From a virus (Duplodnaviria > Heunggongvirae > Uroviricota > Caudoviricetes): a stretch of DNA of 48,410 bases. Position numbers and translations under genes: made by a program. This document shows, one piece after another, positions 1-48,410 of the stretch. The stretch lies in the IMG/VR virus record IMGVR_UViG_2531839667_000010, positions 1 to 48,410 of that record. One strand, given 5' to 3'. The notes under the pieces are model-generated. The model was not told where the DNA came from and searched no databases. It saw only the letters and a program-made list of their open reading frames with translations. How positions within the stretch are numbered: position 1 is the stretch's first letter; the number at the start of each line of letters is the position of its first letter.

Positions 1-8
1 AAGAAATT

Positions 9-38
9 GGGCTTCCACCTGGGAAGCCCTTTCTTTTA
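9..38 (+). terminator. Rho-independent terminator of an upstream host transcript
   Basis: Stem gggcttcc/ggaagccc (loop acctg) followed by tttctttta. Confidence 0.5.
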
Positions 39-164
39 TAGTTCGGCTGTATGTAGGGTACAGCTCGATGAATTTGTTTGACGCGCAATAGTGACAGATT
101 TGATTATCAATTCCTATTTTGTTCTAAGGATAAAACCTTAGGTTGTGATCATCCGCACAATCCC

Positions 165-407
165 TTAGTAACGCCAGCGGTCATAACGCTGATATTTCGG
201 CACTTTTGGTGCTTTAATCGCCCTGATCACCCACACCACCGCAACCGCCAACAGCAGCCACGGCAGCAACTTAATCATCAATGCCAGCATACCGCCGAGG
301 AACATAAAGGCCGTCGCCACAATCAGCGCGGCGATAATACCCAGCAACGAAACACCGGTGACCATCAGCATGACAAAAAAGCCAATTACAAAAAGTAGTT
401 CCAGCAT
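165..407 (-). CDS. pspG: Phage shock protein G (small inner-membrane protein)
   Basis: 80-aa hydrophobic product starting MLELLFVIGFFVML, matching my recollection of E. coli PspG, which neighbours dusA. The listed ORF 165..617 is an upstream over-extension. Confidence 0.85.
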   Translation of the reverse strand: MLELLFVIGFFVMLMVTGVSLLGIIAALIVATAFMFLGGMLALMIKLLPWLLLAVAVVWVIRAIKAPKVPKYQRYDRWRY

Positions 408-440
408 GATGCTCTCCCAAATATGAAATCTCTTACTGGC

Positions 441-458
441 ATTACAAGAATCATGCCA
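441..458 (-). promoter_or_regulatory. Putative sigma-54 (-24/-12) promoter of pspG
   Basis: Minus strand reads TGGCAT-N5-TTGTAAT about 35 nt upstream of the pspG ATG; psp promoters are sigma-54 dependent. Confidence 0.4.
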
Positions 459-480
459 AAAATAATCTATTGATTTAACA

Positions 481-510
481 GCAAAACGCCCTGCGACGGG
501 GCGCAGGGCG
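481..510 (-). terminator. Rho-independent terminator downstream of dusA
   Basis: Perfect 9-bp stem cgccctgcg/cgcagggcg with a 6-nt loop, followed on the minus strand by TTTTG. Confidence 0.55.
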
Positions 511-540
511 TGGTGAATTTGACTACTTTTTGGTGAAAAG

Positions 541-1578
541 TTAACGCTTATCCGCCACCAGTTTGAGCGCGTGTTCCAGCACATTAATGTCTGCACCCGC
601 TTTATGGGCATTTTCACTTAAATAACGCCGCCACTGCCGCGCGCCAGGAATACCCTGGAACAAGCCCAGCATATGCCGGGTAATATGGCCGAGATACGTA
701 CCCTGGCTGAGTTCACGCTCAATGTACGGATACATGGCGCGCACTACCGCCACCGGATCAGCATCAGTATCCGAGGAACCAAAAATCTCTCGGTCTACCG
801 CCGCCAGAATCCCCGGATTCTGATACGCTTCGCGCCCGACCATCACGCCATCCATATGTTGCAAATGCGCTTTAGCCTCTTCCAGCGACTTGATGCCACC
901 GTTAATCGACATCGTCAGATGCGGAAAGTCACGCTTCAGTTGATACACACGCGGATAATCGAGAGGCGGGATCTCACGGTTTTCTTTCGGACTTAACCCA
1001 GAAAGCCAGGCTTTACGTGCGTGGATGATGAACATCTCACACTCACCTTTGCCGGAAACGGTGTTGATGAAATCGCAGAGAAATTCATAGCTGTCCTGAT
1101 CATCGATGCCAATACGCGTCTTCACCGTCACCGGAATCGACACCACATCGCGCATCGCTTTCACGCAGTCGGCAACCAGCTGCGCATTACCCATCAGACA
1201 CGCACCAAACATGCCGTTCTGCACCCGGTCAGACGGGCAGCCGACATTCAGGTTGATCTCATCGTATCCACGCGCTTCTGCCAGCTTCGCACACTGTGCC
1301 AGCGCCGCCGGATCACTACCCCCGAGTTGCAACGCTACCGGATGTTCTTCTTCACTGTACGCCAGGTAATCACCTTTACCGTGAATAATCGCCCCTGTGG
1401 TCACCATTTCGGTATACAGCAACGTATTGCGGGAAAGCAGACGCAAGAAATAGCGGCAATGTCTGTCCGTCCAGTCGAGCATAGGAGCAATGCTAAACCG
1501 AGAATTCCAGTAAACACCAGTTTTTTCAGGCATCACGCTGGTTTGATTAATTTTTTGTGTTTCATGATTATCGTGCAT
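541..1578 (-). CDS. dusA: tRNA-dihydrouridine synthase A
   Basis: 345-aa ORF with the Dus/TIM-barrel flavoenzyme pattern ([19 protein letters not shown]); near-identical to my recollection of E. coli DusA except the first ~30 residues. Confidence 0.95.
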
Positions 1579-1666
1579 TTTTGAACATTTCAGGCTATTT
1601 TTCTCGCGTTAGGTTCCCGCACAGGTTCCCACGTTTTATGGGAACCCGAAATAACGAGGTCGTGTA

Positions 1667-2764
1667 ATGGCGTACTATAACATAGAGAAACGACTAAAAT
1701 CCGATGGCACACCACGCTATCGCTGTAATGTGATTATCAAAGAAAAAGGTGTTATCACTTACAGGGAAAGCAAAACATTCCCTAAACATGCTCATGCCAA
1801 AACATGGGGCACACAGAAAGTGATGGAATTAGATCTATATGGCATTCCATCATCAAATGCAGTTGACGGACTTACAGTCCGTGACTTACTACACAAATAT
1901 TTAAATGACCCAAATGCCGGAGGTAAAGCAGGCCGTACTAAAAGATATGTGCTGGAACTGCTTATGGATAGTGACATCTCCGCGATCAAACTATCTGAAC
2001 TGACAGAAAATGACGTAATTGAACATTGCAGGCTAAGAAACAACGCTGGTGCAGGTCCAGCTACAGTTAGCCACGATGTTAGTTATCTTGGCAGTGTTCT
2101 GGATGCTGCCAAACCTGTATATGGAATTAATTACACATCAAACCCAGCAAAAGCCGCTCGTCCATATCTACTTAAACTTGGTTTAATTGGTAAATCAAAC
2201 CGTCGTAATCGTAGACCAGCATCTGATGAACTGGACATGCTCATTGAAGGCCTTCAACAACGATCTACTCATAAATGCTCAAAAATTCCGTTCGTTGATA
2301 TCCTCAAATTTTCTGTGTGGTCCTGTATGCGAATCGGAGAAGTATGCCGGTTACGATGGGAAGATCTCGACCAGGAACAAAAATCTATACTCGTAAGAGA
2401 CAGGAAAGATCCACGCAAAAAGGAAGGCAACCACATGAAAGTAGCCTTGCTTGGGGAAGCCTGGGATATCGTCCAACGACAGCCCCAAAAATCGGAATTC
2501 ATTTTTCCATATAACAGCACTTCTGTTACTGCGGGATTTCAGAGGGTAAGAAGCAAATTAGGTATTAAGGATCTGCGATACCATGATTTGCGTAGAGAAG
2601 GGGCAAGTCGCTTATTTGAGGCTGGTTTTAGTATTGAGGAAGTAGCCCAGGTTACAGGGCATCGTTCATTAAACGTGCTATGGCAGGTATATACCGAACT
2701 GTATCCAAAATCTTTACATAATCGTTTTGAAGAGCTCCAAAGGAGCAGAAATAAGATCTCTTGA
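1667..2764 (+). CDS. int: Tyrosine-type phage integrase (dusA-associated arrangement)
   Basis: 365 aa; C-terminal catalytic region with LRYHDLRREGASRL (H-x-x-R) and GHRSLNVLWQVYTEL (Tyr nucleophile); divergent from and immediately beside the dusA 5' end. Confidence 0.9.
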   Translation: MAYYNIEKRLKSDGTPRYRCNVIIKEKGVITYRESKTFPKHAHAKTWGTQKVMELDLYGIPSSNAVDGLTVRDLLHKYLNDPNAGGKAGRTKRYVLELLMDSDISAIKLSELTENDVIEHCRLRNNAGAGPATVSHDVSYLGSVLDAAKPVYGINYTSNPAKAARPYLLKLGLIGKSNRRNRRPASDELDMLIEGLQQRSTHKCSKIPFVDILKFSVWSCMRIGEVCRLRWEDLDQEQKSILVRDRKDPRKKEGNHMKVALLGEAWDIVQRQPQKSEFIFPYNSTSVTAGFQRVRSKLGIKDLRYHDLRREGASRLFEAGFSIEEVAQVTGHRSLNVLWQVYTELYPKSLHNRFEELQRSRNKIS

Positions 2765-2812
2765 CACTGTTTATCCATACAGTTAAAAATAATACTGTAT
2801 ACAAACACAGTA
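2761..2812 (+). promoter_or_regulatory. SOS-regulated promoter with two LexA boxes
   Basis: TTGACA at 2761-2766 with TAAAAT about 17 nt downstream; two CTGT-N8-ACAG motifs (ctgtttatccatacag 2767-2782, ctgtatacaaacacag 2795-2810); AGAGGGA Shine-Dalgarno before the ATG at 2826. Confidence 0.6.
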
Positions 2813-2825
2813 TAGAGGGACTTTT

Positions 2826-3044
2826 ATGCGTATTGAAATCTGCATAGCCAAAGAAAAAATGACTAAAATGCCAACCGGTGCTGTGGATGCGTTAAAGGAA
2901 GAATTAACCCGACGCATCAGTAAACGTTATGACGATGTAGAGGTGATCGTAAAAGCCACCAGCAACGATGGCCTTTCTGTTACACGCACCGCAGATAAGG
3001 ATTCTGCAAAAACTTTTGGGGTATTCGGGATAAGTAGTTGTTGA
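2826..3044 (+). pseudogene. dinI: DinI-like protein, 5' portion, interrupted by an IS after codon 64
   Basis: [31 protein letters not shown] resembles the DinI N-terminus as I recall it; the frame runs into IS sequence at 3019 and ends with unrelated residues. Confidence 0.7.
3011..3018. repeat. Target-site duplication (left copy), AACTTTTG
   Basis: Identical 8-mer directly flanks the IS at 5679-5686. Confidence 0.65.
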
Positions 3045-3095
3045 AAACCTTTTGATAAGATCTGCAATTCATTTTTATAGACGGTGAAAGTTGTT

Positions 3096-3123
3096 GTTGA
3101 CCTCCTGATCGGATTCCTATACT
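3096..3123 (+). promoter_or_regulatory. Putative sigma-70 promoter inside the IS
   Basis: GTTGAC(C) then TATACT; spacer 15-16 nt, so sub-optimal. About 250 nt upstream of the ORF6N gene. Confidence 0.3.
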
Positions 3124-3369
3124 GTTTGTCTCACGAGGCGTAGAAACCTCTCCAAAAGCGGTCCGAACCAACCCCGATAGTGTTGGATTTTTTATGCCTG
3201 TTATTCAGTGATTGCACTGTATGCGGTCACACCCCGATCAATGTCGGGAGGGCGACGAATACAACACCCAGCGATGGGGAATAAGTTCGCGGTATCTTTT
3301 GGGCCGTTTCTAACCTCCCGACACCCACTTATGTGGATTTCCGTAGAAAGAAACCAAAAGAGGTCAGTC

Positions 3370-4262
3370 ATGACTAACCATTCTCCAGTAGAAAGCCTGC
3401 CAGTTGTTACCTATAACAGCCTCCCGGTGATCACCACCGAACTGCTGGCAAAACTCTACAATACCGAACCCAAATACATTCAAACCAACACGGCGCGTAA
3501 TGAATCACGTTTCGTTGCTGGAAAGCACTTCTTTAAACTGGAAGGCACTGAATAAAAGACTTTAAGAACAGACCATCTTCAAGAGGGTTAGTTGGTTCTC
3601 GCGCTCGTAGCCTTGTTCTCTGGACGGAGCGCGGTGCCGCTCGCCACGCCAAAATGCTCGAAACCGATCAGGCGTGGGAAGTGTTCGAAAAGCTGGAAGA
3701 CTTCTATTTTAGCCAGAAGGAAAAGGCCGAGCAGATTCGTAAGAATCGCCAGTGTACAGCTACCCAGCTTATCCCGCTGCGCCAAACGGCAGAACGGTTA
3801 ATCACGACAGGCCTCGGCAAAATCTATCCCGACATATGGAAGCTGGTTCATCAGCGCTTCGATGTTGAGCATATCCACCAGTTGCAGCCTGAGCAGGTCG
3901 GTGAAGCCATCGAGTATCTGAACGTGCTGGAAGGTGAGTACCTGGGGCGCGAGACGCTTCCGGCAACCCCATCAGTGCATTTCACCAACGAGGAGCTTTG
4001 CGCTCTCTGCTGGGTATGGAATGCCGCCGAATACATGCGGGAGAAGATAGAGCTGGCCTATCCCGCAATGAAAACTCTCAAGTCTGAATACGCACCGAGC
4101 TTCTACTCAATGGCATTTGAGTATCAGCGAACACTGGAAGCCGGTAGAAAGGTTCTCGAACGGGAAACAAAACACATCGTTCCGCATCCTCACAGCGTGT
4201 CAGATGAAAACTGGCGGCGAGTCCTGCCTCGTCTGCGCCAAAATAGCTTACCTCGCGGATAA
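3370..4262 (+). pseudogene. ORF6N-domain (antirepressor-type) protein gene with a frameshift near 3550
   Basis: N-terminal frame (ATG 3370, GAGG Shine-Dalgarno) ends FFKLEGTE at TAA 3553-3555; a second frame continues ...SLVLWTERGAARHAKMLETDQAWEVFEKLEDFYF to 4262, matching my recollection of the ORF6N family; consistent with loss of one T at ctgaa-t-aaaag. Confidence 0.55.
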
Positions 4263-4276
4263 TAAGGGACAAAACG

Positions 4277-5599
4277 ATGAGCGAGATTGCACCAACGAGC
4301 CTGTTACACCCTCTGAAAGCTACCGTTCTGGATTTTCAGGAGGATGAGCACGACTATCAGTTCAAGGTTGAATACCCGGAGCCGACCTGCTGCCATGCCT
4401 GCGGTGCAGTGTCTGACATCATCCGCTTTAACAAAAAGCTGGTGAAGTACCGGGATGTTCCCATGCACGGGAAGCGCGTCACGCTCTGGGTCGTAACACG
4501 CCGTTATCAGTGCAAATCATGCAAAGGCACATTCACCCCGGCCATCCCCGAGATGGCCGAAGCCCACCGCATGACAAAGCGCTGCTATCAGTACATCATT
4601 AAACGTGCGCTGACCGGCACTAACGCCAGCGTCGCGCAAGATGTTGGCTTTGATGAGTCCGTCACCCGTGGGGTCATCAAGTCCTACTGCGAGCAAAAGG
4701 CGAAGACCTATAAGCCTGTGCTGCCGCGAGTGCTGGGCATTGATGAGCTGTACCTGAACAAAACCTTCCGCTGTGTCCTGACCAACATCGAGCAGGGAAC
4801 CATTATTGACATACTGGAATCCCGGCAAAGTAACGTCATCTACAACCGTCTGGCGCATATGGAAGGCCGTGAGAACGTGCAGATCGTCTGTCAGGATATG
4901 TGGAAGCCATACCGTGACGTTGCCAGCCAGCTATTCCCTAAAGCCAGCATCGTCGTTGACCGCTTCCATATCCAGCGCATGGCTAACGAGGCGATGGAAA
5001 TGCTGCGTAAGTCGCTCAAAAAGGATCTGACAGTACACCACCGACGGCAGCTTAAAGGCGACCGTAAGATGATGTTGATGCGTAAGCGTGACCTTAACCC
5101 TATGCAGCAGATGATTATCGAAACGTGGCTGGATCACTATCCTGAGTTGGGTCTGGCCTATCAGCTCAAGGAAGAGTTCTTTGATATCTGGCTGGCACAG
5201 ACTGAACCTGAGGCCAGAATGCGCTATCAGAACTGGCTGGCAAAGATACCCGAGCATCATAAAAAGCACTGGAAGCCGCTGATAACATCCATGACGAACT
5301 GGGAGAAAGAGATATTCGCCTACTTCGGCCCGGCCCAGCGGAAGACCAACGCCTTTACGGAATCCATCAACCGCAAGATGCGCGATCTGAACCGTGATTC
5401 GCGCGGAATGTCCTTTGAGATGTTCAGGGCTAAAACACTGTTCACTCTCAAGCATAAGTTCAGCAAGCCTAAACCAGTGAAAGAATCACCGTTCACGGTT
5501 GGCTATGTCACCGCTGGTTCGTGGGATCTGGATGATGAAATCCGGGACGATTACGGCGTATCTATCGACGCTATTCTGGAATCCAAAATCGGCGAATAA
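4277..5599 (+). CDS. ISL3-family transposase
   Basis: 440 aa; N-terminal zinc-finger/HTH pattern (CCHACG ... [10 protein letters not shown]) typical of ISL3 transposases; sits between ISL3-like terminal repeats with an 8-bp duplication. Confidence 0.75.
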
Positions 5600-5678
5600 A
5601 TAGCCGCCAACAACACACCCATCATTTTCCATTTAACGGGGTTCGGGATGTCCTAACAACAGGATTTCCCGAATACCC

Positions 5679-5686
5679 AACTTTTG
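5679..5686. repeat. Target-site duplication (right copy), AACTTTTG
   Basis: Identical to 3011-3018. Confidence 0.65.
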
Positions 5687-5742
5687 TTCAGGAGACTCTG
5701 AAAGATACCTGGGAATCTGCTGACGAGTGGTTTGTTCACTAA
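5687..5742 (+). pseudogene. dinI: DinI-like protein, displaced 3' end
   Basis: Joining 3018 to 5687 gives ...[23 protein letters not shown]-stop, resembling the conserved DinI C-terminus. Confidence 0.6.
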
Positions 5743-5885
5743 TTAACACGTAAAATCGGTAACGGCTGGAAATCATTCAATACTCGCACTATCGAAAGTT
5801 CGCCAGCCAGCCGCAGCACGTTCTTGCATACGACGTGGCTGCGGCTTCCAACATTAGACAAATAACTCTTTAAATTGCTTTTAAA

Positions 5886-6449
5886 TTATTTCGTTTGAAT
5901 GCCAGTAACAGGAAATCGTTTATATAGGGTTGATAGCCCAACGTTATAGATACGTGCAACATAACGCCGTGATTTCCCTGCCGCTATGAGCGCTCCCATC
6001 TGTTGCCACTGCTCGTCGCTAAACTTCGGTCTACGCCCACCAATCCGGCCTTTGGATCTGGCAATAGCCAAACCAGCTAAAGTTCGCTCGCTATTCAAAT
6101 CAGATTCATACTGCGCAGCAGAAAGAATATTACGGAAATTATAGCGACCACTTGCTGTTTTCAGGTCTACGCCATCTGTAATACTGCGGAAGTTGATACC
6201 CTTTTCCTGTAACTGCTGGAACATCAACAGCGCATGCAGAACGTTGCGGCCTATCCTGTCCAGCTTCCAGACCACCAGTTCATCCCCCGGCTGCATAGTG
6301 GCGATCAGCCGTTTTAGAACCGGCCGATTCGATTTCCTCCCGCTGGCATGCTCTTCAAAAATTTTCTCACAACCCGCTGACTTGAGCGCCGTTAGTTGCA
6401 ATTCAGTGTCCTGGTGGTTTGTTGATACTCGGGCATAACCGTAAATCAT
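5886..6449 (-). CDS. Serine recombinase / DNA invertase (Pin/Gin/Hin family)
   Basis: 187 aa from MIYGYARVSTNHQDTELQ (catalytic Ser region) with a C-terminal HTH; AGGAG Shine-Dalgarno. The listed 278-aa ORF is an upstream over-extension. Confidence 0.85.
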   Translation of the reverse strand: MIYGYARVSTNHQDTELQLTALKSAGCEKIFEEHASGRKSNRPVLKRLIATMQPGDELVVWKLDRIGRNVLHALLMFQQLQEKGINFRSITDGVDLKTASGRYNFRNILSAAQYESDLNSERTLAGLAIARSKGRIGGRRPKFSDEQWQQMGALIAAGKSRRYVARIYNVGLSTLYKRFPVTGIQTK

Positions 6450-6501
6450 GGGATTTCTCCTGTTATGAAAACAGGAGAAACGGCGAAGCATCACCAGATT
6501 T

Positions 6502-6972
6502 TTGATGGTTATAAAAAAGGTTGGTTTGGGAGAAGGCTCTGCATTACCTGTTGGTGTCCCTGTTCCGTGGCCTTCAGCTACGCCGCCAACAGGCTGGCTG
6601 AAATGCAATGGCGCTGCCTTTGATAAGGTTAAATATCCCCGTCTTGCTACAGCATATCCATCAGGGAAACTACCTGATCTCCGCGGTGAGTTTATTCGTG
6701 GCTGGGATGATGGGCGCAGCATTGATACAGGGCGTGCTTTATTGAGTATTCAGAGTGATGAAGTCAGAAAGCTCGCATTAAAATACTGGGGACCAGCTTC
6801 AAACAGTTCACCATCAAAAACATTTGCACTCAGCGACAGTGCCGGTGGCGGGTTGTACACGGATGGAATAAGTCAGGCAAGCGGTGGGATTATCAACGCT
6901 TTTCAGCTCCCTGGCGGTAACGAAACCCGCCCACGAAATGTTGCATTTAACTATATCGTGAGGGCTGCATAA
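6502..6972 (+). CDS. Alternative tail-fibre C-terminal cassette, currently in the silent orientation
   Basis: No ATG (the frame opens after TGA 6466-6468); carries the conserved tail-fibre C-terminal motif PWPSATPPTGWLKCNGAAF...DLRGEFIRGWDDGR; preceded by a crossover site that shares reading phase with the expressed fibre. Confidence 0.6.
   Translation: MMVIKKVGLGEGSALPVGVPVPWPSATPPTGWLKCNGAAFDKVKYPRLATAYPSGKLPDLRGEFIRGWDDGRSIDTGRALLSIQSDEVRKLALKYWGPASNSSPSKTFALSDSAGGGLYTDGISQASGGIINAFQLPGGNETRPRNVAFNYIVRAA
6509..6534. other. Invertase crossover site (hix/gix-like), left
   Basis: TTATAAAAAAGGTTGGTTTGGGAGAA; its reverse complement TTCTCCCAAACCAACCTTTTTTATAA resembles hix and shares 14 bp with the right site. 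Confidence 0.6.
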
Positions 6973-7574
6973 TGGATAATGCTGTATTAAATAGCGAGTT
7001 TATTGCCACGAAGGCGGGGAGTATTACCGTCTATAACTATGATAGTGAAACACGGGAATATATTTCCACGTCAACTGAATATCTTGCTGTGGGTGTCGGT
7101 ATTCCGGCATGTTCCTGTCTTGATGCACCTGGCATACATAAGGTTGGTTATGCAATCTGTCGTTCTGTGAATTTAAATTCATGGGAATATGTGCCAGACC
7201 ATCGCGGTGAAATCGTCTATAGCACCGAAACAGGAGAATCAAAAGAAATCACAGCTCCGGGTGATTACCCTGAAAATACAACCACTATCGCCCCTTTATC
7301 TCCATACGATAAATGGGATGGTGAGAAATGGGTGACCGATACTGAGGCACAGCATAGCGCCGCAGTAGACGCGGCAGAAGCACAGCGCCAGTCACTGATT
7401 GATGCTGCTATGGCTTCCATCAGTCTGATTCAACTGAAATTGCAGGCCGGACGGAAACTGACGCAGGCAGAAACAACCCGACTTAACGCCGTGCTGGATT
7501 ACACTGACGCGGTGACGGCAACAGATACCAGCACCGCGCCGGATGTCATCTGGCCTGAACTGCCGGCGGCGTAG
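6972..7574 (+). CDS. Tail fibre assembly protein (partner of the silent cassette)
   Basis: 200 aa; C-terminal ...LNAVLDYTDAVTATDTSTAPDVIWPELPAA pattern typical of Tfa chaperones; immediately follows the alternative fibre cassette. Confidence 0.7.
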   Translation: MDNAVLNSEFIATKAGSITVYNYDSETREYISTSTEYLAVGVGIPACSCLDAPGIHKVGYAICRSVNLNSWEYVPDHRGEIVYSTETGESKEITAPGDYPENTTTIAPLSPYDKWDGEKWVTDTEAQHSAAVDAAEAQRQSLIDAAMASISLIQLKLQAGRKLTQAETTRLNAVLDYTDAVTATDTSTAPDVIWPELPAA

Positions 7575-7998
7575 GCCATTTAATATCTGGCGCACCGGAA
7601 GTATCGACCAGTTCCAGTGCGTCCAGATAATCCAGCCACAGATTATATTGCGCCAGTTCCTCGCCTTTCAGACGACCAATAGCCGCTTTACCAGGCCATT
7701 GTTTACTGTTCATATAATCGTTGGCCTGATTAATTAGTAGCTGTCTTTCTGATTCAGTAATTTCAATAAGTTCTTCATGCGTAGGGGCAGGAATATCCGC
7801 CCACGCGGGCAGCCCATCACCTCCGGCAATACGGATTTTTCCTTGTGGCGGTTCAGCCATAAATTCACTGATAATATTTTGACTCACCTCCTTAGCATCT
7901 GATAAATCCCATCCCTCTGATTTATATTTATCAATCATATCCACAGGGAAAAAAGCATTATGCCTTGCGCTATAAACATATTCGTTCATATAAATCAT
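7546..7998 (-). CDS. Tail fibre assembly protein (expressed orientation)
   Basis: 150 aa; C-terminal ...LDYLDALELVDTSGAPDIKWPTPPAV Tfa motif; convergent with the other tfa, as in invertible G/C-segment systems. Confidence 0.7.
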   Translation of the reverse strand: MIYMNEYVYSARHNAFFPVDMIDKYKSEGWDLSDAKEVSQNIISEFMAEPPQGKIRIAGGDGLPAWADIPAPTHEELIEITESERQLLINQANDYMNSKQWPGKAAIGRLKGEELAQYNLWLDYLDALELVDTSGAPDIKWPTPPAVQAR

Positions 7999-8009
7999 CC
8001 TGAATAAAA

Positions 8010-8858
8010 TTATTCACCAACAGCCCACCAACTGTAAATCATTGACACCTTGTCGCTGGTTGATGCAGTTCTGTAAGCAGAATTAAAGCCGGTTAATGTT
8101 GGGCCTTCTACGGACATAACGAATCCACGCCCTGCACCAAAAGGCGCACCGCCATCGCCAGAATGGGTAAGAATGGCGATATCCGCTTTTTTAGGGAAAG
8201 GGATAGGAAATGTAATCCTCATTGTTTGCGTCGATAATTTCGGCATAGCCTCACCTCGACCATATTGCAGGATTTTCCCGTTGGGTAATTTCATCCATCC
8301 ATCACCACTGGCAAACGAGGCCATGTCCGGTATCTGATTTTCCCCTGTCCCCACATTCCGTTTTGCCGCTTCTCCCAAACCAAGGTTTGTGCGAGCGTCT
8401 GCGGCATTCGTTGCGCCGGTTCCGCCGTCTGCGACAGTAACCGCACCGTTGCTCCCTTTCTGCGCAAGTTTACCGATGCCAGGGATGGTTACGGTGGTCC
8501 CGTTGATGGTAACTGTGATGCTTTGGTTTGCTGAGGTAGTGGCGAACGTCTCCCACGCGCCAATGTTCTCGTCATACTCTTTGATGAGCTGCGACATTGC
8601 CTGGGCCAGTCCGTCCACGGAGATAATGTCTGACACCAGAATGGCGTATTTCTGGCCGCTCAGCGCCGGGGAAGCGGCAGGCGTAACCGTCATTGACGTG
8701 GCGCTGTTCACGGATGAAATCTGGAACAGTTGCACCGGGTTAGACATCACGATAATTGTCTGCCCAGCGCGAACCTGGCTGGCGGGAGCTGTCCAGTTTG
8801 TGCCGGAGCCGGTTGCGGTATTTCCTTTAATAGAGATAGTTCCGGTGCTATAAATCAT
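8010..8858 (-). CDS. Side tail fibre protein (constant N-terminal part fused to the currently selected variable C-terminus)
   Basis: 282 aa; a crossover site lies in-frame at 8370-8395 (encoding ...TNLGLGE...). Confidence 0.8.
8370..8395. other. Invertase crossover site (hix/gix-like), right, inside the tail fibre gene
   Basis: TTCTCCCAAACCAAGGTTTGTGCGAG; inverted relative to the left site; same codon phase (GLGE) in both contexts. Confidence 0.6.
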
Positions 8859-8935
8859 AACAACTCCTAAATTTAGACAACATGAAGCCCGGAGAGGTAT
8901 ATAACCATCACCAGAAATAATTTCTGAATTGGTTT

Positions 8936-9238
8936 TTAATACATGTTGGGCAACGCCAGTGTTGGCATAGCTATAGTTGTATCAAATGCCATTGACCACC
9001 CACCCCAATAATAATTGCCGACTACTTTATTCCTTTCCGCTATGACATTCCCACCTGTCATTACAATTCCTTTATACCTAATATTTCCGTAACCACCAAC
9101 GTGTCGACAGTTAGCCCCGGTATAAACAATCTGGCAAAATTCATCACCAATATTCAGGTTCGCATTGTCGATATTTATTGTCCCATCAAAAATGAATGGC
9201 TTCGTGCAAGTAAGAAGACGTTTGCGTTGACGATTGGT
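8936..9238 (-). pseudogene. Start-less remnant of a tail-fibre/tailspike-like gene
   Basis: About 100 open codons with no start codon between stops, encoding ...GTINIDNANLNIGDEF...GGNVIAERNKVVGNYYWGGW..., a repetitive beta-rich pattern. Confidence 0.3.
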
Positions 9239-9363
9239 TTATTCAATCCATCAACTAAAATACCATGTAAACGAATTGCCATAACATTTCCCACTTTATT
9301 TTACTTACTCAACACAACAAGTATATTAAAATTGAACCTTGTCAACAACACAAAGGAGTCCCA

Positions 9364-9597
9364 ATGAAACTCGCTCTAATTATGCTGCCATTATGTCTGT
9401 CCCTCACTGCATGTGGTAATGGTTTAAATACCGGTAAACCAAATTCCGGTGTCATTCCAAAACCTTTGGATCGAGATGGTAACGGTTCTTTAATTTATGA
9501 TACCGAAAACCTTCCAATGACGGGGCAGTGGTGTCACGAGATTGATCACGAATACCGACGAATCGGTAGCCCTTCTAACTGTGTTATAGACTACTAA
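9364..9597 (+). CDS. Small lipoprotein, Cor-like superinfection-exclusion candidate
   Basis: 77 aa with signal peptide and lipobox LTAC; strong AAGGAG Shine-Dalgarno; antisense to the tail operon just downstream of J, where cor sits in phi80/N15/HK022-type phages as I recall. Confidence 0.5.
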   Translation: MKLALIMLPLCLSLTACGNGLNTGKPNSGVIPKPLDRDGNGSLIYDTENLPMTGQWCHEIDHEYRRIGSPSNCVIDY

Positions 9598-9600
9598 ATA

Positions 9601-9630
9601 TTAACCCCTCAAAAGAGGGGTTAATATTTT
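9601..9630. terminator. Bidirectional rho-independent terminator between cor and J
   Basis: Perfect 10-bp stem ttaacccctc/gaggggttaa, loop aaaa, T/A runs on both sides. Confidence 0.55.
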
Positions 9631-12600
9631 AACCTGTGAATGAACCAGATCCGTGTGATACTATGACAGTAGGCGAATAAATGGACGCGCCCCTGTTATT
9701 TTGAGCGGACACTTTAATACGTACTGTTACGTTTGGACCTGTTACAACAGCAGAATGCATAATAAGTCTCTCCACGTCTTGCACAGATGAACCACTCTCA
9801 TTGCCGTTAATATTGATTAGTCCTGCACCATTACCTTTAACGTTTGCTATAACACAGACGTGTCTTGCGTGCCCAGAACTGGATGAATCCTTATAAGTTA
9901 TTACCTTTTCTAAAAGGCCGTCACTAGACCGACTAACGTCAGTTCCGGTGTGCATATTTGCAATGTCCCCGATAAAACTTTGGGCTTCCACAGTCCCTTT
10001 GAATTTACCGCTTGTTGCTTGTATCTCACCAGTAAATCTACCGCCACTAGCATATACTACACCTCTGACGGTCACATTGTTGAATTCAGCATCTCCAGCT
10101 TTATTCAACTTCCAACCAGCAGAACCAGCTGCATAGTTGTTGGACTGGATATAGTTGCCGATTTTTGCGTTCTCAATGGTGCCGTCCTGGATGAAGCTGG
10201 CCCGGATGAATGTCTGTCCATTCTGGATCACAAACGGCAAAGCCACGCTATTTCCGGCTGCCGTGGTGACGGCGAAGCGATCAGCCAGGAAGATAACCTG
10301 CGACTGCATGCCGGATGGCGTATTCTCCACGCCGATACCCATCCCCGCGGCGTAATACTGACCGTTGCTGGAAACGCCAACCTTGATGTTGTACATCGCG
10401 CTGAGGTCGCCATTAACGTTTGCTATCGCCTGAGCGTTAGTGGTGATGGCGGAGGTATGCCCGTTCACGGTCGCCGTAATGCCGTTTATCTGCGTGGCCG
10501 TAGCCTGCTGATAGTCGGAGAACGTCTGATTCAGGCTGTTTATGGATGCCTTGTTGCCGTTGACATCCGTCTGCAGGCTCAGCAGAGAACGCGCCGTTGC
10601 CTCCTTCTCGTTAACGATTACCTCATCAATACGATCCAGCTGCGCACTGTTCCCTGCGACCGAAGCTGACAACGATTTACGCGTAGCCACTTGTGCCAGC
10701 CCGTTCTGGATAATTGCGATAGCAGAGTTCTTCACCCCGCCCGTCATGCCGTCCATAGACACGCTGATGCTGTCGATTCGCTGGCCCAGTGCGGTATCAG
10801 CAGTCGCAACAGTCTGCTCAAGATCTGAGAGAGAAGACGACACATCACCGACCGTGCTAGAAAGCTCATTAACGCTGGTCTGAACCTGCCCGATGTCCTG
10901 CGCGTTTTTTGCGATTTCCTGCGCCTGGAGTTCAAGTTCATCGTTGGCCTGTTTGATGTCGTCAGCCATGCCAGCAATTTTTTCATTGCTGTCCACAGCG
11001 TTCTCGATCAGGTCTTTGAACGTCTCAGACCCTTTGATGTCTTCAAGGATCACATCTGTGATGTCAGAAACATCGATACTGGCCTGCCCACGAACCCAGC
11101 TGGTATAACCTGACTCGTTACCGCTGCGGTCAACCAGCTGCGCGCGGTACCAGAAAATCTGCCCCGCTTTAAGGCCCATCTGCTGATATTTGCGCTGCGG
11201 GTAAGGCACATCGGCCAGCAGCATGGCATCGTCTTCAGTACCGGTCAGGCTGTACTGAATTTCCGTCTTCAGCGTGTCGTCGGTATTCGCCTGGAATCCC
11301 CAGTTCAGCTCGATACCGAACACCACGTTTTCAGAGGCGATAAAGCCAACCGGCTTCGGTGGATTGCCCACTTTACCCGTCAGCGTTTTCTCTTCTGAAT
11401 AGCCCCATCCGGATGAAATTTCTGCGGCATTGATTGCGCGCACCCGCACCAGGTAGCGCCCGGCATAAATCCCCGGGACGTCGAATGACGTGGTGGAGGT
11501 GCGCGGCACGTTAACCCAGTTCCCGTCGTTGCGGCGCCATTGCGCTTCATAGGCGATAGCGTTCTGCGCCTGGTCCCAGCTCACGCGCATTGTTTCGACG
11601 CTGATATTTTGCTGAACCACGGAAAACGAGCTGATCACGATATTCGCAGGCGGCGACTGGTTGCCCGGCGGGATCACGCTCACCGGCCGTTGGTCAATGA
11701 TGGCACCGGTATCGATACGCGCATATTTATCCGGATCGTGCAAAGCGCCAGCAATCGAATACGTTCCGTCATTATTATCCGTAACGCTGATAACGCGATA
11801 TTGCTGCGCGTAAAGCTCTTCAGACTCGACAATCCACACCGATTCCACTGCAGGTGTTTCGCTGTATGCCGTTGTCACAGTGACGGCCCGCCCGTTTACG
11901 CTCTGTATCGTCCTGCTCTGCGATGCGCCGGACGGAAGGTTAACCATCAGACGGCTTCCGGGAGCGGCTGCCGAATCACGATCAAGCGTGATAACGCGAC
12001 CGTTAACCGCGCTGATGCGCCCTCCCATCACTTTTCCGGAAAGCAGCTCATCGGCAACCGCGATGATATAACCAGGCTGTGGGATCTTACCGTCAAGACC
12101 AACATCGAACGACACGATGCGATCCTTGTTATTGGTCAGGATACCCCAACGTCCTTTGCGGTTTGCCTCTGACTGCCGGGTACAACCAATGGCTGTCATT
12201 TCGAGCTGATTTGTGCCAAAGCGAGCAACGAGATCCTGCTCAAATACAGGCTCCATCGCATCCGCGTAGGCATTACCCGGATCGGACCAGGAAACCAGTG
12301 CCGTGGTATAGCGGGTTTTGGTGGTGCTGCCCGAATAGGTAAAGCGCCCATTAACCACGTTTGCACGCGTGTAGCTGTAATCCACATCGCGGGGCATATC
12401 CGCCAGCGCAACGATTTGATCGCCACCCCAGTACGTCATGCCCCGGAATATCGCCGCAAAATCACGTAACACGGTATAGGCGTCATTCCTCTCCTGCACG
12501 TACACGTTACAGGTATAGCGAGGCTCAGTGCCGCTACCGCCTTTACCATCAGGAACCGGCTGATCGCAATATTGCGCGACCTGATAAAGCGTCCATTTAT

Positions 12601-13519
12601 CAATATTGGCCGCCGTCAGGCGATTGCCCAGCCCAAAGCGGTCGCTCACCACCAGATCGTAAAAAATCCAGGCTGGATTATCCGTCCACGCCCACTTAAA
12701 CGCCCCTGTCCATGTGCCGCTGTAGGTGCGGGTCTCCGGGTCATACGTATCCGGAACGCGGATTACACGCCCTCGCGGTTCGCAGGATATTTGCGGGATA
12801 GAGCCGTTAAACTGGCTTGAGTCGAATTCGATGTACAGCAGCGCGGTATTTGGATAACGCAGTTTGGCGTCAATAACCTCTGTGTAGCTCTGCAGCGTCA
12901 TCGTGTCGCCAATTTTCGCGCTGTTGGCATCCGCCGTAAGCTTACGCAGGCGCACCGTCCATGTACTGCCTGCCTGTGGTAAATCGATACGATGGCTGCG
13001 TTCGTAGCCGGAAGTTGTCTTGCCGGTTACGCTGGTATTAAGTACCGTCTGCCAGGTGCCGCCATCGGTCTGCAGATCAATAGCGTAGTTAATTGAATAG
13101 CCAACCAGATCGCCATCATCCTCCTGTTTAAAAAGCGATGGCCACTTGAGGCGCAGGCGAACGGCTGACAGTTGCGTGTTGGTAAAGGTATGTGTCCAGC
13201 CGGTGGTGCTTGACACTTCGGTGCCCACGCTGATTTCATTTTCTGTGCCGGGGATACCCTGAATATATTTTTGTGCCTGAGTCCCCGGACGAAATTCCCA
13301 CGCCACGCCACTGAAGTTTTGCGATCCGTCTGCATTCTCCAGTGGCGTGCCATCGAGATAGATATCCTTCGCCGTCAACTGCCCTGCAAATTCGCCCTCT
13401 CCCAGTGCAACAAGAATTTTGGCTTTCGCTACGGACTGGAGATCGTCTGGTTGTTCAGTCGGGGTGCGTGAACTGGAGCTGCCGCCCTTGCGGCCTCTAA
13501 TCGGAGTAGATGTAGCCAT
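9629..13519 (-). CDS. J: Tail tip / host-specificity protein J
   Basis: 1296 aa; recalled lambda J motifs (YCDQPVPDG...TEPRYTCNVY); position after tail assembly protein I. Confidence 0.9.
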   Translation of the reverse strand: MATSTPIRGRKGGSSSSRTPTEQPDDLQSVAKAKILVALGEGEFAGQLTAKDIYLDGTPLENADGSQNFSGVAWEFRPGTQAQKYIQGIPGTENEISVGTEVSSTTGWTHTFTNTQLSAVRLRLKWPSLFKQEDDGDLVGYSINYAIDLQTDGGTWQTVLNTSVTGKTTSGYERSHRIDLPQAGSTWTVRLRKLTADANSAKIGDTMTLQSYTEVIDAKLRYPNTALLYIEFDSSQFNGSIPQISCEPRGRVIRVPDTYDPETRTYSGTWTGAFKWAWTDNPAWIFYDLVVSDRFGLGNRLTAANIDKWTLYQVAQYCDQPVPDGKGGSGTEPRYTCNVYVQERNDAYTVLRDFAAIFRGMTYWGGDQIVALADMPRDVDYSYTRANVVNGRFTYSGSTTKTRYTTALVSWSDPGNAYADAMEPVFEQDLVARFGTNQLEMTAIGCTRQSEANRKGRWGILTNNKDRIVSFDVGLDGKIPQPGYIIAVADELLSGKVMGGRISAVNGRVITLDRDSAAAPGSRLMVNLPSGASQSRTIQSVNGRAVTVTTAYSETPAVESVWIVESEELYAQQYRVISVTDNNDGTYSIAGALHDPDKYARIDTGAIIDQRPVSVIPPGNQSPPANIVISSFSVVQQNISVETMRVSWDQAQNAIAYEAQWRRNDGNWVNVPRTSTTSFDVPGIYAGRYLVRVRAINAAEISSGWGYSEEKTLTGKVGNPPKPVGFIASENVVFGIELNWGFQANTDDTLKTEIQYSLTGTEDDAMLLADVPYPQRKYQQMGLKAGQIFWYRAQLVDRSGNESGYTSWVRGQASIDVSDITDVILEDIKGSETFKDLIENAVDSNEKIAGMADDIKQANDELELQAQEIAKNAQDIGQVQTSVNELSSTVGDVSSSLSDLEQTVATADTALGQRIDSISVSMDGMTGGVKNSAIAIIQNGLAQVATRKSLSASVAGNSAQLDRIDEVIVNEKEATARSLLSLQTDVNGNKASINSLNQTFSDYQQATATQINGITATVNGHTSAITTNAQAIANVNGDLSAMYNIKVGVSSNGQYYAAGMGIGVENTPSGMQSQVIFLADRFAVTTAAGNSVALPFVIQNGQTFIRASFIQDGTIENAKIGNYIQSNNYAAGSAGWKLNKAGDAEFNNVTVRGVVYASGGRFTGEIQATSGKFKGTVEAQSFIGDIANMHTGTDVSRSSDGLLEKVITYKDSSSSGHARHVCVIANVKGNGAGLININGNESGSSVQDVERLIMHSAVVTGPNVTVRIKVSAQNNRGASIYSPTVIVSHGSGSFTG

Positions 13520-13529
13520 ATTGCGCCCA

Positions 13530-13555
13530 TAAAAAAGGCCACCCTGAGGTGGCCT
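13530..13555 (-). terminator. Terminator-like hairpin between I and J
   Basis: Stem aggccacc/ggtggcct with loop ctga, followed on the minus strand by a U6 run, 10 nt before the J start. Confidence 0.35.
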
Positions 13556-13571
13556 GAAAGGAGGTTTTTAT

Positions 13572-14162
13572 TTATTGCTGGTCTTCGACATAAATCCCGG
13601 CAGAAATAATCGCACCGCCGATTTGCCGACGACCATAAAGAAGCGGTACCGGATAGCCCTGCGCGGCGGTGTTGGTGACTCCACCGAACGCGTATGAGGC
13701 GCGGTTATCTGAACTCTGTTTGCTGGCCAGCCCCGCTGGTTGAGGGGAAAGCATCTGAACAACCCCGCCAATCATCATTGCGGCACCGAATTTGTATAAG
13801 AATGGTGATGCCGCAGCCCAGGGTGTGAAATTAAGCACCGCCCCAACGGCAACCAGAACTGCACCAAGTATTGTCTGGAGTAATCCGGCCTTTTTGCTCC
13901 CGATAATCACCGGGACAATGCGAATGACATCGCCGGTGACCGGGTAACCCAGGTCATCAACACCAATATTCTTTTTCCCTTTGAATACTGAATAAGTGAG
14001 ACCACGGCGTTGGCTGGAAATCATAAACTGCTCAAAGCCCGGTATAGTCTTTGCCAGCGCAACACTCGCTTCGTTCACGCGGGAAATCAGGCGATGGTGA
14101 ACTTTACCGAATGTTTTCCCGAGCACGCCGCCAAGCTCAATGCGGGTCATTACTTCCTGCAT
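13572..14162 (-). CDS. I: Tail assembly protein I
   Basis: 196 aa; lambda-type gene order I-J; hydrophobic central segment. Confidence 0.8.
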   Translation of the reverse strand: MQEVMTRIELGGVLGKTFGKVHHRLISRVNEASVALAKTIPGFEQFMISSQRRGLTYSVFKGKKNIGVDDLGYPVTGDVIRIVPVIIGSKKAGLLQTILGAVLVAVGAVLNFTPWAAASPFLYKFGAAMMIGGVVQMLSPQPAGLASKQSSDNRASYAFGGVTNTAAQGYPVPLLYGRRQIGGAIISAGIYVEDQQ

Positions 14163-14920
14163 GTTTCACCTGCCATTACATCTTTATAGCGAACGATCTT
14201 CATTGTGCGCTCCTGCCAGTATCCGCCATAAGGAACACGTTGACTCAGATGCCCGTAAAGATGGTGCAGCAGCATGTTACCCTCCAGTAAAATCCCGGCA
14301 TGATTCCACTTATCGGCCTGCACCTGCATGATGACGAGGTCCCCTTCCTGAGGCGGACCATCAAACTCCCTGAATCCGCACTCGTACCAGCACTCCTGAT
14401 AGAAATTGTCCGGGTAGTCGTTTTCCCACCAGGGATAATCCACCCGGTAATCGTGGAGCTCGATACAGTGGGTCTGCCGGAAATAGCTCATTACCAGACC
14501 CCAGCAATCGAAGTGGCCAAGCACGAACGGACGCTCCAGCAATGGCAGCTCCCCGCGTGGCTGAATGGTACGTAAATCCCCCTCTGGCCAGCTCACAATA
14601 TGCCAGGGCAGCAGCGTTGCATCACACTGCGCCTTATCCAGCTCGCTGGCCTGCGTCGTCGCATCAGGATGGCTGTGAACAATGGCCACCACCGTCCCCC
14701 AGTCTTCTGCCGCTGCGTAATCTTCGGGGGACAGGTGAAAATGTTCAGTCGGCTCTGCTGCGAGATTACGACAGGGAAAATAGCGCTCAACCCGGCTTTT
14801 CTGTGCCACCACGCCGCAGCACTCTCGCGGATATTCCGCTGCAGCGTGTGCCATGATGGCATCAATGGTTTTCTGGCGCATATCAGCTCCTGATAAGAGA
14901 TGTACCGGGGAAACCGCCAA
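14150..14920 (-). CDS. K: Tail assembly protein K (MPN/JAB plus NlpC/P60-like)
   Basis: 256 aa with HSHP metal-binding motif; overlaps I and L as in lambda. Confidence 0.85.
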   Translation of the reverse strand: MAVSPVHLLSGADMRQKTIDAIMAHAAAEYPRECCGVVAQKSRVERYFPCRNLAAEPTEHFHLSPEDYAAAEDWGTVVAIVHSHPDATTQASELDKAQCDATLLPWHIVSWPEGDLRTIQPRGELPLLERPFVLGHFDCWGLVMSYFRQTHCIELHDYRVDYPWWENDYPDNFYQECWYECGFREFDGPPQEGDLVIMQVQADKWNHAGILLEGNMLLHHLYGHLSQRVPYGGYWQERTMKIVRYKDVMAGETCRK

Positions 14921-15638
14921 ACGGCAGCTCGTTGCTGTCTCCGTGCCGGAGCTTGCAGGCCGTCAGCGTGCCGTTGCAGACATCCAGCGATGGATCGTCA
15001 ACCGGATTATTGTTTTTGTCGAAATAGCGCGTTCCGGCATAGTCGCAGCCGTCGCCGGTCCGGTACTTGTTCCGGATGCACCAGCTGCATAACGAATGCA
15101 GCTGCCGCGTGGGTATCATCTGGCCCTGTAAATCCATCGGACTGGAAAGCGTAAATTCAACAGATTCATCCGTCTCGGTGCTTCTGGCATCGATATAAAA
15201 GACCTTCAGCTTTTCCTGTGACGGGTCTGCAGTGGGATTGCCCTGCGGAAAATTTCTGGCGTCCAGATACTGTGCCAGCGTGTCGTGGATACTCACTTTC
15301 GCCTGCAGCAGATCGTCATACGCCAGACAGAGCGCTGAGATCGAGCTGTCCAGGTTCGCCACACTCAGTTTTGGCTGTGGACTGGTACCGTCCGTAGTCG
15401 CTTCAATACCCTCAACCTGACATGGCCAGGCTTTATACTCCTCCCCCTGCCACCAGATGGACTTCGCCGGAAGTTTATTCTCATCCCCGCCTGCAGCCTC
15501 AATCTCTTCCGGGGTATGCGCGATATTATGTGCGTGGAAGCGGAGTACATCTGACATACCGAACGCTGTGCCATCGACAGAAAAAAGCCGGACTTCATTG
15601 CCCGGCTCGAGTTTTTGATAATCAGCATTAAGACTCAT
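14883..15638 (-). CDS. L: Minor tail protein L
   Basis: 251 aa, cysteine-rich C-terminus; lambda gene order. Confidence 0.85.
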   Translation of the reverse strand: MSLNADYQKLEPGNEVRLFSVDGTAFGMSDVLRFHAHNIAHTPEEIEAAGGDENKLPAKSIWWQGEEYKAWPCQVEGIEATTDGTSPQPKLSVANLDSSISALCLAYDDLLQAKVSIHDTLAQYLDARNFPQGNPTADPSQEKLKVFYIDARSTETDESVEFTLSSPMDLQGQMIPTRQLHSLCSWCIRNKYRTGDGCDYAGTRYFDKNNNPVDDPSLDVCNGTLTACKLRHGDSNELPFGGFPGTSLIRS

Positions 15639-15982
15639 GGTGCAAATGCCTGTTCAAACGTTGCGGTTACGGTTATCACTTTTACGTTTTTAACCACCTT
15701 TTTGAGCGTGTCAGCCTCGACACGCCACAGCGCGGTATCGCCGAAAGGCGGTGTGAAAATAAACGACTTCACTTTATGCCGCCGAAGGAAAGCGTGAATT
15801 TCATTCGCTGTAGTCGGATCCCCTGAAAAGGAATATTCATAGGTACGAATCTCATCATTCAGGCCGGAGCCGCTCACCTGTGCGTACCCGTCGCCGAACT
15901 GGACCTTCCTGACTGTGTCTTTGCTTCCCTCGGTGGGCTGGCTGGAAACCTTAATGCCCCAGGGGAATGTTTCTATCGTCAT
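15635..15982 (-). CDS. M: Minor tail protein M
   Basis: 115 aa; stop overlaps the L start. Confidence 0.8.
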   Translation of the reverse strand: MTIETFPWGIKVSSQPTEGSKDTVRKVQFGDGYAQVSGSGLNDEIRTYEYSFSGDPTTANEIHAFLRRHKVKSFIFTPPFGDTALWRVEADTLKKVVKNVKVITVTATFEQAFAP

Positions 15983-15987
15983 AACTG

Positions 15988-18504
15988 TTACCTGCGATTG
16001 GTCGCATTCCAGATAAGCCCACCGGGCTGGATTGCCCTGGCGATACCATCGTTGACAGATTTGTTAATCACCTGCTGATACGCCTTACCTAGCCTGTCTC
16101 CGTCGTTTTGCTGCTGTGCGTTACCGGAAGCATTCTCGACCGTCACCGGGGCATATACACTGACACCGAAAGGTGCTGCAGCCGGGCCTGTACCACCGCC
16201 CCCGACATACCCACCCGTGGCATACCCTTTCATCATCCGGTAAAGATTGCCGACGCCGATCCGGCTGGTAGCCTCTTTGGTGAAAACAAATTCACCACGG
16301 TGAACGACACCTGCAGGTTCATATTTCCCGCCTGAACCGGTATAACCGCCACCTGCAAATCCCAGCGCGGTTGTCGCTGAATCCACCAGGCCTACCATCG
16401 CCTGTTTCAGCAGGATCTGTGTCAGCATGGAGAGCGTGGAGCGGGTGAAGTCAGCCCAGTCAGCCTTTCCGCGCGTCAGCATGTCAGCCATATTTTGCCC
16501 GATGCCATCAAACGCACTGGTGGCAGCCGACTTCATCTGGCCATAAGCATCTGAAGCAGAATCAACATAATCTGCCCATGCGGATTTGGCTCCGGACTGC
16601 CAGTCGTCCCGCAGCTTATCCTGCTCGGCGTAATACGCCTGCAGCGCCTGCAGCTCATTCTGATAACCAGCATCGTTCTCCGAACCACCACCATTTTTCC
16701 AGCCCTGAAGAAGCTGGGCCTCTTCATTGCGACGTTGTGCTGCACGACTGCTCATACCAGCACTTTCCGCAAGGGCTCGGGTTTTCTCGCCGATCTGCGT
16801 GACGTATTTTTGGGACGTATCCTGCAGGCGATTAAGCCGCTCCTGCGCCACTATCTGATCGCCGAGCTTCGCATTCAGCTCCGCACGGGAAAGCACCTCA
16901 CTTTTACTGGCCAGCAGGGATTTTTCCTCAGCAGAAAGCGTTCGGGTCTTCGCGGCCTCTTCCAGAACCGTAAAGCGGGACTGCTGACGCCACAGCTCCT
17001 GACGCTGCTGGCTGATGGTGTCATTGATGCTCTTATGCTCCTGCAGGGTGCGCAGCTGTGTCTGTAGCTCCAGCGTCTGGGCACTGGCCGTATCGGTGGC
17101 ACGGGCACCTGCGGGGGTTCTGATTGCCGGGGTCTTCTTCGGCTTTTTAAGGGTGTCTTCGTACTCTTTTTTCGCGGCGGCCAGGTTGATGTTGTAGTCA
17201 GCCTGGAGGATCCGCCCCTCTTTCAGAGCCTTATTGAGCTCGCTCTGCCTGGCCGTGTATTTCTCAAGGGCAGTTTGGGTTTTGGCATAGTTGGCCTGAG
17301 CCTGCGCGGCATATTTCTGACGATCGGACTCTGCGACCGCTTCACGGGAAGCATTCTCTTCGTTCGCTTTGGCAATACCAGCCTGCTGCTGCGCCATATC
17401 CAGCGCAAGCCTGGCCGTTTCACGATCATTCCAGAACCGGGCGCGGGCCTCATCATTCACATAATGATCGCCTTTACGCAGATTCCAGATTTCATCAGCC
17501 TTTTTAAACGCGGCCTGGGCTTTTGCCACCATCTCCTGGGCGGTGTCAGGTCTGCCAATATCAAGTGCAGCATCCCACATCGACTTGAAGGCACGCTTCA
17601 GGGAATCCGCTGAAGACTCAATCGTCCCCATATTGTCGCGGATGGCCTTGGTCTGATCGTTGAATCCGGCAGTAGCAGCCTGATTAGCCGCCTGCAGTGC
17701 GCCAGCCTCATCACCGGCACGCTGCAGCTGTGCCACATGGGCAATCTGTTCGGCCGTAACGTTGTGGAACTGCTGAGCCATCGCGATCAGGCCTGATGTA
17801 GGGTCAGTAGTGAGCTTGCCGTATGCGGCTGCGACTTTTTCCACCGGCACGCCGGAGGCATCAGTAAATCGCGCCACCGCCTGGCTCATTTCATCAAAGC
17901 GCGAACTCGCGCCCACCCCCGCGTTGATAAGCTCGCTCAGGGCTTCGCTGGTCTGATTGAACGTCAGCCCCGCTGCCTGGCCGTTTCGTGCCAGCGCCAA
18001 CATACGATCGGCAGTCAATCCGGCCGTGTTCCCCGACAGTACCAGCGTTTTGTTGAAGTCAGATAGTGTGGATGAGCCCTGGTACCAGGCATAGAACAGC
18101 GCACCCGTTGCGGCGGACAGCGCACCGATGCCGACCATCAACGGTGAGATCGTACCCAGTAAGGCCCGGAATGTTGGTATTATCCCGCCAAAGGAGTCCT
18201 TAACCTGACCGCCCTGCTGAAGCAGAATCAGCCATGGGTTCTGCCCGCCCGCTAGCTGCGTAGCTATATCGGTAAACTGCGCCGGAAGCATACGCATTGC
18301 TGCGTTATACTGGCCTATTGAAATACCCGCCTTGCGCGCGGCGTTCTCCTGGCGGCTAAAGGACTGCTGGATCCGTAGCGCTTCGTCGTTCGCCGCGCTG
18401 CCAGTCTGCTTTAATTCTTTTTTGACGTAGTTAAGCTGCTCGTTAAATTTCGTCGAGTTAACGTCAAGGTTAACGACCAGATCACCCACTGCCGTCTGGG
18501 CCAT
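15988..18504 (-). CDS. H: Tail tape measure protein H
   Basis: 838 aa, Ala/Gln-rich coiled-coil middle region; follows G/T. Confidence 0.9.
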   Translation of the reverse strand: MAQTAVGDLVVNLDVNSTKFNEQLNYVKKELKQTGSAANDEALRIQQSFSRQENAARKAGISIGQYNAAMRMLPAQFTDIATQLAGGQNPWLILLQQGGQVKDSFGGIIPTFRALLGTISPLMVGIGALSAATGALFYAWYQGSSTLSDFNKTLVLSGNTAGLTADRMLALARNGQAAGLTFNQTSEALSELINAGVGASSRFDEMSQAVARFTDASGVPVEKVAAAYGKLTTDPTSGLIAMAQQFHNVTAEQIAHVAQLQRAGDEAGALQAANQAATAGFNDQTKAIRDNMGTIESSADSLKRAFKSMWDAALDIGRPDTAQEMVAKAQAAFKKADEIWNLRKGDHYVNDEARARFWNDRETARLALDMAQQQAGIAKANEENASREAVAESDRQKYAAQAQANYAKTQTALEKYTARQSELNKALKEGRILQADYNINLAAAKKEYEDTLKKPKKTPAIRTPAGARATDTASAQTLELQTQLRTLQEHKSINDTISQQRQELWRQQSRFTVLEEAAKTRTLSAEEKSLLASKSEVLSRAELNAKLGDQIVAQERLNRLQDTSQKYVTQIGEKTRALAESAGMSSRAAQRRNEEAQLLQGWKNGGGSENDAGYQNELQALQAYYAEQDKLRDDWQSGAKSAWADYVDSASDAYGQMKSAATSAFDGIGQNMADMLTRGKADWADFTRSTLSMLTQILLKQAMVGLVDSATTALGFAGGGYTGSGGKYEPAGVVHRGEFVFTKEATSRIGVGNLYRMMKGYATGGYVGGGGTGPAAAPFGVSVYAPVTVENASGNAQQQNDGDRLGKAYQQVINKSVNDGIARAIQPGGLIWNATNRR

Positions 18505-18802
18505 AGCGCACGCCTCCTGAAATACCTGCAGCCTTCGCCATCAGCGTATCGTCATCCGGCTCATCAACGTCGATGCTTTCCGATACAGGGGAAAGGATGC
18601 TGAAACTGTCCGGTGTTAATTCCGGATCAGCAAAAAACAGGGTTGAGATGGTGTAGAGCAAACCGGAGAAATGAGCATCCAGCTGCGCATCATGAAAGTA
18701 ATTGTCCTGGTAGAAGATTTTCCAGTCGCCGTATTCCGTTGAGGACATGCCAGCAAGCATGGCACGCCAGTCCGGGCGACCGAACTCACGCGCCAGTTTC
18801 AT
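18482..18802 (-). CDS. T: Tail assembly protein T (probably made as a G-T fusion by -1 frameshift)
   Basis: ORF in the -1 frame relative to G; the T frame is open for only about 9 codons upstream of the G stop, so the shift must lie within 18814-18840. Confidence 0.7.
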   Translation of the reverse strand: MKLAREFGRPDWRAMLAGMSSTEYGDWKIFYQDNYFHDAQLDAHFSGLLYTISTLFFADPELTPDSFSILSPVSESIDVDEPDDDTLMAKAAGISGGVRYGPDGSG

Positions 18803-18810
18803 GGCAAACT

Positions 18811-19233
18811 TCAGCTCACTGGCGAGGGCTTTTCCGCAGTAACAGGTTCAGCGGGTTCATTACGTTCTTCACCGGGCTCAGCCTGGTCATCAGTGACCGG
18901 CGCAATCATCCCGGACAGGAGTTTCACCTTATATTCGGCTTCGGCAACAAGTTCGGTCGGCCATGTCTGCATGACCTCATCCTGAATCTGCTCCACTTCC
19001 GCCGCCGCGTTTTCTCCCTGCGATCCTTTAAGCGCGTGGCCATGCCAGAGTGACATTGCCACCAGATATGCTCCACTCTTCACGGTAAGGGTAATGGCAG
19101 CCTGAAAATCACCAGCTTCAACCGCCTCAAGTTGTTTCAGGTATTCGAGGTATTCAATACGCTGCAGCGCCGACAGCTGGAACAATGTGACGCTGCTGCC
19201 GTTACTTTCAAGCAGCTCGCTCTTTAGAAACAT
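18811..19233 (-). CDS. G: Tail assembly chaperone G
   Basis: 140 aa, acidic; positioned between V and T. Confidence 0.75.
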   Translation of the reverse strand: MFLKSELLESNGSSVTLFQLSALQRIEYLEYLKQLEAVEAGDFQAAITLTVKSGAYLVAMSLWHGHALKGSQGENAAAEVEQIQDEVMQTWPTELVAEAEYKVKLLSGMIAPVTDDQAEPGEERNEPAEPVTAEKPSPVS

Positions 19234-19269
19234 AATTACTCCGGGGGAACGGGGCTTTCGCCCCGGTTA

Positions 19270-20007
19270 TCAGGAAACAGTGACTTTGCAGATCGCCACA
19301 AAGTTACCGTCATTGCTCATTACGATGATCTCGACGGTGCCTGCCGCCACGCCGGTAACAGTCAGGGTATTGCCGCTGACGGTGACCGTTGCTTTTGACG
19401 GATCAGAACTGGCTACGTGGAAAGACTTATCTGAAGCACTTGCTGGCAGGACAGAAACAACCAGTTGCGTCGTGGCCGCGACAGCCACAGCCGCCGTGGA
19501 TTTATCCAGGCTGATCCCCGTAACGGCAATCGGCGCGGTACCACTGTCTTCGGCCAGCGATGGTTTGCCATTGTTGGTGATTTTTGCCGTGCGGGTCATG
19601 ACCTCTTTAGACGAGATGGTCTTGCCGAGACTGCTCACCCAGCCCTTAAAGACATCGACAACACCATTCGGATATTTGATTTTATACCCCTTCACGGTGC
19701 CTTCATCGAACCAGTTCACCAGGTCCTGCTGACCGGAATCCTCCGGCATCCATGCGAGCGTCAGGTTTGTTTCACCGGCTGATTTCTGCCCCTGCATCGT
19801 TGATGTCCAGTCGGCATTCTCATCATCGATGTAGGTGTCATCTTCCGATTCAGCTGTCAGTTCTCCGGGCTGCAGGTCTTTAATCTTTGCCAGGCGCAGC
19901 CAGTCAACGTCTGAAAGCGGATTGGCGTATGGATCACCAGTTCCGGTGTAAACCCAGAGGGTGGTACCAGCACCTTTTGTTGGTGCCAGCGGGTTTGGTG
20001 TGGCCAT
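19270..20007 (-). CDS. V: Major tail protein V with C-terminal Ig-like domain
   Basis: 245 aa; C-terminal ...[31 protein letters not shown]... Big_2-type pattern. Confidence 0.85.
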
Positions 20008-20014
20008 AGGGTCC

Positions 20015-20413
20015 TCACATGTCGTAAGTAATGGAATATTTCAGGTCGGCAGAACTCCACAGCGCCATATCGTCATCGCGCTGGTAGTCATAGCCCTGCT
20101 GAACCATTGTGGTGATAAGAGATTCAAGCCCCGGAACCTCTGCGAGAACCGGATACACTCTCGTCTCCATCCAGTCATCCAGATCAGAATCAGGTACCTG
20201 AGCCTCAAGAAAGACTTCGATATGCAGAATGGCCTGCCAGCTATCGGCGTCCAGTTCTTCCCCTGTGTATTCCGCATCTGTCAGGTAGACGGCAACAGCG
20301 GGAAAATCACCCTCTTCGAGCACTGCAGGTCTGCCGTCAAAATAAATGACATCAGTACCAATCGCGCTTTCCAGCGCGTCAATAATCACCTTGCGAATAT
20401 CGCTGTGTTTCAT
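20015..20413 (-). CDS. U: Tail terminator protein U
   Basis: 132 aa; lambda gene order. Confidence 0.75.
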
Positions 20414-20964
20414 CGTGTCAGAATTAACCTGAGTTGGTTGGTAAGGGATGCCCGGAGCTCTTTGGGCATATCTGACTCCATGAGCTTCGGCAGTTCTTCT
20501 TTAAATGCCGTAGTTAATGGAGCTGCCAGCGGGATGCTGACCACTTCAATGGGGTAACGAGGTTTTGAAGTCCGCCTCATGACATGCCAGCGACCATTTT
20601 TAAGTTGCTGGATAAAGCCGCCCGGAAAACGAAATGGCCCTATGCGCAGAACGCTGTTGGCCCCTTTCTTGTCCCGTTTTCTGCGGGAAAGTCGCACGCT
20701 TGCGGTACCGAGTTTAATGGCCGGTAAATTTCCCCGGTTTACCCGGATAAGTGCACGAGGTCTATTGACCGTCGCACGCTTCACCCTGGCGCGTTGCTTT
20801 ACCAGTTTTCGCGGTACGCGCGTATCTTTTGATACGACTGCCACGCTGCGGCTGACGGCCCGGTTTGCCACGCGGTTAACGGCCTGCGCCGATGCCCGCG
20901 GAACAGCCGTTTTGCTGATGCTGTTAAGGTTTTCTATGGCCTGTTCAAGGCCTTTTATGGACAT
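20410..20964 (-). CDS. Z: Tail completion protein Z
   Basis: 184 aa; overlaps the U start by 4 nt. Confidence 0.75.
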   Translation of the reverse strand: MSIKGLEQAIENLNSISKTAVPRASAQAVNRVANRAVSRSVAVVSKDTRVPRKLVKQRARVKRATVNRPRALIRVNRGNLPAIKLGTASVRLSRRKRDKKGANSVLRIGPFRFPGGFIQQLKNGRWHVMRRTSKPRYPIEVVSIPLAAPLTTAFKEELPKLMESDMPKELRASLTNQLRLILTR

Positions 20965-20973
20965 ATGCGCTCC

Positions 20974-21327
20974 TTAACGGCGACGCGAAGATGCAGGTGG
21001 AGAGCCGTTACCCAGACAGATATGACAGGAGCCACAGTCATCCGGACCAATACGTTCAACCCAGAATTGCCGACCGTTAATCGTCAGCGTGTCCATACGC
21101 TGCAGCTGCCTGACAGTGGCGGTTTCCACAAACAGGGTCGGGCTGGTTCCTTCAACACGAATCCCGGCACCGGCATATCCGATATTTTCTGGATCATCGA
21201 ATACACCGACCAGGGTGGCACCTGACAAAGCGCCTGACATCACCTTTGCCTCTGTGCCCATCACACCACGGATAGCGCTATCAGCTCGCGACATGGCCTC
21301 GTCAAAGAGATTATCGAAATCAGCCAT
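20974..21327 (-). CDS. FII: Head-tail joining protein FII
   Basis: 117 aa; lambda gene order. Confidence 0.75.
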   Translation of the reverse strand: MADFDNLFDEAMSRADSAIRGVMGTEAKVMSGALSGATLVGVFDDPENIGYAGAGIRVEGTSPTLFVETATVRQLQRMDTLTINGRQFWVERIGPDDCGSCHICLGNGSPPASSRRR

Positions 21328-21337
21328 GTGGCCCCCT

Positions 21338-21754
21338 TCAGACTTCGAAAGCCAGCCCCTTTGCGATCAAGTCGTCGGCATCCTGTTCAGATACGCGGAT
21401 AATCACACCAGGCTCTACGATAGATACCGGCTCGTTACGCGTGGCATGCAGAGCGTCAATATGCAGGGTGGCCAGCGTTTCTACTGATACCAGGTCACCC
21501 GTTGTGGCCGATTCCGTTTTTACTTTTGCCACGTTAGCAACATTGTTGTCGGTGCTGTCGGTGCTGTCGGTGCTGTCGGAAGCATTCTGCACGCCGTTTT
21601 CACCGTCAACTGACCCGGCATTGCCATCCAGTTCCTCTTCAAGCTCAGCAATACGCATCGTCAGTTCCTGAATGGTGCCGCTGGTACTGACCTCGCGGTT
21701 AAGCTGGGTCCCAAGTTCATTCAGGCGGGCGACCAGCTTTTCTTTTTCTGTCAT
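21338..21754 (-). CDS. FI: DNA packaging protein FI
   Basis: Starts MTEKEKLVARLNELGTQLNREV, close to my recollection of lambda FI; the listed ORF extends 12 codons further upstream. Confidence 0.7.
   Translation of the reverse strand: MTEKEKLVARLNELGTQLNREVSTSGTIQELTMRIAELEEELDGNAGSVDGENGVQNASDSTDSTDSTDNNVANVAKVKTESATTGDLVSVETLATLHIDALHATRNEPVSIVEPGVIIRVSEQDADDLIAKGLAFEV
21548..21579. repeat. In-frame 9-bp tandem repeat (3.5 copies) inside FI
   Basis: (gtcggtgct)x3 + gtcgg, encoding (STD)3 in FI. Confidence 0.6.
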
Positions 21755-21799
21755 GGGAAATACTCCAGAAAGGTGGCCCGACAGGGCCACTGGGGGAAG

Positions 21800-22825
21800 T
21801 TATGCCAGTTTGACGGAGACGAATGCGTCAGGGTCTGGCAGCAGCATCAGCGGAGCTGACTGAATCATGGTGAATTCGCGCGCCGGATCCCCCGACTGCA
21901 CCCAGTTTTTCGGGTAGCGTGTCGAGGCATTGATACCTTCGCGCTGGGCATCAGCATCAAGAATGCAGCCATAGGTACGCAGGCCACGAGCCTGGGTATT
22001 CCCCAGCACCATTGTCAGGTCCGGCAGATAATTCTTTTTGACGTCGTTTTCGACGTACTGGCCGGAGTACACCACGATGGCCACATCGCCAAACATCCCC
22101 TTGTATGAAACAGCCATACCCAGGTCTTTCACGGCAGTTTCCAGCTCAGAGTTAGAACCACGACGCGTATCCAGCTTCTTCTCAACAGCCTTGAAGGAAC
22201 GGAACAGCGCCCAGCCTTTCGGATCGAACACAATGATGTTGACCACACCGCTGGCGTTGAGCGCGTAGGCTTCAATGTCATCGGTCGGGTCATACGTTTC
22301 TTTGTCGCGGGTTGACCATGCAGCCGCACCGGCCTGGACAATGTTGTTACCAGCGCTGCGGCCCATATCGACTTCAACAGGCTCGAACGCTTCCCCGGTC
22401 ATGGTGTATTTACCGCTGAGCACCGCCGAAACAGCCTGTTTCTCTTCGACCTGAGCAATCGCCAGCTCTTCATCCTTCATGTTCTGAAGGATAATGCGGC
22501 GACGGCGATAGACCGGGTCAGCGAGATTCTGCGGATCCTCATCCGGCAGGCGGCGGAGAGTCATCAGTGGGTTAACTTCGTGTTTCGGCTTCACATAACC
22601 CGGCGTGAATTCAGACGTGCTGCCGCCACGGGAGCGGATCACTTTGCCGGAGACAATCGGCGAGACGTAAAGCGCCATATTGACCAGGCCAGGAATTTGC
22701 GACAGGTAAACCTTCTCTGTACTGAAGGGATAGGTTTCGCGGAAAAAGATACGCAGGAAAAGCGGATCGAATTTGAATTTCTTCTCATTGACCGCCAGCA
22801 GTTGGGCAGTGGTGTAAACGGACAT
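21800..22825 (-). CDS. E: Major capsid protein E
   Basis: 341 aa, same length as lambda E as I recall; lambda gene order. Confidence 0.9.
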   Translation of the reverse strand: MSVYTTAQLLAVNEKKFKFDPLFLRIFFRETYPFSTEKVYLSQIPGLVNMALYVSPIVSGKVIRSRGGSTSEFTPGYVKPKHEVNPLMTLRRLPDEDPQNLADPVYRRRRIILQNMKDEELAIAQVEEKQAVSAVLSGKYTMTGEAFEPVEVDMGRSAGNNIVQAGAAAWSTRDKETYDPTDDIEAYALNASGVVNIIVFDPKGWALFRSFKAVEKKLDTRRGSNSELETAVKDLGMAVSYKGMFGDVAIVVYSGQYVENDVKKNYLPDLTMVLGNTQARGLRTYGCILDADAQREGINASTRYPKNWVQSGDPAREFTMIQSAPLMLLPDPDAFVSVKLA

Positions 22826-22892
22826 AGATTTTTCCCGTAAAAAAAGCCGCGCAAGCGGCTTTTATGAATGATGATGGTTGTAGAAATGCGGA

Positions 22893-23225
22893 TTAAACGA
22901 TGCTGATTGCAGTACCGGCGAACGCGTTACGTTTAATGTTGTCGTCGGTGACGGCAGATGGCCAGAGGACATCTTCAATACGGAAAGAGCCAGATTTGTA
23001 ATATGCCAGTTCCGCGCTGTTCTGGTCTGCGGTTACAGCCAGGATGCCCATTGCCGCGCCAGCATGAGCACCATCCCAGACGGTCAGCTTGCCAGAAGTG
23101 GCATCCAGCATGAGCGGCGTCATGGCTGGAGTGGAAGCCGTCAGTTCGCCAGGACCATACGCAGTGTGCGCCGGGTCGCTGTTACCGAGCGGCTGGTTAT
23201 GTGTGAAAACTTCAGTAATTGCCAT
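22893..23225 (-). CDS. D: Head decoration protein D
   Basis: 110 aa; directly upstream of E. Confidence 0.85.
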
Positions 23226-23234
23226 GATAGCCTC

Positions 23235-24578
23235 TTAAACGGGGGTGTTTAACAAATCGTCAGCGGCATCAGAAGATGCGCTACCTGCTGGGAGTGCACC
23301 GGGTGCTATTTCCATCAAACGATCCAGCGCCGTATCGGTACGCGCCTGGGCACTTTGCGGTGCAGCAGCCAGAATGCGCTGTGCGCTCTCTACCGTCATA
23401 CCCGGCGTTTCGGCCAGTGCTCGCGCCTGTGACTCACGCCCTTTAGCCTCATCGCAGTTCAGGATGCCCATGATGCGGCTATTCTCTGCAGCTACTGCTG
23501 CAGTAACCTGCGCACTGACATCTACAGGGGCCGCTACGGAAGCAATGGTCGTGTCAACGGTAGTGACCTGTTCAGCTGAGGCAGTTGTCTGAGTTGCTGC
23601 CTGGTCAACTGGCTTAGTGGTCACAGCTGAAGCAGAAGGTGATGGCATAGTTCCTCCAAGGGTTGTTTTTTTGCGTCTGTCGAGTGCTTCGCGCATCACG
23701 CCGAGCGCATCGGTATTGTTAACAAGTTCATCCGCCAGTCCGTTATCCAAAGACTCCTGGCCGGAGAATACTGCCGCTTCGGTGTCCAGCACGTCCTGAA
23801 CAGACATGCCGGTATAAGCGGAAACCTTTTCGGCAAACATCTGACGAGTGGCATCGATACGCGTCTGGAAATCAGCACGCACATCTTTCGGAAGCTTTTC
23901 GTAAGGGTTGCCGTCGACCTTGCGATCGCCGCTGTAAATCAGCGTGACCTCAACGCCGTTAGTTTTGAGCGCAGCGCCATAGTTGCTGTGCGCCATCATG
24001 ACCCCAATGGAGCCGGTTCTGGCCGTTTGTGTGACCAGCCGTCGCGATGCCGAACTGGCTATAAGCTGCCCTGCACTGCAGTTCATGTCATTGGCCAGCG
24101 CCCAGATGGGTTTGATATCGCGCATACGGGCTATAATGTCGGCGCAGTCAAACGCCCCGGACACCATTCCACCCGGCGTATCCATATCCAGAAGAATGCC
24201 GTCAACGCCGGGGTCACTGATTGCCTGCTGCAGGCGAGCAATGATCCCGTTGTAACCCGTCATGCCGGAATAAGGCTGAAGCGCACGGGTTTTACTGACC
24301 AGCGTGCCGGAAACCGGCAAGACCGCGATACCATTTGCCACCTGATAGCTGCGTGATGGACGGGGATCCATGTCATCATCCTCACCAAACAGCGCCAGCG
24401 GTTCGGCTATTTGTCCGGCATCAAGCGTGATGCCAGAGACGGTATCTGTCAGCCGGGTGATGCCCAACTGGCCAGCCAGCGCGCAAAAGAAAACCCGCGC
24501 ATAGGCGGGTTCAAGCATCAGCGGCTCATTAAAGGCCATACTGGCAATATGCGGAAGATTACGCAGCTCGTGCGCCAT
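23235..24578 (-). CDS. C: Head maturation protease C (S49/ClpP-like)
   Basis: 447 aa; a scaffold (Nu3) is expected nested in the 3' portion as in lambda. Confidence 0.85.
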   Translation of the reverse strand: MAHELRNLPHIASMAFNEPLMLEPAYARVFFCALAGQLGITRLTDTVSGITLDAGQIAEPLALFGEDDDMDPRPSRSYQVANGIAVLPVSGTLVSKTRALQPYSGMTGYNGIIARLQQAISDPGVDGILLDMDTPGGMVSGAFDCADIIARMRDIKPIWALANDMNCSAGQLIASSASRRLVTQTARTGSIGVMMAHSNYGAALKTNGVEVTLIYSGDRKVDGNPYEKLPKDVRADFQTRIDATRQMFAEKVSAYTGMSVQDVLDTEAAVFSGQESLDNGLADELVNNTDALGVMREALDRRKKTTLGGTMPSPSASAVTTKPVDQAATQTTASAEQVTTVDTTIASVAAPVDVSAQVTAAVAAENSRIMGILNCDEAKGRESQARALAETPGMTVESAQRILAAAPQSAQARTDTALDRLMEIAPGALPAGSASSDAADDLLNTPV

Positions 24579-26151
24579 CTTGCTCCTCCTCGTTTGATTT
24601 TTTCACTCCGGCCTCAAAAGCTGCAGCGGCCCATGCCGGTGGTTTCAGACCCGCAGCACGACGCTCCATGGTTTCCCGGACCTGCTGGGCAAAAATCTCC
24701 TGATAATCATCACCGCGTTTGGCGCACTCTTTTTCATACGTGCTGAGACCTGCCTCAATGAGCATGACGGCCTCCTGTACCTCTTTCAGCCCGTCAATTG
24801 CCATTCGACCAGAGCCAATCCAGTTGGCATTCCCCCAGGCTGTTCTCGCCTCCTGGAAACTGAACCGGGCTTTCGAAGGAAGCGTGACCACGCGGCGGAC
24901 AATCGCCTCTTCAAGCCAGCAAAGAAACATCTGACAGGCCTGTCGGGATGCCACAAACTTGCGACGCCCCATAAAGTACGCCCAGGACTCGTTAGCACTT
25001 GCGCGTGCGGTCGAGTAGCTCATCTGCGAATAGTTTCGCGAAAGCTGCTCATACGACACACCAAGCCCAGCGGCAATATAACGCAGCAGGGACTGTTCAA
25101 AAGTCGAGTAGCCGTTATCGGTATCCTGCGCCGACTGAAGGTTGAGAGAATCACCCGGCAACAGGTGTGGAACCCTTGCCCCACCCAGGCGAACAGGCGC
25201 AGCTGAGTAATAGGACGCCATTTCACCGAGCCAGCCCGTAAGTTTGCTCTGCTGCTCTTTATTATCCGCGCCGAGAATAAAGTCCATCGCCGATTGGGTA
25301 TCCAGTTCACTCTCGATGGTAGCGGCATACATAGCCTTCACTATCGCGCTCTGGAGCTGGGTATTTTGCAGGGTATCGAGCATTTTCATCTGCTCCATCA
25401 CGCTGTAAAACGCATTGGCCCCACGGGTCTGTCCATCCTCCATCGGTTCGAATACATGGATAAATGAAGGTCGACCGCCGGGTAGTTCGCGAGGAATGTA
25501 GGTCCAGTTCTGCGCCATCCAGCCGGGATAACCATCGTCGCTGACGTAATATCCCAGCGCAGCACCGCTATCATTTATTTTCACACCGGCGCGACAGTTC
25601 CGGGTATCACCGATATTATTCGGATTGCTGACGCGCTTCGGACTGACCATTTTGAACTGAGTACGGAAAAGACGCGTTGAATCGCTGTCCCAGGTCGCCT
25701 GCGTGCATAATTCACCGTTAAACGCGTGCATGGCCACACCTTCTCGGATCATCATCGTAAACGTTCGCTTACGCTCGGCATCAATCCCGCAAAAGTCGTC
25801 CTCGGCATACTCATTCCATGCAGCTTCCACATCCCGCGAGAATGCCCGTGAATCCTCCTCATTTATTCCCAGATAACGCCAGCTTGGTCGATAACTGAGT
25901 CTGAAAAATGACCCGACGATGTGGTCCTGGTGGAGCTGCACGGCGTTTGCCGCGTAGCCATTATTTCGCACCAGATCGTCAGCGCGGGCATTTCCGCGAG
26001 AATAGTTGGGTAGGAGTGCGGCATCTGCACTTTCACTCGGCGGATTCCAGCCTCGCAGCTGCCCACCAAACCCGCCTCCACCGCCATGATATCCTGCGTA
26101 TTCCCGAAGGGATGTTTTCCCGTCAGGTCCCACCAAAGATGGTATTTTCAT
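24559..26151 (-). CDS. B: Portal protein B
   Basis: 530 aa; near-identical over long stretches to my recollection of lambda gpB ([12 protein letters not shown]...FGGQLR..., ...[38 protein letters not shown]...). Confidence 0.95.
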
Positions 26152-26354
26152 ACGTAAAACCCTGCTGGCCCCCGGCGTCGTGATGTGGTGCCAACCTGAG
26201 ATTCAAGGTCAGCAATATATTTTTTGAGATCGCTGACTGAAGTGGCTGTAAATTCCACTCTTCGACCGTCTTTCTGTACCGTCGCCACGCGCTTTCCCAT
26301 CATCAGGTCATGTAACGCAGCGCGCGCGGCATCCAGTTCAGTCTGTGTTGCCAT
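26148..26354 (-). CDS. W: Head-tail joining protein W
   Basis: 68 aa between the terminase large subunit and portal; overlapping stop/start codons. Confidence 0.7.
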
Positions 26355-28276
26355 TATTCATCTCCAGATAATGCCCGCGCGTAATCCGCCAGGGTCTTGT
26401 TATTGTTACGGCTGCCTTCTTCCTCCAGCAGGCTGGCCAGAAGTGAATCAAGATTTAGCTGCCAGCGGGATATGCTTATACGCAGCGCCGCCAGTGCATA
26501 AACAAAGCAATCGAGCGCCTCATTTCGTCGTTTTTTGCTGTCCCAGACGATCTTTTTCTTTCCGTCTACCCATTTTTCCACCTGCTCTTCAGCTGTTAGT
26601 TGTTGGGCCTCTGTTAGATCGTAGATTTCTGGGTTATTCGGGAAATGAACCGCTCCCGCCAGCGGCTCGTCTCTTTGCGCCACCAGCGTGAAACGGTTAT
26701 AAATCTGCTCTTTTGCGGTGTCTGTTCCTACCTCTGTGAGGTAAACACCATTCTTGTTACGCTTGCGTGGCATGTTCGCCACTGGCTTTCCATAAACCGA
26801 CGCCCCCTTTATAGGGATCACACGAAACAGACCGTGTTTTTTTGAGCGGTTGTAGACGATGGTGGGATCAATGCCGCCAATATCCCAGCAAGTGCGGGAT
26901 ATAACCATTTCGAGACCGTTCTGGCGCTTATACGTCCTGTTGATCGCTTCATCAACTCGAGCGAGAGTCGACTCATCATCATGACGACCCATAATGATAA
27001 TTTTGTCGATAAGCCAGCTTTCCTCTCCCGGCCCCCATCCCCAAACACGCATTTCGTAACGGTCAAGCTGGGAGTCAATACCCGCTGTCAGATATGCCAC
27101 TCGCTCCGGCACAGACGCTTCAAAGTGCTCTTTTCGTTCCGCTAAAACTTCAGCATCGGGTCGTTCACCTATTTTCGGTTCCCACGTTTCGCCCAGGGTC
27201 GTGTTAACGAAAGTTTTTCGCTTACCCGTATCACCTTTTGTTTTTATCCAGTCCTTGACGATCTGCACCCAGGTTGTGAACGGGCTATATGCGGTCCAGA
27301 TGTGGAATGTAACGCTGTCAGGAGGTTCAATTTCGGTACCGGATGAAGAAAACCAGTTAAGGCCGTCTCGTGTCCAGATACCTGTTTCATCACAAATATA
27401 CCTGGCCTCCAGAAATTCCAGCTCCTGTTGTTTAATCACACAGGCATTGTGTTCACAGAGGTAGTAAACGCTGGCAGGTTCTCCCGGAGACCATTTGAAG
27501 CCAAATGGTGTCTCTTTATCACCGAATTTCAGATACTGCTCTTCCCCACAGTGTGGGCATGGAACATGGAACCGAAGAAAATGTTCAGACTCCTTAGCAG
27601 CTCTTTCTATCTGGCACGTACCTTTGACTTTCGGTGTAGATCCGCGAATGGATTTCGGCCATACAGAACCCTCAATACGCTTATCACCCAGAAAGGTGGG
27701 AGAACCTTCTTTCTCGATGTCATCATCGAAAGCGGCGAGCTCGTCGTAGCCAGCCACATCAACTGATTTTTCACGGTAGTTTTTTGCAGCCTTACCGCCC
27801 AGGCACCAGAAACCACGACCATTCGAGAAACGCTTCATGCTCAGCGTATTGTCCCGGTGTTTTTTACCGTACCAGGGAGCAAGCGCCAGCAACGTCGGAA
27901 TATCACGAATGGTCGGTTCTACATGAGACTTCATGAAGTTTTCAGCATCACCGTCGGTTGGTAACCATATTAGGGAGTTACGCTGTTTATGTTGGATGAA
28001 ATATGCGTAAACGCCGAGCAACATTTTTGAGTAGCCGACACGAGCCGATTTAACGACATTCACCTCGCGAATATAGTCATTACCCATCGCATTCATAATT
28101 GCACACTGAAATGGCAGTGTTTCCCAGCGCCCTTCCTGGTAGGCAGACTCTTTCGGGAGATAATAATTCTCATCTGCCCATTCAACTGCTGTTTGCGGTT
28201 GCGGCCGGTACAGCGAACGTAACCCCGCCCGCGCAGAGTGCTGCAGCCCCTTAACCTGACTGTTCGATATATTCAC
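26354..28276 (-). CDS. A: Terminase large subunit A
   Basis: 640 aa (lambda gpA is 641 as I recall); follows Nu1 with an overlap. Confidence 0.95.
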
Positions 28277-28796
28277 TCAGCAACCCCGGTATCATTTCAT
28301 CCAGCGCAGCTGCCTTGTTCATGGCCTTAATGATGTCCTTCTTGAGGAAATCAATATGTCGGTTCTCCAGCTCCGGGAAGCGCCGCTGAACCGACAGAGG
28401 TATTCCATCGAGAATGCTGGCGATTTCTCCGGCTACCCGCGACAGCACGAACGTGCAGAATGCGGTCTCCACCACTTCAGCGGACTCTTTTGCATTTTTT
28501 AATTCCTGAGCGTCAGCCTGAGCTCGCGTAAGTCGGTGTCGCTCATATTCAATCGTGCCAGGTTGAAGATCGGACTCAGAAGCGATACGGAGATCTTCAA
28601 CTTCCTTCCGCAACTTTTCATTTTCTATAGCTGCATCGCGCGCACTGTACCATTCGATTGCAGCAGCAGATTCAAAGAGAACCTCATTACCTTTGCCACC
28701 ACCGCGGACAACCGGCATACCTTGCTCCTGCCAGTTCTGAATCGTTCGGACGCTTACCCCGAAAATTTCGGATAAGCGTTTTTTGTTAACCTCCAT
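28251..28796 (-). CDS. Nu1: Terminase small subunit Nu1
   Basis: 181 aa; begins MEVNKK and has a wHTH N-terminus, as I recall for lambda Nu1. Confidence 0.9.
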   Translation of the reverse strand: MEVNKKRLSEIFGVSVRTIQNWQEQGMPVVRGGGKGNEVLFESAAAIEWYSARDAAIENEKLRKEVEDLRIASESDLQPGTIEYERHRLTRAQADAQELKNAKESAEVVETAFCTFVLSRVAGEIASILDGIPLSVQRRFPELENRHIDFLKKDIIKAMNKAAALDEMIPGLLSEYIEQSG

Positions 28797-28959
28797 GGCT
28801 TACTCCTGGCAAAAAACAGAGAAAGGAAACAATCAACGGTAAACTTCCGTTTTCCTTGCTCAGCATTTCCTTTCTGGAGAGAGGACGTTTTTAACAAAAA
28901 CAATGAGTAAACAAGAAGAAGAACGGAAATGGCATAAACCAGAAAATTTTCATAAATAG

Positions 28960-28992
28960 CGAGAATCTGCGCGGACGCCGCCCCGTAACAGG
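28960..28992 (-). other. cos site (cosN region) of the lambda-like packaging system
   Basis: Minus strand reads ...TTACGGGGCGGCGTCCGCGCAGATTCTCGCTATTTATGAAAATTTTC..., closely matching my recollection of the lambda cohesive end GGGCGGCGACCT and following sequence; about 170 bp upstream of Nu1. Confidence 0.6.
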
Positions 28993-29044
28993 CCGGATCG
29001 CCGGAAAGGACCCGCAAACGATATTAATTATCATTTGCATATCA

Positions 29045-29773
29045 TCATCGACGGCACTGCCACCAGATAACACCACCGGGTAAACATTCCATCATGATGG
29101 CCGTGCGGACATAGGAAGCCAGTTCATCCATCGCTTTCTTGTCTGCTGCCACTTGCTTTGCGACATCCAGCGCTGCACATTCAGCAGCGTTTTTCAGCAC
29201 GTTTTCAAGCAACGCTTCAATGTTGGTATCAACACCAGGTTTAACTTCGAACTTATCGGCACTGACGGTTACCTTGTTCTGCGCTGGCTCATCACGCTGG
29301 ATACCAAGGCTGATGTTGTAGATATTGGTCACCGACTGAGGTGTTTCGAGTGCCGCTGCGTGAATAGCACCATTTGCAATAGTGGCGTCCTTGATGAATG
29401 GCACTCCATTGCGAATAGGCTCGAAGGAGACGGTGTCACGAATACGCTGGTCCAGCTCGTCGATTGCCTTCTGTGCAACTGAGGTATTAATCTCAACGCC
29501 AAGCGTCATCGAAGCGCAATATTGCTGCTTACCAAAACGCGTATTGACCAGGTGTTCAATGGCAAATTTCTGCCCTTCTGATGTCAGAAAGGTAAAGTGA
29601 TTTTCTTTCTGGTATTCAGTTGCTGTGTGTCTGGTTTCAGCAAAACCCAGCTCGCGCAATTCGGCTGTACCAGATTTAGAAGGCAGGTCACCAGACAGCA
29701 ACGCGCCGCGGAAAAACAGCGCATAGAGCACGTCAGTAGCAGCGCCAGATAGCGTAATAATTTTCTCAGCCAT
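29045..29773 (-). CDS. Hypothetical protein (cos-proximal accessory gene)
   Basis: 242-aa ORF with no family I recognise; start 4 nt after the stop of the upstream 61-aa ORF. Confidence 0.55.
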   Translation of the reverse strand: MAEKIITLSGAATDVLYALFFRGALLSGDLPSKSGTAELRELGFAETRHTATEYQKENHFTFLTSEGQKFAIEHLVNTRFGKQQYCASMTLGVEINTSVAQKAIDELDQRIRDTVSFEPIRNGVPFIKDATIANGAIHAAALETPQSVTNIYNISLGIQRDEPAQNKVTVSADKFEVKPGVDTNIEALLENVLKNAAECAALDVAKQVAADKKAMDELASYVRTAIMMECLPGGVIWWQCRR

Positions 29774-29776
29774 TAT

Positions 29777-29962
29777 TCACTCCTTTTTAAGCCCGGCTAA
29801 CTGGTTGAAGGTAGAAGGACGACCACTGCGTAAGACATGTTTATCATTACCGAGTACACCGATAACAATGCGTGCTTTTCCCTTTTTATCGCTGATGAGC
29901 ATCGTTCCGTCATTACGAATAAACGCCCTCAACCCTGACTTTGGTTTTTTGCCGAATTGCAT
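29777..29962 (-). CDS. Hypothetical small basic protein
   Basis: 61 aa, lysine/arginine rich; tightly linked upstream of the 242-aa ORF. Confidence 0.45.
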   Translation of the reverse strand: MQFGKKPKSGLRAFIRNDGTMLISDKKGKARIVIGVLGNDKHVLRSGRPSTFNQLAGLKKE

Positions 29963-30119
29963 AGCTATTTCCTTTTAGACGTGAGCCTGTCGCACGGCAA
30001 AGCCGCCGAAAGTTTACGGTTTGCCCAGGCTCATAGCTGAAAGACTTTCTTTGATGTGCGCGTGCGATGCGCATAAAAAAGCCCCGCTTACGCGAGGCCG
30101 GACTGTCAGAGGGGGTTAC

Positions 30120-30329
30120 TTACATGCCATAGACGAAATCGTCACTATCGAGTCGGTGAGAGCCGTAGTGAGCTTCATAATCCGCACCGAGAGTAGCTGC
30201 TTTTGTTTCAGCAACGTCTTTGGTGGCGTAAACACCGGCTAAATGCCAGGGGGCATTACGAACAACACCCCACCCTTTAACCCATCCTTTATTATCAAGA
30301 TCGGGCTTTAAACCTTCCGCAACAAACAT
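30120..30329 (-). CDS. Hypothetical protein
   Basis: 69 aa from the internal ATG with a strong AAGGAG Shine-Dalgarno 7 nt upstream; the listed ORF extends to 30380. Confidence 0.5.
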   Translation of the reverse strand: MFVAEGLKPDLDNKGWVKGWGVVRNAPWHLAGVYATKDVAETKAATLGADYEAHYGSHRLDSDDFVYGM

Positions 30330-30388
30330 AGTTATCTCCTTTGGGTACCCGGAGATCATGCTATTCAATTGCGGAAACAAAACAAATA

Positions 30389-30634
30389 TTATTCAACAAG
30401 CTCTGCGGTAATCGTTAACCATGTCAAATCAGGGCGGTTATGCGTAACGTTAATAGCATCATCACTGGCGTTAACATCATACATTTTCGAGAATGGATGC
30501 GTCGCCTTACCAGATAGTGAGTCTTCAGCCAGCACACGTCTATTCTGAATTACCTGGAAATTAACTGTCGCGCCTTGAATAACTTCATCACAGTATTCCT
30601 CAAGGTGAGCAATCGTAACTTTTAACTTTTTCAT
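30389..30634 (-). CDS. Hypothetical protein
   Basis: About 81 aa from MKKLKV (GGGGG Shine-Dalgarno-like); the listed ORF extends to 30667. Confidence 0.45.
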   Translation of the reverse strand: MKKLKVTIAHLEEYCDEVIQGATVNFQVIQNRRVLAEDSLSGKATHPFSKMYDVNASDDAINVTHNRPDLTWLTITAELVE

Positions 30635-30698
30635 CATTTCCCCCATGCATTGCATTATCGCAGACACTCAGTGAATGCCTGCTGTAGTGCCTGACAGA

Positions 30699-30929
30699 TT
30701 AAGAGAAGGAGACGCCTAAATTAACCAGTACGGCTCTTTTTTCCTCAATACGACGGTCAAGCTCAGCCACAGCATGTGGGCGTATAGCATCCAAAAAGGC
30801 ATTATCCTGATAGGTAGATTGGATTGTTACCCCAAGCCCTGCACCACTCTCCAGAATGTTTTTCTGTCGCTGTAGTTCTTTTATCTCGTTATTGAGGTAA
30901 TACGCTTCACTTAGGTTTTCTGCGTTCAT
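30699..30929 (-). CDS. Hypothetical protein, translationally coupled to Rz
   Basis: 76 aa; start overlaps the Rz stop. Confidence 0.5.
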
Positions 30930-31450
30930 CGTGTAACCCTGTTGTTATTCGACTGTCTCACCGAGTCGTAAATCCGCTCACACGTCATTCCGGCGCGGTA
31001 GCGTTCGTCAGCGATTCCAGCATAACGTTTAGCTTCTGCTGCAATATCTCCGAGCATGTCGGCGAGCATTCTGGCGTCGGCTCCGGCTGTTTTGCTTCGG
31101 ACGGCAGCGGCAAGATCTGCGGTGTGCTTTGCGGCGTCCAGGCTGGTAGCGAGTTTTTTGGCTTGTTGCTGCAGCTTGCTAACAGTGGCAGACAGGCCAG
31201 CAGCAGTGGCAGCAGATTTAGCGGCTTGTGCTTGTGCATCTTTTACAGCCTCATCACGGGCAATAATTCGCCCTTGTTCAATCATGCGGGCGGCGGTCTG
31301 CGCGTTCGCTGTTTGCGATGATTCCGCGCTGTCACGTTCCGCCCACTTTTTTTCCCAACCTCGGTTACTCCAGACGCTTCCGGCAATAAACGCACAGCCC
31401 ACCAGCAGAAACACAGCAAAGGTTTTACTCACTGGTCTATCCCCCAGCAC
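30926..31450 (-). CDS. Rz: Rz-type i-spanin
   Basis: N-terminal transmembrane segment then Ala/Gln-rich coiled coil; contains the embedded Rz1 ORF. Confidence 0.75.
30985..31239 (-). CDS. Rz1: Rz1-type o-spanin lipoprotein, embedded in Rz in another frame
   Basis: Signal peptide with lipobox LASC followed by a proline-rich sequence; lies wholly inside Rz. Confidence 0.6.
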
Positions 31451-31968
31451 GTCAACGCGCTTTCCTGGTCCCGTCGCTCAACCTGACCATAGCAGCCATT
31501 CTTCTGGCCTTTGGTTAGACGACAATCACGGCCACCGTCTTTAATCCACCAGCGGATTGCCTCGCATGCACCGATGCGGTCACCTGCGTTGATGCGCTTA
31601 TAGAAGGTCGATGGGAAGCATTTACCGGGGCCGATGTTATACGGGCAGAAGGATGCGATACCCACCTTCTGAGGCTCTGTCAGAGGCACTTTGATATTGC
31701 GATCAACCCAGGCTAATGCCTTATCGCGTTCAATAGCGTTAACCTTCCGGCATTGTTCCTCAGTGGCCGTCATGCCCTTAACAACACGCCTGCCATCGAT
31801 AACGGTCACGCCGTGACATAAAGACCAGACCCCACCCGGATCAACAACGGCCACCAGCGCATTGCCTTCTTTCTCGCTGATGAATTGGTCGAAAATGAGT
31901 GGAGCAGATGCCCCTGACGCGATTAGCGCCAGCACTGCTGCGCTGAGCTTTGCTTTGTTCGACATCAT
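31429..31968 (-). CDS. R: SAR-type endolysin (lysozyme)
   Basis: 179 aa; hydrophobic Ala/Gly-rich N-terminal segment (signal-arrest-release type) then a lysozyme-like domain; follows a 71-aa holin. Confidence 0.8.
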
Positions 31969-32180
31969 TCACCCCGCGCAGCTTTGCGGCGATCCGCTTT
32001 GATTTGGAAGTACAGACTCGTTAACCACGTCAGCAAACCAAACATGAGGCTACCGAGCACACCAATGGCCGCCCATTGAGATGGGGAGACTTTATCGAGG
32101 AGCTGAAGCAACCAGTATCCGGTCCCCCCTCCCGATGCGCCGTATGCTATACCCGTCGTGATTTTTTCCATTCGATACAT
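31965..32180 (-). CDS. S: Class II holin (pinholin, S21-like)
   Basis: 71 aa, two transmembrane segments, possible dual start (MYRMEK); resembles my recollection of phage 21 S. Confidence 0.8.
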
Positions 32181-32250
32181 GCTCTCACCTCGCTACGTTG
32201 CGGGTGTCCAGTTGAGGTAATAAAAAGGGCCGCGATAGCGACCCAAGCTT

Positions 32251-33303
32251 TTATTCCCCTGCCAGCTGCCTTACCTCACTTACCGTCTGGTTGAAACGTT
32301 CCTCTTCCAGTTCTACGCCGATAGCCTGGCGGCCCAGTTCAATGGCTGCTTTAACAGTTGATCCCGAGCCCATAAAGAAATCAGCTACCACATCGCCGGG
32401 CCTGCTGCTGGCGTTGATGATTTGCCGCAACATATCAGCGGGCTTTTCGCACGGGTGTTTGCCTGGATAGAACTGGACGGGTTTATGTGTCCAGACGTCT
32501 GTATAGGGCACGGCTACTGTCACAGAGAAATGCCGCCGAAGAGATTTGTACTCTTCCAGCAGATCAAGGTATTTCCGGTTCAACGAATGCCATGTGGCCA
32601 CCAGCTGGTGATGCGGTGCTTTGAGTTCAGAGGCGCGGTGCTTCTCAATGGCGATCTGAGTGAACAATTCCTGCAGCTTTTCGTAATCCTGCTCGTTTGG
32701 TAGTTGCCACTGACTGGTACCGAACCAGTGAGACGCCATATTTTTCTTTCCGGTAGCGTCAGCTATTTGCCTGGACGTGACCCCCAGTTCGGCTCGTGCA
32801 TCACGAAAGTAGGTGATTAACGGAGCCATGACGTGCTGTTTGACCTCGTTGCTTTTCTCAGCAAATCCGTCGCTTTTCGGCTTATATGGCCCCTGATAAT
32901 GCTCAGCGAAAAGGATGCGTTCCGTCGCGGGGAAGTAAGAGCGCAGGCTTTCTTTATTACAACCGTTCCAACGCCCTGATGGCTTCGCCCAGATAATGTG
33001 GTTCATGACGTTGAAGCGTTCACGCATCATGATCTCAATATCAGATGCCAGGCGATGCCCACAGAACAGGTAAAGGCTTCCGGCAGGTTTCAACACCCGC
33101 CAGAACTGGGCCAGACAGAGGTCCAGCCACTTAAGGTAATCTTCGTCCCCTTTCCACTGATTGTCCCAACCGTTAGGTTTCACCTTGAAGTAAGGCGGAT
33201 CGGTAACAATCAGGTCAATGGAATCATCAGGCAGGGACTGAATAAAATGCAGGCAATCAGCGTTGATTAAATCAACACTGTTTATTTTTACAGTATTTTT
33301 CAT
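32251..33303 (-). CDS. DNA methyltransferase (N6-adenine/N4-cytosine family, DPPY motif), orphan
   Basis: 350 aa with IVTDPPYF catalytic motif; no adjacent restriction endonuclease gene seen. Confidence 0.85.
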   Translation of the reverse strand: MKNTVKINSVDLINADCLHFIQSLPDDSIDLIVTDPPYFKVKPNGWDNQWKGDEDYLKWLDLCLAQFWRVLKPAGSLYLFCGHRLASDIEIMMRERFNVMNHIIWAKPSGRWNGCNKESLRSYFPATERILFAEHYQGPYKPKSDGFAEKSNEVKQHVMAPLITYFRDARAELGVTSRQIADATGKKNMASHWFGTSQWQLPNEQDYEKLQELFTQIAIEKHRASELKAPHHQLVATWHSLNRKYLDLLEEYKSLRRHFSVTVAVPYTDVWTHKPVQFYPGKHPCEKPADMLRQIINASSRPGDVVADFFMGSGSTVKAAIELGRQAIGVELEEERFNQTVSEVRQLAGE

Positions 33304-33453
33304 GGATCAGTAAGCGTAACTCTGGTAGGCTCACTCTGCTTTTGCGCTAAAGCAGTGGGCCGTGGTTCGCTTGTGACCAGTAAGCATGAGCGAATGGCTG
33401 GCAGGTGCTACCAACACCCACCAGCCGCCCATTTTCACAGCAGGAAACCGCCA

Positions 33454-33681
33454 TTACTGGCAGCGTCTGAATTTATTCCCGTACCCGCCGTTATCCTTCG
33501 CCAGACCCGCCAGAACTAACTGAGTCAGTATTAACTGGCACCGGGCTTCGCTTACTCCGGTAGTTCTCGTCATCATGCGTGGCGTTACCCACTTGTCAGC
33601 AGGTAAGAAATGAAGGACTGCTGCGGCGGTTTCTGTCATATCTTGCTGTTTTAGCATGTCTTTTTCCCTTCTGGTTAACAT
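33454..33681 (-). CDS. Hypothetical small protein, possible wHTH
   Basis: 75-aa ORF between the late terminator region and the methyltransferase. Confidence 0.35.
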   Translation of the reverse strand: MLTRREKDMLKQQDMTETAAAVLHFLPADKWVTPRMMTRTTGVSEARCQLILTQLVLAGLAKDNGGYGNKFRRCQ

Positions 33682-33759
33682 GACATACCAATAACTCTTG
33701 TCTAAAAAGCCAGCAAGATAAAAAGTCAGTATTCACGACTACCAGCGTGTTTACTGTAC

Positions 33760-33909
33760 TGCTCCAGGTTTACAGGTACAAAAAAACCGCTCAGTGGCGG
33801 GTTCTTAAATCTTATCAACGGTAGACATACAAAGCCCATCGTTGGGAAAATCTTATCCATATTTTTTGAAAAATGCAAGCATCATGTCGCCATCTTCGGC
33901 GAAAATCAT
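33760..33909 (-). promoter_or_regulatory. Late promoter region (pR'/qut analogue) with a short terminated leader
   Basis: Region immediately downstream of Q; weak hairpin followed by a U7 run on the minus strand (plus-strand aaaaaaaccgctcagtggcggg). Position-based inference. Confidence 0.35.
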
Positions 33910-34662
33910 TTATCTTGTCACTTTTCTCAATTGTGTCTCTGCATATGCTTCTTCCTGCCAGCACTTTGTAACCAGTTTATCAATGACATCTGCATATCCT
34001 TTGTACCACTGATAATCCGTCAGATCCGGTACCAGCTTCTGGACATGATGCCGCGCCAGTGTGGTTGGTAAACGGCTAAACCGGTTTCCATTGCAACGCC
34101 CACAAATCTTATAAACAGGCGTGCCATGAAGCCGGGTCCTTTTTTCATCCAGGACAATACCTTTACCCTTACACCCTCTGCACGCTGTGCTGACTTCTCC
34201 CTTACCATGACAATGCTGACATAGTTCCTTCACCCACTCTTCCTTGATAACAGATTCCCCGCTTCTGGAGTGTTTCACCACTTCGCGCAATACATTATGA
34301 AATCCAGTACCAGCACAATGCTCACAGCGAGCCTTACTTGCCGCAGACCTGGAATAATCAGCAAAGGCAAAATTCACAAGGTAAGGGATGATCTGTAACC
34401 GGGTTTCTTCACTCAATTTGTTCAATGTCGGGTTATCCAGTGCCATCGCGTAATTGAGCAGACCTTCAATCGCAAATTGAGGATCCTGAACACCAACTTT
34501 TGCCAGGAATAAGGCAAACCCAAGCGGTGCTTTCGACTGCACCATCCCCTGCGCAGCCATCACATCCGTAATCGTTAAACCACCTGAGCCTGTCGCCGGT
34601 GCGTCATCGCTCAATTTTGGAGATTTTGGGGAGTAATATTTTGGTAAGGCTTCAAGGTTCAT
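33910..34662 (-). CDS. Q: Late antiterminator Q (zinc-binding type)
   Basis: About 250 aa from MNLEALPKYY (GGAG Shine-Dalgarno); several CxxC pairs; the listed ORF extends 14 codons upstream. Confidence 0.8.
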   Translation of the reverse strand: MNLEALPKYYSPKSPKLSDDAPATGSGGLTITDVMAAQGMVQSKAPLGFALFLAKVGVQDPQFAIEGLLNYAMALDNPTLNKLSEETRLQIIPYLVNFAFADYSRSAASKARCEHCAGTGFHNVLREVVKHSRSGESVIKEEWVKELCQHCHGKGEVSTACRGCKGKGIVLDEKRTRLHGTPVYKICGRCNGNRFSRLPTTLARHHVQKLVPDLTDYQWYKGYADVIDKLVTKCWQEEAYAETQLRKVTR

Positions 34663-34675
34663 GCTCGTTCTCCAC

Positions 34676-35671
34676 TTACGCCAATACGCCAATTGCCAGC
34701 GCACGATCGATAAAACGAAATATCAGCTCCAGCTGAGAGCCATACTTCTCTTCAAATGCCACGGTATCCGCATGCAGCTCGTCGTGATGCTTTCTGCACA
34801 AAGGCAACACAAAGAGGTCATGCGCTTTTGTACCCATTCCACCCTGACCGTGGCCTATCAGGTGGTGGGGATCATCAGCAGGCTTTCCACAACATGCACA
34901 CGGCTGTGTCTTAACCCAGCGCGTGTACTTTTCATTAACCCAGCGGCGGCGTTTTGGGCGTAACATAAAAGACTCCGGCGACTCCGGATCCACTTTCAGC
35001 GCCAGCACCTTTTTCGCCTTATCCTGGATGATGCTGGTGGCAGGAACCGAAGGCACAAGGTCACTTTCCCGGGTGACAGACGGCACAACAGGCTTCGGTA
35101 ATCTCAGTGCCTTACGGGCTGCACTTTCCGGTAAGGCATCCGCCAGGTCATTACGAATCAGCCACCAGCACAGTTCCGGCATTGTCACGGCATGGTTATC
35201 ATCAAAACCGAGATCCAGACGGACTACAGACAACACCCAGCGGGCACAGTTATCCGTTGCCATTGATTCCAGCCGTTCCGTGAACTGATCGCGCAGCTGG
35301 TTATCGCAGTGCCAGCACAGACGGATTGCGCCCGGAGCGTGTCGCATTGTGGTCATGTTCTCGCTGTGCCAGTCGGAATGAGGCCACTGGCAGCCTTTTT
35401 CACGAAGTAACCAGCTTTCAAGACATTCCACGCCACCAGCACGACGGATCACTGCCTCATTGCGGAACACGGCCCTAACGGCAGGATCATCCGCCAGCGG
35501 TTGTGATGCCGCCGGAACGGCACCACTGGCGAAAGATGAATAACGTTCCGGCTCAGGCTCCAGCAGGACACGCCCCTGCATAAACAGGGGCATCAGCTCT
35601 GAACCTGGTCTGAACAATACAATCCCCATACGCGGGGCTATTTCAGGGGTCAGTAGTGCTCTCACGGTCAC
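34676..35671 (-). CDS. nin-region protein with C-terminal HNH/zinc-finger-like motif (DUF968/NinG-like)
   Basis: 331 aa; C-terminal ...CACCGKPADDPHHLIGHGQGGMGTKAHD...PLCRKHHDELH... Confidence 0.5.
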   Translation of the reverse strand: MTVRALLTPEIAPRMGIVLFRPGSELMPLFMQGRVLLEPEPERYSSFASGAVPAASQPLADDPAVRAVFRNEAVIRRAGGVECLESWLLREKGCQWPHSDWHSENMTTMRHAPGAIRLCWHCDNQLRDQFTERLESMATDNCARWVLSVVRLDLGFDDNHAVTMPELCWWLIRNDLADALPESAARKALRLPKPVVPSVTRESDLVPSVPATSIIQDKAKKVLALKVDPESPESFMLRPKRRRWVNEKYTRWVKTQPCACCGKPADDPHHLIGHGQGGMGTKAHDLFVLPLCRKHHDELHADTVAFEEKYGSQLELIFRFIDRALAIGVLA

Positions 35672-35672
35672 C

Positions 35673-36482
35673 TCAATGAACGGTATCGAGCAGCTTTAAC
35701 AGCTCAGGGAATCGGGATTCGAAGAAATGCGGCTGCGTCTCACGCGGATTTGCGGGACTGGTGATGTTCTTGCCGAACATGCAGCCTTTCGCCGTCAGCG
35801 ACCAGAATTTTTTGATGTTGTTAATCCCGGTACGGCTGTATCGTTCGCGCTGCTCGACGATCCCCAGCTTCACCATCTGGTGATATGCCTGATTAGCCGT
35901 CAGGCGGATACCATACTGCTTCAGCAGTGCACTCAGCGACAGCGTCGGGCGGCTTGAGCCATCAGGCGCGTCAGCAGGTGCATCAATGGCATAGCGCGGT
36001 GCCAGATTCGGTAAGCCAACAGCCTCCTGGAGTTTCTGACAGGCCCCAAGCACAGATGAGTTAGACAGATTTAACTCCCGGCGCATAAAGTCCAGCAGAA
36101 TCACGCCAGCCTGCATCTTGTCAGCAGCCTGTCCGGATAATTTTTCCGGTGCGCTGGTTACCATATCGAAAGTACGGATCACCTTCAGATGGAATGACGG
36201 GCTGATCCACATTGCATAGGCATACACCAGTTCCTTACAGACATACGTTCCCCGTTCATTTCCCCCATGAATCACACTCACCGGGTCAACACCCAAATTC
36301 TGGGTGTTGGTCAATTCATGAACAAGCTCAACAGTCTGTTGGCTGGAAAGAAACTTTCCTGGCTCCTTGGTTCTGGCATTTGCACCAGATGCTACTGCTG
36401 CGCGATGCAGATCGTTCAGGCTGTAACGCCCATAAGCATCACGACGAACTTCAATACCATCAATAACCATCAGATTATTCAT
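35673..36482 (-). CDS. KilA-N domain protein (antirepressor-like)
   Basis: 269 aa; N-terminal MNNLMVIDGIEVRRDAYGRYSLNDLHRAA... fits the KilA-N pattern. Confidence 0.6.
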   Translation of the reverse strand: MNNLMVIDGIEVRRDAYGRYSLNDLHRAAVASGANARTKEPGKFLSSQQTVELVHELTNTQNLGVDPVSVIHGGNERGTYVCKELVYAYAMWISPSFHLKVIRTFDMVTSAPEKLSGQAADKMQAGVILLDFMRRELNLSNSSVLGACQKLQEAVGLPNLAPRYAIDAPADAPDGSSRPTLSLSALLKQYGIRLTANQAYHQMVKLGIVEQRERYSRTGINNIKKFWSLTAKGCMFGKNITSPANPRETQPHFFESRFPELLKLLDTVH

Positions 36483-36501
36483 ACTTCGTTTCTCCTCTTA
36501 A

Positions 36502-36891
36502 TCAGGCGGCTGCACCCGCCGTTTTCTCGTACTTACTGATAGTGATTTCGACCTTCCCTTCCGGGATAACCGGCCCCCACTCCACCAGCATTCTTTTCAC
36601 CTGGCTGTCGTCCACCCACACACCCGCGTGGGTCAGGGCGTCAAACAGCGCCTTGTTATAGTTGTCCAGATCGCGAAGCCGGTTATCCGGAGGAAACAAC
36701 ACGATCTCCACTGAAGCTGGTGCCGACGTTGGTTTCGGCAGACGACGTAACTGCTCAATGATGGCTGCACACGCTGCGCTCTGGAATTTTCGCCCCGCCG
36801 CGCTTATCAGGCTCTTACCTGCAAGCGCCCCTTTGTTGGGGTGTCGCCAGTACGTGTTCACGCTGGGCGGAAAAGGCAGTATTAGCTTCAT
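36502..36891 (-). CDS. rusA: Holliday-junction resolvase RusA
   Basis: 129 aa; MKLILPFPPSVNTYW... with RusA catalytic Asp residues. Confidence 0.9.
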   Translation of the reverse strand: MKLILPFPPSVNTYWRHPNKGALAGKSLISAAGRKFQSAACAAIIEQLRRLPKPTSAPASVEIVLFPPDNRLRDLDNYNKALFDALTHAGVWVDDSQVKRMLVEWGPVIPEGKVEITISKYEKTAGAAA

Positions 36892-37214
36892 ACTTTCAGG
36901 CCCCTCTCATGTAACCAGTGGGCTGCACGCAGCCTGGCGTTTGCCTCACCGGCAAGCAGTGCGCGGATAATCCCGACCGCCTCGCTGTCGTCGTCCTTCA
37001 CCGCGGTATGAAGCGTGATGCCCCGGGCCACGCCACGCTTTATCGTGATGACGCCTTTTTTCTCCAGTGCGCGAAGATGCTCCACCGCTGCATTCACTGA
37101 ACGGTATCCCAGCATGGTTGCCACCTCCTGATTGGTTGGCGGGAAGCCACGTTCTTTCTGATAAGAAATCAGCATATCCAGCACCTGCTGCTGGCATTGA
37201 GTTAACGTCGTCAT
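36888..37214 (-). CDS. LexA-type winged-helix DNA-binding protein (no protease domain)
   Basis: 108 aa; ...NQEVATMLGYRSVNAAVEHLRALEKKGVI... resembles the LexA N-terminal domain. Confidence 0.55.
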   Translation of the reverse strand: MTTLTQCQQQVLDMLISYQKERGFPPTNQEVATMLGYRSVNAAVEHLRALEKKGVITIKRGVARGITLHTAVKDDDSEAVGIIRALLAGEANARLRAAHWLHERGLKV

Positions 37215-37864
37215 GCCGCCATCTCCCTGACCAGTTTTTCTGCCTGCTGGCGAACCTGCGCCAGAAAGGCCTCACCACATGCCTCAAGTTCATCGCGCCC
37301 GATGTAGCTGATTGCCGGTCCCTTCCAGGTCTTGTCGAAAACAGCAATAGCACCAGCGAAGAAAGCGCCTGTCGGCACCTGCTTCTCATCCTTCGGGATA
37401 AACCAGGCAGGCAGTTCAAAACCAATACGCCCGCGAATAAAAGCAATATGATCTGCATCTTCCGGCCACCACACTTCGCTGGTGGCAGCTTTGATCAGGA
37501 AAACATAGCGCCCGCCTTTATCACGCATGGCACTGGCATGCTTCATGATGTAACGCATGCCGGTGATGTATTGCCCCTCATGCTGACTGGCGCGGCTGTA
37601 TGGGGGATTACCAAAGGCAGCACCTTTAAGCTCCGCAAGGCGTTCTGACCAGTCATGCGCCAGCGCGTTGTCTTCCGCCGTGTAATACGCAGCACATTTG
37701 GCGTTATCACCGTCAGTGAACAGATCCAGAACAAACGGGCCAAACAGGGTGTTAATTCCCCAGAAAATGTTGTCCGGCGTGCGCCACTGATCGCCCACTT
37801 CCTTCAGTTCATGGGCTGGTTTGTTCCGCAGTTCCGCCAGCGCCTGGCAATATTTATTACTCAT
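37211..37864 (-). CDS. Phage Dam-type N6-adenine DNA methyltransferase, orphan
   Basis: NPPY motif (GAAFGNPPYS); ATG 37862-37864 overlaps the upstream stop (TAATG); the listed ORF starts at a GTG at 37897. Confidence 0.8.
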   Translation of the reverse strand: MSNKYCQALAELRNKPAHELKEVGDQWRTPDNIFWGINTLFGPFVLDLFTDGDNAKCAAYYTAEDNALAHDWSERLAELKGAAFGNPPYSRASQHEGQYITGMRYIMKHASAMRDKGGRYVFLIKAATSEVWWPEDADHIAFIRGRIGFELPAWFIPKDEKQVPTGAFFAGAIAVFDKTWKGPAISYIGRDELEACGEAFLAQVRQQAEKLVREMAA

Positions 37865-38358
37865 TAAGCCCCCACGTAATTCCCTGAGAGATACCACTCT
37901 TCACCTGATGCAGCCCGCTTACTGCTTTTCCGTAAACACCGTTCACGACGCGCCAGAAAATTGTTTCGTTCTGGCTGGGAGTGGCTTTCACGGAATGCCG
38001 CCATCCACACCGTTGCAGCACGACGGTATAAGCCCCTCGACTCCAGTTCTTCCGCCTGGCGGGTCAGGCACAAAATCACCCGCGGGTCGTTAGTGCCGAC
38101 ATAGAAATTGCGCACAGGTCTGGTTTCACGAACTGGTTGTGGTTCCGGATCCTGCGCTCTCTCAGTCAGGCGCTGGAAATGTCTGTGTGTATCTCCTTCA
38201 CAACGGTGAGCCACACGCCCACTCTGACGTAACTTGCTTGCTGACTGCAGAACGCGCTGCCGTGAGTAACCTGCAAAAGCATCCGCAATGTCTCCGGAAG
38301 TACACCCCGGATGGGCTTCAATGAATTTCTGAACTTCATTCAAAAGACTCATGATCAC
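37864..38358 (-). CDS. Hypothetical regulator (PerC/ANR-like C-terminal region)
   Basis: 164 aa; motif ...LESRGLYRRAATVWMAAF... resembles PerC/ANR regulators as I recall; coupled to the O-like gene (ATGA overlap). Confidence 0.4.
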   Translation of the reverse strand: MIMSLLNEVQKFIEAHPGCTSGDIADAFAGYSRQRVLQSASKLRQSGRVAHRCEGDTHRHFQRLTERAQDPEPQPVRETRPVRNFYVGTNDPRVILCLTRQAEELESRGLYRRAATVWMAAFRESHSQPERNNFLARRERCLRKSSKRAASGEEWYLSGNYVGA

Positions 38359-39347
38359 CCCCTGAATCCTGCCGGGATCTGGCTGTAGTCCACATTGTCG
38401 TAACTGGCTTTGAAGTACGGGTCTTCGCGTTTTTCTGTGTACGTGCTGACGGACGGCGATAAGCGCAGGGAAAGCTCATCCCATTTTTCCCGCAGCTTCG
38501 ACGGGCTGAGCACGTTACGGCACCAGAACGGATCGCGGCTGACGCGGCTGTACATCTCGCAGATTTGTTTGTGAGTACGCCCATCCTGTACACACATCAG
38601 GCGAATTTCGTTTGCCCAGGCTGTCCAGTTCGGTTCTTTAGGACGTACCACTTCGCCGTCACATTCGGCGGCCTGCTCGTACAGAGCGATGATTTTTTTC
38701 CAGAGCCACTGTGCGCAGGTCAAATCATCCTGCGTTCCCCACTGGCGCTTTTTAGGGCTGAATACAACCGCATCAGGATGGCGAGTTAAAAAATCCTGTT
38801 CAGCCATCTGCGTGTCCGGTTGCGAAGCGTCCGGACGAGAAGAGGTTTTATTCTCTGTAGTAATCTCTGTTGTATTCTCTGTAAGATCATTGGGCCATTT
38901 TGACCCGATGACAGCGTGTCGTTTTGAACCAATGGATCGTGTCATTTTGCGCTCATCCATCAGGTCACTTTGACCCGATGGAGAGGTGCATTTTGACCTG
39001 ATGGATTCGTTCACTTTGACCTCTTCTAAAAGCTCACTTTCATAGTTGATCGTGTAGAAGTTGGTCATGTCACGCTTCGATTTATTGAGTTGCTCGCGAC
39101 GCAAAACCCCAAGTGATTTCAGGCTTGCAAATGTGCGTTTCAGAGTGGACTCTGACCAGAACGGAAACTGCTCCAGCCACTGTTCTGTCGTGTTATAAAC
39201 CCAGCGAATTCCGCCATGCTCAGTGCCTGAATTCGTTTCATTCAGCCAGTAATGAAGCTGCTGCAACACAATTGCCTCATTCAGACCAATACGGCATGCA
39301 AGATCACGATTTATCACAATGGGCTGGGATGTCATTAACAGGCTCAT
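38355..39347 (-). CDS. Replication initiator (lambda O-like) containing the origin iterons
   Basis: 330 aa with wHTH-like N-terminus; the gene body carries six 23-bp-spaced iterons, as lambda ori lies within O. Confidence 0.7.
   Translation of the reverse strand: MSLLMTSQPIVINRDLACRIGLNEAIVLQQLHYWLNETNSGTEHGGIRWVYNTTEQWLEQFPFWSESTLKRTFASLKSLGVLRREQLNKSKRDMTNFYTINYESELLEEVKVNESIRSKCTSPSGQSDLMDERKMTRSIGSKRHAVIGSKWPNDLTENTTEITTENKTSSRPDASQPDTQMAEQDFLTRHPDAVVFSPKKRQWGTQDDLTCAQWLWKKIIALYEQAAECDGEVVRPKEPNWTAWANEIRLMCVQDGRTHKQICEMYSRVSRDPFWCRNVLSPSKLREKWDELSLRLSPSVSTYTEKREDPYFKASYDNVDYSQIPAGFRG
38893..39030. repeat. Origin of replication iterons
   Basis: Six copies of about YTTTGACCYGATGGA starting at 38899, 38922, 38945, 38968, 38991, 39014 (constant 23-bp phase), followed by a moderately AT-rich stretch. 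Confidence 0.65.
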
Positions 39348-39568
39348 GCCGCACCTCCGAGATGCTTCATGTTTTTTCCGGAGCGAAAGGCTATAAGCGG
39401 CATACTGACGCGGTAATTACGGCCCAGCGGTTCACAAATCACCTTCTGGCATTCACGGTCAACCAGGCTAACACGTAGAACATGCCCTGCAGGCGTGGTG
39501 TACCACTGACCGGGGCGAGGACAACGGAAAGTCTGATTGGTAAATCGTTTGAAAATATTCCGGATCAT
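39344..39568 (-). CDS. Hypothetical small protein
   Basis: 74 aa; ATGA overlaps with both neighbours. Confidence 0.45.
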   Translation of the reverse strand: MIRNIFKRFTNQTFRCPRPGQWYTTPAGHVLRVSLVDRECQKVICEPLGRNYRVSMPLIAFRSGKNMKHLGGAA

Positions 39569-40725
39569 TTGCGCCCCCTTACCTCTGAAGAGTTCAGCGA
39601 CGAATGAATAAGACGGGCAAGAAATGCCGCATCGTTAATTCGGTCATACAGACTTACAGCCAGCGGTGATTCAGCTTTTTCCAGCATGGGATAAAGCTGC
39701 TGCAACCAGACCTGATGAATTGATGAAATGTAGGAATAGAGAACGCTGGCGTTATGTGCAACGTCGCTCAGTACAGAGGGATTTGAAAGCTGTTTCTCCA
39801 TCTGGTTAAAGGCATTGATGTATGCCTCTTTGAACCGGGCAGCACGTTTACCAGTGAAGCCCATAGCAAGGAACGCGAAGCCATCGCGGGTTATTTGATA
39901 GCAAGGTAGTTTGCGAGTACCGCCGTTGGGCTGGCGTACCAAAATTGATGTCTCCGCAAAATTGCGGGCACAAAACTCTGGAGAACAATCCAAAATGCGA
40001 ATCTTTTTCAGAACATCGTCATGACGTTTAGAGAAGAAGTCAGCAACAGCCAAAGAAGATGTAACAGCCTGACCATCAACGATGGCAATTTCAGGTTGAG
40101 AGAGGGTTGGGACAGTAGCCATGATGGCAGCCTCCGTATGCAATGGATAACTTCCACCACCGGAAACGCCAATTTCGCTGGTGGTGAACTGAGCAGGGTT
40201 GGCGTAACCGGCGCATACGGAAACCGGCGCACCTTTCGGTGCCCCCACCCAGCCCACCATAATTTGGGTATAGCTGAGTTGTAGCAACAAAAAAGACGCT
40301 AACGCGCCAATTGTCGCCGTATGCAATTCCAGGACGCCAATCCCGGCACCCGCTTTATAAGGTGCCTGAACAGTGTAACGTCCCGGAATGGCAGAATCAA
40401 TGTGCTGGTGGTCCTTCACACTCAACAAAATCACGCCTGAATTTCCACAAAGGACTAAAGCACTCATGCGGGTAGTCTTTGCGAAGATAGATAACGCGCT
40501 GTGTTTCTGGCTCCCAACGAATAACATGGACATAAAGCCCTCTTCCGTCACGAAACCAGCGGTTAAGTTCCTGCACAACTCGCCCCCCACAGTCAGGTAA
40601 AGTTCTCTGTGGTTACTTACAGCCAGGTGATTTGGTAATCTGCATTCATGCCGTAACAACAGGTGTTCAGCGACGCTGACCACCAGCTGTTGCGACAAAC
40701 GGTTATTTGCCGTTAAACTGTTCAT
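39565..40725 (-). CDS. Rha-domain phage regulatory protein (start uncertain)
   Basis: Rha-type domain (...IVDGQAVTSSLAVADFFSKRHDDVLKKI...) in residues about 205-300. The longest ORF starts at 40725, coupled to the upstream stop; an internal ATG at 40121-40123 with a GGAGG Shine-Dalgarno would give a 186-aa Rha protein. Confidence 0.55.
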   Translation of the reverse strand: MNSLTANNRLSQQLVVSVAEHLLLRHECRLPNHLAVSNHRELYLTVGGELCRNLTAGFVTEEGFMSMLFVGSQKHSALSIFAKTTRMSALVLCGNSGVILLSVKDHQHIDSAIPGRYTVQAPYKAGAGIGVLELHTATIGALASFLLLQLSYTQIMVGWVGAPKGAPVSVCAGYANPAQFTTSEIGVSGGGSYPLHTEAAIMATVPTLSQPEIAIVDGQAVTSSLAVADFFSKRHDDVLKKIRILDCSPEFCARNFAETSILVRQPNGGTRKLPCYQITRDGFAFLAMGFTGKRAARFKEAYINAFNQMEKQLSNPSVLSDVAHNASVLYSYISSIHQVWLQQLYPMLEKAESPLAVSLYDRINDAAFLARLIHSSLNSSEVRGRK

Positions 40726-41291
40726 GCGTTAGTTTCTCCACAACCAGAAGCAATCGACGCCACGACGCCCGGAGCTGCACACTCGCGGGCGTTACTCTTT
40801 TCCGGCGCACAAAAAACACGAAATAACAGTGTTAAATGCTCCTGCCACTTCGCCATTACTTGGTAGCTGTTCTCTTCGATTTGCTCACGCTCAGCCTGGT
40901 CAATAACTCCATCAGCAGTTGCCTTGCGTAAGTACTGGGAATGCTTGCCAATCCATTCTATTGACTCCATCAGCCGCTGATTAATGTCACCAATGACCAC
41001 CAGCGGCACAAACACCCCATTACTACGACGGGCTATTGCATCTGTTACATGCCTGGTACCACTGGCATCCTGTAAAACCATGGCCCACTCAAGTGGAAAA
41101 ATTTGATCCCCACCGCTACGCAGTCTGTTATGCAATTGATCTTTTGCTGGGGTGATATCATCAGATTTATACAAACCAAGAATTTCTGCTGCTTCCTCAT
41201 AGCCATGAGGTAAATCAGCAATCGTTCTTCGTATTGCTGCCACCAGCCATGCTGGTTGTTTATCAACTTTCCATTCAGGTTCTTTACCCAC
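40722..41291 (-). CDS. Putative CII-like early regulator
   Basis: 189-aa ORF immediately after cro in the rightward operon; family assignment is positional and from a weak recollection of the CP76-type CII family. Confidence 0.4.
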   Translation of the reverse strand: MGKEPEWKVDKQPAWLVAAIRRTIADLPHGYEEAAEILGLYKSDDITPAKDQLHNRLRSGGDQIFPLEWAMVLQDASGTRHVTDAIARRSNGVFVPLVVIGDINQRLMESIEWIGKHSQYLRKATADGVIDQAEREQIEENSYQVMAKWQEHLTLLFRVFCAPEKSNARECAAPGVVASIASGCGETNA

Positions 41292-41318
41292 GGTTAATTC
41301 CTCATTTCTGTGGTGTTT

Positions 41319-41516
41319 TTATGCCGCAGCACTGTTAGTCTTTTGATATAAAGACACGTCAACTTTCAGTTTCCCGTTAGTAATTTTTTCTAACTGGTAC
41401 GCTCGGCCTTCAGGAATAATCTCAGGCCACTCTGAAACAGACGGATGCTTAATACCTAGGGCTTCGGCGGTTTTACAAACTCCGCCGAAATAATTAATCA
41501 CGTCGGATTTCCGCAT
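41319..41516 (-). CDS. cro: Cro-like repressor
   Basis: 65-aa HTH protein divergent from cI across an operator-rich 95-bp spacer. Confidence 0.75.
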   Translation of the reverse strand: MRKSDVINYFGGVCKTAEALGIKHPSVSEWPEIIPEGRAYQLEKITNGKLKVDVSLYQKTNSAAA

Positions 41517-41548
41517 TTCTGTCTCCCGTTAAATTACGTTAAGCAGAA

Positions 41549-41611
41549 ATGTAGGATATCCAACATACCAATGTCAAGAATCCTACATGGGCATGTGGTA
41601 GGATTGCCTAC
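41549..41611. promoter_or_regulatory. OR operator cluster with divergent pR/pRM
   Basis: 18-bp palindrome ATGTAGGATATCCAACAT (41549-41566) plus degenerate copies at 41571-41588 and 41593-41610. Confidence 0.6.
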
Positions 41612-42265
41612 ATGATGAACATGAGTGATCGTATTCGCCAAAGGCGAAAAGAACTGAACCTGACACAACAAGCACTGGCTGATTTGACTGGTGTGAACCG
41701 TGTCACGGTTACTGGATGGGAAAAGGACGACTACCAACCAAATGGAGCCAACCTTCAAGCCCTAGCCAACGCACTTAAATGCGATCCTCTGTGGCTTGTT
41801 AGCGGAAAAGGCTCGCCTGAACCAAAGATAAATCTAAAACCTGAAATATTCGCAGTTAAAAAAGTCCCCCTCATCTCGTGGGTTCAGGCGGGTTCATGGA
41901 CAATGACGGAGCCTGGTGTCAGGAAAGAAGATGCTGAAGAGTGGGTTTATACTACCGCCATTGTATCAGAAATGGCATTTGCACTACGGGTCCGTGGTGA
42001 TTCAATGACCAATCCCCTCGGCTCACCATCGATACCAGAAGGTTCTATCGTTATCGTAGAGCCAGATATTATTGATACAGAGTGTATTAACGGAAAAATC
42101 GTTGTTGCCCATATCAATGGTGGGCAAGAAGCGACACTCAAAAAATTTGTTGAGGACTGGCCGAACAGGTATCTCGTCCCACTAAATCCTAACTATAAAA
42201 CTATTGAATGCGGTGAGAACTGCAGAATAGTTGGTCTTGTCAAACAAGTAATAATGGATTTTTGA
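41612..42265 (+). CDS. cI: CI-type prophage repressor (HTH plus S24 LexA-like autopeptidase)
   Basis: 217 aa; N-terminal HTH (LTQQALADLTGV), C-terminal RVRGDSM Ser nucleophile and downstream Lys. Confidence 0.9.
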   Translation: MMNMSDRIRQRRKELNLTQQALADLTGVNRVTVTGWEKDDYQPNGANLQALANALKCDPLWLVSGKGSPEPKINLKPEIFAVKKVPLISWVQAGSWTMTEPGVRKEDAEEWVYTTAIVSEMAFALRVRGDSMTNPLGSPSIPEGSIVIVEPDIIDTECINGKIVVAHINGGQEATLKKFVEDWPNRYLVPLNPNYKTIECGENCRIVGLVKQVIMDF

Positions 42266-42286
42266 CACATCTTCCTCACTATCGCA

Positions 42287-42311
42287 AAACCGGGGTATCC
42301 CCGGTTTTTTT
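42287..42311 (+). terminator. Rho-independent terminator after cI
   Basis: Stem ccggggtatccccgg followed by T7. Confidence 0.7.
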
Positions 42312-42327
42312 ATGAGCCTATCTTTTT

Positions 42328-42385
42328 ATGTAGGATAACCAACATAAACTCTTGACACTCACATGTTGGATATCCTACATTTGTT
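42328..42385 (+). promoter_or_regulatory. OL operators and pL promoter
   Basis: Two copies of the 18-bp operator (ATGTAGGATAACCAACAT 42328-42345; ATGTTGGATATCCTACAT 42363-42380) flank TTGACA (42352-42357); the second operator overlaps the -10 region. Confidence 0.6.
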
Positions 42386-42445
42386 TTTAGAGTAGCCGCC
42401 GGTGGCGTATGAATGACCGGATGATTCGCTGACAGAAAACTTAGG

Positions 42446-42829
42446 TTGGGGGTAGAGGTTTACATGAATCATTTATTCACATGCTCATTTTGCGGAGCAA
42501 CCGAACTGGGAGCGATAAAGATCGTCGCAAAAGGTGGTAAGGACGAACCTGCCATCTGTTCGGAATGCGTAGTCACATGTGTAGAAAAAATGATCCTGAC
42601 TAAAAAATCAGAGGCTGAAAAACCAACCTCTGATAACGAAATAATATCAGTCGATAAAAAACTATTTAAAGAGCTTCTTCAGCTTGTCCTCAACCATCCT
42701 GATTTCGGAAGTAAGCTGGCTGCTGTTGACATTGATAGTAGCTCCACATCGACAAGTGAAACTTTTGTTCGACTTGAGCCAAGCGATTTTCTTCTTCGTC
42801 TTAGTGCCGCACTTAGGGCATGCGGGTAA
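42446..42829 (+). CDS. ClpX-type C4 zinc-finger protein, first gene of the pL operon
   Basis: 127 aa; N-terminus FTCSFCGATELGAIKIVAKGGKDEPAICSECVVTC resembles the ClpX zinc-binding domain (CSFCG...ICxEC) as I recall; GAGG Shine-Dalgarno 6 nt before the ATG; no AAA+ domain. Confidence 0.55.
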   Translation: MGVEVYMNHLFTCSFCGATELGAIKIVAKGGKDEPAICSECVVTCVEKMILTKKSEAEKPTSDNEIISVDKKLFKELLQLVLNHPDFGSKLAAVDIDSSSTSTSETFVRLEPSDFLLRLSAALRACG

Positions 42830-42942
42830 CGTAATTTCCTGGTTATCAAAAGCGCCCATAAACATCCCTCTTGGTTGTGTGAGAACACCAAGATACCACC
42901 GCGCCTGATGTGGTTAAAAGCAGGCTAAAGCAATAACAAGTA

Positions 42943-43003
42943 ACTCCCTGTTCTGGCGGCCCGGTGTTTTCCCGTGTATTTCCGGTAACCGCCAGCCTTT
43001 TTC
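42943..43003 (+). terminator. Terminator-like hairpin after the first pL gene (tL1-like position)
   Basis: Stem ctggcgg/ccgccag around a 29-nt loop, followed by CCTTTTTC. Confidence 0.3.
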
Positions 43004-43171
43004 AGGGCACAACAGAAAAGGGCATCACCGGGCGACGGGCTCATAACCCAATCCACCCGGGCAAAAAGAAAGCGGTCTCTGCAAGCCGCCGACCAATGCA
43101 GGTGCCCTTCTCTGTTGTGTATGGAGAAACTAACTTTTTAGCGCCGGTGCAGAGGCGTTGAGGAACCGAGA

Positions 43172-44089
43172 ATGAACAATCCGTTTTTCAAAAATATGTT
43201 GGTGTATCGCATTAGTCGCGATTTCACCATCAACCAGGAAGAGCTGGAACAGCAGCTTGAACTATTTCGCTTCACTCCATGCGGTAGCCAGGATATGGCA
43301 AAAACCGGTTGGGTATCACCACTTGGTCAGCTGTCAGATCGCTTGCATCACACTGTCAATAATCAAGTGTTGTTGGTTATTCGCCGGGAAGAAAAAATAC
43401 TGCCATCTCCTGTCATTGCTGAAGAACTGCGCAAGCGTGTGTCGCGTCTGGAATCCGATCAGGGGCGTCGCCTCAAAAAAACTGAGAAAGATTCGCTGCG
43501 TGATGAAGTGTTGCACTCCCTGCTTCCTCGGGCGTTCTCCAAAAACTCGACTGTTAGTTTGTGGATCAACGTCACCGACGGTCTGATCATGGTTGATGCA
43601 GCCAGCGCTAAACGTGCCGAAGACTCACTGGCCCTGCTTCGTAAAACTCTCGGTTCTCTCCCGGTGGTACCGCTGACTATGGAAACGCCGATCTAACTAA
43701 CTATGACCGAATGGGTTCGTTCCGGTAGTGCGCCTGCTGGCTTTGGCCTGGGTGATGAAGCCGAACTGAAAGCTATTCTTGAAGATGGCGGTATTGGACG
43801 CTTTAAAAAACAGACTCTGGTCAGTGACGAAATTCATGTGCATCTGGAAGCTGGCAAAGTAGTTACAAAGCTGTCTATCGACTGGCAACAGCGCATTCAG
43901 TTCGTTCTTTGCGATGACGGCAGCATCAAACGCCTTAAGTTCTCTAATGAGATTACAGAACAAAACGACGATATCGACCGTGAGGATGCGGCTCAGCGGT
44001 TCGACGCTGACTTTGTTCTGATGACCGGCGAGCTTATCTCTCTCATTAACGGATTAACAACCTCTCTCGGCGGCGAAGCCAAGCGATAA
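43172..44089 (+). pseudogene. rdgC: RdgC-like recombination-associated protein, interrupted by one in-frame TAA
   Basis: Listed ORFs 43172..43696 and 43703..44089 are in the same frame, separated only by TAA at 43694-43696; together they resemble full-length RdgC as I recall ([11 protein letters not shown]..., ...[19 protein letters not shown]...). Confidence 0.75.
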
Positions 44090-44170
44090 ACACCAGGCAA
44101 CAATTACCCCCATAAGCATGGGTTGGGTTGCTGCACGCTAAATTCAGCAATTCATTAATTTAATGGCGCG

Positions 44171-44737
44171 GTGCAGCGCGCCAATATGGAGAAAACCATG
44201 AGCTACATTCAGACATTATCCGGCAAACATTTTAATTACCTCGATATCCAACAGGACGATATCGTGATCGAGGATATTGCTACCGCGTTGTCTCATATCT
44301 GCCGCTTTGCAGGGCATCTTCCTGAGTTTTACAGTGTCGGCCAGCATAGCGTTTTAACCAGCCACCTCGTTCCGCAGGAGTTTGCATTAGAAGCACTGCT
44401 TCATGATGCTGCTGAAGCCTACCTGCAGGACATCCCCTCCCCACTTAAGCGCCTGCTTCCGGATTACCAGGCAATCGAAGCTCGTGTGGACGCAGCCATT
44501 CGGCAGAAGTTCGGTCTACCAACTGAGCAACACCCAACCGTGAAATATGCCGACCTGGTGATGCTCGCCAGCGAACGCCGCGATTTTGAGATTGACGAAG
44601 GTTCCATTTGGCCATGCCTCGAGGGAGTTGTCCCAACGGATTTATTCATTATCAACCCAGTTCGTCCTGGCCAGTCATACGGCATGTTCATCAATCGCTT
44701 TAACGAGTTGATGGAGCAGCGCCAATGCGCCGCATGA
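44171..44737 (+). CDS. HD-domain phosphohydrolase
   Basis: His and His-Asp motifs (SVGQHSVL..., ALLHDAAEAY); likely true start at ATG 44198 (GGAG Shine-Dalgarno). Confidence 0.7.
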   Translation: MQRANMEKTMSYIQTLSGKHFNYLDIQQDDIVIEDIATALSHICRFAGHLPEFYSVGQHSVLTSHLVPQEFALEALLHDAAEAYLQDIPSPLKRLLPDYQAIEARVDAAIRQKFGLPTEQHPTVKYADLVMLASERRDFEIDEGSIWPCLEGVVPTDLFIINPVRPGQSYGMFINRFNELMEQRQCAA

Positions 44738-44901
44738 AGGTAAAAGAACTCGTAGCGGAGGCGTTTGCCTCCGTTGCTGAATTGCCACCAAAGCATGCGC
44801 CGCTTATGCGCGAAGTCGCCACCAGACTGGACGCTACGTTCGCAGCATTAAAAGAGTCTCTGGTGCAACTGGAACAGGAACGTAAAGATAAAACGCCATG
44901 A
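44734..44901 (+). CDS. Small protein (55 aa), not in the ORF track, coupled on both sides
   Basis: ATG overlaps the HD gene stop (ATGA) and its stop overlaps the next start (ATGA); product MKVKELVAEAFASVAELPPKHAPLMREVATRLDATFAALKESLVQLEQERKDKTP. Confidence 0.4.
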   Translation: MKVKELVAEAFASVAELPPKHAPLMREVATRLDATFAALKESLVQLEQERKDKTP

Positions 44902-45152
44902 CCGTATTTGAATATCTCCAGGCTCATCCGAATACCACCAGCGGTGAAATCGCCAAAGGTATGAACAAAAAGACCCCAGCGGTCGCCGGAGCATTATCTC
45001 AGCTCTATGGCACCGGTCGGATCGTGAAGTCTGGTGTTCGCAAGGGTATTCCAACATACCGCATTAACGATATGCCGTTTGGTTGCAGTAACAGCCTAAC
45101 CATGATGTTTAACCAGCTCTTGAGCAGAGCCAGACAAGGAGCAGCCCAATGA
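44898..45152 (+). CDS. Hypothetical small protein, possible winged-helix
   Basis: 84 aa; ATGA-coupled within the pL operon. Confidence 0.5.
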   Translation: MTVFEYLQAHPNTTSGEIAKGMNKKTPAVAGALSQLYGTGRIVKSGVRKGIPTYRINDMPFGCSNSLTMMFNQLLSRARQGAAQ

Positions 45153-45496
45153 CAGCACTCAACAAACAGGCGCTGCGTGAAGAATTCCAGTTCATGCAGG
45201 ACAACTATAGCGACCCGGCAGACCACGATCGGCAGGTGATTTACATCGAGGCGGAGGCGCTGCTGGATGAGTTGGAAGCCAAAGACTCAACGATAGCAGC
45301 ACAACAACATGAGATCCGTATGTTGCTGAATGCGCTTGAGGAAAAACCATGCCCGAAATGCAACGACACAGGAATGACTGATAGTGGCGGCACGCAGCCA
45401 TGGGGCGAGCCGATTGAGATTGAATGCGACTGCCGACAGCAGGATGCCAACACCGCAGAACTTGTAGCCGCTGGCATTGGCGTGAAGGGGGAGTGA
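45149..45496 (+). CDS. Hypothetical protein with C-terminal CxxC...CxC zinc-ribbon motif
   Basis: 115 aa; CPKCNDTG...ECDC. Confidence 0.5.
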   Translation: MTALNKQALREEFQFMQDNYSDPADHDRQVIYIEAEALLDELEAKDSTIAAQQHEIRMLLNALEEKPCPKCNDTGMTDSGGTQPWGEPIEIECDCRQQDANTAELVAAGIGVKGE

Positions 45497-45497
45497 G

Positions 45498-45806
45498 ATG
45501 GATAAATTAATCAAACCTACCGCCAAAGGTAAATATGACGGTTCATGTGATTATCTTTGCTCGGAAGATGCGCGATTCATCGTTATGCGCGGCGATTATA
45601 CGGAAGCGGAAATAATTCAGGCTTCTGTGTCCCAAGATGTAATCGACTCGGATGGTGCGGCTGATTTTGCAAGTAGCGCCCGCTATTATCAGTGCTGGTA
45701 CAAAGTTAGCCCAATAGGTGGTCAGGATGGCTATTCAGGCTGGCATCATCCTCGTGATTCGCCGTGTCGCGGTGCATATTTCGCATCAGTTTTGCAATGG
45801 GATTAA
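45498..45806 (+). CDS. Hypothetical protein
   Basis: 102-aa ORF in the operon. Confidence 0.45.
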   Translation: MDKLIKPTAKGKYDGSCDYLCSEDARFIVMRGDYTEAEIIQASVSQDVIDSDGAADFASSARYYQCWYKVSPIGGQDGYSGWHHPRDSPCRGAYFASVLQWD

Positions 45807-45819
45807 GGAGGACTAACCC

Positions 45820-46287
45820 ATGACAACTAACAACCACCCGGCGCACGGTCCTGTATCACTCGATCGCCTGCACCAGATACGCGAACACCTGCTGCATGAT
45901 ACCCAATACTCAAACGGCGGGAACAGAGCCTACATTCTCGCTGATGTATTGAAGGTGATTGATGGGGCTATTGCCCGCGAGCTGGTACGCCGTGAGCATG
46001 CAGCGTGGTCACAGGCTACTTTCGGCGATGTCGGTCCAGTTGGTCCGCTGAAGCACCTTTCCAAAGAAGCGCTCGAGGCTGCTGCTGAACCAGGCGACCT
46101 TAGCGAATGGGCTGACATGCAATTCCTGTTATGGGATGCGCAACGTCGTGCCGGTATCAGTGATGAGCAGATTACCCAGGCAATGATAAAAAAGCTGGCT
46201 ATAAATAAGGTTCGCCAATGGCCTGAGCCGAAAGACGGGGAACCTCGATTGCATATCAAAGAACAGTCAGAGCAGGAGAAAAAATAA
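45820..46287 (+). CDS. Putative nucleotide pyrophosphohydrolase-like protein (MazG/DUF550-type)
   Basis: 155 aa; assignment from weak recollection of prophage dATP/dGTP pyrophosphohydrolase-like proteins. Confidence 0.35.
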   Translation: MTTNNHPAHGPVSLDRLHQIREHLLHDTQYSNGGNRAYILADVLKVIDGAIARELVRREHAAWSQATFGDVGPVGPLKHLSKEALEAAAEPGDLSEWADMQFLLWDAQRRAGISDEQITQAMIKKLAINKVRQWPEPKDGEPRLHIKEQSEQEKK

Positions 46288-46289
46288 GA

Positions 46290-46544
46290 ATGTTTAGCCT
46301 GATTCGGCGCGGTCAAATCTACACGGACAGTAGCAACTGGCCCGTAATTATCCATAGCTGTAGTGATCACTCGGTCCGAATTAAACGCAATGATGGCGAG
46401 CTGAGAACGATTAGCATCAAACGCTTTAACGAAGATTTTGAACGAGTGGAGCATGATGAGTATCGCAAAATATGTGCCGAAATAGAGCAGGAAACAAACC
46501 TGAAAAACCTACGTGCGATGCGTCGCGGCAAGATTACTGAATAG
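46290..46544 (+). CDS. Hypothetical small protein
   Basis: 84-aa ORF in the operon. Confidence 0.45.
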   Translation: MFSLIRRGQIYTDSSNWPVIIHSCSDHSVRIKRNDGELRTISIKRFNEDFERVEHDEYRKICAEIEQETNLKNLRAMRRGKITE

Positions 46545-46565
46545 CCAAACAGGAGAATATTTAAC

Positions 46566-47138
46566 GTGAACAACTTAATGATCGACCTTGAGTCCATGGG
46601 CAAAAAACCGAATGCCCCTATTGTCTCCATTGGTGCCGTATTCTTCGATCCGCAAAGCGGTGAACTGGGTCAGGAGTTTTACACCGCTGTTAATCTTGAA
46701 AGCGCTATGGAGCAGGGAGCGGTGCCGGATGGTGACACTATTCTGTGGTGGTTAAGACAAAGCTCAGAAGCACGATCAGCAATCTGTGTTGATGATGCGA
46801 TGCCGATATCATCTGCCCTATCTGAACTGAGCCATTTCATTAATCAGCATGCAGACAATACAAAATATTTAAAAGTCTGGGGTAACGGGGCCACCTTCGA
46901 CAACGTAATTTTACGTGGAGCTTACGAGCGAGCAGGACAAATCTGCCCGTGGGCGTACTGGAATGACCACGATGTACGCACGATCGTTACGCTTGGGCGT
47001 TCCATCGGATTCGCCCCCAAAATGGACATGCCTTTCGATGGCGAACGGCACAACGCCCTGGCCGATGCCCGTCATCAGGCAAAATATGTTTCCGCTATCT
47101 GGCAGAAATTAATTCCTGCCACCAGCACAGAATTATGA
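46566..47138 (+). CDS. DEDD-family 3'-5' exonuclease (DnaQ-like)
   Basis: N-terminal IDLES (Exo I D-x-E) and C-terminal HNALADARH (Exo III) motifs; AGGAGA Shine-Dalgarno. Confidence 0.75.
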   Translation: MNNLMIDLESMGKKPNAPIVSIGAVFFDPQSGELGQEFYTAVNLESAMEQGAVPDGDTILWWLRQSSEARSAICVDDAMPISSALSELSHFINQHADNTKYLKVWGNGATFDNVILRGAYERAGQICPWAYWNDHDVRTIVTLGRSIGFAPKMDMPFDGERHNALADARHQAKYVSAIWQKLIPATSTEL

Positions 47139-47147
47139 TTTTCCCGG

Positions 47148-47456
47148 GTGCAGCCGGTTTTGATGGAGAAAATTATGAACACCTTGTTTTTACTGATGGC
47201 TGAATTCAATACCCCTAACATTGAACTCTCAGCAGTTAGCCAAAAGTACTTTGGCATGAGTCCAGCCACGGCAGAAGCAAAAGCAAACGCTTGTAAGTTG
47301 CCCGTTCCAACATATCGCATCGGCACATCACAAAAAGCAAAACGTTGCATCAATATTCAGGATCTTGCGGAATACATAGACAAAAGACGAGAAGAAGGAC
47401 GTATCGAGTGGGAACAGGTCAGAACAGGCAAACAGAAGGGCAAAGAACATCACTAA
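47148..47456 (+). CDS. PrtN/AlpA-like small DNA-binding protein, possible excisionase
   Basis: Likely start at ATG 47175 (GGAG Shine-Dalgarno), about 93 aa; resembles excisionase-like PrtN-family regulators as I recall; last gene of the pL operon. Confidence 0.5.
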   Translation: MQPVLMEKIMNTLFLLMAEFNTPNIELSAVSQKYFGMSPATAEAKANACKLPVPTYRIGTSQKAKRCINIQDLAEYIDKRREEGRIEWEQVRTGKQKGKEHH

Positions 47457-47486
47457 AGAAAAAACCCGCCTAAAGGCGGGTTTTCA
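47457..47486. terminator. Bidirectional rho-independent terminator
   Basis: A-run, stem cccgcc/ggcggg (loop taaa), T-run. Confidence 0.7.
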
Positions 47487-47503
47487 AAAAGCACCAGCTA
47501 TGA

Positions 47504-47677
47504 TCATGCTGCTTTGCGACGACGAAGCTTACCCTGCTGCTCTTTACCAGAGACAGTAGCGTGAGTGAACGCATTAGGAGCAGCCTTCATCAGAACTTCA
47601 ACAGCAGCACCCATACCTGCGAATGCTTTCATTGTGTCGAACTTAACCTGTGGCTTGGTTGCTTTTTGATCTTTCAT
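47504..47677 (-). CDS. Small basic protein (57 aa), not in the ORF track
   Basis: ATG at 47675-47677 preceded by GGGAG; product MKDQKATKPQVKFDTMKAFAGMGAAVEVLMKAAPNAFTHATVSGKEQQGKLRRRKAA; ends at the bidirectional terminator. Confidence 0.35.
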   Translation of the reverse strand: MKDQKATKPQVKFDTMKAFAGMGAAVEVLMKAAPNAFTHATVSGKEQQGKLRRRKAA

Positions 47678-47737
47678 AGAAAACTCCCGAGACAGTAAAG
47701 GCGTCTCTAACCCTCTCTTTAAAGCTAGCTTGTTTCG

Positions 47738-47758
47738 CTAACTTATGCCAATCGATCA
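47738..47758. repeat. Perfect palindrome CCAATCGA-tcatg-TCGATTGG
   Basis: 8-bp inverted repeat with 5-bp spacer in the intergenic region between the two minus-strand genes. Confidence 0.4.
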
Positions 47759-47873
47759 TGTCGATTGGTGACATCGTTTCTTAGTAGTTTAAGCACAAAA
47801 CGACTGCCATAGATGTACCTTTAAGGTAATCTGGACGGGTATCCTACAATTTGTAGACCCTTCTCGTCTATAC

Positions 47874-48410
47874 CTACTGAGCAAATTTAAGAAAGATATC
47901 CTGCAGCTCATCAATGACTGCAGACATCACATAACCGCACTGTTCCATGCGGAAACCAAAAGACTCGTAATACTGCACCAGTTCTGGTACTGGCTCTACA
48001 ATGTGGACAACTTTACATTCAACAGCTTTACAAAATATAAAAGCACTCATAAGAGTGAGTAAAACCATGCGCCCTTTCAATGGGTGAGATTCATCTTCTC
48101 TAGAAAACCTTTCGATCATATGGATACGAAAGATGTTTTCTTCAACCCCATAAACACAAATTGCTGCTCCTGATGGTATTCCCTGAACCCGACCTTGCTG
48201 AACAAGTTTTATGCAGAACTCATACTTTTCTCTGGAGTTGCCATAGGTGCTTAACGCATAGTCCCATTCAAGCTCACCATAGCCACCACACAGAATCTTG
48301 TAATCATCATCACTGAGCGGACCAACAGCAAGAGGTAAGCCGACATGATCAATAATCAACTGGATATTGTTACGTACAGATTGACCTATCTCGTCTAGGG
48401 TAAGCATCAT
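47874..48410 (-). CDS. Hypothetical protein, possibly GNAT-like acyltransferase fold
   Basis: 178 aa; C-terminal ...PLKGRMVLLTL...VVHIVEPVPELVQYYESFGF loosely resembles GNAT motifs; start coincides with the window edge. Confidence 0.4.
   Translation of the reverse strand: MMLTLDEIGQSVRNNIQLIIDHVGLPLAVGPLSDDDYKILCGGYGELEWDYALSTYGNSREKYEFCIKLVQQGRVQGIPSGAAICVYGVEENIFRIHMIERFSREDESHPLKGRMVLLTLMSAFIFCKAVECKVVHIVEPVPELVQYYESFGFRMEQCGYVMSAVIDELQDIFLKFAQ

Follow-up and report, generated by a model that had tools for sequence, protein, structure and literature searches.

Our analysis indicates that positions 1400-1666 of the window (the whole stretch of viral DNA analysed here, 48,410 nucleotides long) form the attL of a lambda-like prophage of about 47 kb that a tyrosine recombinase has integrated into the 5' end of dusA, and we give this reading a probability of about 0.9. 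The junction within dusA, its crossover core, the phage origin of the new 5' end and the family membership of the integrase are all established at the level of sequence comparison. An earlier reading of the raw letters (the sequence-only reading) had called the intragenic prophage junction correctly, and the main outcome of our work is its confirmation. Because of the family match and the published work on dusA-associated integrases (DAIs), on phage Phi1720a-02 and on the excision factor RdfN, we regard that interpretation as supported and the system as one already described. Indeed dusA integration is well documented, the integration system of the window is near-identical to that of an experimentally characterised phage, and our additions to what was known are only the architecture of putative arm-type sites and a probable element origin of the K-12-type dusA 5' end. 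The features at issue are the following.

541-1578, minus strand: dusA, 345 aa (Pfam Dus, 350.8 bits, residues 30-340; NCBIfam DusA, 581 bits)
541-1474, minus strand: chromosomal dusA, the B arm (host side) of attL, codons 35 (third base) to 345 plus stop
1475-1482: attL core/overlap TCGAGCAT, codons Met33-Leu34-Asp35, ORF nucleotides 97-104
1483-1578, minus strand: phage-supplied replacement dusA 5' end, codons 1-32
1579-1666: divergent spacer, the P' arm of attP, exactly 88 bp between dusA and int
1667-2764, plus strand: dusA-associated tyrosine integrase (int), 365 aa, with Pfam Phage_integrase PF00589 at residues 189-346
47176-47456, plus strand: rdfN-like excisionase gene (PrtN family), Pfam PyocinActivator PF11112, E=3e-23, near the attR end

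The integrase adjoins the dusA start and is divergent from it, the two genes starting at 1578 (minus) and 1667 (plus), and the spacer of 1579-1666 measures precisely the 88 bp that the sequence-only reading had given. The DusA reading frame of 345 aa is unbroken and carries a complete Dus domain by the Pfam and NCBIfam profiles. The GC content is 37.5% in the replacement 5' end (1483-1578) versus 53.9% in the body of dusA. The spacer must hold the int promoter and probably also the one from which the chimeric dusA would be transcribed; experiments on a Vibrio dusA element have demonstrated a new dusA promoter located in the element itself (PMC8409611). A scan of 1350-1750 for sigma-70 promoters and terminators returned no consensus promoter and no terminator, and no RNA family in Rfam matched 1400-1666.

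How does this dusA compare with the gene in genomes where the site is empty? We searched window positions 400-2800 by megablast against 5,426 complete E. coli genomes. All 5,426 contain a match to dusA, and in 734 (13.5%) the match continues through the integrase next to it; the occupants of dusA include Stx phages. In the other E. coli genomes the match either ends at about 1491 with about 98% identity or extends to 1581 at lower identity, and the unoccupied genomes present two kinds of empty site (attB), a Nissle type and a K-12 type. In Nissle 1917 a 331-aa dusA abuts zur directly; in O157:H7 PA20, which is K-12-like, a DUF2713 gene (yjbM) lies beyond dusA. The gene body is 97.7-98.8% identical to dusA of prophage-free E. 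coli, and identity falls in the first 90 nt of the ORF, where 74/90 positions agree with the K-12 type and 34/90 with the Nissle type. At the protein level, the 9 amino-acid differences from the K-12/O157-type DusA are confined to residues 3-30, with residues 31-345 unchanged, in line with the sequence-only reading, which had placed the divergence within the first 30 or so residues; relative to the Nissle type the N-terminus (MPAESHTVYPAYRFS...) is unrelated up to residue 26.

The crossover point emerges from an alignment of attL (the window), attP (the AH02 phage circle and mEp460), attR (strain AH04 and an O68:H12 strain) and both kinds of attB. The four arrangements read, in turn, ...GTCCGTCCAG-TCGAGCAT-AGGAGCAATGC... 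for attL, ...GGTACATCCTA-TCGAGCAT-AGGAGCAATGC... for attP, ...GGTACATCCTA-TCGAGCAT-TGGTGCAACGC... for attR and ...GTCCGTCCAG-TCGAGCAT-TGGTGCAACGC... for the K-12-type attB. Thus attL joins the left flank of attB to the right flank of attP through TCGAGCAT, and attR joins the left flank of attP to the right flank of attB through the same bases. The 8 bases of TCGAGCAT are the only ones common to attL, attR, attP and the K-12-type attB, both flanks being diagnostic, and the four-way pattern therefore places the crossover within TCGAGCAT, at 1475-1482. The core thus occupies codons 33-35, inside the range of codons 30-45 in which it had been expected. The blast match between the window and the AH02 phage circle begins exactly at 1475, and unoccupied genomes match attR from precisely the first base of the core onwards. 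Within the core, the overlap is probably the 7-bp TCGAGCA, and the location of the core fits the insertion point 100 bp into dusA and the 7-bp core that PMC6328086 gives for Phi1720a-02; in attP this heptamer is flanked by the inverted sequences TCCTA and TAGGA, which look like core-type half-sites.

The Nissle-type attB core (L001 2576-2583) is TCAAGCAT, one base off TCGAGCAT (window 1475-1482), and this site still holds prophages with the same P arm, but less often. When we built in silico the attR expected for a Nissle-type attB, we found it in 20 real genomes, at a best identity of 99.6%. A complete attR occurs with a K-12-type fragment in 337 genomes and with a Nissle-type fragment in those 20, these being raw counts across lineages for one P-arm type.

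The new 5' end comes from a phage. Window positions 1475-3018 (a 1,545-bp stretch) are 98.4% identical to the circular phage of strain AH02, and in the attP of that circle a dusA 5' fragment of 104-105 nt adjoins int (NZ_CP081704.1 17733-17837); the fragment encodes 35 aa that are 100% identical to the protein of the window. The attP of mEp460 has the same layout of dusA 5' fragment, spacer and integrase, with a near-identical fragment, the Yersinia phage YeP3 is arranged as mEp460 is, and a dusA-like fragment ending ...APMMD is likewise present in the attP of the distant phages AH2, NK-7 and JBD90. Both the alignment of attP and the phage-borne fragment thus agree with the earlier claim that the element supplies a replacement for the start of dusA. 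The AH02 'plasmid' (NZ_CP081704.1, 43,680 bp) represents an entire phage genome in circular form, its attP intact, and strain CT01 has a like record, a circular 43.7-kb phage (NZ_CP081794.1). Both assemblies list the phage circle beside a chromosomal copy integrated at dusA; the circle is an assembled excision or replication intermediate.

At the other end of the prophage, the last 5.1 kb of the window are 99.9% identical to the AH04 chromosome, to the very end of the window. In AH04 an incomplete tRNA-dihydrouridine synthase, lacking its C-terminus, lies about 145 bp beyond the corresponding point, followed by yjbM and zur; this is attR. An incomplete dihydrouridine synthase fragment likewise closes the prophage of O68:H12 strain 97.3, which shares 100% identity with the window across 1500-3018 and 97.5% across 20.7 kb of late genes. 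No second dusA fragment or long direct repeat occurs within the 48-kb window, which by the AH04 comparison stops about 145 bp short of the attR core. The E. coli genome collection holds no end-to-end match to the window, the best match over 1400-9400 covering 58%.

The integrase itself belongs to a large and well-studied family. It is 99.7% identical to that of Phi1720a-02, 98.4% to that of mEp460, 68% to that of Yersinia phage YeP3 and about 34% to those of Burkholderia AH2, Ralstonia NK-7 and Pseudomonas JBD90, and 116 phage records match it at E<=1e-30. A cross-species scan with one genome per species yielded 52 loci with related integrases at 43-99% identity, in Kosakonia, Xenorhabdus, Serratia, Proteus, Shewanella, Vibrio, Pseudomonas and other genera. 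In 37 of these 52 loci dusA lies directly upstream and divergent, and in about 30 loci of other genera the dusA ORF starts about 88 nt from the int start, so that the spacer length is conserved as well. The catalytic residues R222, K247, H306, H332 and Y342 are invariant in the family alignment and R309 is nearly so.

The DAI family was defined from over 200 genomes by Farrugia 2015 (NAR, PMC4482086), where mEp460 and AH2 are named as members; these elements replace the dusA 5' end and keep the original one at the opposite junction, attL and attR forming semiconserved direct repeats, and PCR demonstrated their excision circles. The integrase of the window is a tyrosine recombinase homologous to the DAIs of mEp460 and AH2 and lies divergently at the dusA 5' end. 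For Phi1720a-02, Balasubramanian 2019 (PMC6328086) described insertion 100 bp into dusA with a 7-bp core, an in-frame 'Phi-dusA' fragment carried by the phage, and a requirement of int for attP formation. Durand 2021 (PLoS Genet, PMC8409611) identified RdfN, of the PrtN family, as the excisionase (recombination directionality factor) of dusA-specific elements.

We propose that integration proceeds as follows. The attP bears, beside int, a surrogate dusA start made up of 32 codons and upstream signals, and strand exchange within TCGAGCAT joins this surrogate in frame to host codons 33-345. The in-frame fusion therefore leaves DusA intact at 345 aa. The original 5' end, with its promoter, would be moved to attR, about 145 bp beyond the window, and past 48410 we would expect to read ...GGGTTCCCAATAGGCTCCCAC...ACATCCTA-TCGAGCAT-TGGTGCAACGCTAAACC (or, for a Nissle-type site, CGGGGCAATCGAG) and then yjbM or zur. 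Excision would require Int together with the PrtN-like RdfN encoded at 47176-47456. If the genome continues as it does in AH04, the prophage is about 47.1 kb long and the rdfN-like ORF lies about 1.1 kb from the predicted attR core. In practical terms, one prophage boundary is set to the base (1475-1482), the other is predicted about 145 bp past the contig end, and int and rdfN are marked as the candidate excision pair.

Mobility of this prophage is an inference from sequence, and the junction could instead be a fixed relic that no longer excises, in the way of the older element that we suspect behind the K-12-type dusA 5' end. An insertion sequence of the ISL3 family sits inside the prophage, the contig ends before attR, and the K-12-type genomes suggest that dusA junctions can fossilise. 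However, int is full length with all catalytic residues and rdfN is intact; the module of int and attP shares 98.4% identity with its counterpart in a phage seen as a free circle in both AH02 and CT01; the last 5.1 kb match AH04, where a complete attR follows, at 99.9%; and the insertion sequence is located in an accessory dinI-like gene. We thus consider a fixed relic unlikely and take the junction as the attL of a prophage that may still excise.

The sequence-only reading had also pointed to GGTTCCC repeats in the spacer, two direct and one inverted, which could be arm-type integrase binding sites. The repeats are present as described:

1612-1618, plus strand: putative arm-type site P'1, GGTTCCC, from repeat and comparative analysis
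1624-1630, plus strand: putative arm-type site P'2, GGTTCCC, 12 bp from P'1
1640-1646, minus strand: putative arm-type site P'3, inverted GGTTCCC, a copy found inverted in many lineages

The heptamer occurs only 6 times in the entire 48 kb, and 3 of these copies sit in the spacer. Since six copies are about what chance would give for the window, it is the clustering that is noteworthy. Only 10 of 20,000 shuffles of the 88-nt spacer produced some 7-mer in three non-overlapping copies, counting both strands; a statistic that also counted overlapping or low-complexity words (3.2%) proved too lenient and was replaced by this one. A structural role in DNA or RNA was considered as well and rejected, because a hairpin that pairs the inverted repeat with the second direct one is not unusually stable (z = -1.39).

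We also compared the repeats across the family. The spacer keeps a common architecture, with two direct copies spaced by 12 bp near -56 relative to the int ATG and usually an inverted one near -27. Of 42 family loci, 29 have an exact direct pair of at least 7 nt at a spacing of 10-13 bp, versus 2.6% of random 95-nt windows. The motif changes with the lineage and the layout is kept: the equivalent of GGTTCCC is CAGCACCCC in Izhakiella, Xenorhabdus, Serratia and YeP3, GTAGCAC in AH2 and TTGCTAC in JBD90, and other lineages have CAGCACC(CC), GTACACC, GGACACC, GGTATCC or GGTGTGC. Moreover, the P' motif recurs as a pair in the P arm in 5 of 5 lineages with a readable attP, whose integrases are about 35-100% identical, and in four of them the pair is 11 bp apart. 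Measured from the core, the pair lies at -61/-50 in mEp460 and the AH02 circle, at -62/-51 in YeP3, at -82/-71 in AH2 and at -81/-70 in JBD90; in the GGTTCCC lineage the copies at -61 and -50 are GGTTCCC and GGCTCCC and span 44-61 bp from the core. The same layout of two plus three repeats, each time with its own motif, is also seen in YeP3, AH2, NK-7 and JBD90, and the P' motif of one lineage is mostly absent from the P arms of the others, save where motifs are near-identical.

A natural chimera bears on the same question. Over residues 121-340 the integrase of Xenorhabdus hominickii (locus L024) shares 95% identity with another Xenorhabdus integrase, whereas residues 1-56 and the spacer resemble those of a different lineage; the GTACACC repeats go with the N-terminal module rather than with the catalytic domain. 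Because the sites adjoin the 5' end of int, such co-inheritance is partly expected, so that this case is consistent with arm-type sites and is not an independent proof of them. In Escherichia sp. MOD1-EC7003 (L007 2440-2480), whose integrase is 99% identical, GGTCCCC/GGGGACC replaces GGTTCCC/GGGAACC; the same change is found in the second direct repeat and in the inverted repeat, at 2 of the 3 sites.

What would read these sites? The N-terminal 60 aa of the integrase are predicted to form three strands and a helix (pLDDT 87.5), and this modelled beta3-alpha arrangement would be the fold class of AP2/GCC-box DNA-binding domains. A fold search with the N-domain model did not retrieve the N-domains of lambda Int and Tn916 Int, and Foldseek against the PDB gave no significant hit for it. 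The N-domain sequence matched nothing in Pfam or among PDB sequences, the sole match being a weak Int_N at residues 72-165; a single-sequence AlphaFold model of the whole integrase reached a pLDDT of 40 and was uninformative. The three P'-arm copies of GGTTCCC would then be bound by the integrase N-terminal domain, and the P-arm pair would complete a lambda-like intasome of two plus three sites. The copies in the spacer may also autoregulate int, since they lie 21-55 bp upstream of its start codon.

That same position is what one would expect of a promoter or operator, and it raises the possibility that the repeats are operators for another protein, either RdfN or a regulator of int or dusA, in which case the junction would still be real. 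Direct repeats are common targets of excisionases, and RdfN diverges between lineages as the motif does (PMC8409611). Against operators stands the arrangement itself: the same motif flanks the core on both sides in a two-plus-three layout like the P1-P2 and P'1-P'3 sites of lambda, whereas excisionase sites are normally confined to one arm. In addition, in the chimera L024 the motif tracks the N-terminal module of the integrase, and the integrase has a predicted extra N-terminal beta3-alpha domain of a DNA-binding fold class. We accordingly regard operators for another protein as decidedly improbable and the reading of the GGTTCCC repeats as putative arm-type sites as likely; the earlier suggestion to that effect gains support from the covariation on both attP arms.

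The literature that we searched contains no description of arm-type repeats in DAI elements: the term 'arm-type' appears 0 times in PMC4482086, and elsewhere we found only general mentions. The lineage-specific layout of two plus three repeats is thus an addition to the account of Farrugia 2015 (PMC4482086), and it provides a testable map of putative arm-type sites for a widespread integrase family, which is modestly useful. One may picture a lineage-specific arm-site code in which a domain of about 55 residues at the N-terminus would recognise a motif of 7-9 bp, present in 2 P and 3 P' copies, and in which natural recombination could swap that domain along with the adjacent sites.

The second addition concerns the empty site. 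The K-12/O157-type dusA 5' end is found in 4,379 of the 5,426 E. coli genomes (about 80%). Over 122 nt it shares 85% identity with the surrogate carried by the phage, and the gene has the same length of 345 aa. Beyond this 5' end, the K-12-type locus has a weak remnant of an int start (17/20 nt) and then a 1.6-kb segment of 34.5% GC with yjbM/DUF2713 that is absent from Nissle-type genomes. The stretches concerned are the following.

L002 2560-3100, L005 5287-6982 and L001 2576-2724: stretches compared for the proposed K-12-type fossil; the homologous part of the window is 1483-1600

On this comparison within E. coli, the K-12-type 5' end looks like the fossil of an older dusA-targeting element, the native 5' end being apparently the unrelated Nissle type. 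The 'E. coli DusA' with which the sequence-only reading compared the protein, which is of the K-12 type, thus probably has an N-terminus left by an older element. Taking both additions together, we lean slightly towards a joint picture in which DAIs use a lineage-specific arm-site code and in which the K-12-type dusA 5' end and DusA N-terminus are non-native, a fossil whose integrase has decayed. The suggested element origin of the K-12 DusA N-terminus matters for work on DusA start sites, expression and structure.

The homology between the K-12-type 5' end and that of the window, 85% over 122 nt, is also the one point in favour of regarding the divergent 5' end as allelic variation or homologous recombination between E. 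coli lineages beside which an integrase merely happens to lie, a reading that we reject as having next to no probability: the same 104-nt fragment lies inside phage attP with its other side fused to phage DNA (AH02, mEp460), identity changes at the very base where phage homology ends, related prophages carry the displaced fragment at their far end, and the four-way att alignment agrees.

Set beside known systems, the prophage is closest to Phi1720a-02, an Stx2dact phage (KF030445) residing in Citrobacter rodentium dusA (PMC6328086). Both insert about 100 bp into dusA, restore the frame with a phage fragment, carry int beside attL and are lambdoid elements of about 47 kb. The core length is reported as 7 bp for Phi1720a-02, compared with the 8 bp of shared identity that we find. 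Unlike Phi1720a-02, the window contains no stx genes that we noticed, its late and tail regions are mosaic, it has an ISL3 insertion, and its host is E. coli with a K-12-type attB. With the DAI family as a whole (PMC4482086) it shares the divergent tyrosine integrase, the element-supplied 5' end and a PrtN-like gene, and, judging by the attR of AH04 and of O68:H12 97.3, presumably the semiconserved attL/attR repeats; we see no essential difference. As in IMEVchUSA3 with its RdfN (PMC8409611), the target is dusA and a gene for a PrtN-family excisionase lies across attP from int; IMEVchUSA3, however, is an IncC-mobilisable island with AcaCD-controlled rdfN, whereas here we have a lambdoid prophage whose induction signal is presumably SOS/repressor based. 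The likeness to lambda Int and its attP lies in the short overlap, the two P and three P' sites next to int (putative here), a separate N-terminal DNA-binding domain (predicted here) and the need for an excisionase. The differences are that the N-domain shows no detectable sequence similarity to that of lambda Int, that P'3 has the opposite orientation, and that integration occurs within a coding sequence, with attP bringing a fragment that repairs the gene, as in phage 21 and e14 at icd.

Several other features of the prophage deserve mention. Relative to related prophages the window has a 2,660-bp insertion at 3019-5678, 255 bp downstream of int, which is an insertion sequence of the ISL3 family with 12-bp terminal inverted repeats GGGTATTCGGGA and an 8-bp target duplication AACTTTTG at 3011-3018 and 5679-5686. 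It interrupts the dinI-like gene of the prophage (2826-3044) and carries, besides its transposase (4277-5599), passenger genes for ORF6N-domain and P22 antirepressor C-terminal-domain proteins. The element occurs at full length in only 2 of the 5,426 E. coli genomes, and one of these two matches it at 13 places. Its insertion shows some decay of the prophage. In its passenger region, just upstream of the antirepressor-like ORFs, Rfam sRNA-Xcc1 is matched at 3243-3330 on the plus strand (62.6 bits, gathering threshold 53). In the early region of the prophage, on the minus strand, Rfam C4 antisense RNA (40177-40264, 80.7 bits) lies side by side with isrK (40289-40365, 61.2 bits), and this pair points to an antisense-RNA immunity or antirepressor control module of the P1/P7 type in a lambda-like prophage. 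Finally, a serine invertase of the Hin/Pin type (5886-6722, minus strand; Resolvase and HTH_7) adjoins alternative tail-fibre assembly genes at 6972-8858, as in related prophages, and together these genes probably form a host-range switching module.

Follow-up and report, generated by a model that had tools for sequence, protein, structure and literature searches.

One locus of the window, by which we mean the whole 48,410-nt stretch of viral DNA analysed here (IMG/VR record IMGVR_UViG_2531839667_000010), raises the question of how a DinI-like reading frame came to be divided into two parts, what kind of element lies between them, and whether a promoter of SOS type now drives that element. In regard to the first two points, we consider it very likely that the locus represents a real, recent and ordinary ISL3 insertion into codon 65 of a prophage dinI-like gene, with the following components:

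2826-3018, plus strand: 5′ part of the dinI-like gene, codons 1-64 and the first base of codon 65
3011-3018, unstranded: left copy of the target-site duplication, AACTTTTG, present as a single copy in empty sites
3019-5678, plus strand: ISL3-family insertion sequence (IS), 2660 bp, co-directional with the dinI-like gene
3019-3042, unstranded: left terminal inverted repeat, GGGTATTCGGGATAAGTAGTTGTT, from repeat finding; a terminus common to the E. coli, Klebsiella and Pseudomonas relatives
4277-5599, plus strand: ISL3-family transposase gene, 440 aa, intact, identical to WP_001289332.1
5655-5678, unstranded: right terminal inverted repeat, AACAACAGGATTTCCCGAATACCC, from repeat finding
5679-5686, unstranded: right copy of the target-site duplication, AACTTTTG
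5687-5742, plus strand: orphaned 3′ part of the dinI-like gene, from the remaining two bases of codon 65 through the stop, coding for the C-terminal acidic helix

As it stands in the window, the truncated frame (2826-3044) encodes 72 aa and ends at a TGA (3042-3044) within the IS. Its DinI sequence ends at codon 64, as an earlier note on this DNA had observed, the IS junction falls in codon 65, and residues 65-82 are missing. The same note had placed the lost C-terminus at 5687-5742 and proposed that removal of the IS with one repeat copy would restore the gene, and both claims hold, since 2826-3018 joined to 5687-5742 gives an 82-aa frame of full-length DinI family type that runs through the C-terminal helix. 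When aligned to DinI, as had been suggested, this frame covers the entire Pfam model (DinI PF06183, positions 1-63 of 63, E 1.1e-19) and matches the solved E. coli DinI 1GHH end to end (residues 1-79, E 3.7e-13). Its score against the NCBIfam DinI equivalog PRK10597 stays below the cutoff (73 bits against 111), and the protein is thus DinI-like and not the chromosomal orthologue; its sequence marks it as a DinI-like paralogue that comes from a prophage. Because the 72-aa fragment is devoid of the C-terminal acidic helix, the split gene is most likely inactivated. Voloshin et al. is among the references of the Gifsy study PMC3121763; the DinI helix concerned in that work is reportedly the C-terminal one.

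The boundaries of the insertion could be defined to the base. The two AACTTTTG copies are identical, as the note had described, and two independent public assemblies show identical junctions and 8-mers, where a difference between the 8-mers would have spoken against an insertion. The proposed length of 2660 bp and the perfect match of the outermost 12 bp (GGGTATTCGGGA at 3019-3030 and TCCCGAATACCC at 5667-5678, each occurring once in the 48-kb window) stood as well, whereas the description of the inverted repeats as 12 bp long needed correction, as they extend over about 24 bp and are imperfect, with 19 of 24 positions matching (79%; 3019-3042 against 5655-5678). Terminal inverted repeats of roughly 15-40 bp and 8-bp target duplications are features of ISL3 membership, and more than 12 further insertion sites of this lineage each carry their own perfect 8-bp duplication, mostly AT-rich. 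The proposed family is likewise that of the transposase, with matches to DDE_Tnp_ISL3 (PF01610; E 3.6e-59, profile positions 1-239 of 240), to the N-terminal Zn_ribbon_ISL3 (PF14690; E 3.2e-8, 34.3 bits against a cutoff of 25.5) and to NCBIfam transpos_ISL3 (NF033550; 285.5 bits against a cutoff of 180). Public records label WP_001289332.1 only as "ISL3 family transposase", and the enterobacterial element is without a name there. Typical ISL3 elements are shorter than 2.66 kb, a point against the explanation given here.

As judged from its flanks, the host of the insertion is a lambdoid prophage of E. coli integrated at dusA: positions 1-1600 of the window, the upstream dusA flank, are 99.4% identical to E. 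coli, and in the empty-site strain E. coli ARL09/232 dusA adjoins the same integrase-dinI module. The dinI-like gene adjoins the prophage integrase and is of the moron type. Empty sites, which the note had expected in related strains, were found by database comparison: 68 complete E. coli genomes, as well as the phages mEp460 and SKA5, have the uninterrupted site, and the same insertion was found in none of the 5426 complete genomes searched. The empty sites of mEp460 and ARL09/232 match the restored DNA and hold a single AACTTTTG; compared to mEp460, the restored DNA has one mismatch, located upstream, while the coding sequence is base-identical. IS copies at five other sites differ from the window copy solely by one T, deleted in the latter. 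The claimed recency of the insertion is therefore borne out by the perfect duplication, the restored gene identical to that of mEp460 and the single-T difference from five other copies.

The interior of the IS holds more than the transposase, as a phage-type RNA and an antirepressor-like gene are found 5′ of it. Behind the left terminal repeat comes a leader that contains a terminator-like hairpin; the sRNA-Xcc1-family RNA, the antirepressor-like gene, the transposase and the right terminal repeat follow in this order:

3097-3123, plus strand: possible internal IS promoter, weak (TTGACC, 15 nt, TATACT; read by eye)
3168-3195, plus strand: putative, conserved terminator-like hairpin, CCAAC-N9-GTTGG followed by AUUUUUUAU
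3243-3330, plus strand: sRNA-Xcc1-family RNA (RF02221), covariance-model match
3354-3363, plus strand: predicted site of antisense pairing, CCAAAAGA, also picked up by repeat finding; it overlaps AAGAGG, the Shine-Dalgarno sequence in front of the antirepressor-like gene
3370-4262, plus strand: antirepressor-like passenger gene with ORF6N and P22_AR_C domains, 297 aa if intact, a pseudogene here

The putative internal promoter contains TTGTTGAC, which is kept at the equivalent place in the Pseudomonas relatives; the promoter consensus scan accepts spacings of 16-18 nt only, so this candidate, with 15 nt, goes unreported. The stem and the U-run of the hairpin are invariant in all seven leaders compared, that of a Vibrio phage included, and the minimum-energy fold does not set the hairpin apart as a separate element. 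The frame-corrected 297-aa protein matches ORF6N (E 6.8e-19), P22_AR_C (E 4.7e-17) and PHROG 377, "anti-repressor Ant" (E 5e-59), and would accordingly combine P22_AR_C with an N-terminal DNA-binding module in the manner of Ant proteins; a sequence search against solved structures gave zero matches.

The RNA itself scores 62.6 bits, above the gathering score of 53 (model positions 1-87 of 87), and the motif sits at the equivalent place in other copies and variants of the IS. Its second hairpin has the loop UCUUUUGG (3295-3302), whose complement lies at 3354-3361, and we infer antisense pairing of this loop with the ribosome-binding site (RBS) of the antirepressor-like gene. In shuffles of single sequences, 92 to 745 of 5000 reached the observed helix, and since each of these tests is individually weak, the case for pairing rests on co-variation: loop and target change together in seven distinct versions, in a fixed register. 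C4 RNA (RF01695) gave no match in 2600-6000 at E up to 1, and a relaxed Rfam search for isrK- or C4-like RNA in the leftmost 240 nt of the IS returned noise only; a C4 RNA is present elsewhere in the window (40177-40264), and C4 also occurs in the Pseudomonas IS relatives. The leader RNA may work like C4 though it is not a member of that family.

In the window copy, the antirepressor-like gene is split into 3370-3555 and 3654-4262 by the loss of one T at about 3552, while eight other copies read GAATTAAAAG and have an uninterrupted 297-aa frame. Programmed slippage at 3552 was ruled out because these eight copies, otherwise identical and with one more T, encode the 297 aa, and a sequencing error is unlikely since the deletion is common to both assemblies, possibly of the same strain. 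The sequence of events would then be that an active ISL3 element of 2661 bp entered codon 65 of the dinI-like gene, duplicating AACTTTTG, and that after or during the insertion a T was lost from the antirepressor-like gene, giving 2660 bp and leaving the transposase unharmed.

In regard to the third point, the region upstream of the split gene contains the following features:

2761-2790, plus strand: putative sigma-70-type dinI promoter (TTGACA, 17-18 nt spacer, TAAAAA/AAAAAT; 10/12 in the consensus scan)
2767-2782, unstranded: LexA-box-like palindrome 1, CACTGTTTATCCATACAGTT, in the spacer that separates the -35 hexamer from the -10 hexamer
2795-2810, unstranded: LexA-box-like palindrome 2, TACTGTATACAAACACAGTA, directly 3′ of the -10 hexamer

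The two CTGT-N8-ACAG boxes that had been reported upstream of dinI were thus located, 28 bp apart and on both sides of the -10 region. Five occurrences of this pattern are found in the window against 0.58 expected, a number reached in none of 100 shuffles, and palindrome 2 agrees with the consensus TACTGTATATATATACAGTA at 17 of 20 positions, as counted by hand. The record of phage mEp460 has a promoter annotated at the same site, palindrome 1 is unchanged in the empty sites of mEp460 and ARL09/232, and both boxes, which overlap the promoter as LexA boxes of SOS promoters do, are conserved in empty sites. LexA control of the dinI-like promoter is a prediction, for which the Gifsy prophages provide an analogy, as mitomycin C induces a dinI homologue there that lies beside a LexA box (PMC3121763). 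Non-polar deletions of dinI were without effect on induction in Gifsy (PMC3121763), which speaks against an assured function of the prophage DinI.

With this arrangement, transcripts that start at the SOS promoter could plausibly continue into the IS. A functional rewiring, in which the SOS-inducible dinI promoter would drive the IS operon so that DNA damage raises transposase levels and, before the frameshift, those of the antirepressor as well, would resemble the situation in Gifsy prophages, in which a LexA-controlled operon begins with a dinI homologue and continues with an antirepressor gene (PMC3121763). The IS and dinI are co-directional, and the consensus scan finds no plus-strand terminator on the way from the dinI promoter to the genes of the IS (2826-3370). 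The transposase starts 14 nt past the stop codon of the antirepressor-like gene, and in the Pseudomonas elements the genes abut or overlap (at locus L007, Bro-N ends at 3995 and the tblastn match of the transposase runs from residue 6 at 4001); co-transcription of the two genes is predicted. However, the terminator scan passes over the 3168-3195 hairpin because of its 9-nt loop, and this conserved hairpin with its U-run, which could stop transcripts, lies between promoter and genes together with the putative RBS-masking RNA. Furthermore, the antirepressor-like gene is frameshifted in exactly the window copy and intact in eight others, which, if anything, suggests selection against its expression at the dinI locus, and no targeting to SOS promoters is seen among the other copies, as they lie in unrelated contexts and in both orientations. 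We therefore regard such rewiring as unlikely and the locus as an ordinary insertion.

It could also be proposed that the inserted DNA is a larger composite or a non-ISL3 element, for example a phage-derived cassette moved by another recombinase, with the ISL3 transposase as a mere passenger. Element positions 117-706 do resemble antirepressor regions of Stx phages (about 75-87% identity), but in E. coli, Klebsiella plasmids, Pseudomonas and viral contigs the transposase moves with these terminal repeats and 8-bp duplications as a single unit of 2.46-2.66 kb, and homology among insertion sites stops exactly at the terminal repeats, which makes this explanation very improbable. An assembly or annotation artefact, with the IS misplaced through repeats and dinI intact, is least probable of all: near-identical copies elsewhere are a classic cause of misassembly, but the 8-bp duplication is precise at both junctions, the gene halves fit to the base, and the locus is identical in two public assemblies, possibly of the same strain, one of them on a 2.7-Mb contig.

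As an ordinary ISL3 insertion, the event is a textbook IS knockout of an accessory prophage gene, of little importance except in strain typing and as a clean instance of recent transposition. Prophages of E. coli hold near-identical copies at many sites, one E. coli genome has 13 places with a sister variant, and two copies adjoin blaOXA-48 on IncL/M plasmids; judging from these, the lineage is mobile and active now, and a proper description and name of the element would for that reason aid annotation. Literature searches combining ISL3 with antirepressor, KilA-N or passenger gene yielded no account of the module. The Pseudomonas elements, including that of S. stutzeri CLN100, have transposases 69-75% identical, share the terminus GGGTATTCGG(G/A)A, and carry isrK and C4 RNAs where the enterobacterial copies have sRNA-Xcc1. 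It is possible, and we propose it only tentatively, that the elements from enterobacteria, Pseudomonas and viral contigs form a so far undescribed ISL3 subgroup, in which a captured immI-type cassette directly 5′ of the transposase sets its expression through RNA-RBS pairing. The loop of the cassette RNA (sRNA-Xcc1, or isrK and C4) would pair with the antirepressor-like RBS, as in P1 c4, and translational coupling or polarity would pass the effect on to the transposase, resulting in copy-number-dependent control. The RNA, the antirepressor-like gene and the ISL3 transposase co-travel across distant hosts, which together with the co-variation of loop and RBS suggests a testable transposase control borrowed from phage immunity as well as a concrete function for the sRNA-Xcc1 family. 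sRNA-Xcc1 has been described as a trans-acting, virulence-linked sRNA; if the proposal is true, its primary role would be to regulate the antirepressor genes of phages and mobile elements in the way that c4 does.

Several known systems resemble parts of this locus. ISPst9 of Pseudomonas stutzeri, of about 2.47 kb, with 24-bp terminal repeats and 8-bp AT-rich duplications, is probably the closest described relative, by comparison with the Pseudomonas loci; the likeness lies in the DDE_Tnp_ISL3 transposase, including the zinc ribbon at its N-terminus, in mostly AT-rich duplications of 8 bp and in repeats of about 24 bp, while the passengers differ, with ORF6N or KilA-N and sRNA-Xcc1 in the enterobacterial IS and Bro-N, isrK and C4 in the Pseudomonas elements. 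Gifsy-1/-2/-3, with their LexA-controlled dinI-antirepressor-irsA operons, and phage mEp460 likewise have a DinI-family gene at the prophage end with an adjoining LexA-box promoter, and mEp460 gene 021 is essentially identical to the intact allele of the split gene. In contrast to Gifsy, dinI is here monocistronic in the empty site, without a small antirepressor gene downstream, and interrupted in the window. The immI region of P1/P7 (c4, icd, ant) and Gifsy-1 isrK are similar in having a leader RNA of about 87 nt 5′ of an antirepressor gene, with a hairpin loop complementary to the ribosome-binding region of that gene, and true C4 and isrK matches occupy the same position in the Pseudomonas relatives. 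Unlike in immI, the window RNA belongs to RF02221 and not to RF01695, its antisense action is suggested by co-variation only, there is no icd-like frame, and the module lies within an IS, with a transposase gene behind it. Should the RNA limit transposase levels, it would also recall RNA-OUT of IS10, as an element-encoded RNA that masks an RBS and could act in trans; however, RNA-OUT is antisense to the 5′ end of the transposase gene, whereas the RNA of this IS is co-directional, located upstream and directed at the RBS of the preceding gene.

The dinI-like gene of the window is split by an insertion sequence (IS) whose left terminus, GGGTATTCGGGA, begins at 3019 and whose right end, the reverse complement of GGGTATTCGGGA, finishes at 5678, each string occurring once in the window. 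An exact-string check placed the 8-bp direct repeat AACTTTTG at 3011-3018 and 5679-5686, on both flanks of the 2660-bp element; this is the perfect target duplication described in the earlier note, whose coordinates for the insertion all proved exact when 2500-6100 was read and its strings were checked. The 12-bp terminal inverted repeats claimed there are present, and a repeat finder prolongs them to 24 nt at 79% (3019-3042 / 5655-5678). Window 777-9099 recurs at 100% identity in two draft assemblies, GCA_000194665.2 and GCA_002466085.1, with both junctions and their identical 8-mers unchanged. The interrupted locus contains:

2767-2782 and 2795-2810, CTGT-N8-ACAG motifs (LexA-type boxes) flanking the -10 region of a TTGACA promoter
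2826-3018 and 5687-5742, the two parts of the dinI-like gene
3243-3330, sRNA-Xcc1-family RNA, 40 nt ahead of the start codon of the antirepressor-like gene (Rfam, 62.6 bits vs a gathering score of 53)
3370-3555 and 3654-4262, antirepressor-like gene in two pieces, between the left IS terminus and the transposase ORF; Pfam domains ORF6N and P22_AR_C
4277-5599, ISL3-family transposase ORF, 440 aa (Pfam DDE_Tnp_ISL3 and Zn_ribbon_ISL3, NCBIfam transpos_ISL3)

In regard to the disrupted gene, the interrupted ORF spans 2826-3044 (72 aa), and its DinI-like sequence stops where the IS starts. Joining 2826-3018 to 5687-5742 yields an 82-aa ORF that covers the entire Pfam DinI model (E 1.1e-19), aligns over residues 1-79 with the solved E. 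coli DinI 1GHH (E 3.7e-13) and matches the PHROG 'RecA filament binding protein DinI' (E 5.7e-31), in agreement with the proposal that excision restores an in-frame DinI-like gene. Because the product of the interrupted gene scores below the NCBIfam DinI equivalog cutoff, it is a prophage DinI-like paralogue and not the chromosomal orthologue. The helix of DinI that mimics DNA is the C-terminal one, and since the truncated product is without residues 65-82 and this helix, its function would likely be lost. A negatively charged DinI helix is described as a DNA mimic in the protein's contact with RecA (PMC3121763, citing Voloshin et al. 2001). The CTGT-N8-ACAG motif occurs five times in the window vs 0.58 expected. 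Mitomycin C induces the dinI homologues of Gifsy prophages, which lie next to a LexA box (PMC3121763), a likeness that supports SOS control of the window dinI promoter. A LexA-box-like palindrome of good match, TACTGTAAAAATAAACAGTG (- strand), was also found at 33278-33293, within codons 4-9 of a 350-aa ORF (32251-33303, -); it could be either chance or regulatory. A gene of the same length as this ORF at a compared locus, L020, carries a PF01555 N6_N4_Mtase mark.

With the joined sequence as query and a coverage threshold of at least 80%, the uninterrupted dinI counterpart sought in related strains was found in 68 complete E. coli genomes, and it is also present in phages SKA5 and mEp460; among 5426 complete E. 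coli genomes, not one has the IS inside dinI. At the empty sites, annotation places the DinI-like gene between the integrase and an invertase or tail-fibre gene. In a three-way alignment, AACTTTTG is single copy at the empty sites, the promoter and both LexA-type boxes recognised earlier are invariant, and one upstream base, over 338 nt, is the sole difference between the joined window sequence and mEp460. Window 1-1600, with pspG and dusA, has 99.4% identity to E. coli, and in E. coli strain ARL09/232 dusA adjoins the same integrase; the IS lies in a prophage of E. coli that is integrated beside dusA. At 5886-8858, a serine DNA invertase (Resolvase and HTH_7) adjoins ORFs for tail fibre and tail-fibre assembly that occur in both orientations, which is a typical invertible host-range segment. 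The invertase ORF was called as 278 aa and is over-extended, as annotated relatives have 187 aa. At locus L027, a related prophage has its invertase gene interrupted by the same IS. Furthermore, the window holds a C4 antisense RNA (80.7 bits; 40177-40264, -) next to isrK (61.2 bits; 40289-40365, -), together presumably the immI-like region by which the prophage controls its own antirepressor, with a CTGT-N8-ACAG motif nearby at 40607-40622.

The element belongs to the ISL3 family, as proposed, every testable defining feature having been found. Its transposase has exactly the sequence of WP_001289332.1, a protein that all sources name solely 'ISL3 family transposase', and its closest described relative is probably ISPst9. 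A copy at 98.7% identity lies between yobD and mntP of E. coli VREC0864 (L001, 6001-8661), directly upstream of mntP and flanked by its own duplication, GTTTTATG. Eight loci with an identical transposase gave six further insertion sites, flanked in every case by a perfect duplication of 8 bp (ACAACCAC, ACTTTCAC, CGAAAAAG, AATATTTT, AAATGTTC, TTAATTAC). Five of these copies carry a single-nucleotide difference from the one in the window and no other, which makes the insertion recent, as had been claimed. The element is mobile and active at present. All six sites are in prophage DNA (L019-L027): the Q/holin region, the nin region, the flank of an int-dinI module, the stretch separating lysis from terminase genes, and the interior of the invertase gene in a prophage of the window's own type. 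Relatives also occur in five IMG/VR viral contigs (L029-L033). This prophage bias may reflect AT-rich target preference or phage-borne spread.

The earlier note was right about an ISL3 IS but missed its interior, a passenger gene and an RNA upstream of the transposase. The antirepressor-like protein matches PHROG 377 'anti-repressor Ant' (E 5e-59). The window gene is broken by the loss of one T at ~3552; eight other copies have GAATTAAAAG at this place and encode an uninterrupted 297-aa protein, so that this pseudogene is private to the dinI insertion. The gene is inactivated in the yobD/mntP copy too, through a different mutation, a G-to-A change within a TGG codon at the position of window 3671, where it is annotated as truncated. 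A sister variant of 2620 bp has the ends, the transposase and the C-terminal 170 aa of the antirepressor-like protein in common with the window IS, and its N-terminal domain is KilA-N. In E. coli GMM060, 13 places match this variant, one of them disrupting bcsE, and two inverted copies (2501-5120 and from 5738) lie immediately downstream of blaOXA-48 on a Klebsiella oxytoca IncL/M plasmid (L004, NZ_OW967376.1). The same arrangement was seen in several Spanish hospital plasmids, and a KilA-N protein and an ISL3 element have been mentioned on OXA-48 plasmids in the literature. Pseudomonas elements have 69-75% identical transposases, the shared termini GGGTATTCGG(G/A)A, 8-bp duplications, and a Bro-N-type gene in the antirepressor-like position. 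In Pseudomonas oleovorans (NZ_NIUB01000001.1), two related copies, L008 (about 94-103 kb) and L007 (136-146 kb), lie in direct orientation ~42 kb apart; the outer 8-mer CATTAACC is common to L008 left and L007 right and the inner flanks differ, which is the signature of a large composite transposon. In Pseudomonas gregormendelii (L013, 3285-3475), an RT-15 RNA (RF03018, 182.9 bits) directly follows the right end of a related IS.

The sRNA-Xcc1 RNA is at an equal position in every enterobacterial IS copy examined. Its second hairpin has a loop (window 3295-3302) complementary to 7-8 nt abutting or overlapping the Shine-Dalgarno sequence (window target 3354-3363), and in every case 7-9 nt separate the end of the helix from the ATG. 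Across seven versions, loop and target vary in concert (window; also L004, L005, L014-L018, L029 and L030).

Versions of the loop and its target
loop UCUUUUGG, target CCAAAAGA
loop UCUUACUG, target CAGUAAGG
loop UUCUUUAG, target CUAAAGGA
loop UCUUUUGG, target CCAAAGGA
loop CUUAUGU, target ACAUAAG
loop CUCACUGA, target UCAGUGAG
loop UGUUUGG, target CCAAACG

Each pairing taken singly is weak vs shuffles; a c4-like mechanism masking the ribosome binding site (RBS) is plausible because compensatory changes recur in a fixed register. The transposase starts 14 nt past the stop codon of the antirepressor-like gene, and in the Pseudomonas relatives the Bro-N-type and transposase genes abut or overlap; owing to this proximity, the RNA may also limit transposase expression. 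The orientation of the IS would allow the putative dinI SOS promoter to read into it, but such functional rewiring is unlikely, as a conserved hairpin with a U-run (3168-3195) and the predicted RBS-masking RNA lie in the path of the transcript and the first gene downstream is a pseudogene.

The insertion event itself is ordinary. Only the conserved cassette of RNA, antirepressor-like gene and ISL3 transposase is mildly novel, a literature search having found no published description of it. The sRNA-Xcc1 family has so far been described as a trans-acting, virulence-linked sRNA; the covarying loops and targets suggest a c4-like RBS-masking role for it. Between 3135 and the start codon, the IS leader shares 81-87% identity with regions upstream of Stx-phage Ant genes; Vibrio phages have a recognisable version of it ahead of a KilA-N gene, and a study of APSE phages placed sRNA-Xcc1 upstream of an ORF6N gene. 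In the Pseudomonas relatives and two viral contigs, the sRNA-Xcc1 position is occupied by isrK and the C4 antisense RNA.

Follow-up and report, generated by a model that had tools for sequence, protein, structure and literature searches.

A C4-like RNA and an antirepressor-like gene precede the transposase gene in a lineage of ISL3-family insertion sequences

In the immI operon of phages P1 and P7 (c4-icd-ant; Rfam families C4, RF01695, and c4-a1b1, RF03163), an antisense RNA comes from the leader of the same operon that it controls. Two blocks of this RNA, a' and b', are complementary to an upstream site, a1/b1, and to a second site, a2/b2, at the ribosome-binding site (RBS) of the next gene, and an antirepressor gene lies downstream. 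P1/P7 C4 reportedly acts in trans, and its specificity variants have b'/b sequences that differ from one another in a compensatory manner. In Gifsy-1 of Salmonella (isrK-orf45-anrP; IsrK, RF01394), a leader terminator can give a short RNA with upstream target sites. The trans target of IsrK is its own read-through mRNA, in which the RBS is under pairing control; the short RNA activates translation, and the antirepressor gene anrP is controlled by translational coupling. A further RNA, sRNA-Xcc1 (RF02221), is known from Xanthomonas campestris as a stable 88-nt RNA with mapped ends and has been treated in published work as a trans-acting, virulence-linked sRNA, with targets that are unknown or predicted to be distant. 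Elsewhere, it is found 5' of its likely regulatory target, which is symE in the cassettes of integrons and, in APSE phages, an ORF6N gene. Phage P22 also has an antirepressor gene, ant, whose regulators are Arc/Mnt and sar RNA, with no C4-type RNA known to take part. Among insertion sequences (ISs), IS10/Tn10 encodes an antisense RNA, RNA-OUT, that brings about multicopy inhibition of transposase. Some ISL3 elements, among them ISPpu12 and CLJ-ISL3/ISPst2, carry extra genes, and ISPst9 of P. stutzeri (2,472 bp) is a possible member of the lineage described here. The literature searched did not link ISL3 elements with C4, sRNA-Xcc1 or antirepressors; an earlier description in the papers on ISPst9 or sRNA-Xcc1 (2011), or in ISfinder, is possible.

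The window, by which we mean the whole 48,410-nt stretch of Caudoviricetes DNA that was analysed (IMG/VR record IMGVR_UViG_2531839667_000010), contains an ISL3-family IS at positions 3019-5678 (Table 1). Its length of 2,660 bp follows from the coordinates of the terminal inverted repeats (IRs) and the 8-bp direct repeats that flank them. The two IRs are 24 nt each, with a complementarity of 79%, and the terminus GGGTATTCGG is common to all relatives. When positions 2501-3018 were joined to 5687-6100, the rebuilt empty site was found unbroken and 100% identical in E. coli O68:H12 97.3, which proves both boundaries of the IS; the locus in that strain carries a single copy of the target-site duplication (TSD) and is annotated as integrase, DinI-like and recombinase. 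The interrupted gene is DinI-like (3' part at 5687-5742; the rejoined ORF begins MRIE), an annotation also given in genomes that lack the insertion. Membership in ISL3 is indicated by the terminal IRs, the 8-bp TSD and a transposase that combines a DDE domain (DDE_Tnp_ISL3, PF01610, 3.6e-59) with an N-terminal zinc ribbon (Zn_ribbon_ISL3, PF14690, 3.2e-08) and scores 285.5 bits with the NCBIfam model transpos_ISL3 (NF033550), the cut-off being 180. The earlier note, written from the sequence, had described an ISL3 element enlarged by ~1.25 kb ahead of its transposase gene, and the IRs, the TSD and the empty site now define exactly such an element. The extra region lies inside the IRs in other copies as well, and related elements, likewise flanked by 8-bp TSDs, have the RNA/ant module within their ends. 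Only the label ‘passenger’, which the note had chosen, proved too weak: it undersells a region that is a constant, operon-like part of the whole IS lineage.

Table 1. Features of the IS and its surroundings, in window coordinates.
Feature	Position	Strand	Remarks
DinI-like gene of host prophage, 5' part	2826-3018	+	Pfam DinI, 3.1e-11
Left TSD copy, 8 bp	3011-3018	.	AACTTTTG; identical 8-mer at 5679-5686
Left IR	3019-3042	+	GGGTATTCGGGATAAGTAGTTGTT; IR pair from repeat search
Internal repeat of the left end's inner part	3089-3114	+	AGTTGTTG...; direct repeat of 3036-3061, 73%
Promoter-like element	3097-3123	+	-35 TTGACC 3097-3102, 15-nt spacer, -10 TATACT 3118-3123
Upstream target pair	3141-3158	+	a1 TAGAAAC 3141-3147, b1 CCAAAAG 3152-3158; exact complements of a'/b'
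Terminator-like hairpin	3168-3193	+	CCAAC 3168-3172 / GTTGG 3182-3186, then T6 3188-3193
Predicted C4-like antisense RNA, Rfam sRNA-Xcc1 (RF02221)	3243-3330	+	three-way junction, 3' ACC tail
Recognition block b'	3295-3302	+	TCTTTTGG; hairpin-3 loop of the RNA
Recognition block a'	3306-3312	+	GTTTCTA; 3' junction of the RNA
Downstream target pair	3344-3363	+	a2 TAGAAA 3344-3349 / AGAAAC 3349-3354; b2 CCAAAAGA 3354-3361
Ant-like gene, 5' fragment	3370-3555	+	61 ORF6N-domain codons, premature TAA 3553-3555
Ant-like gene, remainder in -1 frame	3552-4262	+	rest of ORF6N, central region, P22_AR_C, stop TAA 4260-4262
One-base (T) deletion site	3553/3554	+	relative to intact copies
ISL3-family transposase gene (tnpA)	4277-5599	+	440 aa, intact; 14 nt past ant-like stop codon
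Right IR	5655-5678	-	partner of left IR in repeat search
Right TSD copy, 8 bp	5679-5686	.	AACTTTTG; direct repeat

The leader of this region contains a match to sRNA-Xcc1 that covers the full-length model (1-87) with 62.6 bits (gathering score 53, E 3e-10). The long-range 10-bp inverted repeat from which a structured leader had been proposed (tgtcgggagg 3242-3251 / cctcccgaca 3314-3323) is exact and makes up the closing helix of the match, 3243-3251/3315-3323. The minimum-free-energy fold of 3243-3326 gives the same three-way junction (-32.2 kcal/mol, z -2.47). The proposed structure thus stands, and its description is refined to a predicted C4-type antisense RNA with target sites of its own. 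An alignment of six sequences of the RNA includes some compensatory pairs, with ACC conserved after the closing stem, and sRNA-Xcc1 exceeds the gathering threshold in all enteric copies scanned with Rfam (the window, L001, L002, L003 and L015). C4 and sRNA-Xcc1 have the same topology, consisting of a closing stem, two hairpins, a 3' junction and an ACC tail; Rfam has no clan that joins them. At E<=1, the C4 model has no match in window positions 2800-5900 and the isrK model none in the window IS, and it is therefore only the architecture that the leader has in common with P1 c4. Pseudomonas-type relatives, at the same position, match the Rfam C4 model itself (55-63 bits, threshold 45), along with c4-a1b1 and isrK, the last with 48-58 bits against a gathering score of 50, at or just below it.

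The a' and b' blocks of the RNA are complementary both to a1/b1 and to a2/b2, and b2 overlaps the Shine-Dalgarno sequence GAGG (3360-3363), 6 nt 5' of the ATG at 3370. A collinear two-block match as long as the upstream one arose in 4 of 20,000 shuffles, a match as good as the downstream one in 8 of 20,000, and both together, as in the window, in 0 of 20,000. The arrangement recurs in each of ten tabulated variants (10/10), in which two RNA blocks have exact, collinear complements of 6-9 nt upstream and just before the start codon, while the complementary block sequences vary from variant to variant. Five specificities are found among the enteric IS variants (CCAAAAG, CCAAAC, TCAAAAG, CAGTGAG and CAGTAAG): in every one of them the RNA loop varies in step with b2, the site close to the RBS, and b1 follows the loop in four, being degenerate in the Bro-N variant L034. 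Duplex energies calculated for short segments within one RNA class averaged -17.5 kcal/mol for cognate and -10.9 kcal/mol for non-cognate pairs, and the cognate target was the lowest in 6 of 7 rows, specificity being imperfect between closely related variants. A matrix of whole RNAs with long flanks, in which GC-rich Pseudomonas and enteric types were mixed, was too noisy (diagonal lowest in 4-6 of 10 rows) and was replaced by the tables of exact complements and the short-segment matrix.

Co-variation alone fits pairing in cis and in trans alike. It is conceivable, if somewhat doubtful, that the sites act in cis only, with alternative folds of the leader switching the RBS and no free trans-acting RNA being made: the read-through isrK mRNA of Gifsy-1 takes up inactive and active structures through internal pairings of this kind, and the fold of the full leader is stable (-75.2 kcal/mol, z -2.2). 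That fold, however, retains the three-way junction, the closing stem and the ACC tail, as fits an excised, stable RNA; in addition, sRNA-Xcc1 has been seen as a discrete RNA with mapped ends, and C4 of P1/P7 acts in trans. We infer that the RNA is excised, acts in trans and reduces transposase synthesis.

The resident prophage, which lies next to dusA, has a C4 RNA of its own at 40177-40264, which scores 80.7 bits with the C4 model. Cross-talk between the IS and this module (40121-40365) was considered and rejected; none is predicted, because the a'/b' sequences of the prophage RNA, ACGCCAA / CCGTATGC, are unlike those of the IS. The hexamer CTTTTG, common to b' (TCTTTTGG) and the TSD (AACTTTTG), prompted the idea of RNA-guided target choice similar to that of the IS110 bridge RNA. 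This idea was also rejected: L001, with the same RNA, has the TSD AAGATTGT, and the TSDs of other variants (ATTTTTTC, CTTTTAAA, AAAATATG and TTTATTTT) are unrelated to their b' blocks. The match is treated here as a probable coincidence combined with an AT-rich target preference.

Transcription of the leader would start at the promoter-like element that the earlier note had placed at 3096-3123; both hexamers are present there and are kept in 7 of 7 enteric copies aligned. A consensus promoter scan with spacers of 16-18 nt did not list this putative promoter because its spacer is only 15 nt. The 3' portion of the internal repeat at 3089-3114 makes up the -35 hexamer, and a comparable IR-like copy adjoins the -35 sequence TTGACA in the Pseudomonas relative L005; judged by its sequence, the repeat is a possible second transposase-binding site. 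Downstream, the hairpin at 3168-3193 and its T6 are kept in the enteric IS variants and in a prophage leader of the sRNA-Xcc1 type (L012b). This hairpin is weak and was not called by a terminator scan that needs a loop of 3-8 nt. Its position matches that of the IsrK terminator in prophage modules, and by analogy with IsrK we infer a role in termination. Between the leader and tnpA, the scan found no terminator-like or promoter-like site on the + strand; an internal tnpA promoter, if there is one, would be too weak for the scan. Enteric tnpA genes have a Shine-Dalgarno-like AAGGGA of their own and are separated from the antirepressor-like (ant-like) ORF by a gap of 14 nt, so their translation may be independent of that ORF.

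The ant-like gene is broken in the window, as the earlier note had recognized when it placed a single-base deletion near 3550 in an ORF6N gene. The nearest copy, L001, is 98.7% identical, has an IS of 2,661 bp, one base longer, and encodes an uninterrupted 297-aa protein with ORF6N and P22_AR_C domains; at the break, the window reads GAATAAAAG and L001 reads GAATTAAAAG. With the missing T restored, a domain search recovers ORF6N at residues 12-96 (6.8e-19) and P22_AR_C at residues 203-269 (4.7e-17), so the repaired protein has the Ant layout of an N-terminal domain of a DNA-binding type followed by an Ant C-terminal domain. The two frames do not stem from unrelated proteins. They belong to one, intact in L001 and in the 97-99% identical 297-aa proteins P0001-P0005, whose C-terminal parts correspond to the -1 frame of the window; such intact proteins recur, P0001 with 25 member sequences and P0004 on 24 contigs. 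Strains that carry an intact copy include E. coli VREC0864 and GMM060, the latter having 13 matching places. The protein matches the PHROG anti-repressor Ant (5e-59), and its C-terminal half is 64-69% identical to ‘phage antirepressor Ant’ proteins of the P22AR_N+P22_AR_C type. When the repaired protein was compared by sequence with proteins of solved structure, no match was returned. In sister variants, the N-terminal domain is KilA-N, Bro-N or Rha (Phage_pRha) instead of ORF6N. In at least one RefSeq genome, the intact 297-aa gene has been mis-split by automatic annotation.

Decay, sequencing error and recoding had all been considered as causes of the break. For a programmed -1 recoding site at 3553, from which the full-length protein would still be made, one could point to the -1 frame of the downstream part and to the A/T-rich stretch GAATAAAAGAC in which the break lies. 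There is, however, no in-frame X XXY YYZ slippery heptamer at 3545-3556, L001 has the extra T and an unbroken ORF, intact proteins of 97-99% identity have been recorded many times, and the break is absent from every other copy. Recoding is in effect refuted by these sequence comparisons, which support decay or a sequencing error. An error of sequencing or assembly, with the gene intact in the real genome, seems quite improbable. It would suit a length difference of one base, located in a TT dinucleotide beside an A run and seen in one read-out of the genome, in an IS that is otherwise intact, but a run of two bases is an atypical site for a homopolymer error, and the window differs from L001 by ~1.3% elsewhere too, which makes it an independent allele. 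For annotation, the frameshift is best regarded as ordinary decay of a single copy (or a sequencing error). With one T lost, the ant-like gene of the window would yield only a 61-residue fragment; the transposase gene and both ends of the IS are intact.

All relatives examined, from enterobacteria, Pseudomonas and metagenomes, have a C4-like RNA, an antirepressor-like gene and tnpA in this order, which is kept across transposase identities of 65-100% even though the parts themselves have been replaced. At 16 loci, the RNA lies 35-48 nt 5' of an ORF of 286-313 aa that adjoins tnpA (measured, for the window and L001, to the ATG preceded by a Shine-Dalgarno sequence). The distance from the ant-like ORF to tnpA is +14 nt in enterics, and in most of the Pseudomonas types the two share 4 nt. 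The census is small, as the scans of genome contigs and of metagenomes, each made with one transposase query, gave 8 loci apiece. Hosts of the lineage include E. coli, Klebsiella, Salmonella, Pseudomonas and carbapenemase plasmids of the pOXA-48 type. IS variants with 95-100% identity in the remainder of their sequence are unrelated to each other in the block at ~3310-3745, which must therefore have been exchanged with outside sources. In lambdoid prophages of E. coli, ant leaders and ant genes share ~75% identity with segment 3135-3724, and sRNA-Xcc1 is found 5' of ant genes; isrK matches lie 5' of C4 in E. coli prophages, as they do in the Pseudomonas relatives of the IS.

This prophage likeness and the exchange of the block also suit a module that is pure cargo, a captured phage RNA-ant fragment without a role in transposition, which would regulate itself or act on resident prophages. 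The ant-like proteins of the IS are ordinary phage Ant homologues, and other ISL3 elements carry unrelated passengers, for example the permease and ArsR regulator of CLJ-ISL3/ISPst2. We nevertheless consider such a role for the module unlikely. The order of RNA, ant-like gene and tnpA is constant from E. coli to Pseudomonas despite the replacement of parts, the stop codon of the ant-like gene and the start of tnpA overlap in most Pseudomonas types, the sole promoter-like site 5' of tnpA is that of the leader, adjoining an IR-like repeat, and the closest plasmid-borne ISL3 element outside the lineage is only 43% identical.

The reading that we prefer, and regard as probable, is that in this IS lineage the transposase gene closes an operon of the phage-immunity type under the control of an RNA. 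Transcription from a weak promoter that lies immediately internal to the left end would produce a leader with, in order, a1/b1, the terminator-like hairpin, the C4-like RNA of ~85 nt and a2/b2 over the RBS, followed by the ant-like gene and tnpA. By analogy with c4-icd-ant of P1/P7 and isrK-orf45-anrP of Gifsy-1, the b' loop and the a' junction of the RNA would base-pair with a2/b2, which would block translation of the ant-like gene. Transposase expression would drop along with it, through lost coupling or transcriptional polarity. Since the RNA would be diffusible, every copy with the same b'/a' would be repressed, and the outcome would be copy-number control with a variant-specific ‘immunity’. 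Most copies seen are in phage DNA (the window, L001, L015, L026-28, L034/35 and the Pseudomonas phage record L023). A bolder reading, speculative and on the whole not likely, would explain this location: an ISL3 lineage might have recruited an immunity module from phages for its own control, transposition being governed by an antisense-RNA specificity that diversifies through compensatory changes, as in P1/P7, and the Ant-like protein might link the IS to phages, for example through de-repression of prophages leading to packaging and spread of the IS.

The analysis identifies an IS lineage with its transposase apparently wired behind a phage-type RNA/antirepressor switch. It gives the sRNA-Xcc1 family concrete, testable predicted targets and sets it, in its likely function, alongside the classic c4 system of P1, which Rfam keeps separate from it. 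If the RNA does set transposition frequency, it would be the second antisense copy-number control in an IS after that of IS10, to which it is structurally unrelated, and the natural specificity variants could easily be tested against each other.

P1/P7 immI is among the closest known systems. As there, the leader that contains the RNA of the IS belongs to the operon that this RNA would control, the a'/b' blocks of the RNA are complementary to a1/b1 upstream and to a2/b2 at the RBS of the next gene, a gene of the antirepressor type follows, and compensatory changes in b'/b distinguish the specificity variants; Pseudomonas relatives of the IS match the C4 and c4-a1b1 models directly. In contrast to P1/P7 C4, the RNA of the window is an sRNA-Xcc1 match in which the closing stem is shorter and the first hairpin longer, it lies directly 5' of the ant-like gene with no icd-like small ORF, and the operon ends in a transposase gene, within the ends of an IS rather than a phage genome. 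The layout is comparable to that of Gifsy-1 too, where control of the antirepressor by coupling to an RBS under pairing control can be likened to that proposed for the IS; yet the isrK model has no match in the window (E<=1), and the IS has just the weak hairpin and T6 at 3168-3193. The sRNA-Xcc1 of X. campestris belongs to the same Rfam family as the RNA of the window, which scores above threshold, but the predicted targets of the IS copy adjoin the RNA, and the RNA sits within an IS. Like the RNA proposed here, RNA-OUT of IS10 binds by base-pairing around the translation start of an IS gene. Whereas RNA-OUT is an opposite-strand transcript that spans the start of tnp, the RNA of the ISL3 lineage is encoded on the same strand, has a tRNA-like or C4-like structure and has as its predicted target the upstream ant-like cistron, not tnpA. 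An RNA-OUT match was also found on the IS10 that adjoins L003. ISPpu12 and CLJ-ISL3/ISPst2 resemble the IS in their ~24-bp GGGTAT... ends, 8-bp AT-rich duplications and lengths brought to >2.4 kb by extra genes; their passengers, however, are metal or lipoprotein genes with regulators, and the ISPpu12 transposase is only 43% identical to that of the window. The ant-like protein, finally, has the P22_AR_C domain in common with P22 Ant and differs from it in its N-terminal domain, which is ORF6N in the window and KilA-N, Bro-N or Rha in sister variants.

The insertion sequence (IS) is a complete ISL3-family element whose ends could be fixed by reconstruction. Removing the IS and one copy of its flanking repeat in silico rebuilt a 932-bp empty site, which is found in a single piece at 100% identity in E. 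coli O68:H12 strain 97.3, where the annotation runs integrase, DinI-like protein, recombinase. This whole-length match makes the boundaries exact and, with the inverted repeats and the 8-bp duplication, bears out the earlier note's proposal of a 2.66-kb element with extra sequence ahead of its transposase. The host is E. coli. Insertion of the IS has interrupted a DinI-like gene (Pfam DinI; the ORF is rejoined across the IS) of a prophage adjoining a dusA-like (tRNA-dihydrouridine synthase) ORF, and a LexA-box-like palindrome, TACTGTATACAAACACAGTA (CTGT-N8-ACAG), lies ahead of that gene at 2793-2812. As the IS and the DinI-like gene share one orientation, SOS-induced transcription could run into the IS leader. 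On its other side, the IS adjoins a serine recombinase/invertase-like gene (5886-6722, - strand) beside tail-fibre-assembly-like ORFs in opposed orientations (6972-7574, +; 7546-7998, -); together, 5886-7998 resembles an invertible host-range segment of the Gin/Cin type.

Coordinates of the IS, its leader elements and related features (window positions unless stated)
Feature	Position	Strand	Details
ISL3-family IS, complete	3019-5678		2,660 bp; inverted repeats, duplication, empty site
Imperfect inverted repeats, 24 nt	3019-3042 and 5655-5678		IS ends
8-bp direct repeat	3011-3018 and 5679-5686		AACTTTTG; flanks IS
Leader promoter-like element	3097-3123		TTGACC-15 nt-TATACT; kept in enteric copies
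Upstream targets a1, b1	3141-3147, 3152-3158		TAGAAAC, CCAAAAG; exact complements of a', b'
Weak hairpin + T6	3168-3193		position equals that of IsrK terminator in prophage modules
Recognition block b'	3295-3302		TCTTTTGG; loop of last hairpin
Recognition block a'	3306-3312		GTTTCTA; 3' junction
Downstream targets a2, b2	3344-3354, 3354-3361		TAGAAA/AGAAAC, CCAAAAGA; complements of a', b'
Transposase tnpA	4277-5599		440 aa, intact; ISL3 DDE domain + zinc ribbon
isrK, resident prophage	40289-40365	-	61.2 bits
C4, resident prophage	40177-40264	-	80.7 bits
Phage_pRha-like gene, resident prophage	starts ATG 40121	-	after C4
KilA-N-variant IS copies, plasmid locus L003	3001-5620 and about 6240-8620 (of L003)		mutually inverted

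Transposase relatives were drawn from one-genome-per-species contigs, metagenomes, plasmids, E. coli genomes, one phage record and contigs with the passenger-protein gene. Where upstream sequence was available, at 16 loci, a 286-313-aa ORF is preceded at 35-48 nt by a C4-like RNA, the distance for the window and L001 (the copy in E. coli VREC0864) being counted to the ATG behind the Shine-Dalgarno sequence. Enteric copies have sRNA-Xcc1 as this RNA, Pseudomonas and Stutzerimonas types C4 + isrK + c4-a1b1; tnpA starts 14 nt past the antirepressor (ant)-like ORF in the former, and in most Pseudomonas types the two genes overlap by 4 nt. Inverted repeats (GGGTATTCGG...) bracket the whole operon of RNA, ORF and tnpA, with 8-bp duplications outside. 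The 1.25-kb region that the earlier note called a passenger thus does lie within the IS ends, in the relatives as in the window; in our view it is not incidental, its design being kept across the lineage. That the RNA/ant unit is pure cargo without a role in transposition is a less likely reading, against which the conserved gene order and the ant-like/tnpA overlap both speak. Among plasmids, the closest ISL3 transposase that falls outside this lineage is that of ISPpu12, at 43% identity.

The leader's 10-bp inverted repeat, earlier read as a sign of structure, proved to be the closing helix of an sRNA-Xcc1 RNA (Rfam RF02221, 3243-3330; 62.6 bits against a gathering score of 53). Minimum-energy folding of 3243-3326 on its own yields the same three-way junction (-32.2 kcal/mol, z -2.47), which is retained when the entire leader, 3130-3375, is folded. 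Because the Rfam C4 and isrK models give no match to the window leader at E<=1, the RNA is best described as C4-like by architecture and no member of RF01695. The promoter-like element proposed before it is present, and a scan of the + strand between leader and tnpA turned up neither a terminator-like nor a promoter-like site. The inner part of the inverted repeat recurs inside the IS (3083-3114), with the end of this copy falling precisely in the -35 hexamer of the leader promoter; the Pseudomonas relative L005 has an IR-like copy (1850-1870) placed in the same way at its own leader promoter. Such a copy is a possible transposase operator, which would allow the transposase to regulate the leader promoter.

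Both recognition blocks of the RNA have complements on either side of it, the downstream b' complement extending into the Shine-Dalgarno sequence. Collinear two-block matches this large arose in 4/20,000 shuffles upstream, 8/20,000 downstream and 0/20,000 for both together. All ten variants tabulated (four IS variants and prophage counterparts) have exact 6-9-nt complements to both blocks on each side of the RNA, in sequences that vary by variant. Enteric IS copies show five specificities, CCAAAAG (window, L001), CCAAAC (L024), TCAAAAG (L034), CAGTGAG (L002, L015) and CAGTAAG (L003); RNA loop and b2 site near the ribosome-binding site (RBS) co-change in 5/5, and the upstream b1 site tracks the loop in 4/5, being degenerate in L034. 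Within the window-type RNA class, duplex energy averages -17.5 kcal/mol for cognate pairs versus -10.9 for non-cognate ones. Most likely, by analogy with P1/P7 c4-icd-ant and Gifsy-1 IsrK, the RNA would be set free from the leader (sRNA-Xcc1 in Xanthomonas is a discrete 88-nt RNA) and would pair with a2/b2 to block translation of the ant-like gene, lowering tnpA expression through lost coupling or polarity. Such repression would depend on copy number and be limited by specificity, and the a1/b1 segment would compete for the leader RNA, perhaps in the form of a short terminated transcript. A leader that switches structure in cis only would also fit the observed co-variation.

The ant-like gene of the window departs from this lineage design in one base. 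Its ORF, from ATG 3370 behind a Shine-Dalgarno GAGG (3360-3363), ends at TAA 3553-3555, and the remainder of the protein is encoded in the -1 frame, up to 4262. L001, the closest copy (98.7% identity across the whole IS), reads GAATTAAAAG where the window has GAATAAAAG; its IS has one base more, 2,661 bp in all, and encodes a 297-aa protein without interruption. With the T put back, the window protein contains ORF6N (residues 12-96), as anticipated from the sequence, followed by P22_AR_C (203-269), and strongly matches phage anti-repressor families (phrog_377 'anti-repressor Ant', 5e-59). Five intact 297-aa relatives, P0001-P0005, are recorded repeatedly with 97-99% identity over the C-terminal 202 residues, so that the two frames belong to one protein; the P0004 gene sits 14 nt 5' of a 440-aa ISL3 transposase in several distinct genomic contexts. 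The single-base deletion near 3550 suspected in the earlier note is therefore real as a difference between copies, and of the causes offered for it recoding falls away: no slippery heptamer lies at the break, no other copy compared carries it, and intact copies exist. It is, on this comparison, a private one-base deletion, ordinary in kind, reflecting decay or, less likely, a sequencing error at 3553. The premature stop leaves ~720 nt untranslated ahead of tnpA and should lower transposase expression further. RefSeq annotates the continuous L001 gene (3352-4245) as two pieces, an ORF6N pseudogene labelled 'incomplete' and a P22AR C-terminal protein of 75 aa.

The ORF ahead of tnpA is antirepressor-like in every case, with a variable N-terminal domain: ORF6N in the window, L001 and L024-33, KilA-N in L002, L003 and L015, Bro-N in L004-L011, L018/19 and L034, and Phage_pRha in L017, L020 and L021. 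The window shares 95-100% identity with KilA-N variants over 3019-3100 and over the stretch between 3750 and the right end, and 70-87% in the leader, but is unrelated to them at ~3310-3745; its segment 3135-3724 shares ~75% identity with ant genes and their leaders from the nin regions of E. coli lambdoid prophages, where each ant gene likewise has a C4 or sRNA-Xcc1 RNA ahead. Module parts are thus swapped with phages while the design persists. In such nin regions (L012-L014), tandem antirepressor genes each have their own C4-class RNA (isrK/c4-a1b1 then C4 before the first gene, sRNA-Xcc1 before the next), which points to serial, independently addressed ant modules. The insertion sites seen for the lineage are mostly phage DNA (window, L001, L015, L023, L026-L028, L034/L035), namely prophage dinI, baseplate genes, the neighbourhood of a phage integrase and of tail-fibre genes, the interval from Q to holin, and a Pseudomonas phage record; only an ETT2 secretion gene and a pOXA-48-type plasmid (L002, L003) lie outside it. 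The bias could reflect target preference, insertion tolerance or a functional link. Since the C-terminal half of the ant-like protein is 64-69% identical to P22-type Ant proteins and phage DNA holds most of the copies collected here, the protein could conceivably be linked to de-repression of prophages.

Related modules and copies were seen elsewhere. The resident prophage has an immI-like module (40121-40365, - strand) whose b2 site, GCATACGGAGG, sits on the RBS; because its a'/b' blocks differ in sequence from those in the IS RNA, the two systems are not predicted to cross-talk. Metagenome contig OLOT01000274 (L015) carries a KilA-N variant in the same prophage type, at the equivalent of window 43191-43198, near the start of a 174-aa ORF (43172-43696), with duplication AAAATATG at L015 1275-1282 and 3903-3910. 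On pOXA-48-type IncL/M plasmids of several Enterobacterales species, two inverted KilA-N-variant copies just 3' of blaOXA-48 form a potential composite structure. Two identical copies (L005, L006) lie about 42 kb apart on P. oleovorans contig NZ_NIUB01000001; no matching duplications were found at their flanks and CATTAACC is common to the right side of L005 and the left side of L006, which suggests recombination between them. An RT-15 RNA (RF03018, 182.9 bits) at 3285-3475 of L011 (Pseudomonas gregormendelii), about 65 nt past the IS right end, shows no evident relation to the IS.

Taken singly, the components are familiar: the transposase is of the ISL3 family, the antisense RNA of C4 type, and the proteins are phage Ant proteins. 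As far as could be established in the searchable literature, two points are new: that these components, in a fixed combination, form the expression unit of an IS lineage, and that cognate target sites have been identified next to an RNA of the sRNA-Xcc1 family. In phage P1/P7 immI, represented in Rfam by the C4 and c4-a1b1 models, a1 and b1 precede c4, and a2 and b2 follow at the RBS; the window leader, with one target pair upstream of its RNA and the other at the RBS, has this same layout.

Follow-up and report, generated by a model that had tools for sequence, protein, structure and literature searches.

The locus described here is very probably a site-specific DNA inversion switch of the same kind as the G segment of Mu, the C segment of P1 and the P segment of e14, and it is carried by a lambdoid prophage integrated at dusA. 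The window, which is the whole stretch of 48,410 nucleotides that was analyzed, contains a constant fibre part and an invertase gene that lie outside the invertible segment and point in the same direction, while two convergent tip-plus-chaperone cassettes lie inside it. An earlier note on this DNA had described a Pin/Gin/Hin-type serine invertase adjoining a segment bounded by inverted sites, and every element was found at the coordinates given there (Table 1). Host-range switches of this type are already well known, and the locus adds a new example. Judged from its sequence, the recombinase of the locus belongs to a little-studied branch without the usual Fis/enhancer hallmarks.

Table 1 Features of the inversion locus, with positions in the window
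Feature	Position	Strand	Details
Serine DNA invertase, 187 aa, phi80 PinL type	5886..6449	-	Pfam Resolvase (E 3.3e-38) and HTH_7
Pair of neighbouring RNA hairpins, leader of the invertase gene	6453..6495	-	12-bp stem 6453-6481; 5-bp stem 6482-6495, then a T-rich run
Invertase-proximal 26-bp crossover site	6509..6534	-	TTCTCCCAAACC-AA-CCTTTTTTATAA on the - strand; core dinucleotide 6521-6522
Invertible segment	6523..8381	.	1,859 bp, measured from core to core; matches to other genomes end at 6516-6521 and 8386-8391
Silent alternative tip (Sv'), 145 aa, phage tail collar domain	6535..6972	+	Pfam Collar, E 9e-15
Chaperone of the silent cassette (Tfa'), 200 aa	6972..7574	+	Pfam Caudo_TAP, E 2.3e-32
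Chaperone of the expressed cassette (Tfa), 147 aa from ATG 7989	7546..7989	-	Pfam Caudo_TAP, E 3.8e-30
Expressed fibre tip (Sv), 119 aa, gp53-like C-terminal domain	8010..8369	-	Pfam Gp53-like_C, E 2.9e-11
Distal 26-bp crossover site, inside the fibre gene	8370..8395	+	TTCTCCCAAACC-AA-GGTTTGTGCGAG; core 8382-8383; encodes ...TNLGLGE
Constant N-terminal fibre part (Sc)	8396..8858	-	Shine-Dalgarno AGGAG upstream of ATG at 8858

Both crossover sites consist of 12-bp half-sites around a 2-bp core, which is AA on the site strand in either case, and their orientation is inverted. The left site reads TTATAAAAAAGGTTGGTTTGGGAGAA in the window (reverse complement TTCTCCCAAACC-AA-CCTTTTTTATAA) and agrees with the right site at 19 of 26 positions, with complete identity in the inner 12-nt half-site and the core. 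The positions proposed for the two sites (6509-6534 and 8370-8395) and their common sequence were confirmed. Inner half-site and core together form the common 14-mer TTCTCCCAAACCAA, which, when up to one mismatch was allowed, had exactly two matches in the window, located on opposite strands (0.03 expected by chance; two or more matches in 0 of 100 shuffles). Allowing two mismatches added no further match. A multiple-inversion system like the shufflons, Min of p15B or the three-site P2-like loci was not found, as only two site matches occur in the whole window. By inspection, the proximal site is identical to the pin-proximal site of e14 at 22 of 26 positions and the distal site to the fibre-side site of e14 at 23 of 26, and the proximal site recurs as an identical 27-nt sequence in 23 IMG/VR contigs. 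As a half-site, the outer part of the proximal site (TTATAAAAAAGG) is weak, which counts against a working switch.

The expressed fibre gene (8010-8858 on the minus strand, 282 aa) crosses the right site in frame, as had been proposed, with the residues TNLGLGE (aa 157-163) spanning 8370-8395. The constant part and the site-encoded residues make up the 163 aa that are common to both fibre forms. Inversion in silico at the 2-nt cores kept the reading frame and converted the 282-aa fibre into a 308-aa fibre with the same 163-aa prefix, exchanging the 119-aa gp53-like tip for the 145-aa collar tip along with a TfaE-like chaperone. The silent cassette is in the same phase and reads VGLGEGSALP.... 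That it has no start codon, as was also claimed, is correct for the cassette itself but not for its surroundings, given an in-frame ATG at 6505 (and a TTG at 6502) in the flank just outside the site, which opens a 155-aa ORF that gene callers report as a gene. No Shine-Dalgarno sequence was found upstream of this ORF. The reading frames of both cassettes and both chaperones are intact, and the two Caudo_TAP matches (7546-7989/7998 on the minus strand and 6972-7574 on the plus strand) confirm that each cassette has an assembly chaperone of its own. The start of tfa was placed at ATG 7989 as called in the source assembly, with AGGA 8 nt upstream and an alternative ATG at 7998; tfa and tfa' overlap by 29 nt, tail to tail. 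Full-length collar-tip homologues of the flipped fibre include the tail fibres of HK97 and HK106 (75% identity, 100% coverage), which to our knowledge are encoded by a fixed gene without an invertase. A 100% identical match to the flipped fibre was not found in the protein database, the best match being 89% identical.

The invertase is built as expected of a small serine recombinase of its class: its catalytic domain, with the nucleophile Ser9, is N-terminal, and it is followed by a helix E and a C-terminal HTH. Its best PDB match was Gin (3UJ3; E 1e-58), which covered residues 1-181 end to end, whereas the match to gamma-delta resolvase was weaker (E 1e-23). Arg7, Asp64, Arg65 and Arg68 are conserved together with Ser9, the catalytic and helix E residues are invariant in 120 relatives and across Enterobacterales, and a dN/dS of 0.11 indicates purifying selection. 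The protein is 90% identical to phi80 PinL and to the EC2001 protein, and 51% identical to Gin, 57% to PinE and 54.5% to the invertase of an O157 P2-like prophage, while invertases of the Gin/PinE group are 77-86% identical to each other. We used "PinL-type" as an operational grouping, defined by at least ~80% identity to phi80 PinL, the helix E motif GRYNFRNILSAAQYESDLNSERT and a leader hairpin that sequesters the Shine-Dalgarno sequence; the window invertase has all three features, with its 90% identity, the invariant motif and a conserved hairpin. Invertases of this type are widespread in Enterobacterales prophages, and the literature searched yielded no experiments on them. The invertase gene of the window is followed, past its 3' end, by a 2.66-kb insertion with an IS.

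Flipped forms of the locus occur among its relatives. The segment of an O157:H7 P2-like prophage carries the same two tips and chaperones (99.4-99.7% identical to those of the window). Its copies in the strains BB24-1 and 2-6-2 have 100% identical flanks and a 1,866-bp segment that is 99.95% identical and inverted, with breakpoints that overlap in the sites and with both H fusions in frame to the same two tips as in the window. In BB24-1, the gp53-like tip that is expressed in the window is joined to the P2-type H protein. In E. coli 730V1 and in the Logan contig L014, two ~90% identical lambdoid relatives with a PinL-type invertase, the segment is inverted relative to both flanks, and the breakpoints lie inside the sites (window positions 6521-6535 and 8369-8383). 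Beside the identical 27-nt proximal site, the gp53 end was found in 13 and the collar end in 10 of the 23 IMG/VR contigs; of 25 PinL-type loci, 14 have one orientation and 11 the other, and groups of loci whose flanks are 99.5-100% identical include both. The expected swap of fibre C-terminus and chaperone, as in Mu G, is supported by the frame kept in silico and by these flipped forms, and both orientations are seen in nature among relatives. For the PinL type, we infer flipping rather than observe it, because the PinL-type loci included no isogenic pair differing by inversion alone and the flipped fibre had no fully identical match. The isogenic-pair comparison has almost no power, since only 1 of 300 locus pairs shares its cassette content. 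In e14 and in P2-like prophages, sequencing reads and PCR have shown fibre inversions directly (PMC4272514).

Among the known systems, the P segment of the E. coli K-12 cryptic prophage e14 with its invertase PinE resembles the window in its order of elements (constant fibre, tip plus Tfa, convergent Tfa plus tip, invertase), in a segment of ~1.8 kb and in the identical 14-mer within its sites (MG1655), and its inversion was shown experimentally (PMC4272514). Identity amounts to 90.5% between Tfa' and TfaE, 53.5% between Sv' and StfE and 67% between the C-terminal half of Tfa and TfaP, whereas the gp53-like tip had no detectable match to the C-terminus of StfP. The window further differs from e14 in its helix E, an Ala at the Fis-contact Arg, the lack of a Fis-like pair at +29/+77 and its leader hairpin, and its fibre gene, which follows that of a lambda-J-type tip protein, encodes a short HK97-like side fibre, in contrast to the baseplate-type module of e14. 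The Mu G segment shares the order Sc, Sv-U, convergent U'-Sv' and an invertase on the fibre strand, with 26-bp sites at the annotated boundaries. However, it is 3 kb long compared to 1.86 kb in the window, its gix site (TTATCCAAAACC-TC-GGTTTACAGGAA) differs in core and half-sites, and its cassettes have no similarity to those of the window at a blastp E of 1e-3. The C segment of P1 with Cin is the same kind of switch as Mu G. The pinL locus of phi80 (phi80/Lula) has the same type of proximal site, the leader hairpin (IR3 in the annotation of its record) and a lambdoid setting behind a J-type gene, and the N-terminal 128 aa of its invertase are identical to those of the window invertase (90% identity overall). 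Unlike the window, where all parts are intact, phi80 has only one crossover site and a fragment of a collar-domain pseudogene left and is therefore a relic unable to invert, an example of the decay of such systems. The O157:H7 P2-like prophage differs from the window in its constant part, a 354-aa P2 H-type fibre, in its outer half-sites and in its classical invertase (86% identical to PinE).

The earlier note had implied that inversion depends on Fis, and this part of it did not find support in the sequence, as a canonical enhancer is missing and the Fis-contact residues are incomplete. In the known systems, the enhancer spans 65 bp near the 5' end of the invertase gene, is bounded on both sides by Fis sites and lies ~100 bp from one crossover site (PMC3798978). 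We scored Fis-like sites with an ad hoc scheme for pairs at 48-bp spacing and used gin, pin and the O157 invertase gene as controls. In all three controls the best pair was located at +29/+77 with a sum of 17.5-18.5, a value that arises by chance about once per 10 kb. The window reached only 11.5 at these positions (7.0 + 4.5) and contained no pair of at least 16.5 anywhere in 5886-8900. PinL-type genes likewise scored 11.5 at the canonical positions and had no conserved alternative pair, and synonymous change was not locally suppressed at the canonical enhancer position. The region of the +29 site (VSTN codons) is largely kept, with scores of 7.0-9.0.

The protein deviates from Hin at several regulatory positions. 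Conservation of Gln151, Arg154 and Leu155 of Hin was reported to be unique to invertases that depend on Fis, and the R154A exchange leaves Hin almost without activity in Fis-activated inversion (PMC3798978). The corresponding residues in the window are Gln150, Ala153 and Leu154; in the subfamily these positions are 35-53% conserved, with E/E/R in the phi80 type and Q/R/L in some members. In the basic patch of helix B (Hin 47, 48 and 51), the window has Lys46, Arg47 and Ala50, so that two of three positions are basic, and position 50 is mostly A, T or G in the PinL subfamily. The helix E residues with a regulatory role in Hin are Phe105, Phe106, His107 and Met109, and Hin F105N cleaves independently of Fis (PMC4513852). 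Their counterparts in the window are Asn104, Phe105, Arg106 and Ile108, which are invariant in the 120 relatives; only the Phe106 equivalent is kept, and helix E as a whole departs from Hin at 14 of 23 positions, including Hin 105, 107 and 109. Fis dependence of the window invertase is doubtful because of the absent canonical enhancer pair, the Ala at the Fis-contact Arg and the different helix E.

The leader of the invertase gene is predicted to be strongly structured (MFE -24.6 kcal/mol, z -5.1; none of 200 shuffles equally stable). Its 12-bp stem sequesters the Shine-Dalgarno sequence AGGAG of the invertase, and the hairpins were flagged as terminator-like. The hairpin is kept, in two sequence variants, in eight PinL-type loci and is absent in Mu, e14 and O157. 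It probably throttles invertase output.

If the locus works as its parts suggest, invertase dimers would bind both sites and cleave at the AA/TT cores, and half-site exchange by a 180-degree rotation of subunits would flip the 1,859-bp segment. As a consequence of this flip, a population of lysogens would release two types of virions with different receptor specificity, a form of bet-hedging on host range. Since the invertase is of the PinL type, its activation may not follow the Fis-enhancer route of Hin and Gin. One tentative reading is that the switch works without a Fis/enhancer-dependent invertasome: PinL-type enzymes would be a distinct and conserved Gin-like clade, constitutively competent or otherwise activated, that acts on pix/cix-type sites without a canonical Fis-bound enhancer. 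A helix E of different construction, with residues that are "hyperactivating" in Hin, may lock the dimer in its inactive state and free it again, and the inversion frequency would be set mainly by the leader hairpins, which occlude the ribosome-binding site and limit synthesis, and not by invertasome assembly. The distance of the invertase from the Gin/PinE group, the low scores and unsuppressed synonymous change at +29/+77, the variable Fis-contact triad, the invariant Asn104 at the position of Hin Phe105 and the restriction of the hairpin to PinL-type loci argue for this reading. However, Fis sites are degenerate and our scoring was ad hoc, so a weak, displaced or non-canonical enhancer is possible; the +29 region, Lys46 and Arg47 are retained, and some subfamily members have the full Q/R/L triad. 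Effects of single residues in Hin may also not carry over to a helix E that differs at so many positions, and PinL-type enzymes lack experiments in the literature searched.

Two further explanations were considered. The architecture could be intact in a segment that no longer inverts, with an invertase that is unexpressed or cannot be activated and with orientations in the relatives that reflect old events. The missing isogenic pair, the Shine-Dalgarno sequence buried in a stable structure, the missing enhancer, the insertion past the invertase gene and the decayed or orphaned versions of the locus in phi80 and E. coli 027_SK3 would fit such a frozen relic. We consider it unlikely, however, in view of the purifying selection on the invertase, its invariant catalytic and helix E residues, the perfect inner half-sites with matching cores, the intact cassettes and chaperones, and the near-even split of orientations, which is found even within groups of near-identical flanks. 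The differences in orientation could also stem from replacement of whole cassette blocks by homologous or illegitimate recombination between phages. Locus pairs with both flanks 99.5-100% identical have interiors that are only 86-95% identical over a third to half of their length, and the segment is therefore a hot spot of replacement. Yet the breakpoints fell within the 14-nt half-site plus core in every comparison, and the O157:H7 pair has the same content merely inverted. Block replacement explains the diversity of content but not a precise reciprocal inversion, and as a substitute for flipping by the invertase it is very improbable, while both processes can coexist.

An inversion switch in a tail fibre is textbook biology, and the main value of these results for the prophage lies in correct annotation: the ORF annotated as "phage tail protein" (6505-6972) represents a silent cassette, and two types of fibre can probably be made by the prophage. 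One pair of tip cassettes is used in both a P2-type contractile-tail fibre and an HK97-type side fibre, and these shared tips, together with the replacement hot spot, illustrate the movement of receptor-binding modules between unrelated tail types. With the PinL-type invertase, nature provides a test of the extent to which recombinases of this class need the Fis/enhancer checkpoint. If the enzyme works without Fis, it would represent a small invertase that is naturally deregulated and acts on well-studied sites, useful for studies of the mechanism and as a compact inversion tool.

The window is identical to contig AFAF02000002.1 of NCBI assembly GCA_000194665.2, and the element is a lambdoid prophage integrated beside dusA. 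The host DNA beside it shares 97.4% identity with E. coli EC2001, the prophage of which (88% identical) has the same switch at the same integration site. The serine invertase and the adjacent segment with inverted 26-bp sites, as described in the earlier note, are all present (see table), and the invertase, the two tips, and the two chaperones are all intact and conserved. The observation of a tail-fibre switch is thus confirmed, and its interpretation is supported except for a start-codon detail and the assumed Fis dependence. We conclude that the window contains a complete switch on the HK97-like side fibre of a lambdoid prophage. Its predicted driver is an invertase of the PinL type (resembling phi80 PinL), which is itself uncharacterised; a literature search on pinL found nothing on its function.

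Features of the tail-fibre switch and its surroundings
Feature	Position	Strand	Remarks
ORF6N/P22_AR_C antirepressor-like genes	about 3208-4262		inside 2.66-kb insertion
ISL3-family transposase	4277-5599		inside 2.66-kb insertion
Serine invertase	5886-6449	-	187 aa; Pfam Resolvase (E 3.3e-38) and HTH_7
Invertase leader hairpins	6453-6495	-	12-bp stem (6453-6481) enclosing Shine-Dalgarno AGGAG; upstream 5-bp hairpin with T-rich tail
Proximal 26-bp site	6509-6534		TTCTCCCAAACC-AA-CCTTTTTTATAA on site strand
Collar-domain cassette	6535-6972	+	reads VGLGEGSALP... from proximal site; converges on fibre side
Second Caudo_TAP gene	6972-7574		cassette partner of collar tip
Caudo_TAP chaperone gene	7546-7989		after fibre gene
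Fibre gene	8010-8858	-	282 aa; AGGAG upstream of ATG; runs through distal site
Distal 26-bp site	8370-8395		TTCTCCCAAACC-AA-GGTTTGTGCGAG on site strand; inverted relative to proximal site
DUF6453 gene	8939-9193	-	between fibre and J
Lipoprotein gene	9364-9629 region	opposite to J and fibre	77 aa; lipobox LTAC
J-type tip protein	9629-13519		1,296 aa; upstream of fibre

The proximal site lies upstream of the invertase gene, 60 nt from its start. The two sites agree at 19 of 26 positions, and their inner 12-nt half-site and 2-nt core are identical. Across the 48,410-nt window there are exactly two copies of the 14-mer formed by this half-site and core, one on each strand (chance expectation 0.03), and none of 100 shuffles contained two, which rules out a chance inverted repeat. 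A shufflon or multi-site system was also rejected, because only two sites are present. When the DNA between the cores was swapped in silico, both sites remained unaltered and an uninterrupted 308-aa fibre resulted, consisting of the unchanged first 163 aa and a 145-aa collar tip. The architecture keeps the reading frame in either orientation.

Consistent with the earlier note, the expressed fibre crosses the distal site in frame (TNLGLGE, aa 157-163), the silent cassette is read in the same phase from the proximal site, and each cassette has its own assembly chaperone. The gp53-like domain makes up the C-terminal 119 aa of the expressed fibre, and the 3' ends of the two convergent chaperone genes overlap by 29 nt. 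The statement that the silent cassette has no start codon needs qualification: an in-frame ATG at 6505, in the flank outside the segment, opens a 155-aa ORF across the cassette, which is called as a gene. No Shine-Dalgarno sequence was found upstream of this ATG, and the product would be devoid of the constant fibre part. A sigma-70 scan revealed no convincing promoter for either the invertase or the fibre (10 sites vs. 7.5 expected).

The closest solved relative of the invertase is Mu Gin (residues 1-181, E 1e-58); gamma-delta resolvase matched with an E value of 1e-23. Identity is 90% both to phi80 PinL, in which the first 128 aa are the same, and to the EC2001 enzyme. Its identity to Gin, e14 PinE, and the Pin-type invertase of an O157 P2-like prophage amounts to 50.8%, 57.1%, and 54.5%, respectively, and these three share 77-86% with each other. 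The window's invertase is not a classical Pin. The PinL type is spread across Escherichia, Salmonella, Citrobacter, Enterobacter, Klebsiella, Serratia, and Morganella and is under purifying selection (dN/dS 0.11), with invariant catalytic residues and an invariant helix E motif, GRYNFRNILSAAQYESDLNSERT, which differs from the Gin/Pin motif GRFFFHVMGALAEMERELI(I/V)ERT at 14 of 23 positions. The window's invertase gene is recombinant. Its first part (nt 1-270) matches the allele beside yciI in E. coli 730V1 and in ES8 at 100% identity, and nt 271-510 match that of the EC2001 dusA prophage, again at 100%. Across the subfamily, the DNA-binding domain is a mosaic module, of which at least four sequence types occur.

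The earlier note had implied that inversion depends on Fis. In known systems the enhancer spans 65 bp, is bounded by two Fis sites, and lies about 100 bp from a crossover site (PMC3798978). By a simple, ad hoc Fis-consensus score, the best pair with 48-bp spacing lies at +29/+77 in all three control genes (gin, pin, and that of O157); its sum of 17.5-18.5 arises by chance about once per 10 kb. The corresponding pair in the window scored only 7.0 + 4.5, no pair within 5886-8900 reached 16.5, and synonymous sites in the +29/+77 region were not unusually conserved. Residues Gln151, Arg154, and Leu155 of Hin have been described as “uniquely conserved among DNA invertases”, and the R154A mutant is nearly inactive (PMC3798978). 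The window has Gln, Ala, and Leu at these Fis-contact positions, which are 35-53% conserved in the subfamily according to a gapless alignment, and it keeps two of the three basic helix-B residues (Hin 47, 48, and 51). At the helix-E regulatory positions Phe105, His107, and Met109 of Hin, it has Asn, Arg, and Ile; in Hin, F105N confers Fis-independent cleavage and H107Y Fis independence (PMC4513852). At the sequence level, the missing canonical enhancer pair, the Ala at the Fis-contact Arg, and the deviating helix E make Fis dependence of this invertase appear doubtful, though they do not disprove it. That PinL-type invertases bypass the Fis/enhancer checkpoint is conceivable, though we consider it less likely than not.

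The invertase leader was predicted to fold into its two hairpins with -24.6 kcal/mol (z -5.1). This feature is specific to PinL-type loci: all eight that were compared have it, in one of two sequence variants, and Mu gin, e14 pinE, and the O157 invertase lack it. The structure may throttle invertase synthesis or end read-through from the fibre operon. In phi80 it is annotated as “IR3”.

Matches of the region to other genomes stop at 6516-6521 and 8386-8391, that is, at the sites, and the segment by itself is 99.4-99.7% identical in many E. coli genomes. The P2-like prophages of E. coli O157:H7 BB24-1 and 2-6-2 have flanks with 100% identity (4,020 and 4,015 nt), yet the 1,866-nt segment, which is 99.95% identical, is inverted between them, with alignments that overlap for 15-18 nt within the sites. 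The H fibres that result, of 473 and 499 aa, are both in frame and end in the two tips known from the window. This pair represents a natural inversion of the window's own cassette pair, carried out by a classical Pin-type invertase. In the gp53 orientation, the BB24-1 fibre gene (5495-6916 of locus L003) is cut in two by RefSeq, into a CDS called “gp53-like” and an “incomplete phage tail protein”. A frame fault was ruled out, as the ORF is continuous at 473 aa. The split is an annotation artefact, and automated annotation mishandles one orientation of such switches.

The flipped orientation also occurs beside the invertase type of the window. Lambdoid relatives with ~90% identity, in which the genes from J to the invertase are arranged alike, are found in E. 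coli 730V1 and on a Logan contig (L014). Both carry the segment flipped with respect to its two flanks; the breakpoints in 730V1 correspond to window positions 6521-6535 and 8369-8383. In IMG/VR, 23 contigs contain an identical 27-nt proximal site, adjoined by the gp53 end in 13 and by the collar end in 10, and the 25 PinL-type loci with both sites are split 14 to 11 between the orientations. The flipped architecture is common among proteins, the tail fibres of HK97 and HK106 (75% identity over the full length) being examples. Both orientations are found in nature, with precisely these breakpoints.

Searches of complete E. coli genomes with 601-nt queries spanning the window's junctions, as-is and flipped, yielded no right junction with high identity and ≥80% coverage; left-junction queries retrieved both forms beside PinL-type invertases, with different cassette content. 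Alternative right junctions of the ES8 and 730V1 loci, inverted in silico, never reached 80% coverage, and no isogenic flipped pair for a PinL-type locus was found by these junction searches. The isogenic-pair test is powerless, because in an all-against-all comparison of the 25 PinL-type loci only one of 300 pairs had common cassette content (in the same orientation; inverted, none). Among 5.8 billion proteins, the best match to the flipped fusion fibre was 89% identical, and the exact alternate form has therefore not yet been sequenced. A scan of GTDB species-representative genomes for the exact 27-nt site gave no matches and was uninformative.

The segment interior is far more diverse than its flanks. 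In pairs of PinL-type loci (L008-L038) with flanks 99.5-100% identical on both sides, the interiors were only 86-95% identical over part of their length. The invertible segment, delimited by the 26-bp sites, is a hot spot at which whole blocks are replaced. One invertase allele beside yciI serves TipJ (lambdoid), YmfQ/baseplate-J, and DUF2612 tail modules. The PinL-type locus of E. coli 2022CK-00450 (L011, about 8100-8200) has no distal site within 2 mismatches of the 14-mer, is otherwise complete, and may be a locked variant.

Several features surround the switch. The DUF6453 gene is kept beside this fibre type; it is absent from the ORF listing because it has no ATG, GTG, or TTG start (the RefSeq protein starts with Ile). 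Degradation of this gene was ruled out, as it is intact, free of frameshifts, and 98% identical to the EC2001 copy. The lipoprotein gene occupies the position of Cor in phi80 and N15 and has no similarity to Cor. A perfect 15-bp inverted repeat (9596-9610/9615-9629) between the end of this gene and the end of J resembles a bidirectional terminator. Compared to the EC2001 prophage, the window has a 2.66-kb insertion (3019-5678), with the DinI-like gene on one side and the invertase on the other. Terminal inverted repeats were not found for its ISL3-family IS.

Inversions of this kind in prophage tail fibres are well known from earlier work (PMC4272514, PMC5903667, PMC9881135). Among described systems, the e14 P segment comes closest: its inner half-sites are identical, its whole sites match at 23/26 and 22/26 positions, and TfaE and StfE are 90.5% and 53.5% identical to the window's proteins. 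The e14 and Mu sites used for comparison were taken from sequence records. In Mu (NC_000929) the gene order is the same (Sc, Sv and U, convergent U' and Sv', and an invertase on the fibre strand); the logic of the G segment is alike, but its cassettes are unrelated to those of the window. Phage phi80 (JX871397.1) has the window's invertase type but retains only pinL, one site (3505-3530), and a collar-domain pseudogene fragment; the second site is gone, and its system is therefore a relic. Conversely, a lambdoid prophage of E. coli 027_SK3 (NZ_CP067311.1, 3144-5490) has the constant fibre part (98.4% identity), both sites, and two cassettes without an adjoining invertase, a DinI-like gene coming next. 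It represents an orphan switch that could be flipped only by an invertase acting in trans.

The proposed swap of tip and chaperone upon inversion, as in Mu G, agrees with the shared gene order, the preserved frame, and the two orientations among relatives. By the known reaction mechanism of small serine invertases, dimers of the enzyme bound to the two sites would synapse, cut at the 2-bp cores, and rotate by 180 degrees, and the matching AA cores would permit religation in the inverted configuration. Within a lysogen population, some virions would then carry the gp53-like tip and others the collar tip, with a separate chaperone folding each, and the host range of the phage would be broadened.

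Follow-up and report, generated by a model that had tools for sequence, protein, structure and literature searches.

The 77-aa lipoprotein encoded between the J and side tail fibre genes of the phi80-like prophage sequence analysed here (48,410 nt in full; hereafter, the window) is probably a LamB-directed superinfection-exclusion factor, with respect both to its target and to the phenotype it would confer. This reading is based on the protein family, the gene neighbourhood and the receptors used by phages that carry homologues. The gene, designated lpp, had been linked in the first-pass annotation to the Cor proteins of phi80/N15-type phages, which exclude phages that use FhuA; this positional annotation, plausible but wrong, is corrected here to LamB. 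The coordinates of the relevant features are given in Table 1.

Table 1. Features of the lpp locus and the adjoining tail genes (window coordinates)
Feature	Position (nt)	Strand	Details
Side tail fibre gene, constant N-terminal part, running into an invertible segment	8010-8858	-	Pfam Gp53-like_C; inverted repeat at 8369-8388
Truncated DUF6453 gene	8936-9199	-	Pfam PF20051, E = 8e-19; profile positions 227-289 of 291 (C-terminal ~63)
Mobile cassette	9224-10084	both	lpp promoter region, lpp, bidirectional terminator and last ~150 codons of J
Sigma-70-type promoter-like site	9300-9327	+	TTTACT (9300), 16-nt spacer, TATATT (9327); predicted start near 9334
lpp Shine-Dalgarno sequence	9353-9358	+	AAGGAG, 5 nt before the ATG; read directly
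lpp	9364-9597	+	77-aa prolipoprotein, ATG start; mature form of 61 aa from Cys17; PHROG 12984
lpp lipoprotein signal peptide (residues 1-16) and Cys17 codon (9412-9414)	9364-9414	+	MKLALIMLPLCLSLTA followed by C
Bidirectional intrinsic-terminator hairpin	9596-9629	both	15-bp stem, 4-nt loop; overlaps the lpp and J stop codons
J (tail tip/host specificity, TipJ-type)	9629-13519	-	1296 aa; Pfam FNIII-A_GpJ, Phage-tail_3, Phage_Tail_Tip

The structural description in the first-pass annotation is borne out: a 77-aa lipoprotein gene with a strong Shine-Dalgarno sequence lies between J and the side tail fibre gene, on the strand opposite to both, and ends at a bidirectional terminator. The Shine-Dalgarno sequence is also kept in the aligned CAjan, KurtStettler and Escherichia coli Nissle 1917 loci. 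The N-terminus of the product, MKLALIMLPLCLSLTA followed by CGNG, is a textbook lipoprotein signal peptide, with Lys2 in the n-region, the hydrophobic core LALIMLPLCLSL and the lipobox L14-T15-A16-C17 (LTAC). Cys17 is invariant in 21/21 members of the family alignment, but every lipoprotein has a lipobox, and its presence does not single out Cor. Residue +2 of the lipoprotein is Gly, and this position is Gly or Ala in all aligned family members. Under the +2 rule, Gly at this position predicts sorting to the outer membrane, and the window lipoprotein is likely to be located there. The mature protein begins with a Gly/Asn-rich tether, which is followed by a core of about 45 aa with two invariant cysteines.

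Comparison with the related phages gave dN/dS values for lpp of 0.069 (versus CAjan) and 0.084 (versus KurtStettler), at a dS of 0.5-1.2, meaning that synonymous sites of the compared copies are half to fully saturated. By this measure the gene is under strong purifying selection. The low dN/dS, the 44 phage homologues described below and the 22 residues that are invariant throughout the 21-sequence family alignment together show lpp to be a real gene and not a chance ORF. Searches with the protein against Pfam, NCBIfam, PADLOC and PDB sequences returned no match, and the AlphaFold2 model computed from the 21-sequence alignment was unusable (mean pLDDT 57.6, pTM 0.33). The EF-hand-like appearance of the stretch DRDGNGSLIYDTE was dropped from consideration since only its Gly is invariant in the family. 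An o-spanin (Rz1-like) identity was also rejected: the sole match was to PHROG 11621 (E = 0.25) and fell on the signal peptide, and the window has a separate, Pro-rich lipobox ORF. The latter (84 aa, nt 30985-31239, minus strand) lies within the ORF at nt 30926-31450 (minus strand) and corresponds to the Rz1/o-spanin-like gene that a lysis cassette is expected to contain.

The lipoprotein matches PHROG 12984 ('lipoprotein') from end to end (77/77 positions, E = 1.3e-56) and carries all of the invariant residues of the family: C17, P26-N-S-G-V30, G54-Q-W-C57, R66, G68, N72-C73 and Y77. A tblastn search of 50,697 phage records gave 44 significant records, 37 of them from obligately lytic phages of the genera Seuratvirus, Nonagvirus or Dhillonvirus. 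Amino acid identity was 82-96% for the Seuratvirus/Nonagvirus homologues (CAjan, Seurat, 9g, the SLUR phages and BASEL phages Bas21-24, with the Bas23 protein at 94.8%), 77% for Salmonella phage STP-SP5, about 72% for the Dhillonvirus homologues (EP23, PNS1 and others), 69% for MagusPhagus over a partial alignment, and 56% for the Enterobacter phage AS5 (Drexlerviridae). The temperate phages mEp010, mEp013, mEp044 and mEp554 also carry homologues, and these show 51% identity over the full length, or 71% where only the mature core aligns. Extending the threshold to E<=10 added only chance-level matches in Bacillus and Burkholderia phages. When mature proteins were compared, identity to the window lipoprotein was 98% for CAjan, 95% for KurtStettler, 75% for EP23, 67% for AS5 and, over 52 aligned residues, 71% for mEp044.

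The family is very small. Clustering at 90% identity gives 22 clusters in a set of 5.8 billion proteins, and an exhaustive HMM search of 1.84 billion representatives (50% identity) recovered three true family members and no bridge from the family to Cor or Llp. Two giant repetitive proteins found in the same search are compositional artefacts. Of 5426 complete E. coli genomes, 40 carry the gene, roughly half of these being Nissle 1917 and its derivatives, and its RefSeq name is 'hypothetical protein' in 30/30 of the E. coli matches listed, of the 40 found. A frameshifted allele (P0014; 74 aa, diverging after residue 54) was seen outside the window on 29 E. coli contigs, including a 5.1-Mb genome, so that some hosts carry an inactivated copy. 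The position of the gene is constant. In 12/12 loci, lpp is arranged tail-to-tail with J, at a distance of 29-34 nt. These loci represent five phage groups and comprise the window, Nissle, QL57EC, mEp044, CAjan, Bas21, Bas22, Bas23, EP23, AS5 and two contigs, one from Salmonella arizonae and one from a metagenomic phage.

The likeness to Cor that had been claimed did not survive alignment. The window lipoprotein gave no blastp match to phi80 Cor at E<=10 and no blastp alignment to T5 Llp at E<=100. Neither did it match, at E<=1, the NCBIfam model NF047972 ('phage exclusion lipoprotein Cor') or PHROG 1119, on which phi80 Cor scores 140.9 bits (cutoff 31) and 126.7 bits, respectively. In profile-profile comparisons (hhalign) of the 21-sequence window family with a Cor alignment built from 29 sequences, only columns 1-29 aligned, corresponding to the signal peptide and lipobox, and with Llp the alignment was restricted to columns 1-22, again the signal peptide and lipobox. 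The invariant residues of the Cor family and the window family have nothing in common. The PDB sequence search returned no match for the window lipoprotein, and no second homologue of Cor, Llp or Lom was found elsewhere in the window. The positional argument holds in part. The gene does occupy the slot between J and side fibre, as cor does in phi80 (JX871397; order J-gp22-gp23-cor-fibre), but in phi80 the two genes share a strand and cor is not antisense to J, and homologues of phi80 gp22 and gp23 were not found in the window (tblastn).

A Cor-like lipoprotein that inactivates FhuA, and so excludes T1, phi80 and T5, would have the same size (77 aa) and class as phi80 Cor and T5 Llp, and would sit in the expected slot of a phage with a phi80-like J body and fibre. 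Weak similarity alone would not bar the analogy, given that Cor and Llp are themselves only ~20% identical (PMC9586334). Against this stand the absence of blastp and profile matches, the limitation of the hhalign alignments to the signal peptide, the completely different invariant residues, the lack of gp22/gp23 homologues, a J tip that matches those of LamB users and the presence of the homologue in no FhuA-dependent phage. The Cor/FhuA reading is not supported by these comparisons; we regard it as largely refuted and highly improbable. FhuA had been named as the receptor concerned, and the functional and co-occurrence evidence all favours LamB in its place. The wider claim of receptor-level superinfection exclusion stands as the best-supported function, exclusion having been seen in the 51%-identical mEp relative.

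Residues 5-1145 of the window J protein share 56% identity with phi80 J, and its last ~150 residues show no similarity to the phi80 tip. The last 130 residues are 84% identical to those of KurtStettler (Bas22), 93% identical to those of the Nissle prophage and 64% identical to those of mEp044. KurtStettler and mEp044 are both LamB-dependent, and the tip is accordingly grouped with those of LamB users. A corresponding boundary is seen in the DNA (blastn). The whole of the cassette in Table 1 is 77% identical to KurtStettler, and its section at nt 9224-9631 is 88% identical to CAjan. Just outside, nt 10099-10438 are 88.8% identical to phi80 J and nt 8443-8859 are 86% identical to the phi80 fibre gene gp25, the first 173 residues of the side tail fibre protein being 79% identical to gp25. 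On this evidence a cassette of ~0.86 kb has been grafted onto tail genes (J and fibre) that are otherwise phi80-like. The counterpart of this site in phi80 carries the J tip, gp22, gp23 and cor.

At least four types of J tip can be distinguished, which are only ~20-30% identical to each other, and types I and II both include phages that are LamB-dependent by experiment. The lipoprotein is 67-98% identical across all four. This conservation, together with the exclusion of lambda (which has an unrelated tip) by a relative of the lipoprotein, favours a target on the host side over one on the phage tip.

The truncated DUF6453 gene beyond the cassette is labelled 'incomplete, missing N-terminus' in RefSeq. 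A full-length version, coding for a 'membrane protein' of ~319 aa, directly follows J in Salmonella phage SPN3UB, and the fragment is apparently a relic of an older post-J gene, the cassette having taken the place of the earlier J tip and of most of this post-J gene. An origin of the remnant from phi80 gp22/gp23 was rejected (no match by tblastn). DUF6453 occurs in 253 phage records, and in the Drexlerviridae phage ESCO41 the gene occupies the lpp slot and converges with J; it may represent another gene of host-range or exclusion loci. Just upstream of it in ESCO41 is an 80-aa hypothetical gene (nt 2066-2308 of locus L016, plus strand), also convergent to J, that could specify another small exclusion protein.

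Several other features lie on the fibre side of the window. The fibre gene runs into an invertible segment bounded by 20-nt inverted repeats (nt 6516-6535 and 8369-8388), which carries alternative fibre tips and two Caudo_TAP chaperone genes in opposite orientations, and is adjoined by a gene for a Pin/Gin-type invertase (Resolvase and HTH_7 domains) within the ORF at nt 5886-6722 (minus strand). An ISL3-family transposase gene (DDE_Tnp_ISL3 and Zn_ribbon_ISL3; nt 4277-5599, plus strand) is inserted between the invertase gene and a fragment of a P22 AR-like antirepressor gene (nt 3654-4262). At the fibre end of the prophage, a dihydrouridine synthase gene (nt 541-1578, minus strand) adjoins a tyrosine integrase gene (nt 1667-2764, plus strand), and the integrase gene points away from the chromosomal gene, which would be unusual if it were part of the same prophage.

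The co-occurrence of the lipoprotein with LamB use is consistent in two sets of phages. In the BASEL supplementary table, LamB is the terminal receptor of Bas21, 22, 23 and 24, and the other 21 small siphoviruses use LptD, FhuA, BtuB, YncD or TolC; the lamB dependence of Bas22 (KurtStettler) has been complemented. Exactly Bas21-24 carry a homologue among these BASEL phages, and none of those using the other five receptors is found among the 44 significant records. Within the mEp phages, mEp010, mEp013, mEp044 and mEp554 need LamB while mEp021 and mEp515 need OmpA (Negrete-Mendez et al. 2025, PMC11893012), and exactly the four LamB users are matches. In total, LamB is used by 8/8 of the phages that carry a homologue and have had their receptor tested (Bas21-24, mEp010, mEp013, mEp044 and mEp554), and the 44 records include no homologue in the OmpA users mEp021 and mEp515, or in phi80 or T5. 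Nothing usable was found in the literature on the receptor of phage 9g.

Functional evidence comes from the mEp010 type-C lipoprotein, Lpp010, which when expressed from a Ptac plasmid excludes mEp010, mEp044, mEp554 and lambda, whereas mEp013, which also needs LamB, remains able to infect (PMC11893012). Because mEp013 escapes, the effect of Lpp010 is not simple receptor loss. The protein mEp044_110 is the same as Lpp010 apart from A11S in the signal peptide (the diagnostic residues K2, S11, Q38 and V40 are present), and it aligns with the window lipoprotein with E = 2.5e-30 and an identity of 51% overall and 71% in the mature core (blastp). LamB would be the direct target of the window copy as well; that the tested relative is only 51% identical overall counts against this. 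For the LamB-targeting phage Bas23, van den Berg et al. (2022, PMC9586334) considered an exclusion lipoprotein downstream of gpJ 'likely', and the Seuratvirus-type lipoprotein has been predicted to be a LamB exclusion factor by both Maffei (2021) and van den Berg (2022, PMC9586334). The role of the family was thus already predicted in 2021-22, and was shown for one relative in 2025.

Some points count against a LamB-directed role. Lambda itself uses LamB without such a gene, mEp013 escapes Lpp010, and lambda still adsorbs via LamB to E. coli Nissle 1917, whose copy of lpp is identical (see below). The -35 hexamer of the prophage copies of lpp, TTTACT, is weaker than the TTGACT of the lytic phages. 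LamB is also a porin without a plug and without known allostery (PMC9586334), so that the mechanism by which Llp acts on FhuA is not simply transferable; how exclusion could work on a receptor without allostery was asked by van den Berg et al. (2022, PMC9586334).

The gap of 31 nt between the convergent stop codons of lpp and J is filled by the terminator hairpin, which has a perfect 15-bp stem, T-rich tails on both strands, and free energies of -20.9 kcal/mol (plus strand) and -22.1 kcal/mol (minus strand). The corresponding z scores are -5.5 and -5.1, and 0/200 shuffled sequences fold as well. An equivalent terminator has been annotated at the same place in mEp044. Upstream of the gene, the promoter-like site matches 9/12 consensus positions. 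Sites of this kind are not enriched over shuffles in the lpp region (5 found versus 3.6 expected in the scan), and the support for the promoter derives from its conservation in relatives and not from the scan statistics: CAjan and KurtStettler have TTGACT-16-TATATT at this position, and the Nissle site matches that of the window exactly. We infer that it serves as the lpp promoter. The window also has a cI-like repressor gene (S24/HTH; nt 41612-42265, plus strand). Antisense orientation combined with an own promoter and an own terminator is a moron layout, which permits expression from a repressed prophage, and lpp may be expressed in the lysogen.

The LamB-directed reading can be set out as follows. 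The lipoprotein would be an outer-membrane-anchored exclusion partner of the LamB-binding J tip, and the C-terminal ~150 codons of J, the terminator, the antisense lpp gene and its own sigma-70 promoter move between phages as one cassette. Being antisense to the late operon and having its own promoter, lpp could be transcribed while the late operon is silent, and the processed 61-aa lipoprotein would then act on LamB. Infection would be prevented for any phage needing this receptor, which includes lambda, the Seuratvirus and mEp-type phages and those related to the prophage itself. In the lytic cycle, the lipoprotein would in addition protect progeny from loss to cell debris. By default, and in analogy to the binding of Llp to FhuA, LamB might be blocked by binding from the periplasmic side.

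E. coli Nissle 1917 is of particular relevance to the mode of action. Its copy of lpp (NZ_CP022686, nt 430269-430502) is identical to that of the window in DNA and protein, adjoins a J gene with a tip 93% identical to the window J tip, and belongs to the PHAST 'prophage 4' (nt 1,995,584-2,054,639 of CP007799), beside yecD/aspS. This is not the 'prophage 3' that was studied by Bury et al. (PMC5987069). Nissle 1917 is fully resistant to lambda, yet lambda adsorbs to it in a LamB-dependent manner (Bury 2018, PMC5987069). As the gene is identical, the lipoprotein either does not block adsorption or is not expressed in this strain. The Nissle copy of lpp is a candidate for the 'other factor' that Bury et al. 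postulated to be behind the resistance. Lambda adsorption to resistant Nissle 1917 and the escape of mEp013 also provide a hint that the block may come after initial binding. A form of the mechanism in which the lipoprotein binds LamB and leaves adsorption intact, blocking only the commitment to DNA ejection, with the prophage 4 copy as the 'unidentified factor', would explain both why lambda binds LamB of Nissle 1917 without infecting and why mEp013 escapes; we consider this specific version rather unlikely.

The same observations would also fit a lipoprotein that excludes LamB-dependent phages without binding LamB, either by acting on another shared envelope component or step, such as the triggering of DNA ejection or periplasmic transit, or by lowering LamB levels indirectly. 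Lambda binds to Nissle via LamB even though the strain carries the identical gene and is fully resistant, the authors of that study inferred a factor that blocks DNA entry (PMC5987069), mEp013 needs LamB and escapes Lpp010 (PMC11893012), and LamB has no plug to jam (PMC9586334). However, further barriers exist in Nissle, among them the capsule and additional prophages, and Gly or Ala at residue +2 in all members of the family predicts localisation in the outer rather than the inner membrane. A direct effect on the receptor is the simplest explanation for the exclusive pairing of the gene with LamB-type J tips and agrees with all characterised cases of this gene arrangement (Llp-FhuA structure, PMC9586334), and an indirect action is judged to be distinctly unlikely. 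A similarly low probability is given to the view that lpp is a passenger of the J-tip cassette of lytic phages, protecting progeny from debris during lytic growth and giving the lysogen no phenotype. This would agree with the predominance of obligately lytic phages among the homologues (37/44 records), the low frequency of the gene in complete E. coli genomes (40/5426, about half being Nissle derivatives), the degraded -35 hexamer of the prophage copies (TTGACT to TTTACT) and the circulation of the frameshifted allele on 29 contigs. It is opposed by the moron layout of antisense orientation, own promoter and own terminator, which is suited to expression in the lysogen, by the 100% identity of the coding sequence in the three prophage copies compared (window, Nissle and QL57EC), and by the retention of the same gene in the temperate mEp phages. 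Exclusion directed at LamB is preferred over both.

What is new in the present results is the occurrence of lpp in a phi80-like prophage, the exchange of its cassette with lytic phages and the link to Nissle 1917. A host-range tip and the matching exclusion gene move as one unit of ~0.86 kb between obligately lytic Seuratvirus phages and temperate phi80-like prophages. The assignment would place a LamB exclusion lipoprotein in a prophage of lambdoid type, and no lambda-excluding lipoprotein has been reported from lambdoid phages according to the authors of the mEp study (PMC11893012). The Nissle copy is a candidate determinant of the lambda resistance of this probiotic strain, and a family that is named 'hypothetical' in RefSeq can now be given a useful name. 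How a plug-less porin is disabled is a question that van den Berg et al. (2022, PMC9586334) put in so many words.

The window lipoprotein can be compared with four known groups of proteins. As with Cor (phi80, N15, T1, HK022), the prolipoprotein has 77 aa and its gene lies between those for J and the side fibre, and it would follow the same logic of a prophage-borne, receptor-level exclusion factor. It differs in having no detectable homology to Cor beyond the signal peptide and in the strand of its gene, which is opposite to J, whereas phi80 cor is on the J strand; Cor is paired with separate gp22/gp23-type genes and FhuA, whereas in the window the tip forms part of J itself, with LamB as the probable receptor. 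T5 Llp has the same precursor length (77 aa) and mature length (61 aa), with one disulphide, and its gene adjoins that of the receptor-binding protein on the opposite strand, with its own promoter, and serves both exclusion and progeny protection. There is no sequence similarity between the two, however, and the T5 genes are divergent while lpp and J are convergent. Acting from the periplasm, Llp jams the plug that closes its target, a TonB-dependent transporter; LamB is without a plug (PMC9586334), so that the two mechanisms must differ in detail.

The lipoproteins of Seuratvirus, Nonagvirus and Dhillonvirus phages (Bas21-24, CAjan gp19, Seurat, 9g and EP23) are 75-98% identical to the window lipoprotein in their mature parts and have an identical gene layout, with promoter and terminator DNA in common (77-88% identity). 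These phages are obligately lytic, most of them have a J tip of type II (Bas22 excepted), and the function of the lipoprotein there is a predicted one. The mEp type-C lipoproteins (Lpp010, which is mEp010 gp116, and mEp044_110) are carried by a non-lambdoid temperate group with a J protein of 1828 aa, unlike the window copy with its phi80-like (lambdoid-type) prophage, and their N-terminal tether is different (CAIDKEAALHNL against CGNGLNTGK). They share with the window lipoprotein PHROG 12984, the invariant motifs PNSGV, GQWC and RIGSPSNC, the same two cysteines, the tail-to-tail arrangement with J at a common terminator, and homologous J tips (64% identity over the last 130 aa), and they include the family member that has been shown to exclude LamB-dependent phages, lambda among them (PMC11893012).

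Follow-up and report, generated by a model that had tools for sequence, protein, structure and literature searches.

The window analysed here, a 48,410-nucleotide stretch of DNA from a tailed phage, carries on a single strand the gene order Q, Mtase, holin, lysozyme, spanin, five-ORF cluster, cos, Nu1 and gpA. The upstream neighbours of the cluster are a P21-type holin, a lysozyme and a DUF2514 i-spanin with an embedded lipoprotein ORF, while Nu1 and then gpA lie past cos, matching the description in the original prediction, which had placed the cluster between the spanins and cos. The five minus-strand ORFs that it reported (76, 81, 69, 61 and 242 aa; 29045-30929) were all located in the sequence, and they are more than chance ORFs because full-length homologues exist in other phages or prophages for each of them. 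That no product belonged to a recognised family turned out to be half right: four of the five products could be placed in PHROG families and the 242-aa protein falls into the phi80 gp66/N15 gp59 family, and, as had been proposed, none of the five had a characterised function in searches of Pfam, NCBIfam, PADLOC and PHROG. The G+C content of the slot genes is 0.41-0.50 versus 0.49-0.55 for their neighbours. Comparing the five products with the defence-system models of PADLOC-DB 2.0 returned zero families at E≤1, and no toxin or antitoxin family reached significance in Pfam, NCBIfam or PADLOC, the best match of this type being CcdA at E 0.037 (14 bits versus a cutoff of 100). PDB sequence searches with all five products gave nothing meaningful. 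The five proteins are ordinary uncharacterised phage cargo, and the roles proposed for them below are ones that we infer.

ORF A (30699..30929, minus strand) encodes an acidic protein of 76 aa (pI 5.0) belonging to phrog_5415, a family of unknown function. Its start overlaps the stop codon of Rz as ATGA, in agreement with the ATGA coupling to Rz originally described. Full-length homologues with 35-87% identity were found in Citrobacter, Escherichia, Klebsiella, Salmonella and Erwinia phages, and a homologue also sits a few bases past Rz in E. coli MEI4O1-23 and in loci L043, L046 and L047. A 76-aa 'putative Fur-regulated protein' of phi80 was considered as a further homologue and dropped, as it shows no similarity to ORF A.

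ORF B (30389..30634, minus strand) encodes 81 aa from the ATG at 30634 (pI 5.2) with a partial match to phrog_2571; alternative starts would give 82 aa from the ATG at 30637 or 92 aa from a GTG (30667-30389), and the tandem ATG ATG (30637/30634) is preceded by GGGGAA. ORF C (30120..30329, minus strand) encodes 69 aa from the ATG at 30329 behind AAGGAG (pI 5.4) and is a member of phrog_4280, with a longer version of 86 aa from a TTG (30380-30120). ORF B is 63% identical to mEp237_060 (81 aa) and 90% identical to the copy in L040, with ORF C next in each case, and ORF C itself is 87% identical to mEp237_061 and 38-41% identical to Pseudomonas phage proteins. A by-eye likeness of ORF C to the SPOR domain (DamX, E 0.25) was dropped for want of Pfam support at E≤1. 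The B-C pair is closed by an intrinsic terminator on the minus strand (30074..30099; GGCCTCGC-GTAA-GCGGGGCT then T6), in which a stem of 8 bp with six G-C pairs carries a GTAA loop and is followed by the T6 run. A terminator-like hairpin had been predicted at 30078-30108 and called weak; the hairpin exists, but its 8-bp stem, six G-C pairs and T6 (30099-30074) make it a strong one. The same terminator stands 5' of the leader described below in mEp237 and E. coli YPE10, and HK639 has a different terminator at that place, annotated as such.

The remainder of the slot comprises, on the minus strand, a structured 5' leader RNA of ~105 nt (29966..30073), the 61-aa ORF (29777..29962) and the 242-aa gene (29045..29773). 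Relatives carry these parts in differing combinations. Citrobacter prophages contain only the leader, a 57-aa gene and a 242-aa gene, mEp237 and ECONIH4 combine B-C with the leader and a gp59-like gene, L040 has B, C and the 61-aa and 242-aa genes without A, and L043, L046 and L047 have Rz-A without B, C or the 61-aa gene. No phage or complete E. coli genome matched the 2.2-kb region at a coverage of at least 80%. Phages with cos/Nu1 or Rz in common differ in slot content, and in HK225, with the same cos flank, the Rz-cos slot is empty, so that the earlier notion of an accessory slot and the variability expected of it held up. The "five-gene cluster" as a unit did not, given that the ORFs sort into three or more modules. 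Judged from these sequence comparisons, the five genes are three independently shuffled passenger modules, not one system.

The 242-aa protein is acidic (pI 5.3) and belongs to the family known as phi80 gp66, N15 gp59 or 'Fur-regulated protein'. It matches phrog_17079 over residues 1-242 at E 1.7e-165 and has 679 database matches, and phi80 PHI80_66 (ORF x171.28) is 92% identical to it over the full length. The phi80 gene occupies the same place, being the last gene before cosQ, and has the same upstream leader; unlike in phi80, the 61-aa ORF intervenes here between leader and gene, and the protein begins with MAE, not with MGH or MSN. A literature search on the phi80/N15 gp59 family found no functional test. 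The predicted layout consists of a winged helix (residues 1-85), a gpJ-fibre-like segment (~80-175) and a long helix followed by a short C-terminal helix (182-241), the latter ending in a PGGxIW motif. AlphaFold2 modelled the N-domain with a pLDDT of ~97 and residues 120-175 with low confidence when the alignment was built from 50%-identity representatives, while a shallow alignment of close homologues gave a pLDDT of 36. All of the top 50 Foldseek matches in the PDB were MarR-family winged helix-turn-helix proteins (probability 0.66-1.00, E 5e-3 to 6e-2), and the N-domain also resembles small uncharacterised phage proteins (target-normalised TM 0.66-0.88). The arrangement of helix, helix, beta-hairpin wing and helix is the one seen in MarR/PadR winged-helix proteins, although the dimerisation helices of MarR are replaced by the fibre-like segment and the coiled coil, and no Pfam or NCBIfam match places the 242-aa sequence within MarR/PadR. 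DNA binding is an uncertain prediction because the winged helix is near-neutral rather than basic (pI 6.3). A search of representatives with the N-domain yielded 94 clusters, in which the only Pfam fusions were with PF09327 and, in a giant protein, one probably spurious match.

PF09327 (Phage_Tail_Tip), the central tail-fibre domain of gpJ, matches the 242-aa protein at 20.8 bits (E 3.4e-4), below the gathering threshold of 22, and this threshold is passed at 29.5-51 bits by 224-aa relatives and by proteins of HK639, AsXd-1 and SP016. Aligning the 242-aa protein with residues 1021-1136 of the window's own gpJ by hhalign gave E 1e-4 and a probability of 57%, and the motifs QYxAxMxxGVE, NGxxFIxxAxIxxGxI and YNIxxG are common to the two. 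The middle of the protein is likely homologous to a fragment of PF09327; unlike gpJ, it has no hub, FN3 or receptor-binding parts, and the domain fragment is joined to a winged-helix head. The N-domain is >80% identical across loci, and the remainder is a patchwork with several alternative C-termini. A conserved head with a mosaic distal part is the pattern typical of fibre genes, raising the possibility that the protein is a virion part, a small trimeric accessory fibre or whisker that docks through the N-domain and varies with host. Its gpJ tail-tip homology, its place in the late operon, the location of the HK639 relative within a tail-gene block and a long C-terminal helix that fits a coiled coil would all suit such a role. 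However, the fold of the N-domain is a MarR-like winged helix and no known fibre-attachment fold, the relatives in HK639, AsXd-1 and SP016 lack the N-domain entirely, and the leader and position are common to regulators, not structural genes. The gene is moreover missing in close relatives such as HK225, and must be non-essential for particle formation because HK225 does without it. We consider a virion role doubtful. What the analysis does define is an odd architecture, in which a winged helix, a gpJ-fibre fragment and a coiled coil are combined as a conserved head and a mosaic tail.

The leader, overlooked in the original prediction, is located past the terminator and ahead of the 61-aa ORF, and its 5' boundary is sharp. 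Its covariation-supported fold starts with a P0 hairpin (GCGC-N7-GCGC), after which an anti-SD stretch, UCUUUCAG, pairs with CU-AAAAGG containing the Shine-Dalgarno sequence (SD); the resulting helix is the base of a long hairpin that continues with GUGAGCCUG/CAGGCUCAC, the internal loop GUGCGA, GGCAAA/UUUGCC and CCG/CGG. A model of the leader matched the window once, at 29947-30077 with 143 bits, and a second copy was not found in the window. Rfam 15 produced no match to the leader at E≤10 (28800-31000 was searched, with just two chance matches, both outside the leader); a C4 RNA is present elsewhere in the window. In an alignment of 71 sequences, compensatory changes were observed at 13 of 29 pairs, and 97% of the cells were paired compared with 39-47% when partners were slid, values that none of 500 shuffles reached, the alignments used for these counts having been fitted to the model. 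The SD helix, UCUUU/AAAGG, was 99% paired across the 71 sequences with variation of U/C against G, and the covariation backs mainly the hairpin because the SD helix is almost invariant. Pairing of the SD was predicted in 8 of the 11 instances with a correctly located SD (unpaired probability 0.01-0.26). In the window's own leader the SD was about half sequestered in the predicted ensemble, with an unpaired probability of 0.51, the same as in shuffles; a competing pairing of AGCUAU with AUAGCU was predicted for this copy, and its single-sequence fold energy was unremarkable (z = -1.0). Taken together, the element is probably a translational leader whose conserved helix includes the SD and would sequester it. 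A 53-aa ORF overlapping the leader (30074-29913) was judged spurious, the region being kept as an RNA ahead of start codons of unrelated genes, and identity with the EHEC prophage anti-sRNAs AsxR or AgvB was dropped, as those sit at the pR' moron site 3' of stx and no Rfam match was obtained.

Among ~70 loci with the leader 5' of a gp59-like gene, most copies were 84-99% identical, and a subgroup with insertions showed 74-78%; about 20 loci had a gp59-like gene without the leader. The same element also precedes Rha, KilA-N, ANT, P22_AR_N, T5orf172, HNH and TerB genes, altogether on more than 100 viral contigs, in a wide scan that demanded exact CTTTCAG, GAGCC and GGCTCA and therefore inflates the apparent invariance. 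These downstream genes were confirmed by Pfam, and their coding sequences are mutually unrelated, although the leader model scored highly in front of them. Such a distribution shows the leader to be a portable cassette 5' UTR; it is a widespread RNA, apparently undescribed, and a literature search for a described rha leader returned nothing relevant.

Given that the conserved element marks the exact junction at which cargo genes are exchanged and contains a long inverted repeat, it could instead work as DNA, in the form of an operator, a protein-binding inverted repeat or a recombination-promoting module boundary, and IHF, a DNA-binding protein, reportedly regulates rha (PMC4936722). Yet many of the G-U pairs of the leader are compatible with the sense strand only, and at these positions the opposite strand, or a DNA cruciform, would have mismatched A-C; the counts were UG 37 and CG 31 for one pair, GU 12 for another and UG 53 for a third. 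Compensatory changes, moreover, preserve pairing as the sequence varies, and the orientation is always the same, with the SD and start codon of the gene that follows at the end of the element. A function at the DNA level is improbable in light of these properties, and an RNA leader is the reading that we carry forward.

A second feature overlooked earlier is a Fur-box-like palindrome, GCAAATGATAATTAATATC, that adjoins cosQ (29020..29038, minus strand). It agrees with the consensus at 15 of 19 positions, is the only site in the window with at most four mismatches (0.09 expected by chance) and lies 7 nt downstream of the stop codon of the 242-aa gene as part of the cosQ flank. This flank contains a cosQ-like GGGTCCT (29007..29013, minus strand), invariant across seven aligned cos flanks and falling within the phi80 feature annotated 'cosQ; aka R4 region'; from what is known of lambda, we take this heptamer to be the cosQ sequence. 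The 12-nt cohesive end of cosN, GGGCGGCGTCCG (28972..28983, minus strand), was aligned with the annotated sticky end of phi80, whose counterpart is GGGCGGCGACCT. The Fur-box-like site is kept at the same position with 2-4 mismatches in phi80, mEp237, mEp213 and E. coli and Citrobacter prophages, and it is retained in the aligned sequence of HK225, which has no gp59-like gene.

The family is named 'Fur-regulated protein' in RefSeq and UniRef, and phi80 uses FhuA, a Fur-regulated receptor. Together with the good and conserved palindrome so close to the stop codon, this could suggest a lysogenic-conversion role for the 242-aa gene, which the prophage would express under Fur control during iron scarcity. 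The box, however, lies downstream of the gene and away from any promoter, and neither the leader nor the sequence 5' of the 242-aa gene contains a Fur box at up to five mismatches. It also stays with the cosQ flank in HK225, where the gene is absent, and in mEp213 and mEp237, where the upstream sequence is different, and it is missing where the gene adjoins a different packaging module (L013). A literature search on Fur regulation of phi80/N15 gp59 returned nothing relevant, and a 2026 study that did not address this gene found phi80 production to be independent of iron availability (PMC13449921). Iron-dependent control of the gene by Fur is thus very unlikely, and the comparison of flanks indicates that the name, a database label that sits on many named homologues, would reflect adjacency to the Fur box of the cos flank, with no evidence of regulation of the gene.

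The 61-aa ORF encodes a basic protein (pI 11.1), uses the SD of the leader and occurs only occasionally, inserted after the leader and ahead of the 242-aa gene. Its family has only 19 protein clusters, with Citrobacter or Salmonella as the named sources, and the gene is always located between the leader and a 229/242-aa gene. Third-position changes dominate, an in-frame indel was observed, and dN/dS is mostly 0.2-0.7 with one pair at 1.18. A by-eye likeness to CsrA was dropped for lack of Pfam support at E≤1. The original prediction put the 61-aa and 242-aa ORFs 4 nt apart; the spacing is indeed tight, and the gap from stop codon to ATG is 3 nt (TGA ATA ATG), with an AAGGAG within the 3' end of the 61-aa ORF. 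In ~70 of 80 viral loci, as in phi80, mEp237, mEp213 and the E. coli prophages examined, the 61-aa gene is lacking and a homologue of the 242-aa protein directly follows the leader. A toxin-antitoxin or other obligate pair is unlikely because the 61-aa gene is an occasional insert and most relatives have the 242-aa homologue alone. The earlier proposal of a toxin-antitoxin, superinfection-exclusion or anti-defence pair, which the 3-nt spacing with the downstream SD inside the upstream ORF, the opposite charges (pI 11.1 and 5.3) and the movement of the 61/242 block between phages with different packaging modules (L013 versus L010) might favour, is hence very unlikely indeed, as it is faced with that solitary occurrence, with unequal family sizes (19 clusters against 679 matches), with toxin, antitoxin and defence models of Pfam, NCBIfam and PADLOC that went unmatched, with weak constraint on the small ORF (dN/dS up to ~0.7 or more) and with the failure to find a promoter of its own.

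Only one promoter-like consensus match was found in the slot, inside ORF A, against 3.8 expected by chance, and a weak or non-sigma-70 promoter may be present. Since there is no convincing promoter of their own, all five genes are most likely expressed on transcripts of Q-modified polymerase. The best overall explanation, to which we assign a probability of roughly 0.55, is a variable cargo slot of three modules with Q-dependent transcription, a leader-gated third module and an accessory 242-aa factor. The 1.9-kb stretch would form the variable end of a Q-dependent late operon, in which ORF A, coupled to Rz in translation, makes up module 1, ORFs B and C with the strong intrinsic terminator at their end make up module 2, and the ~105-nt leader, the optional 61-aa ORF and the 242-aa gene make up module 3. 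Q-modified RNA polymerase starting from pR' would read through the terminators and across cos into Nu1/A. Expression of module 3 would probably be set at the level of translation, with the anti-SD UCUUU pairing with the SD AAAGG at the base of the hairpin, such that the leader structure would have to be opened or cut before the first ORF is translated, and the 242-aa ORF would then be translated by coupling via the AAGGAG that the 61-aa ORF carries in its terminal part. The 242-aa protein, with its predicted MarR-like winged-helix head, gpJ-fibre-like segment and coiled-coil tail, would not be half of a toxin-antitoxin system, nor would its gene be genuinely under Fur control; judged by where the gene lies, the protein may be an accessory factor of the antirepressor/regulator-cassette class, dispensable, oligomeric, made late and binding either DNA or protein.

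A more far-reaching interpretation, which we regard as tentative and rather unlikely, is that the leader represents a new class of phage riboregulator, a trans-controlled switch or processing site that gates interchangeable late-operon cassettes (Rha, KilA-N, ANT, P22_AR_N, T5orf172, HNH, TerB and gp59-like), and that the winged-helix/fibre chimeras form a class of effectors, not recognised before, within this post-transcriptional regulon. Such a riboregulator would be opened by RNase III, a host factor (IHF, Hfq), temperature or a phage protein. Separately, and tentatively too, Fur could act through its box at cosQ as a host factor when cos packaging terminates. Either way, the leader provides a testable handle on how lambdoid phages silence potent regulators of the Rha, KilA-N and antirepressor type, and it may bear on the old observation of IHF-dependent rha expression.

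Control of phage regulators by 5' RNA or antisense RNA is known from the lambda N leader with its RNase III site, from P22 sar-ant and from P1 c4-icd/ant. As in the translational control of phage regulators and antirepressors, the leader lies directly 5' of the SD of Rha, KilA-N, ANT and P22_AR_N genes with the SD inside a helix; by contrast with control of the lambda N, P22 sar-ant and P1 c4-icd/ant types, it has no similarity to any Rfam family including C4. For the slot as a whole, the closest counterparts are the morons of lambda, where bor and its neighbours are accessory genes in the Rz-cos slot. Lambda-type morons are found in this slot too, where the late operon ends, and their presence or absence likewise varies between collinear phages, although bor has no sequence relation to the slot genes described here. 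With regard to the classic moron anatomy of promoter, gene and terminator, there is a strong terminator after ORF C and none after the 242-aa gene, and the modules may depart from this anatomy, as no promoter of their own was detected.

The window phage is lambdoid, and Pfam confirmed its late gene order on the minus strand, with the Q antiterminator (34704-33910), an N6/N4 DNA methylase (33303-32251), a P21-type holin (32180-31965), lysozyme (31968-31429) and a DUF2514 i-spanin, Rz (31450-30926), the last of which embeds a lipoprotein ORF (31239-30985, minus strand). The gene order from Q to gpA is all on one strand, Nu1 (28796-28251) and gpA (28276-26354) lying beyond the five-ORF region. 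Alignment with the annotated phi80 ends placed cosN, GGGCGGCGTCCG, at 28983-28972 and the cosQ motif GGGTCCT at 29013-29007, both on the minus strand. This cohesive end is common to the window, HK225 and E. coli YPE10; that of phi80 and the Citrobacter prophage L010 is GGGCGGCGACCT, with two positions differing. Between Q and holin, the methyltransferase gene is followed by a strong terminator (32244-32227, minus strand), which is the second classic position for cargo downstream of pR', and the same arrangement is found in Citrobacter prophages L010, L012 and L014.

The five minus-strand ORFs originally predicted between Rz and cos are present, sensible starts giving products of 76 (ORF A), 81/82 (ORF B), 69 (ORF C), 61 and 242 aa. 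A recognisable ribosome-binding sequence precedes each except ORF A, whose start overlaps the Rz stop as ATGA, just as proposed. Full-length homologues exist elsewhere for all five, which are therefore not chance ORFs. ORF A falls in phrog_5415 and has matches at 35-87% identity, spread over phages from five genera; ORFs B and C have adjacent counterparts in mEp237, mEp237_060 (63% identity) and mEp237_061 (87%), and ORF C has relatives in Pseudomonas phages (38-41% identity). The 61-aa ORF has 19 homologous clusters, whose named sources are all Citrobacter or Salmonella, and the 242-aa ORF has 679 homologues and an end-to-end match to phrog_17079. The earlier view that the products belong to no recognised family does not hold for the four that fall in PHROG families, ORF A and the 242-aa protein among them, but it stands insofar as these families are uncharacterised. 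The ORFs have a G+C content of 0.41-0.50, slightly under that of neighbouring genes; the 61-aa product is very basic (pI 11.1) and the other four are acidic. A search for a convincing promoter inside the cluster found none, and the hairpin formerly described as weak proved to be a textbook intrinsic terminator (8-bp stem with six G-C pairs, tetraloop, T6). Between this terminator and the 61-aa ORF lies a structured leader of about 105 nt (30073-29966, minus strand).

Gene content differs among relatives, in agreement with an accessory variable slot, but the five genes form a mosaic rather than the single cluster once supposed. Among phage records and complete E. coli genomes, none covers as much as 80% of the 2.2 kb. 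HK225 matches the window along the cos flank as far as the 242-aa stop codon, yet only about 100 nt separate Rz from this flank, so that its slot is empty. Citrobacter prophages L010-L014 carry Rz, leader, a 57-aa gene and a 242/229-aa gene with nothing more, mEp237 and E. coli ECONIH4 carry B, C, terminator, leader and a gp59-like gene (a homologue of the 242-aa gene), and E. coli MEI4O1-23 carries Rz-A and other genes followed by the leader and 242-aa gene. In E. coli YPE10 a Clp-fold protease gene occupies the place of A-C, and in phi80 rha and two other ORFs precede the leader and gp66. Among the 80 IMG/VR loci compared, about half of which adjoin a different packaging module, L040 has the B, C, 61-aa and 242-aa genes with A absent, and L043, L046 and L047 have Rz-A without B, C and the 61-aa gene. 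These differing combinations therefore define three units, namely A, B-C with the terminator, and the leader (with or without the 61-aa gene) with the 242-aa gene. The five genes represent known but uncharacterised families, and the variable slot that they occupy is of a known kind. The closest arrangement found is that of L040 (IMGVR_UViG_2848626167_000005, 1379-5010), in the order Rz, B (90%), C (99%), leader, a 58-aa ORF (93%), a 238-aa homologue (96%) and Nu1 (94%).

The 242-aa protein (29773-29045, minus strand) is 92% identical to phi80 PHI80_66, annotated as "similar to N15 gp59". Its residues 1-85 are more than 80%, usually more than 90%, identical across loci, and beyond residue 85 the sequences are mosaic and end in one of several alternative C-termini. 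This N-domain was found in just 94 clusters at 50% identity among 1.84 billion representatives, and has no Pfam model. AlphaFold2, with an alignment of 50%-identity representatives, predicted residues 10-76 as helix, helix, beta-hairpin, helix (pLDDT about 97) and a helix at 182-230 (pLDDT above 90), with low confidence for residues 120-175. The top 50 Foldseek matches of the N-domain in the PDB were all MarR-family winged-helix proteins, with probability near 1 for most and E-values of only 5e-3 to 6e-2, and in a viral structure library the domain matched uncharacterised, stand-alone proteins of phages (75-106 aa; E down to 8.5e-7, TM up to 0.88). The predicted model thus shows a winged-helix fold; DNA binding is plausible, and not assured because the N-domain is near-neutral (pI 6.3). 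Profile searches relate the middle part to PF09327, the tail-tip fibre domain of gpJ: the protein scored 20.8 bits, just under the threshold of 22, which was exceeded by 224-aa relatives and by leader-linked proteins of HK639, AsXd-1 and SP016, and profile comparison with the window's own gpJ gave an E-value of 1e-4. That gpJ (9629-13519, minus strand, 1296 aa) contains FNIII-A_GpJ, Phage-tail_3 and a full PF09327 at residues 1024-1161, the domain being fragmentary in the 242-aa protein. The conserved head, mosaic tail and gpJ homology would fit a virion accessory fibre, a reading we consider rather unlikely.

Leader copies upstream of gp59-like genes, about 70 loci in all, mostly share 84-99% identity, falling to 74-78% in a subgroup that carries insertions; the element has a sharp 5' boundary, and the sequences flanking it on either side are unrelated among loci. 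A covariance model built from it found one copy in the window (143 bits) and, in related loci, divergent copies also before other genes, including phi80 rha (L001, 2363-2509, minus strand); further divergent copies were seen in L034, L035, L042, L046, L067, L079, L086, L093 and L096-L175. A degenerate pattern scan of IMG/VR, which required three exact words and so inflates invariance, detected the leader-like pattern in at least 120 contigs, and nearly all of the 80 loci listed from it were confirmed by the model (35-150 bits). Among the listed loci, the downstream genes encode Rha (30 of 68), KilA-N (nine) and TerB-like proteins (eight), as well as P22_AR_N, ANT/KilAC, T5orf172/MUG113, HNH_3, gp59-like C-terminal proteins and small unknowns. 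The leader is a portable cassette 5' UTR. It matched no Rfam family even at E<=10. Elsewhere in the window, Rfam gathering-level matches to C4 antisense RNA (40177-40264, 80.7 bits) and isrK (40289-40365, 61.2 bits) lie side by side on the minus strand, which suggests a P1/P7-type immI-like antirepressor control module, and sRNA-Xcc1 matched at 3243-3330 on the plus strand (62.6 bits; gathering score 53), near integrase-sized ORFs.

RNAalifold predicted a 5' hairpin (GCGC-N7-GCGC) and a long hairpin composed of GUGAGCCUG/CAGGCUCAC, a 3'-side internal loop GUGCGA, GGCAAA/UUUGCC and CCG/CGG, closed by UCUUUCAG pairing with CU-AAAAGG, the Shine-Dalgarno (SD) sequence. In 71 sequences, whose alignments had been fitted to the model, 97% of cells were paired versus 39-47% with partners slid, compensatory changes were seen at 13 of 29 pairs, and 500 shuffles never attained the observed values. 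The covariation supports chiefly the hairpin, as the SD helix hardly varies. Folding of the single sequence gave an unremarkable energy (z = -1.0). Partition-function folds left the SD mostly paired (unpaired probability 0.01-0.26) in eight of the 11 instances in which it was correctly located; in the window's own leader it is about half paired (0.51), and a competing AGCUAU/AUAGCU pairing covers the spacer before the start codon. That the element acts at the DNA level is distinctly improbable, its frequent G-U pairs being compatible with the sense strand only.

A Fur-box-like palindrome (29020-29038, minus strand) lies next to cosQ and 7 nt downstream of the 242-aa stop, and is the only good match in the window (15/19; 0.09 expected by chance). 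It recurs at the equivalent position, with two to four mismatches, in phi80, mEp237, mEp213 and prophages of E. coli and Citrobacter, and is conserved beside cosQ among phages with a phi80-type cos. The aligned HK225 sequence retains it although no gp59-like gene is present, and it is absent beside the 242-aa-type gene of L013, which has a different packaging module; by this sequence comparison the box therefore belongs to the cos flank. The RefSeq name 'Fur-regulated protein' most likely derives from adjacency in an old Fur-titration clone, judging from the phi80 record notes "ORF x171.28" and "ORF x171.8"; a genuinely Fur-regulated conversion gene is very unlikely. NCBI assigns one protein so named (P0120, 177 aa, partial), which shares 93% identity with the 242-aa protein, to Streptococcus salivarius, most likely because that assembly is contaminated with enterobacterial phage DNA. 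Fur may be a host factor that works at cos, or the palindrome might serve as a roadblock or promoter element. The cos-linked Fur box and the leader RNA are the parts worth follow-up.

The leader directly abuts the gp59-like start codon in most relatives. The 61-aa ORF (29962-29777, minus strand) is present in the Citrobacter prophages and in about 10 of the 80 viral loci, where it invariably separates the leader SD from the larger gene, and its presence tracks an MAE N-terminus of the larger protein (window 29765-29773; also L015, L028, L029, L031, L040, L044, L045, L062 and L069), once MTE (L058). Viral-locus copies without it start MSN, MGH, MGQ, MGK or MSE. This correlation suggests one ancestral insertion, later spread by recombination. 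Eight distinct alleles all retain the frame, with an indel of one codon among them; most changes fall at third positions, and dN/dS values lie mainly in the range 0.2-0.7. The ORF thus has the look of a genuine but weakly constrained gene. The toxin-antitoxin or exclusion pair once proposed is highly improbable, and a toxin-antitoxin or obligate two-component reading is unlikely because the larger protein stands alone in most phages and model searches matched none of the five products to a toxin, antitoxin or defence model.

We propose that a Q-antiterminated late transcript would carry all five genes, with the leader restraining translation of the following cassette until a trigger opens or cleaves it; candidate triggers are an RNase III cut at the internal loop and a host or phage factor. 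The 242-aa ORF would then be translated via coupling to the 61-aa ORF. According to a paper citing the original work (PMC4936722), rha is a late-operon gene regulated by IHF, which is compatible with control at the leader, short of showing it. The 242-aa protein may be an oligomeric binding factor, like the products of the Rha, KilA-N and antirepressor cassettes found in the same position.
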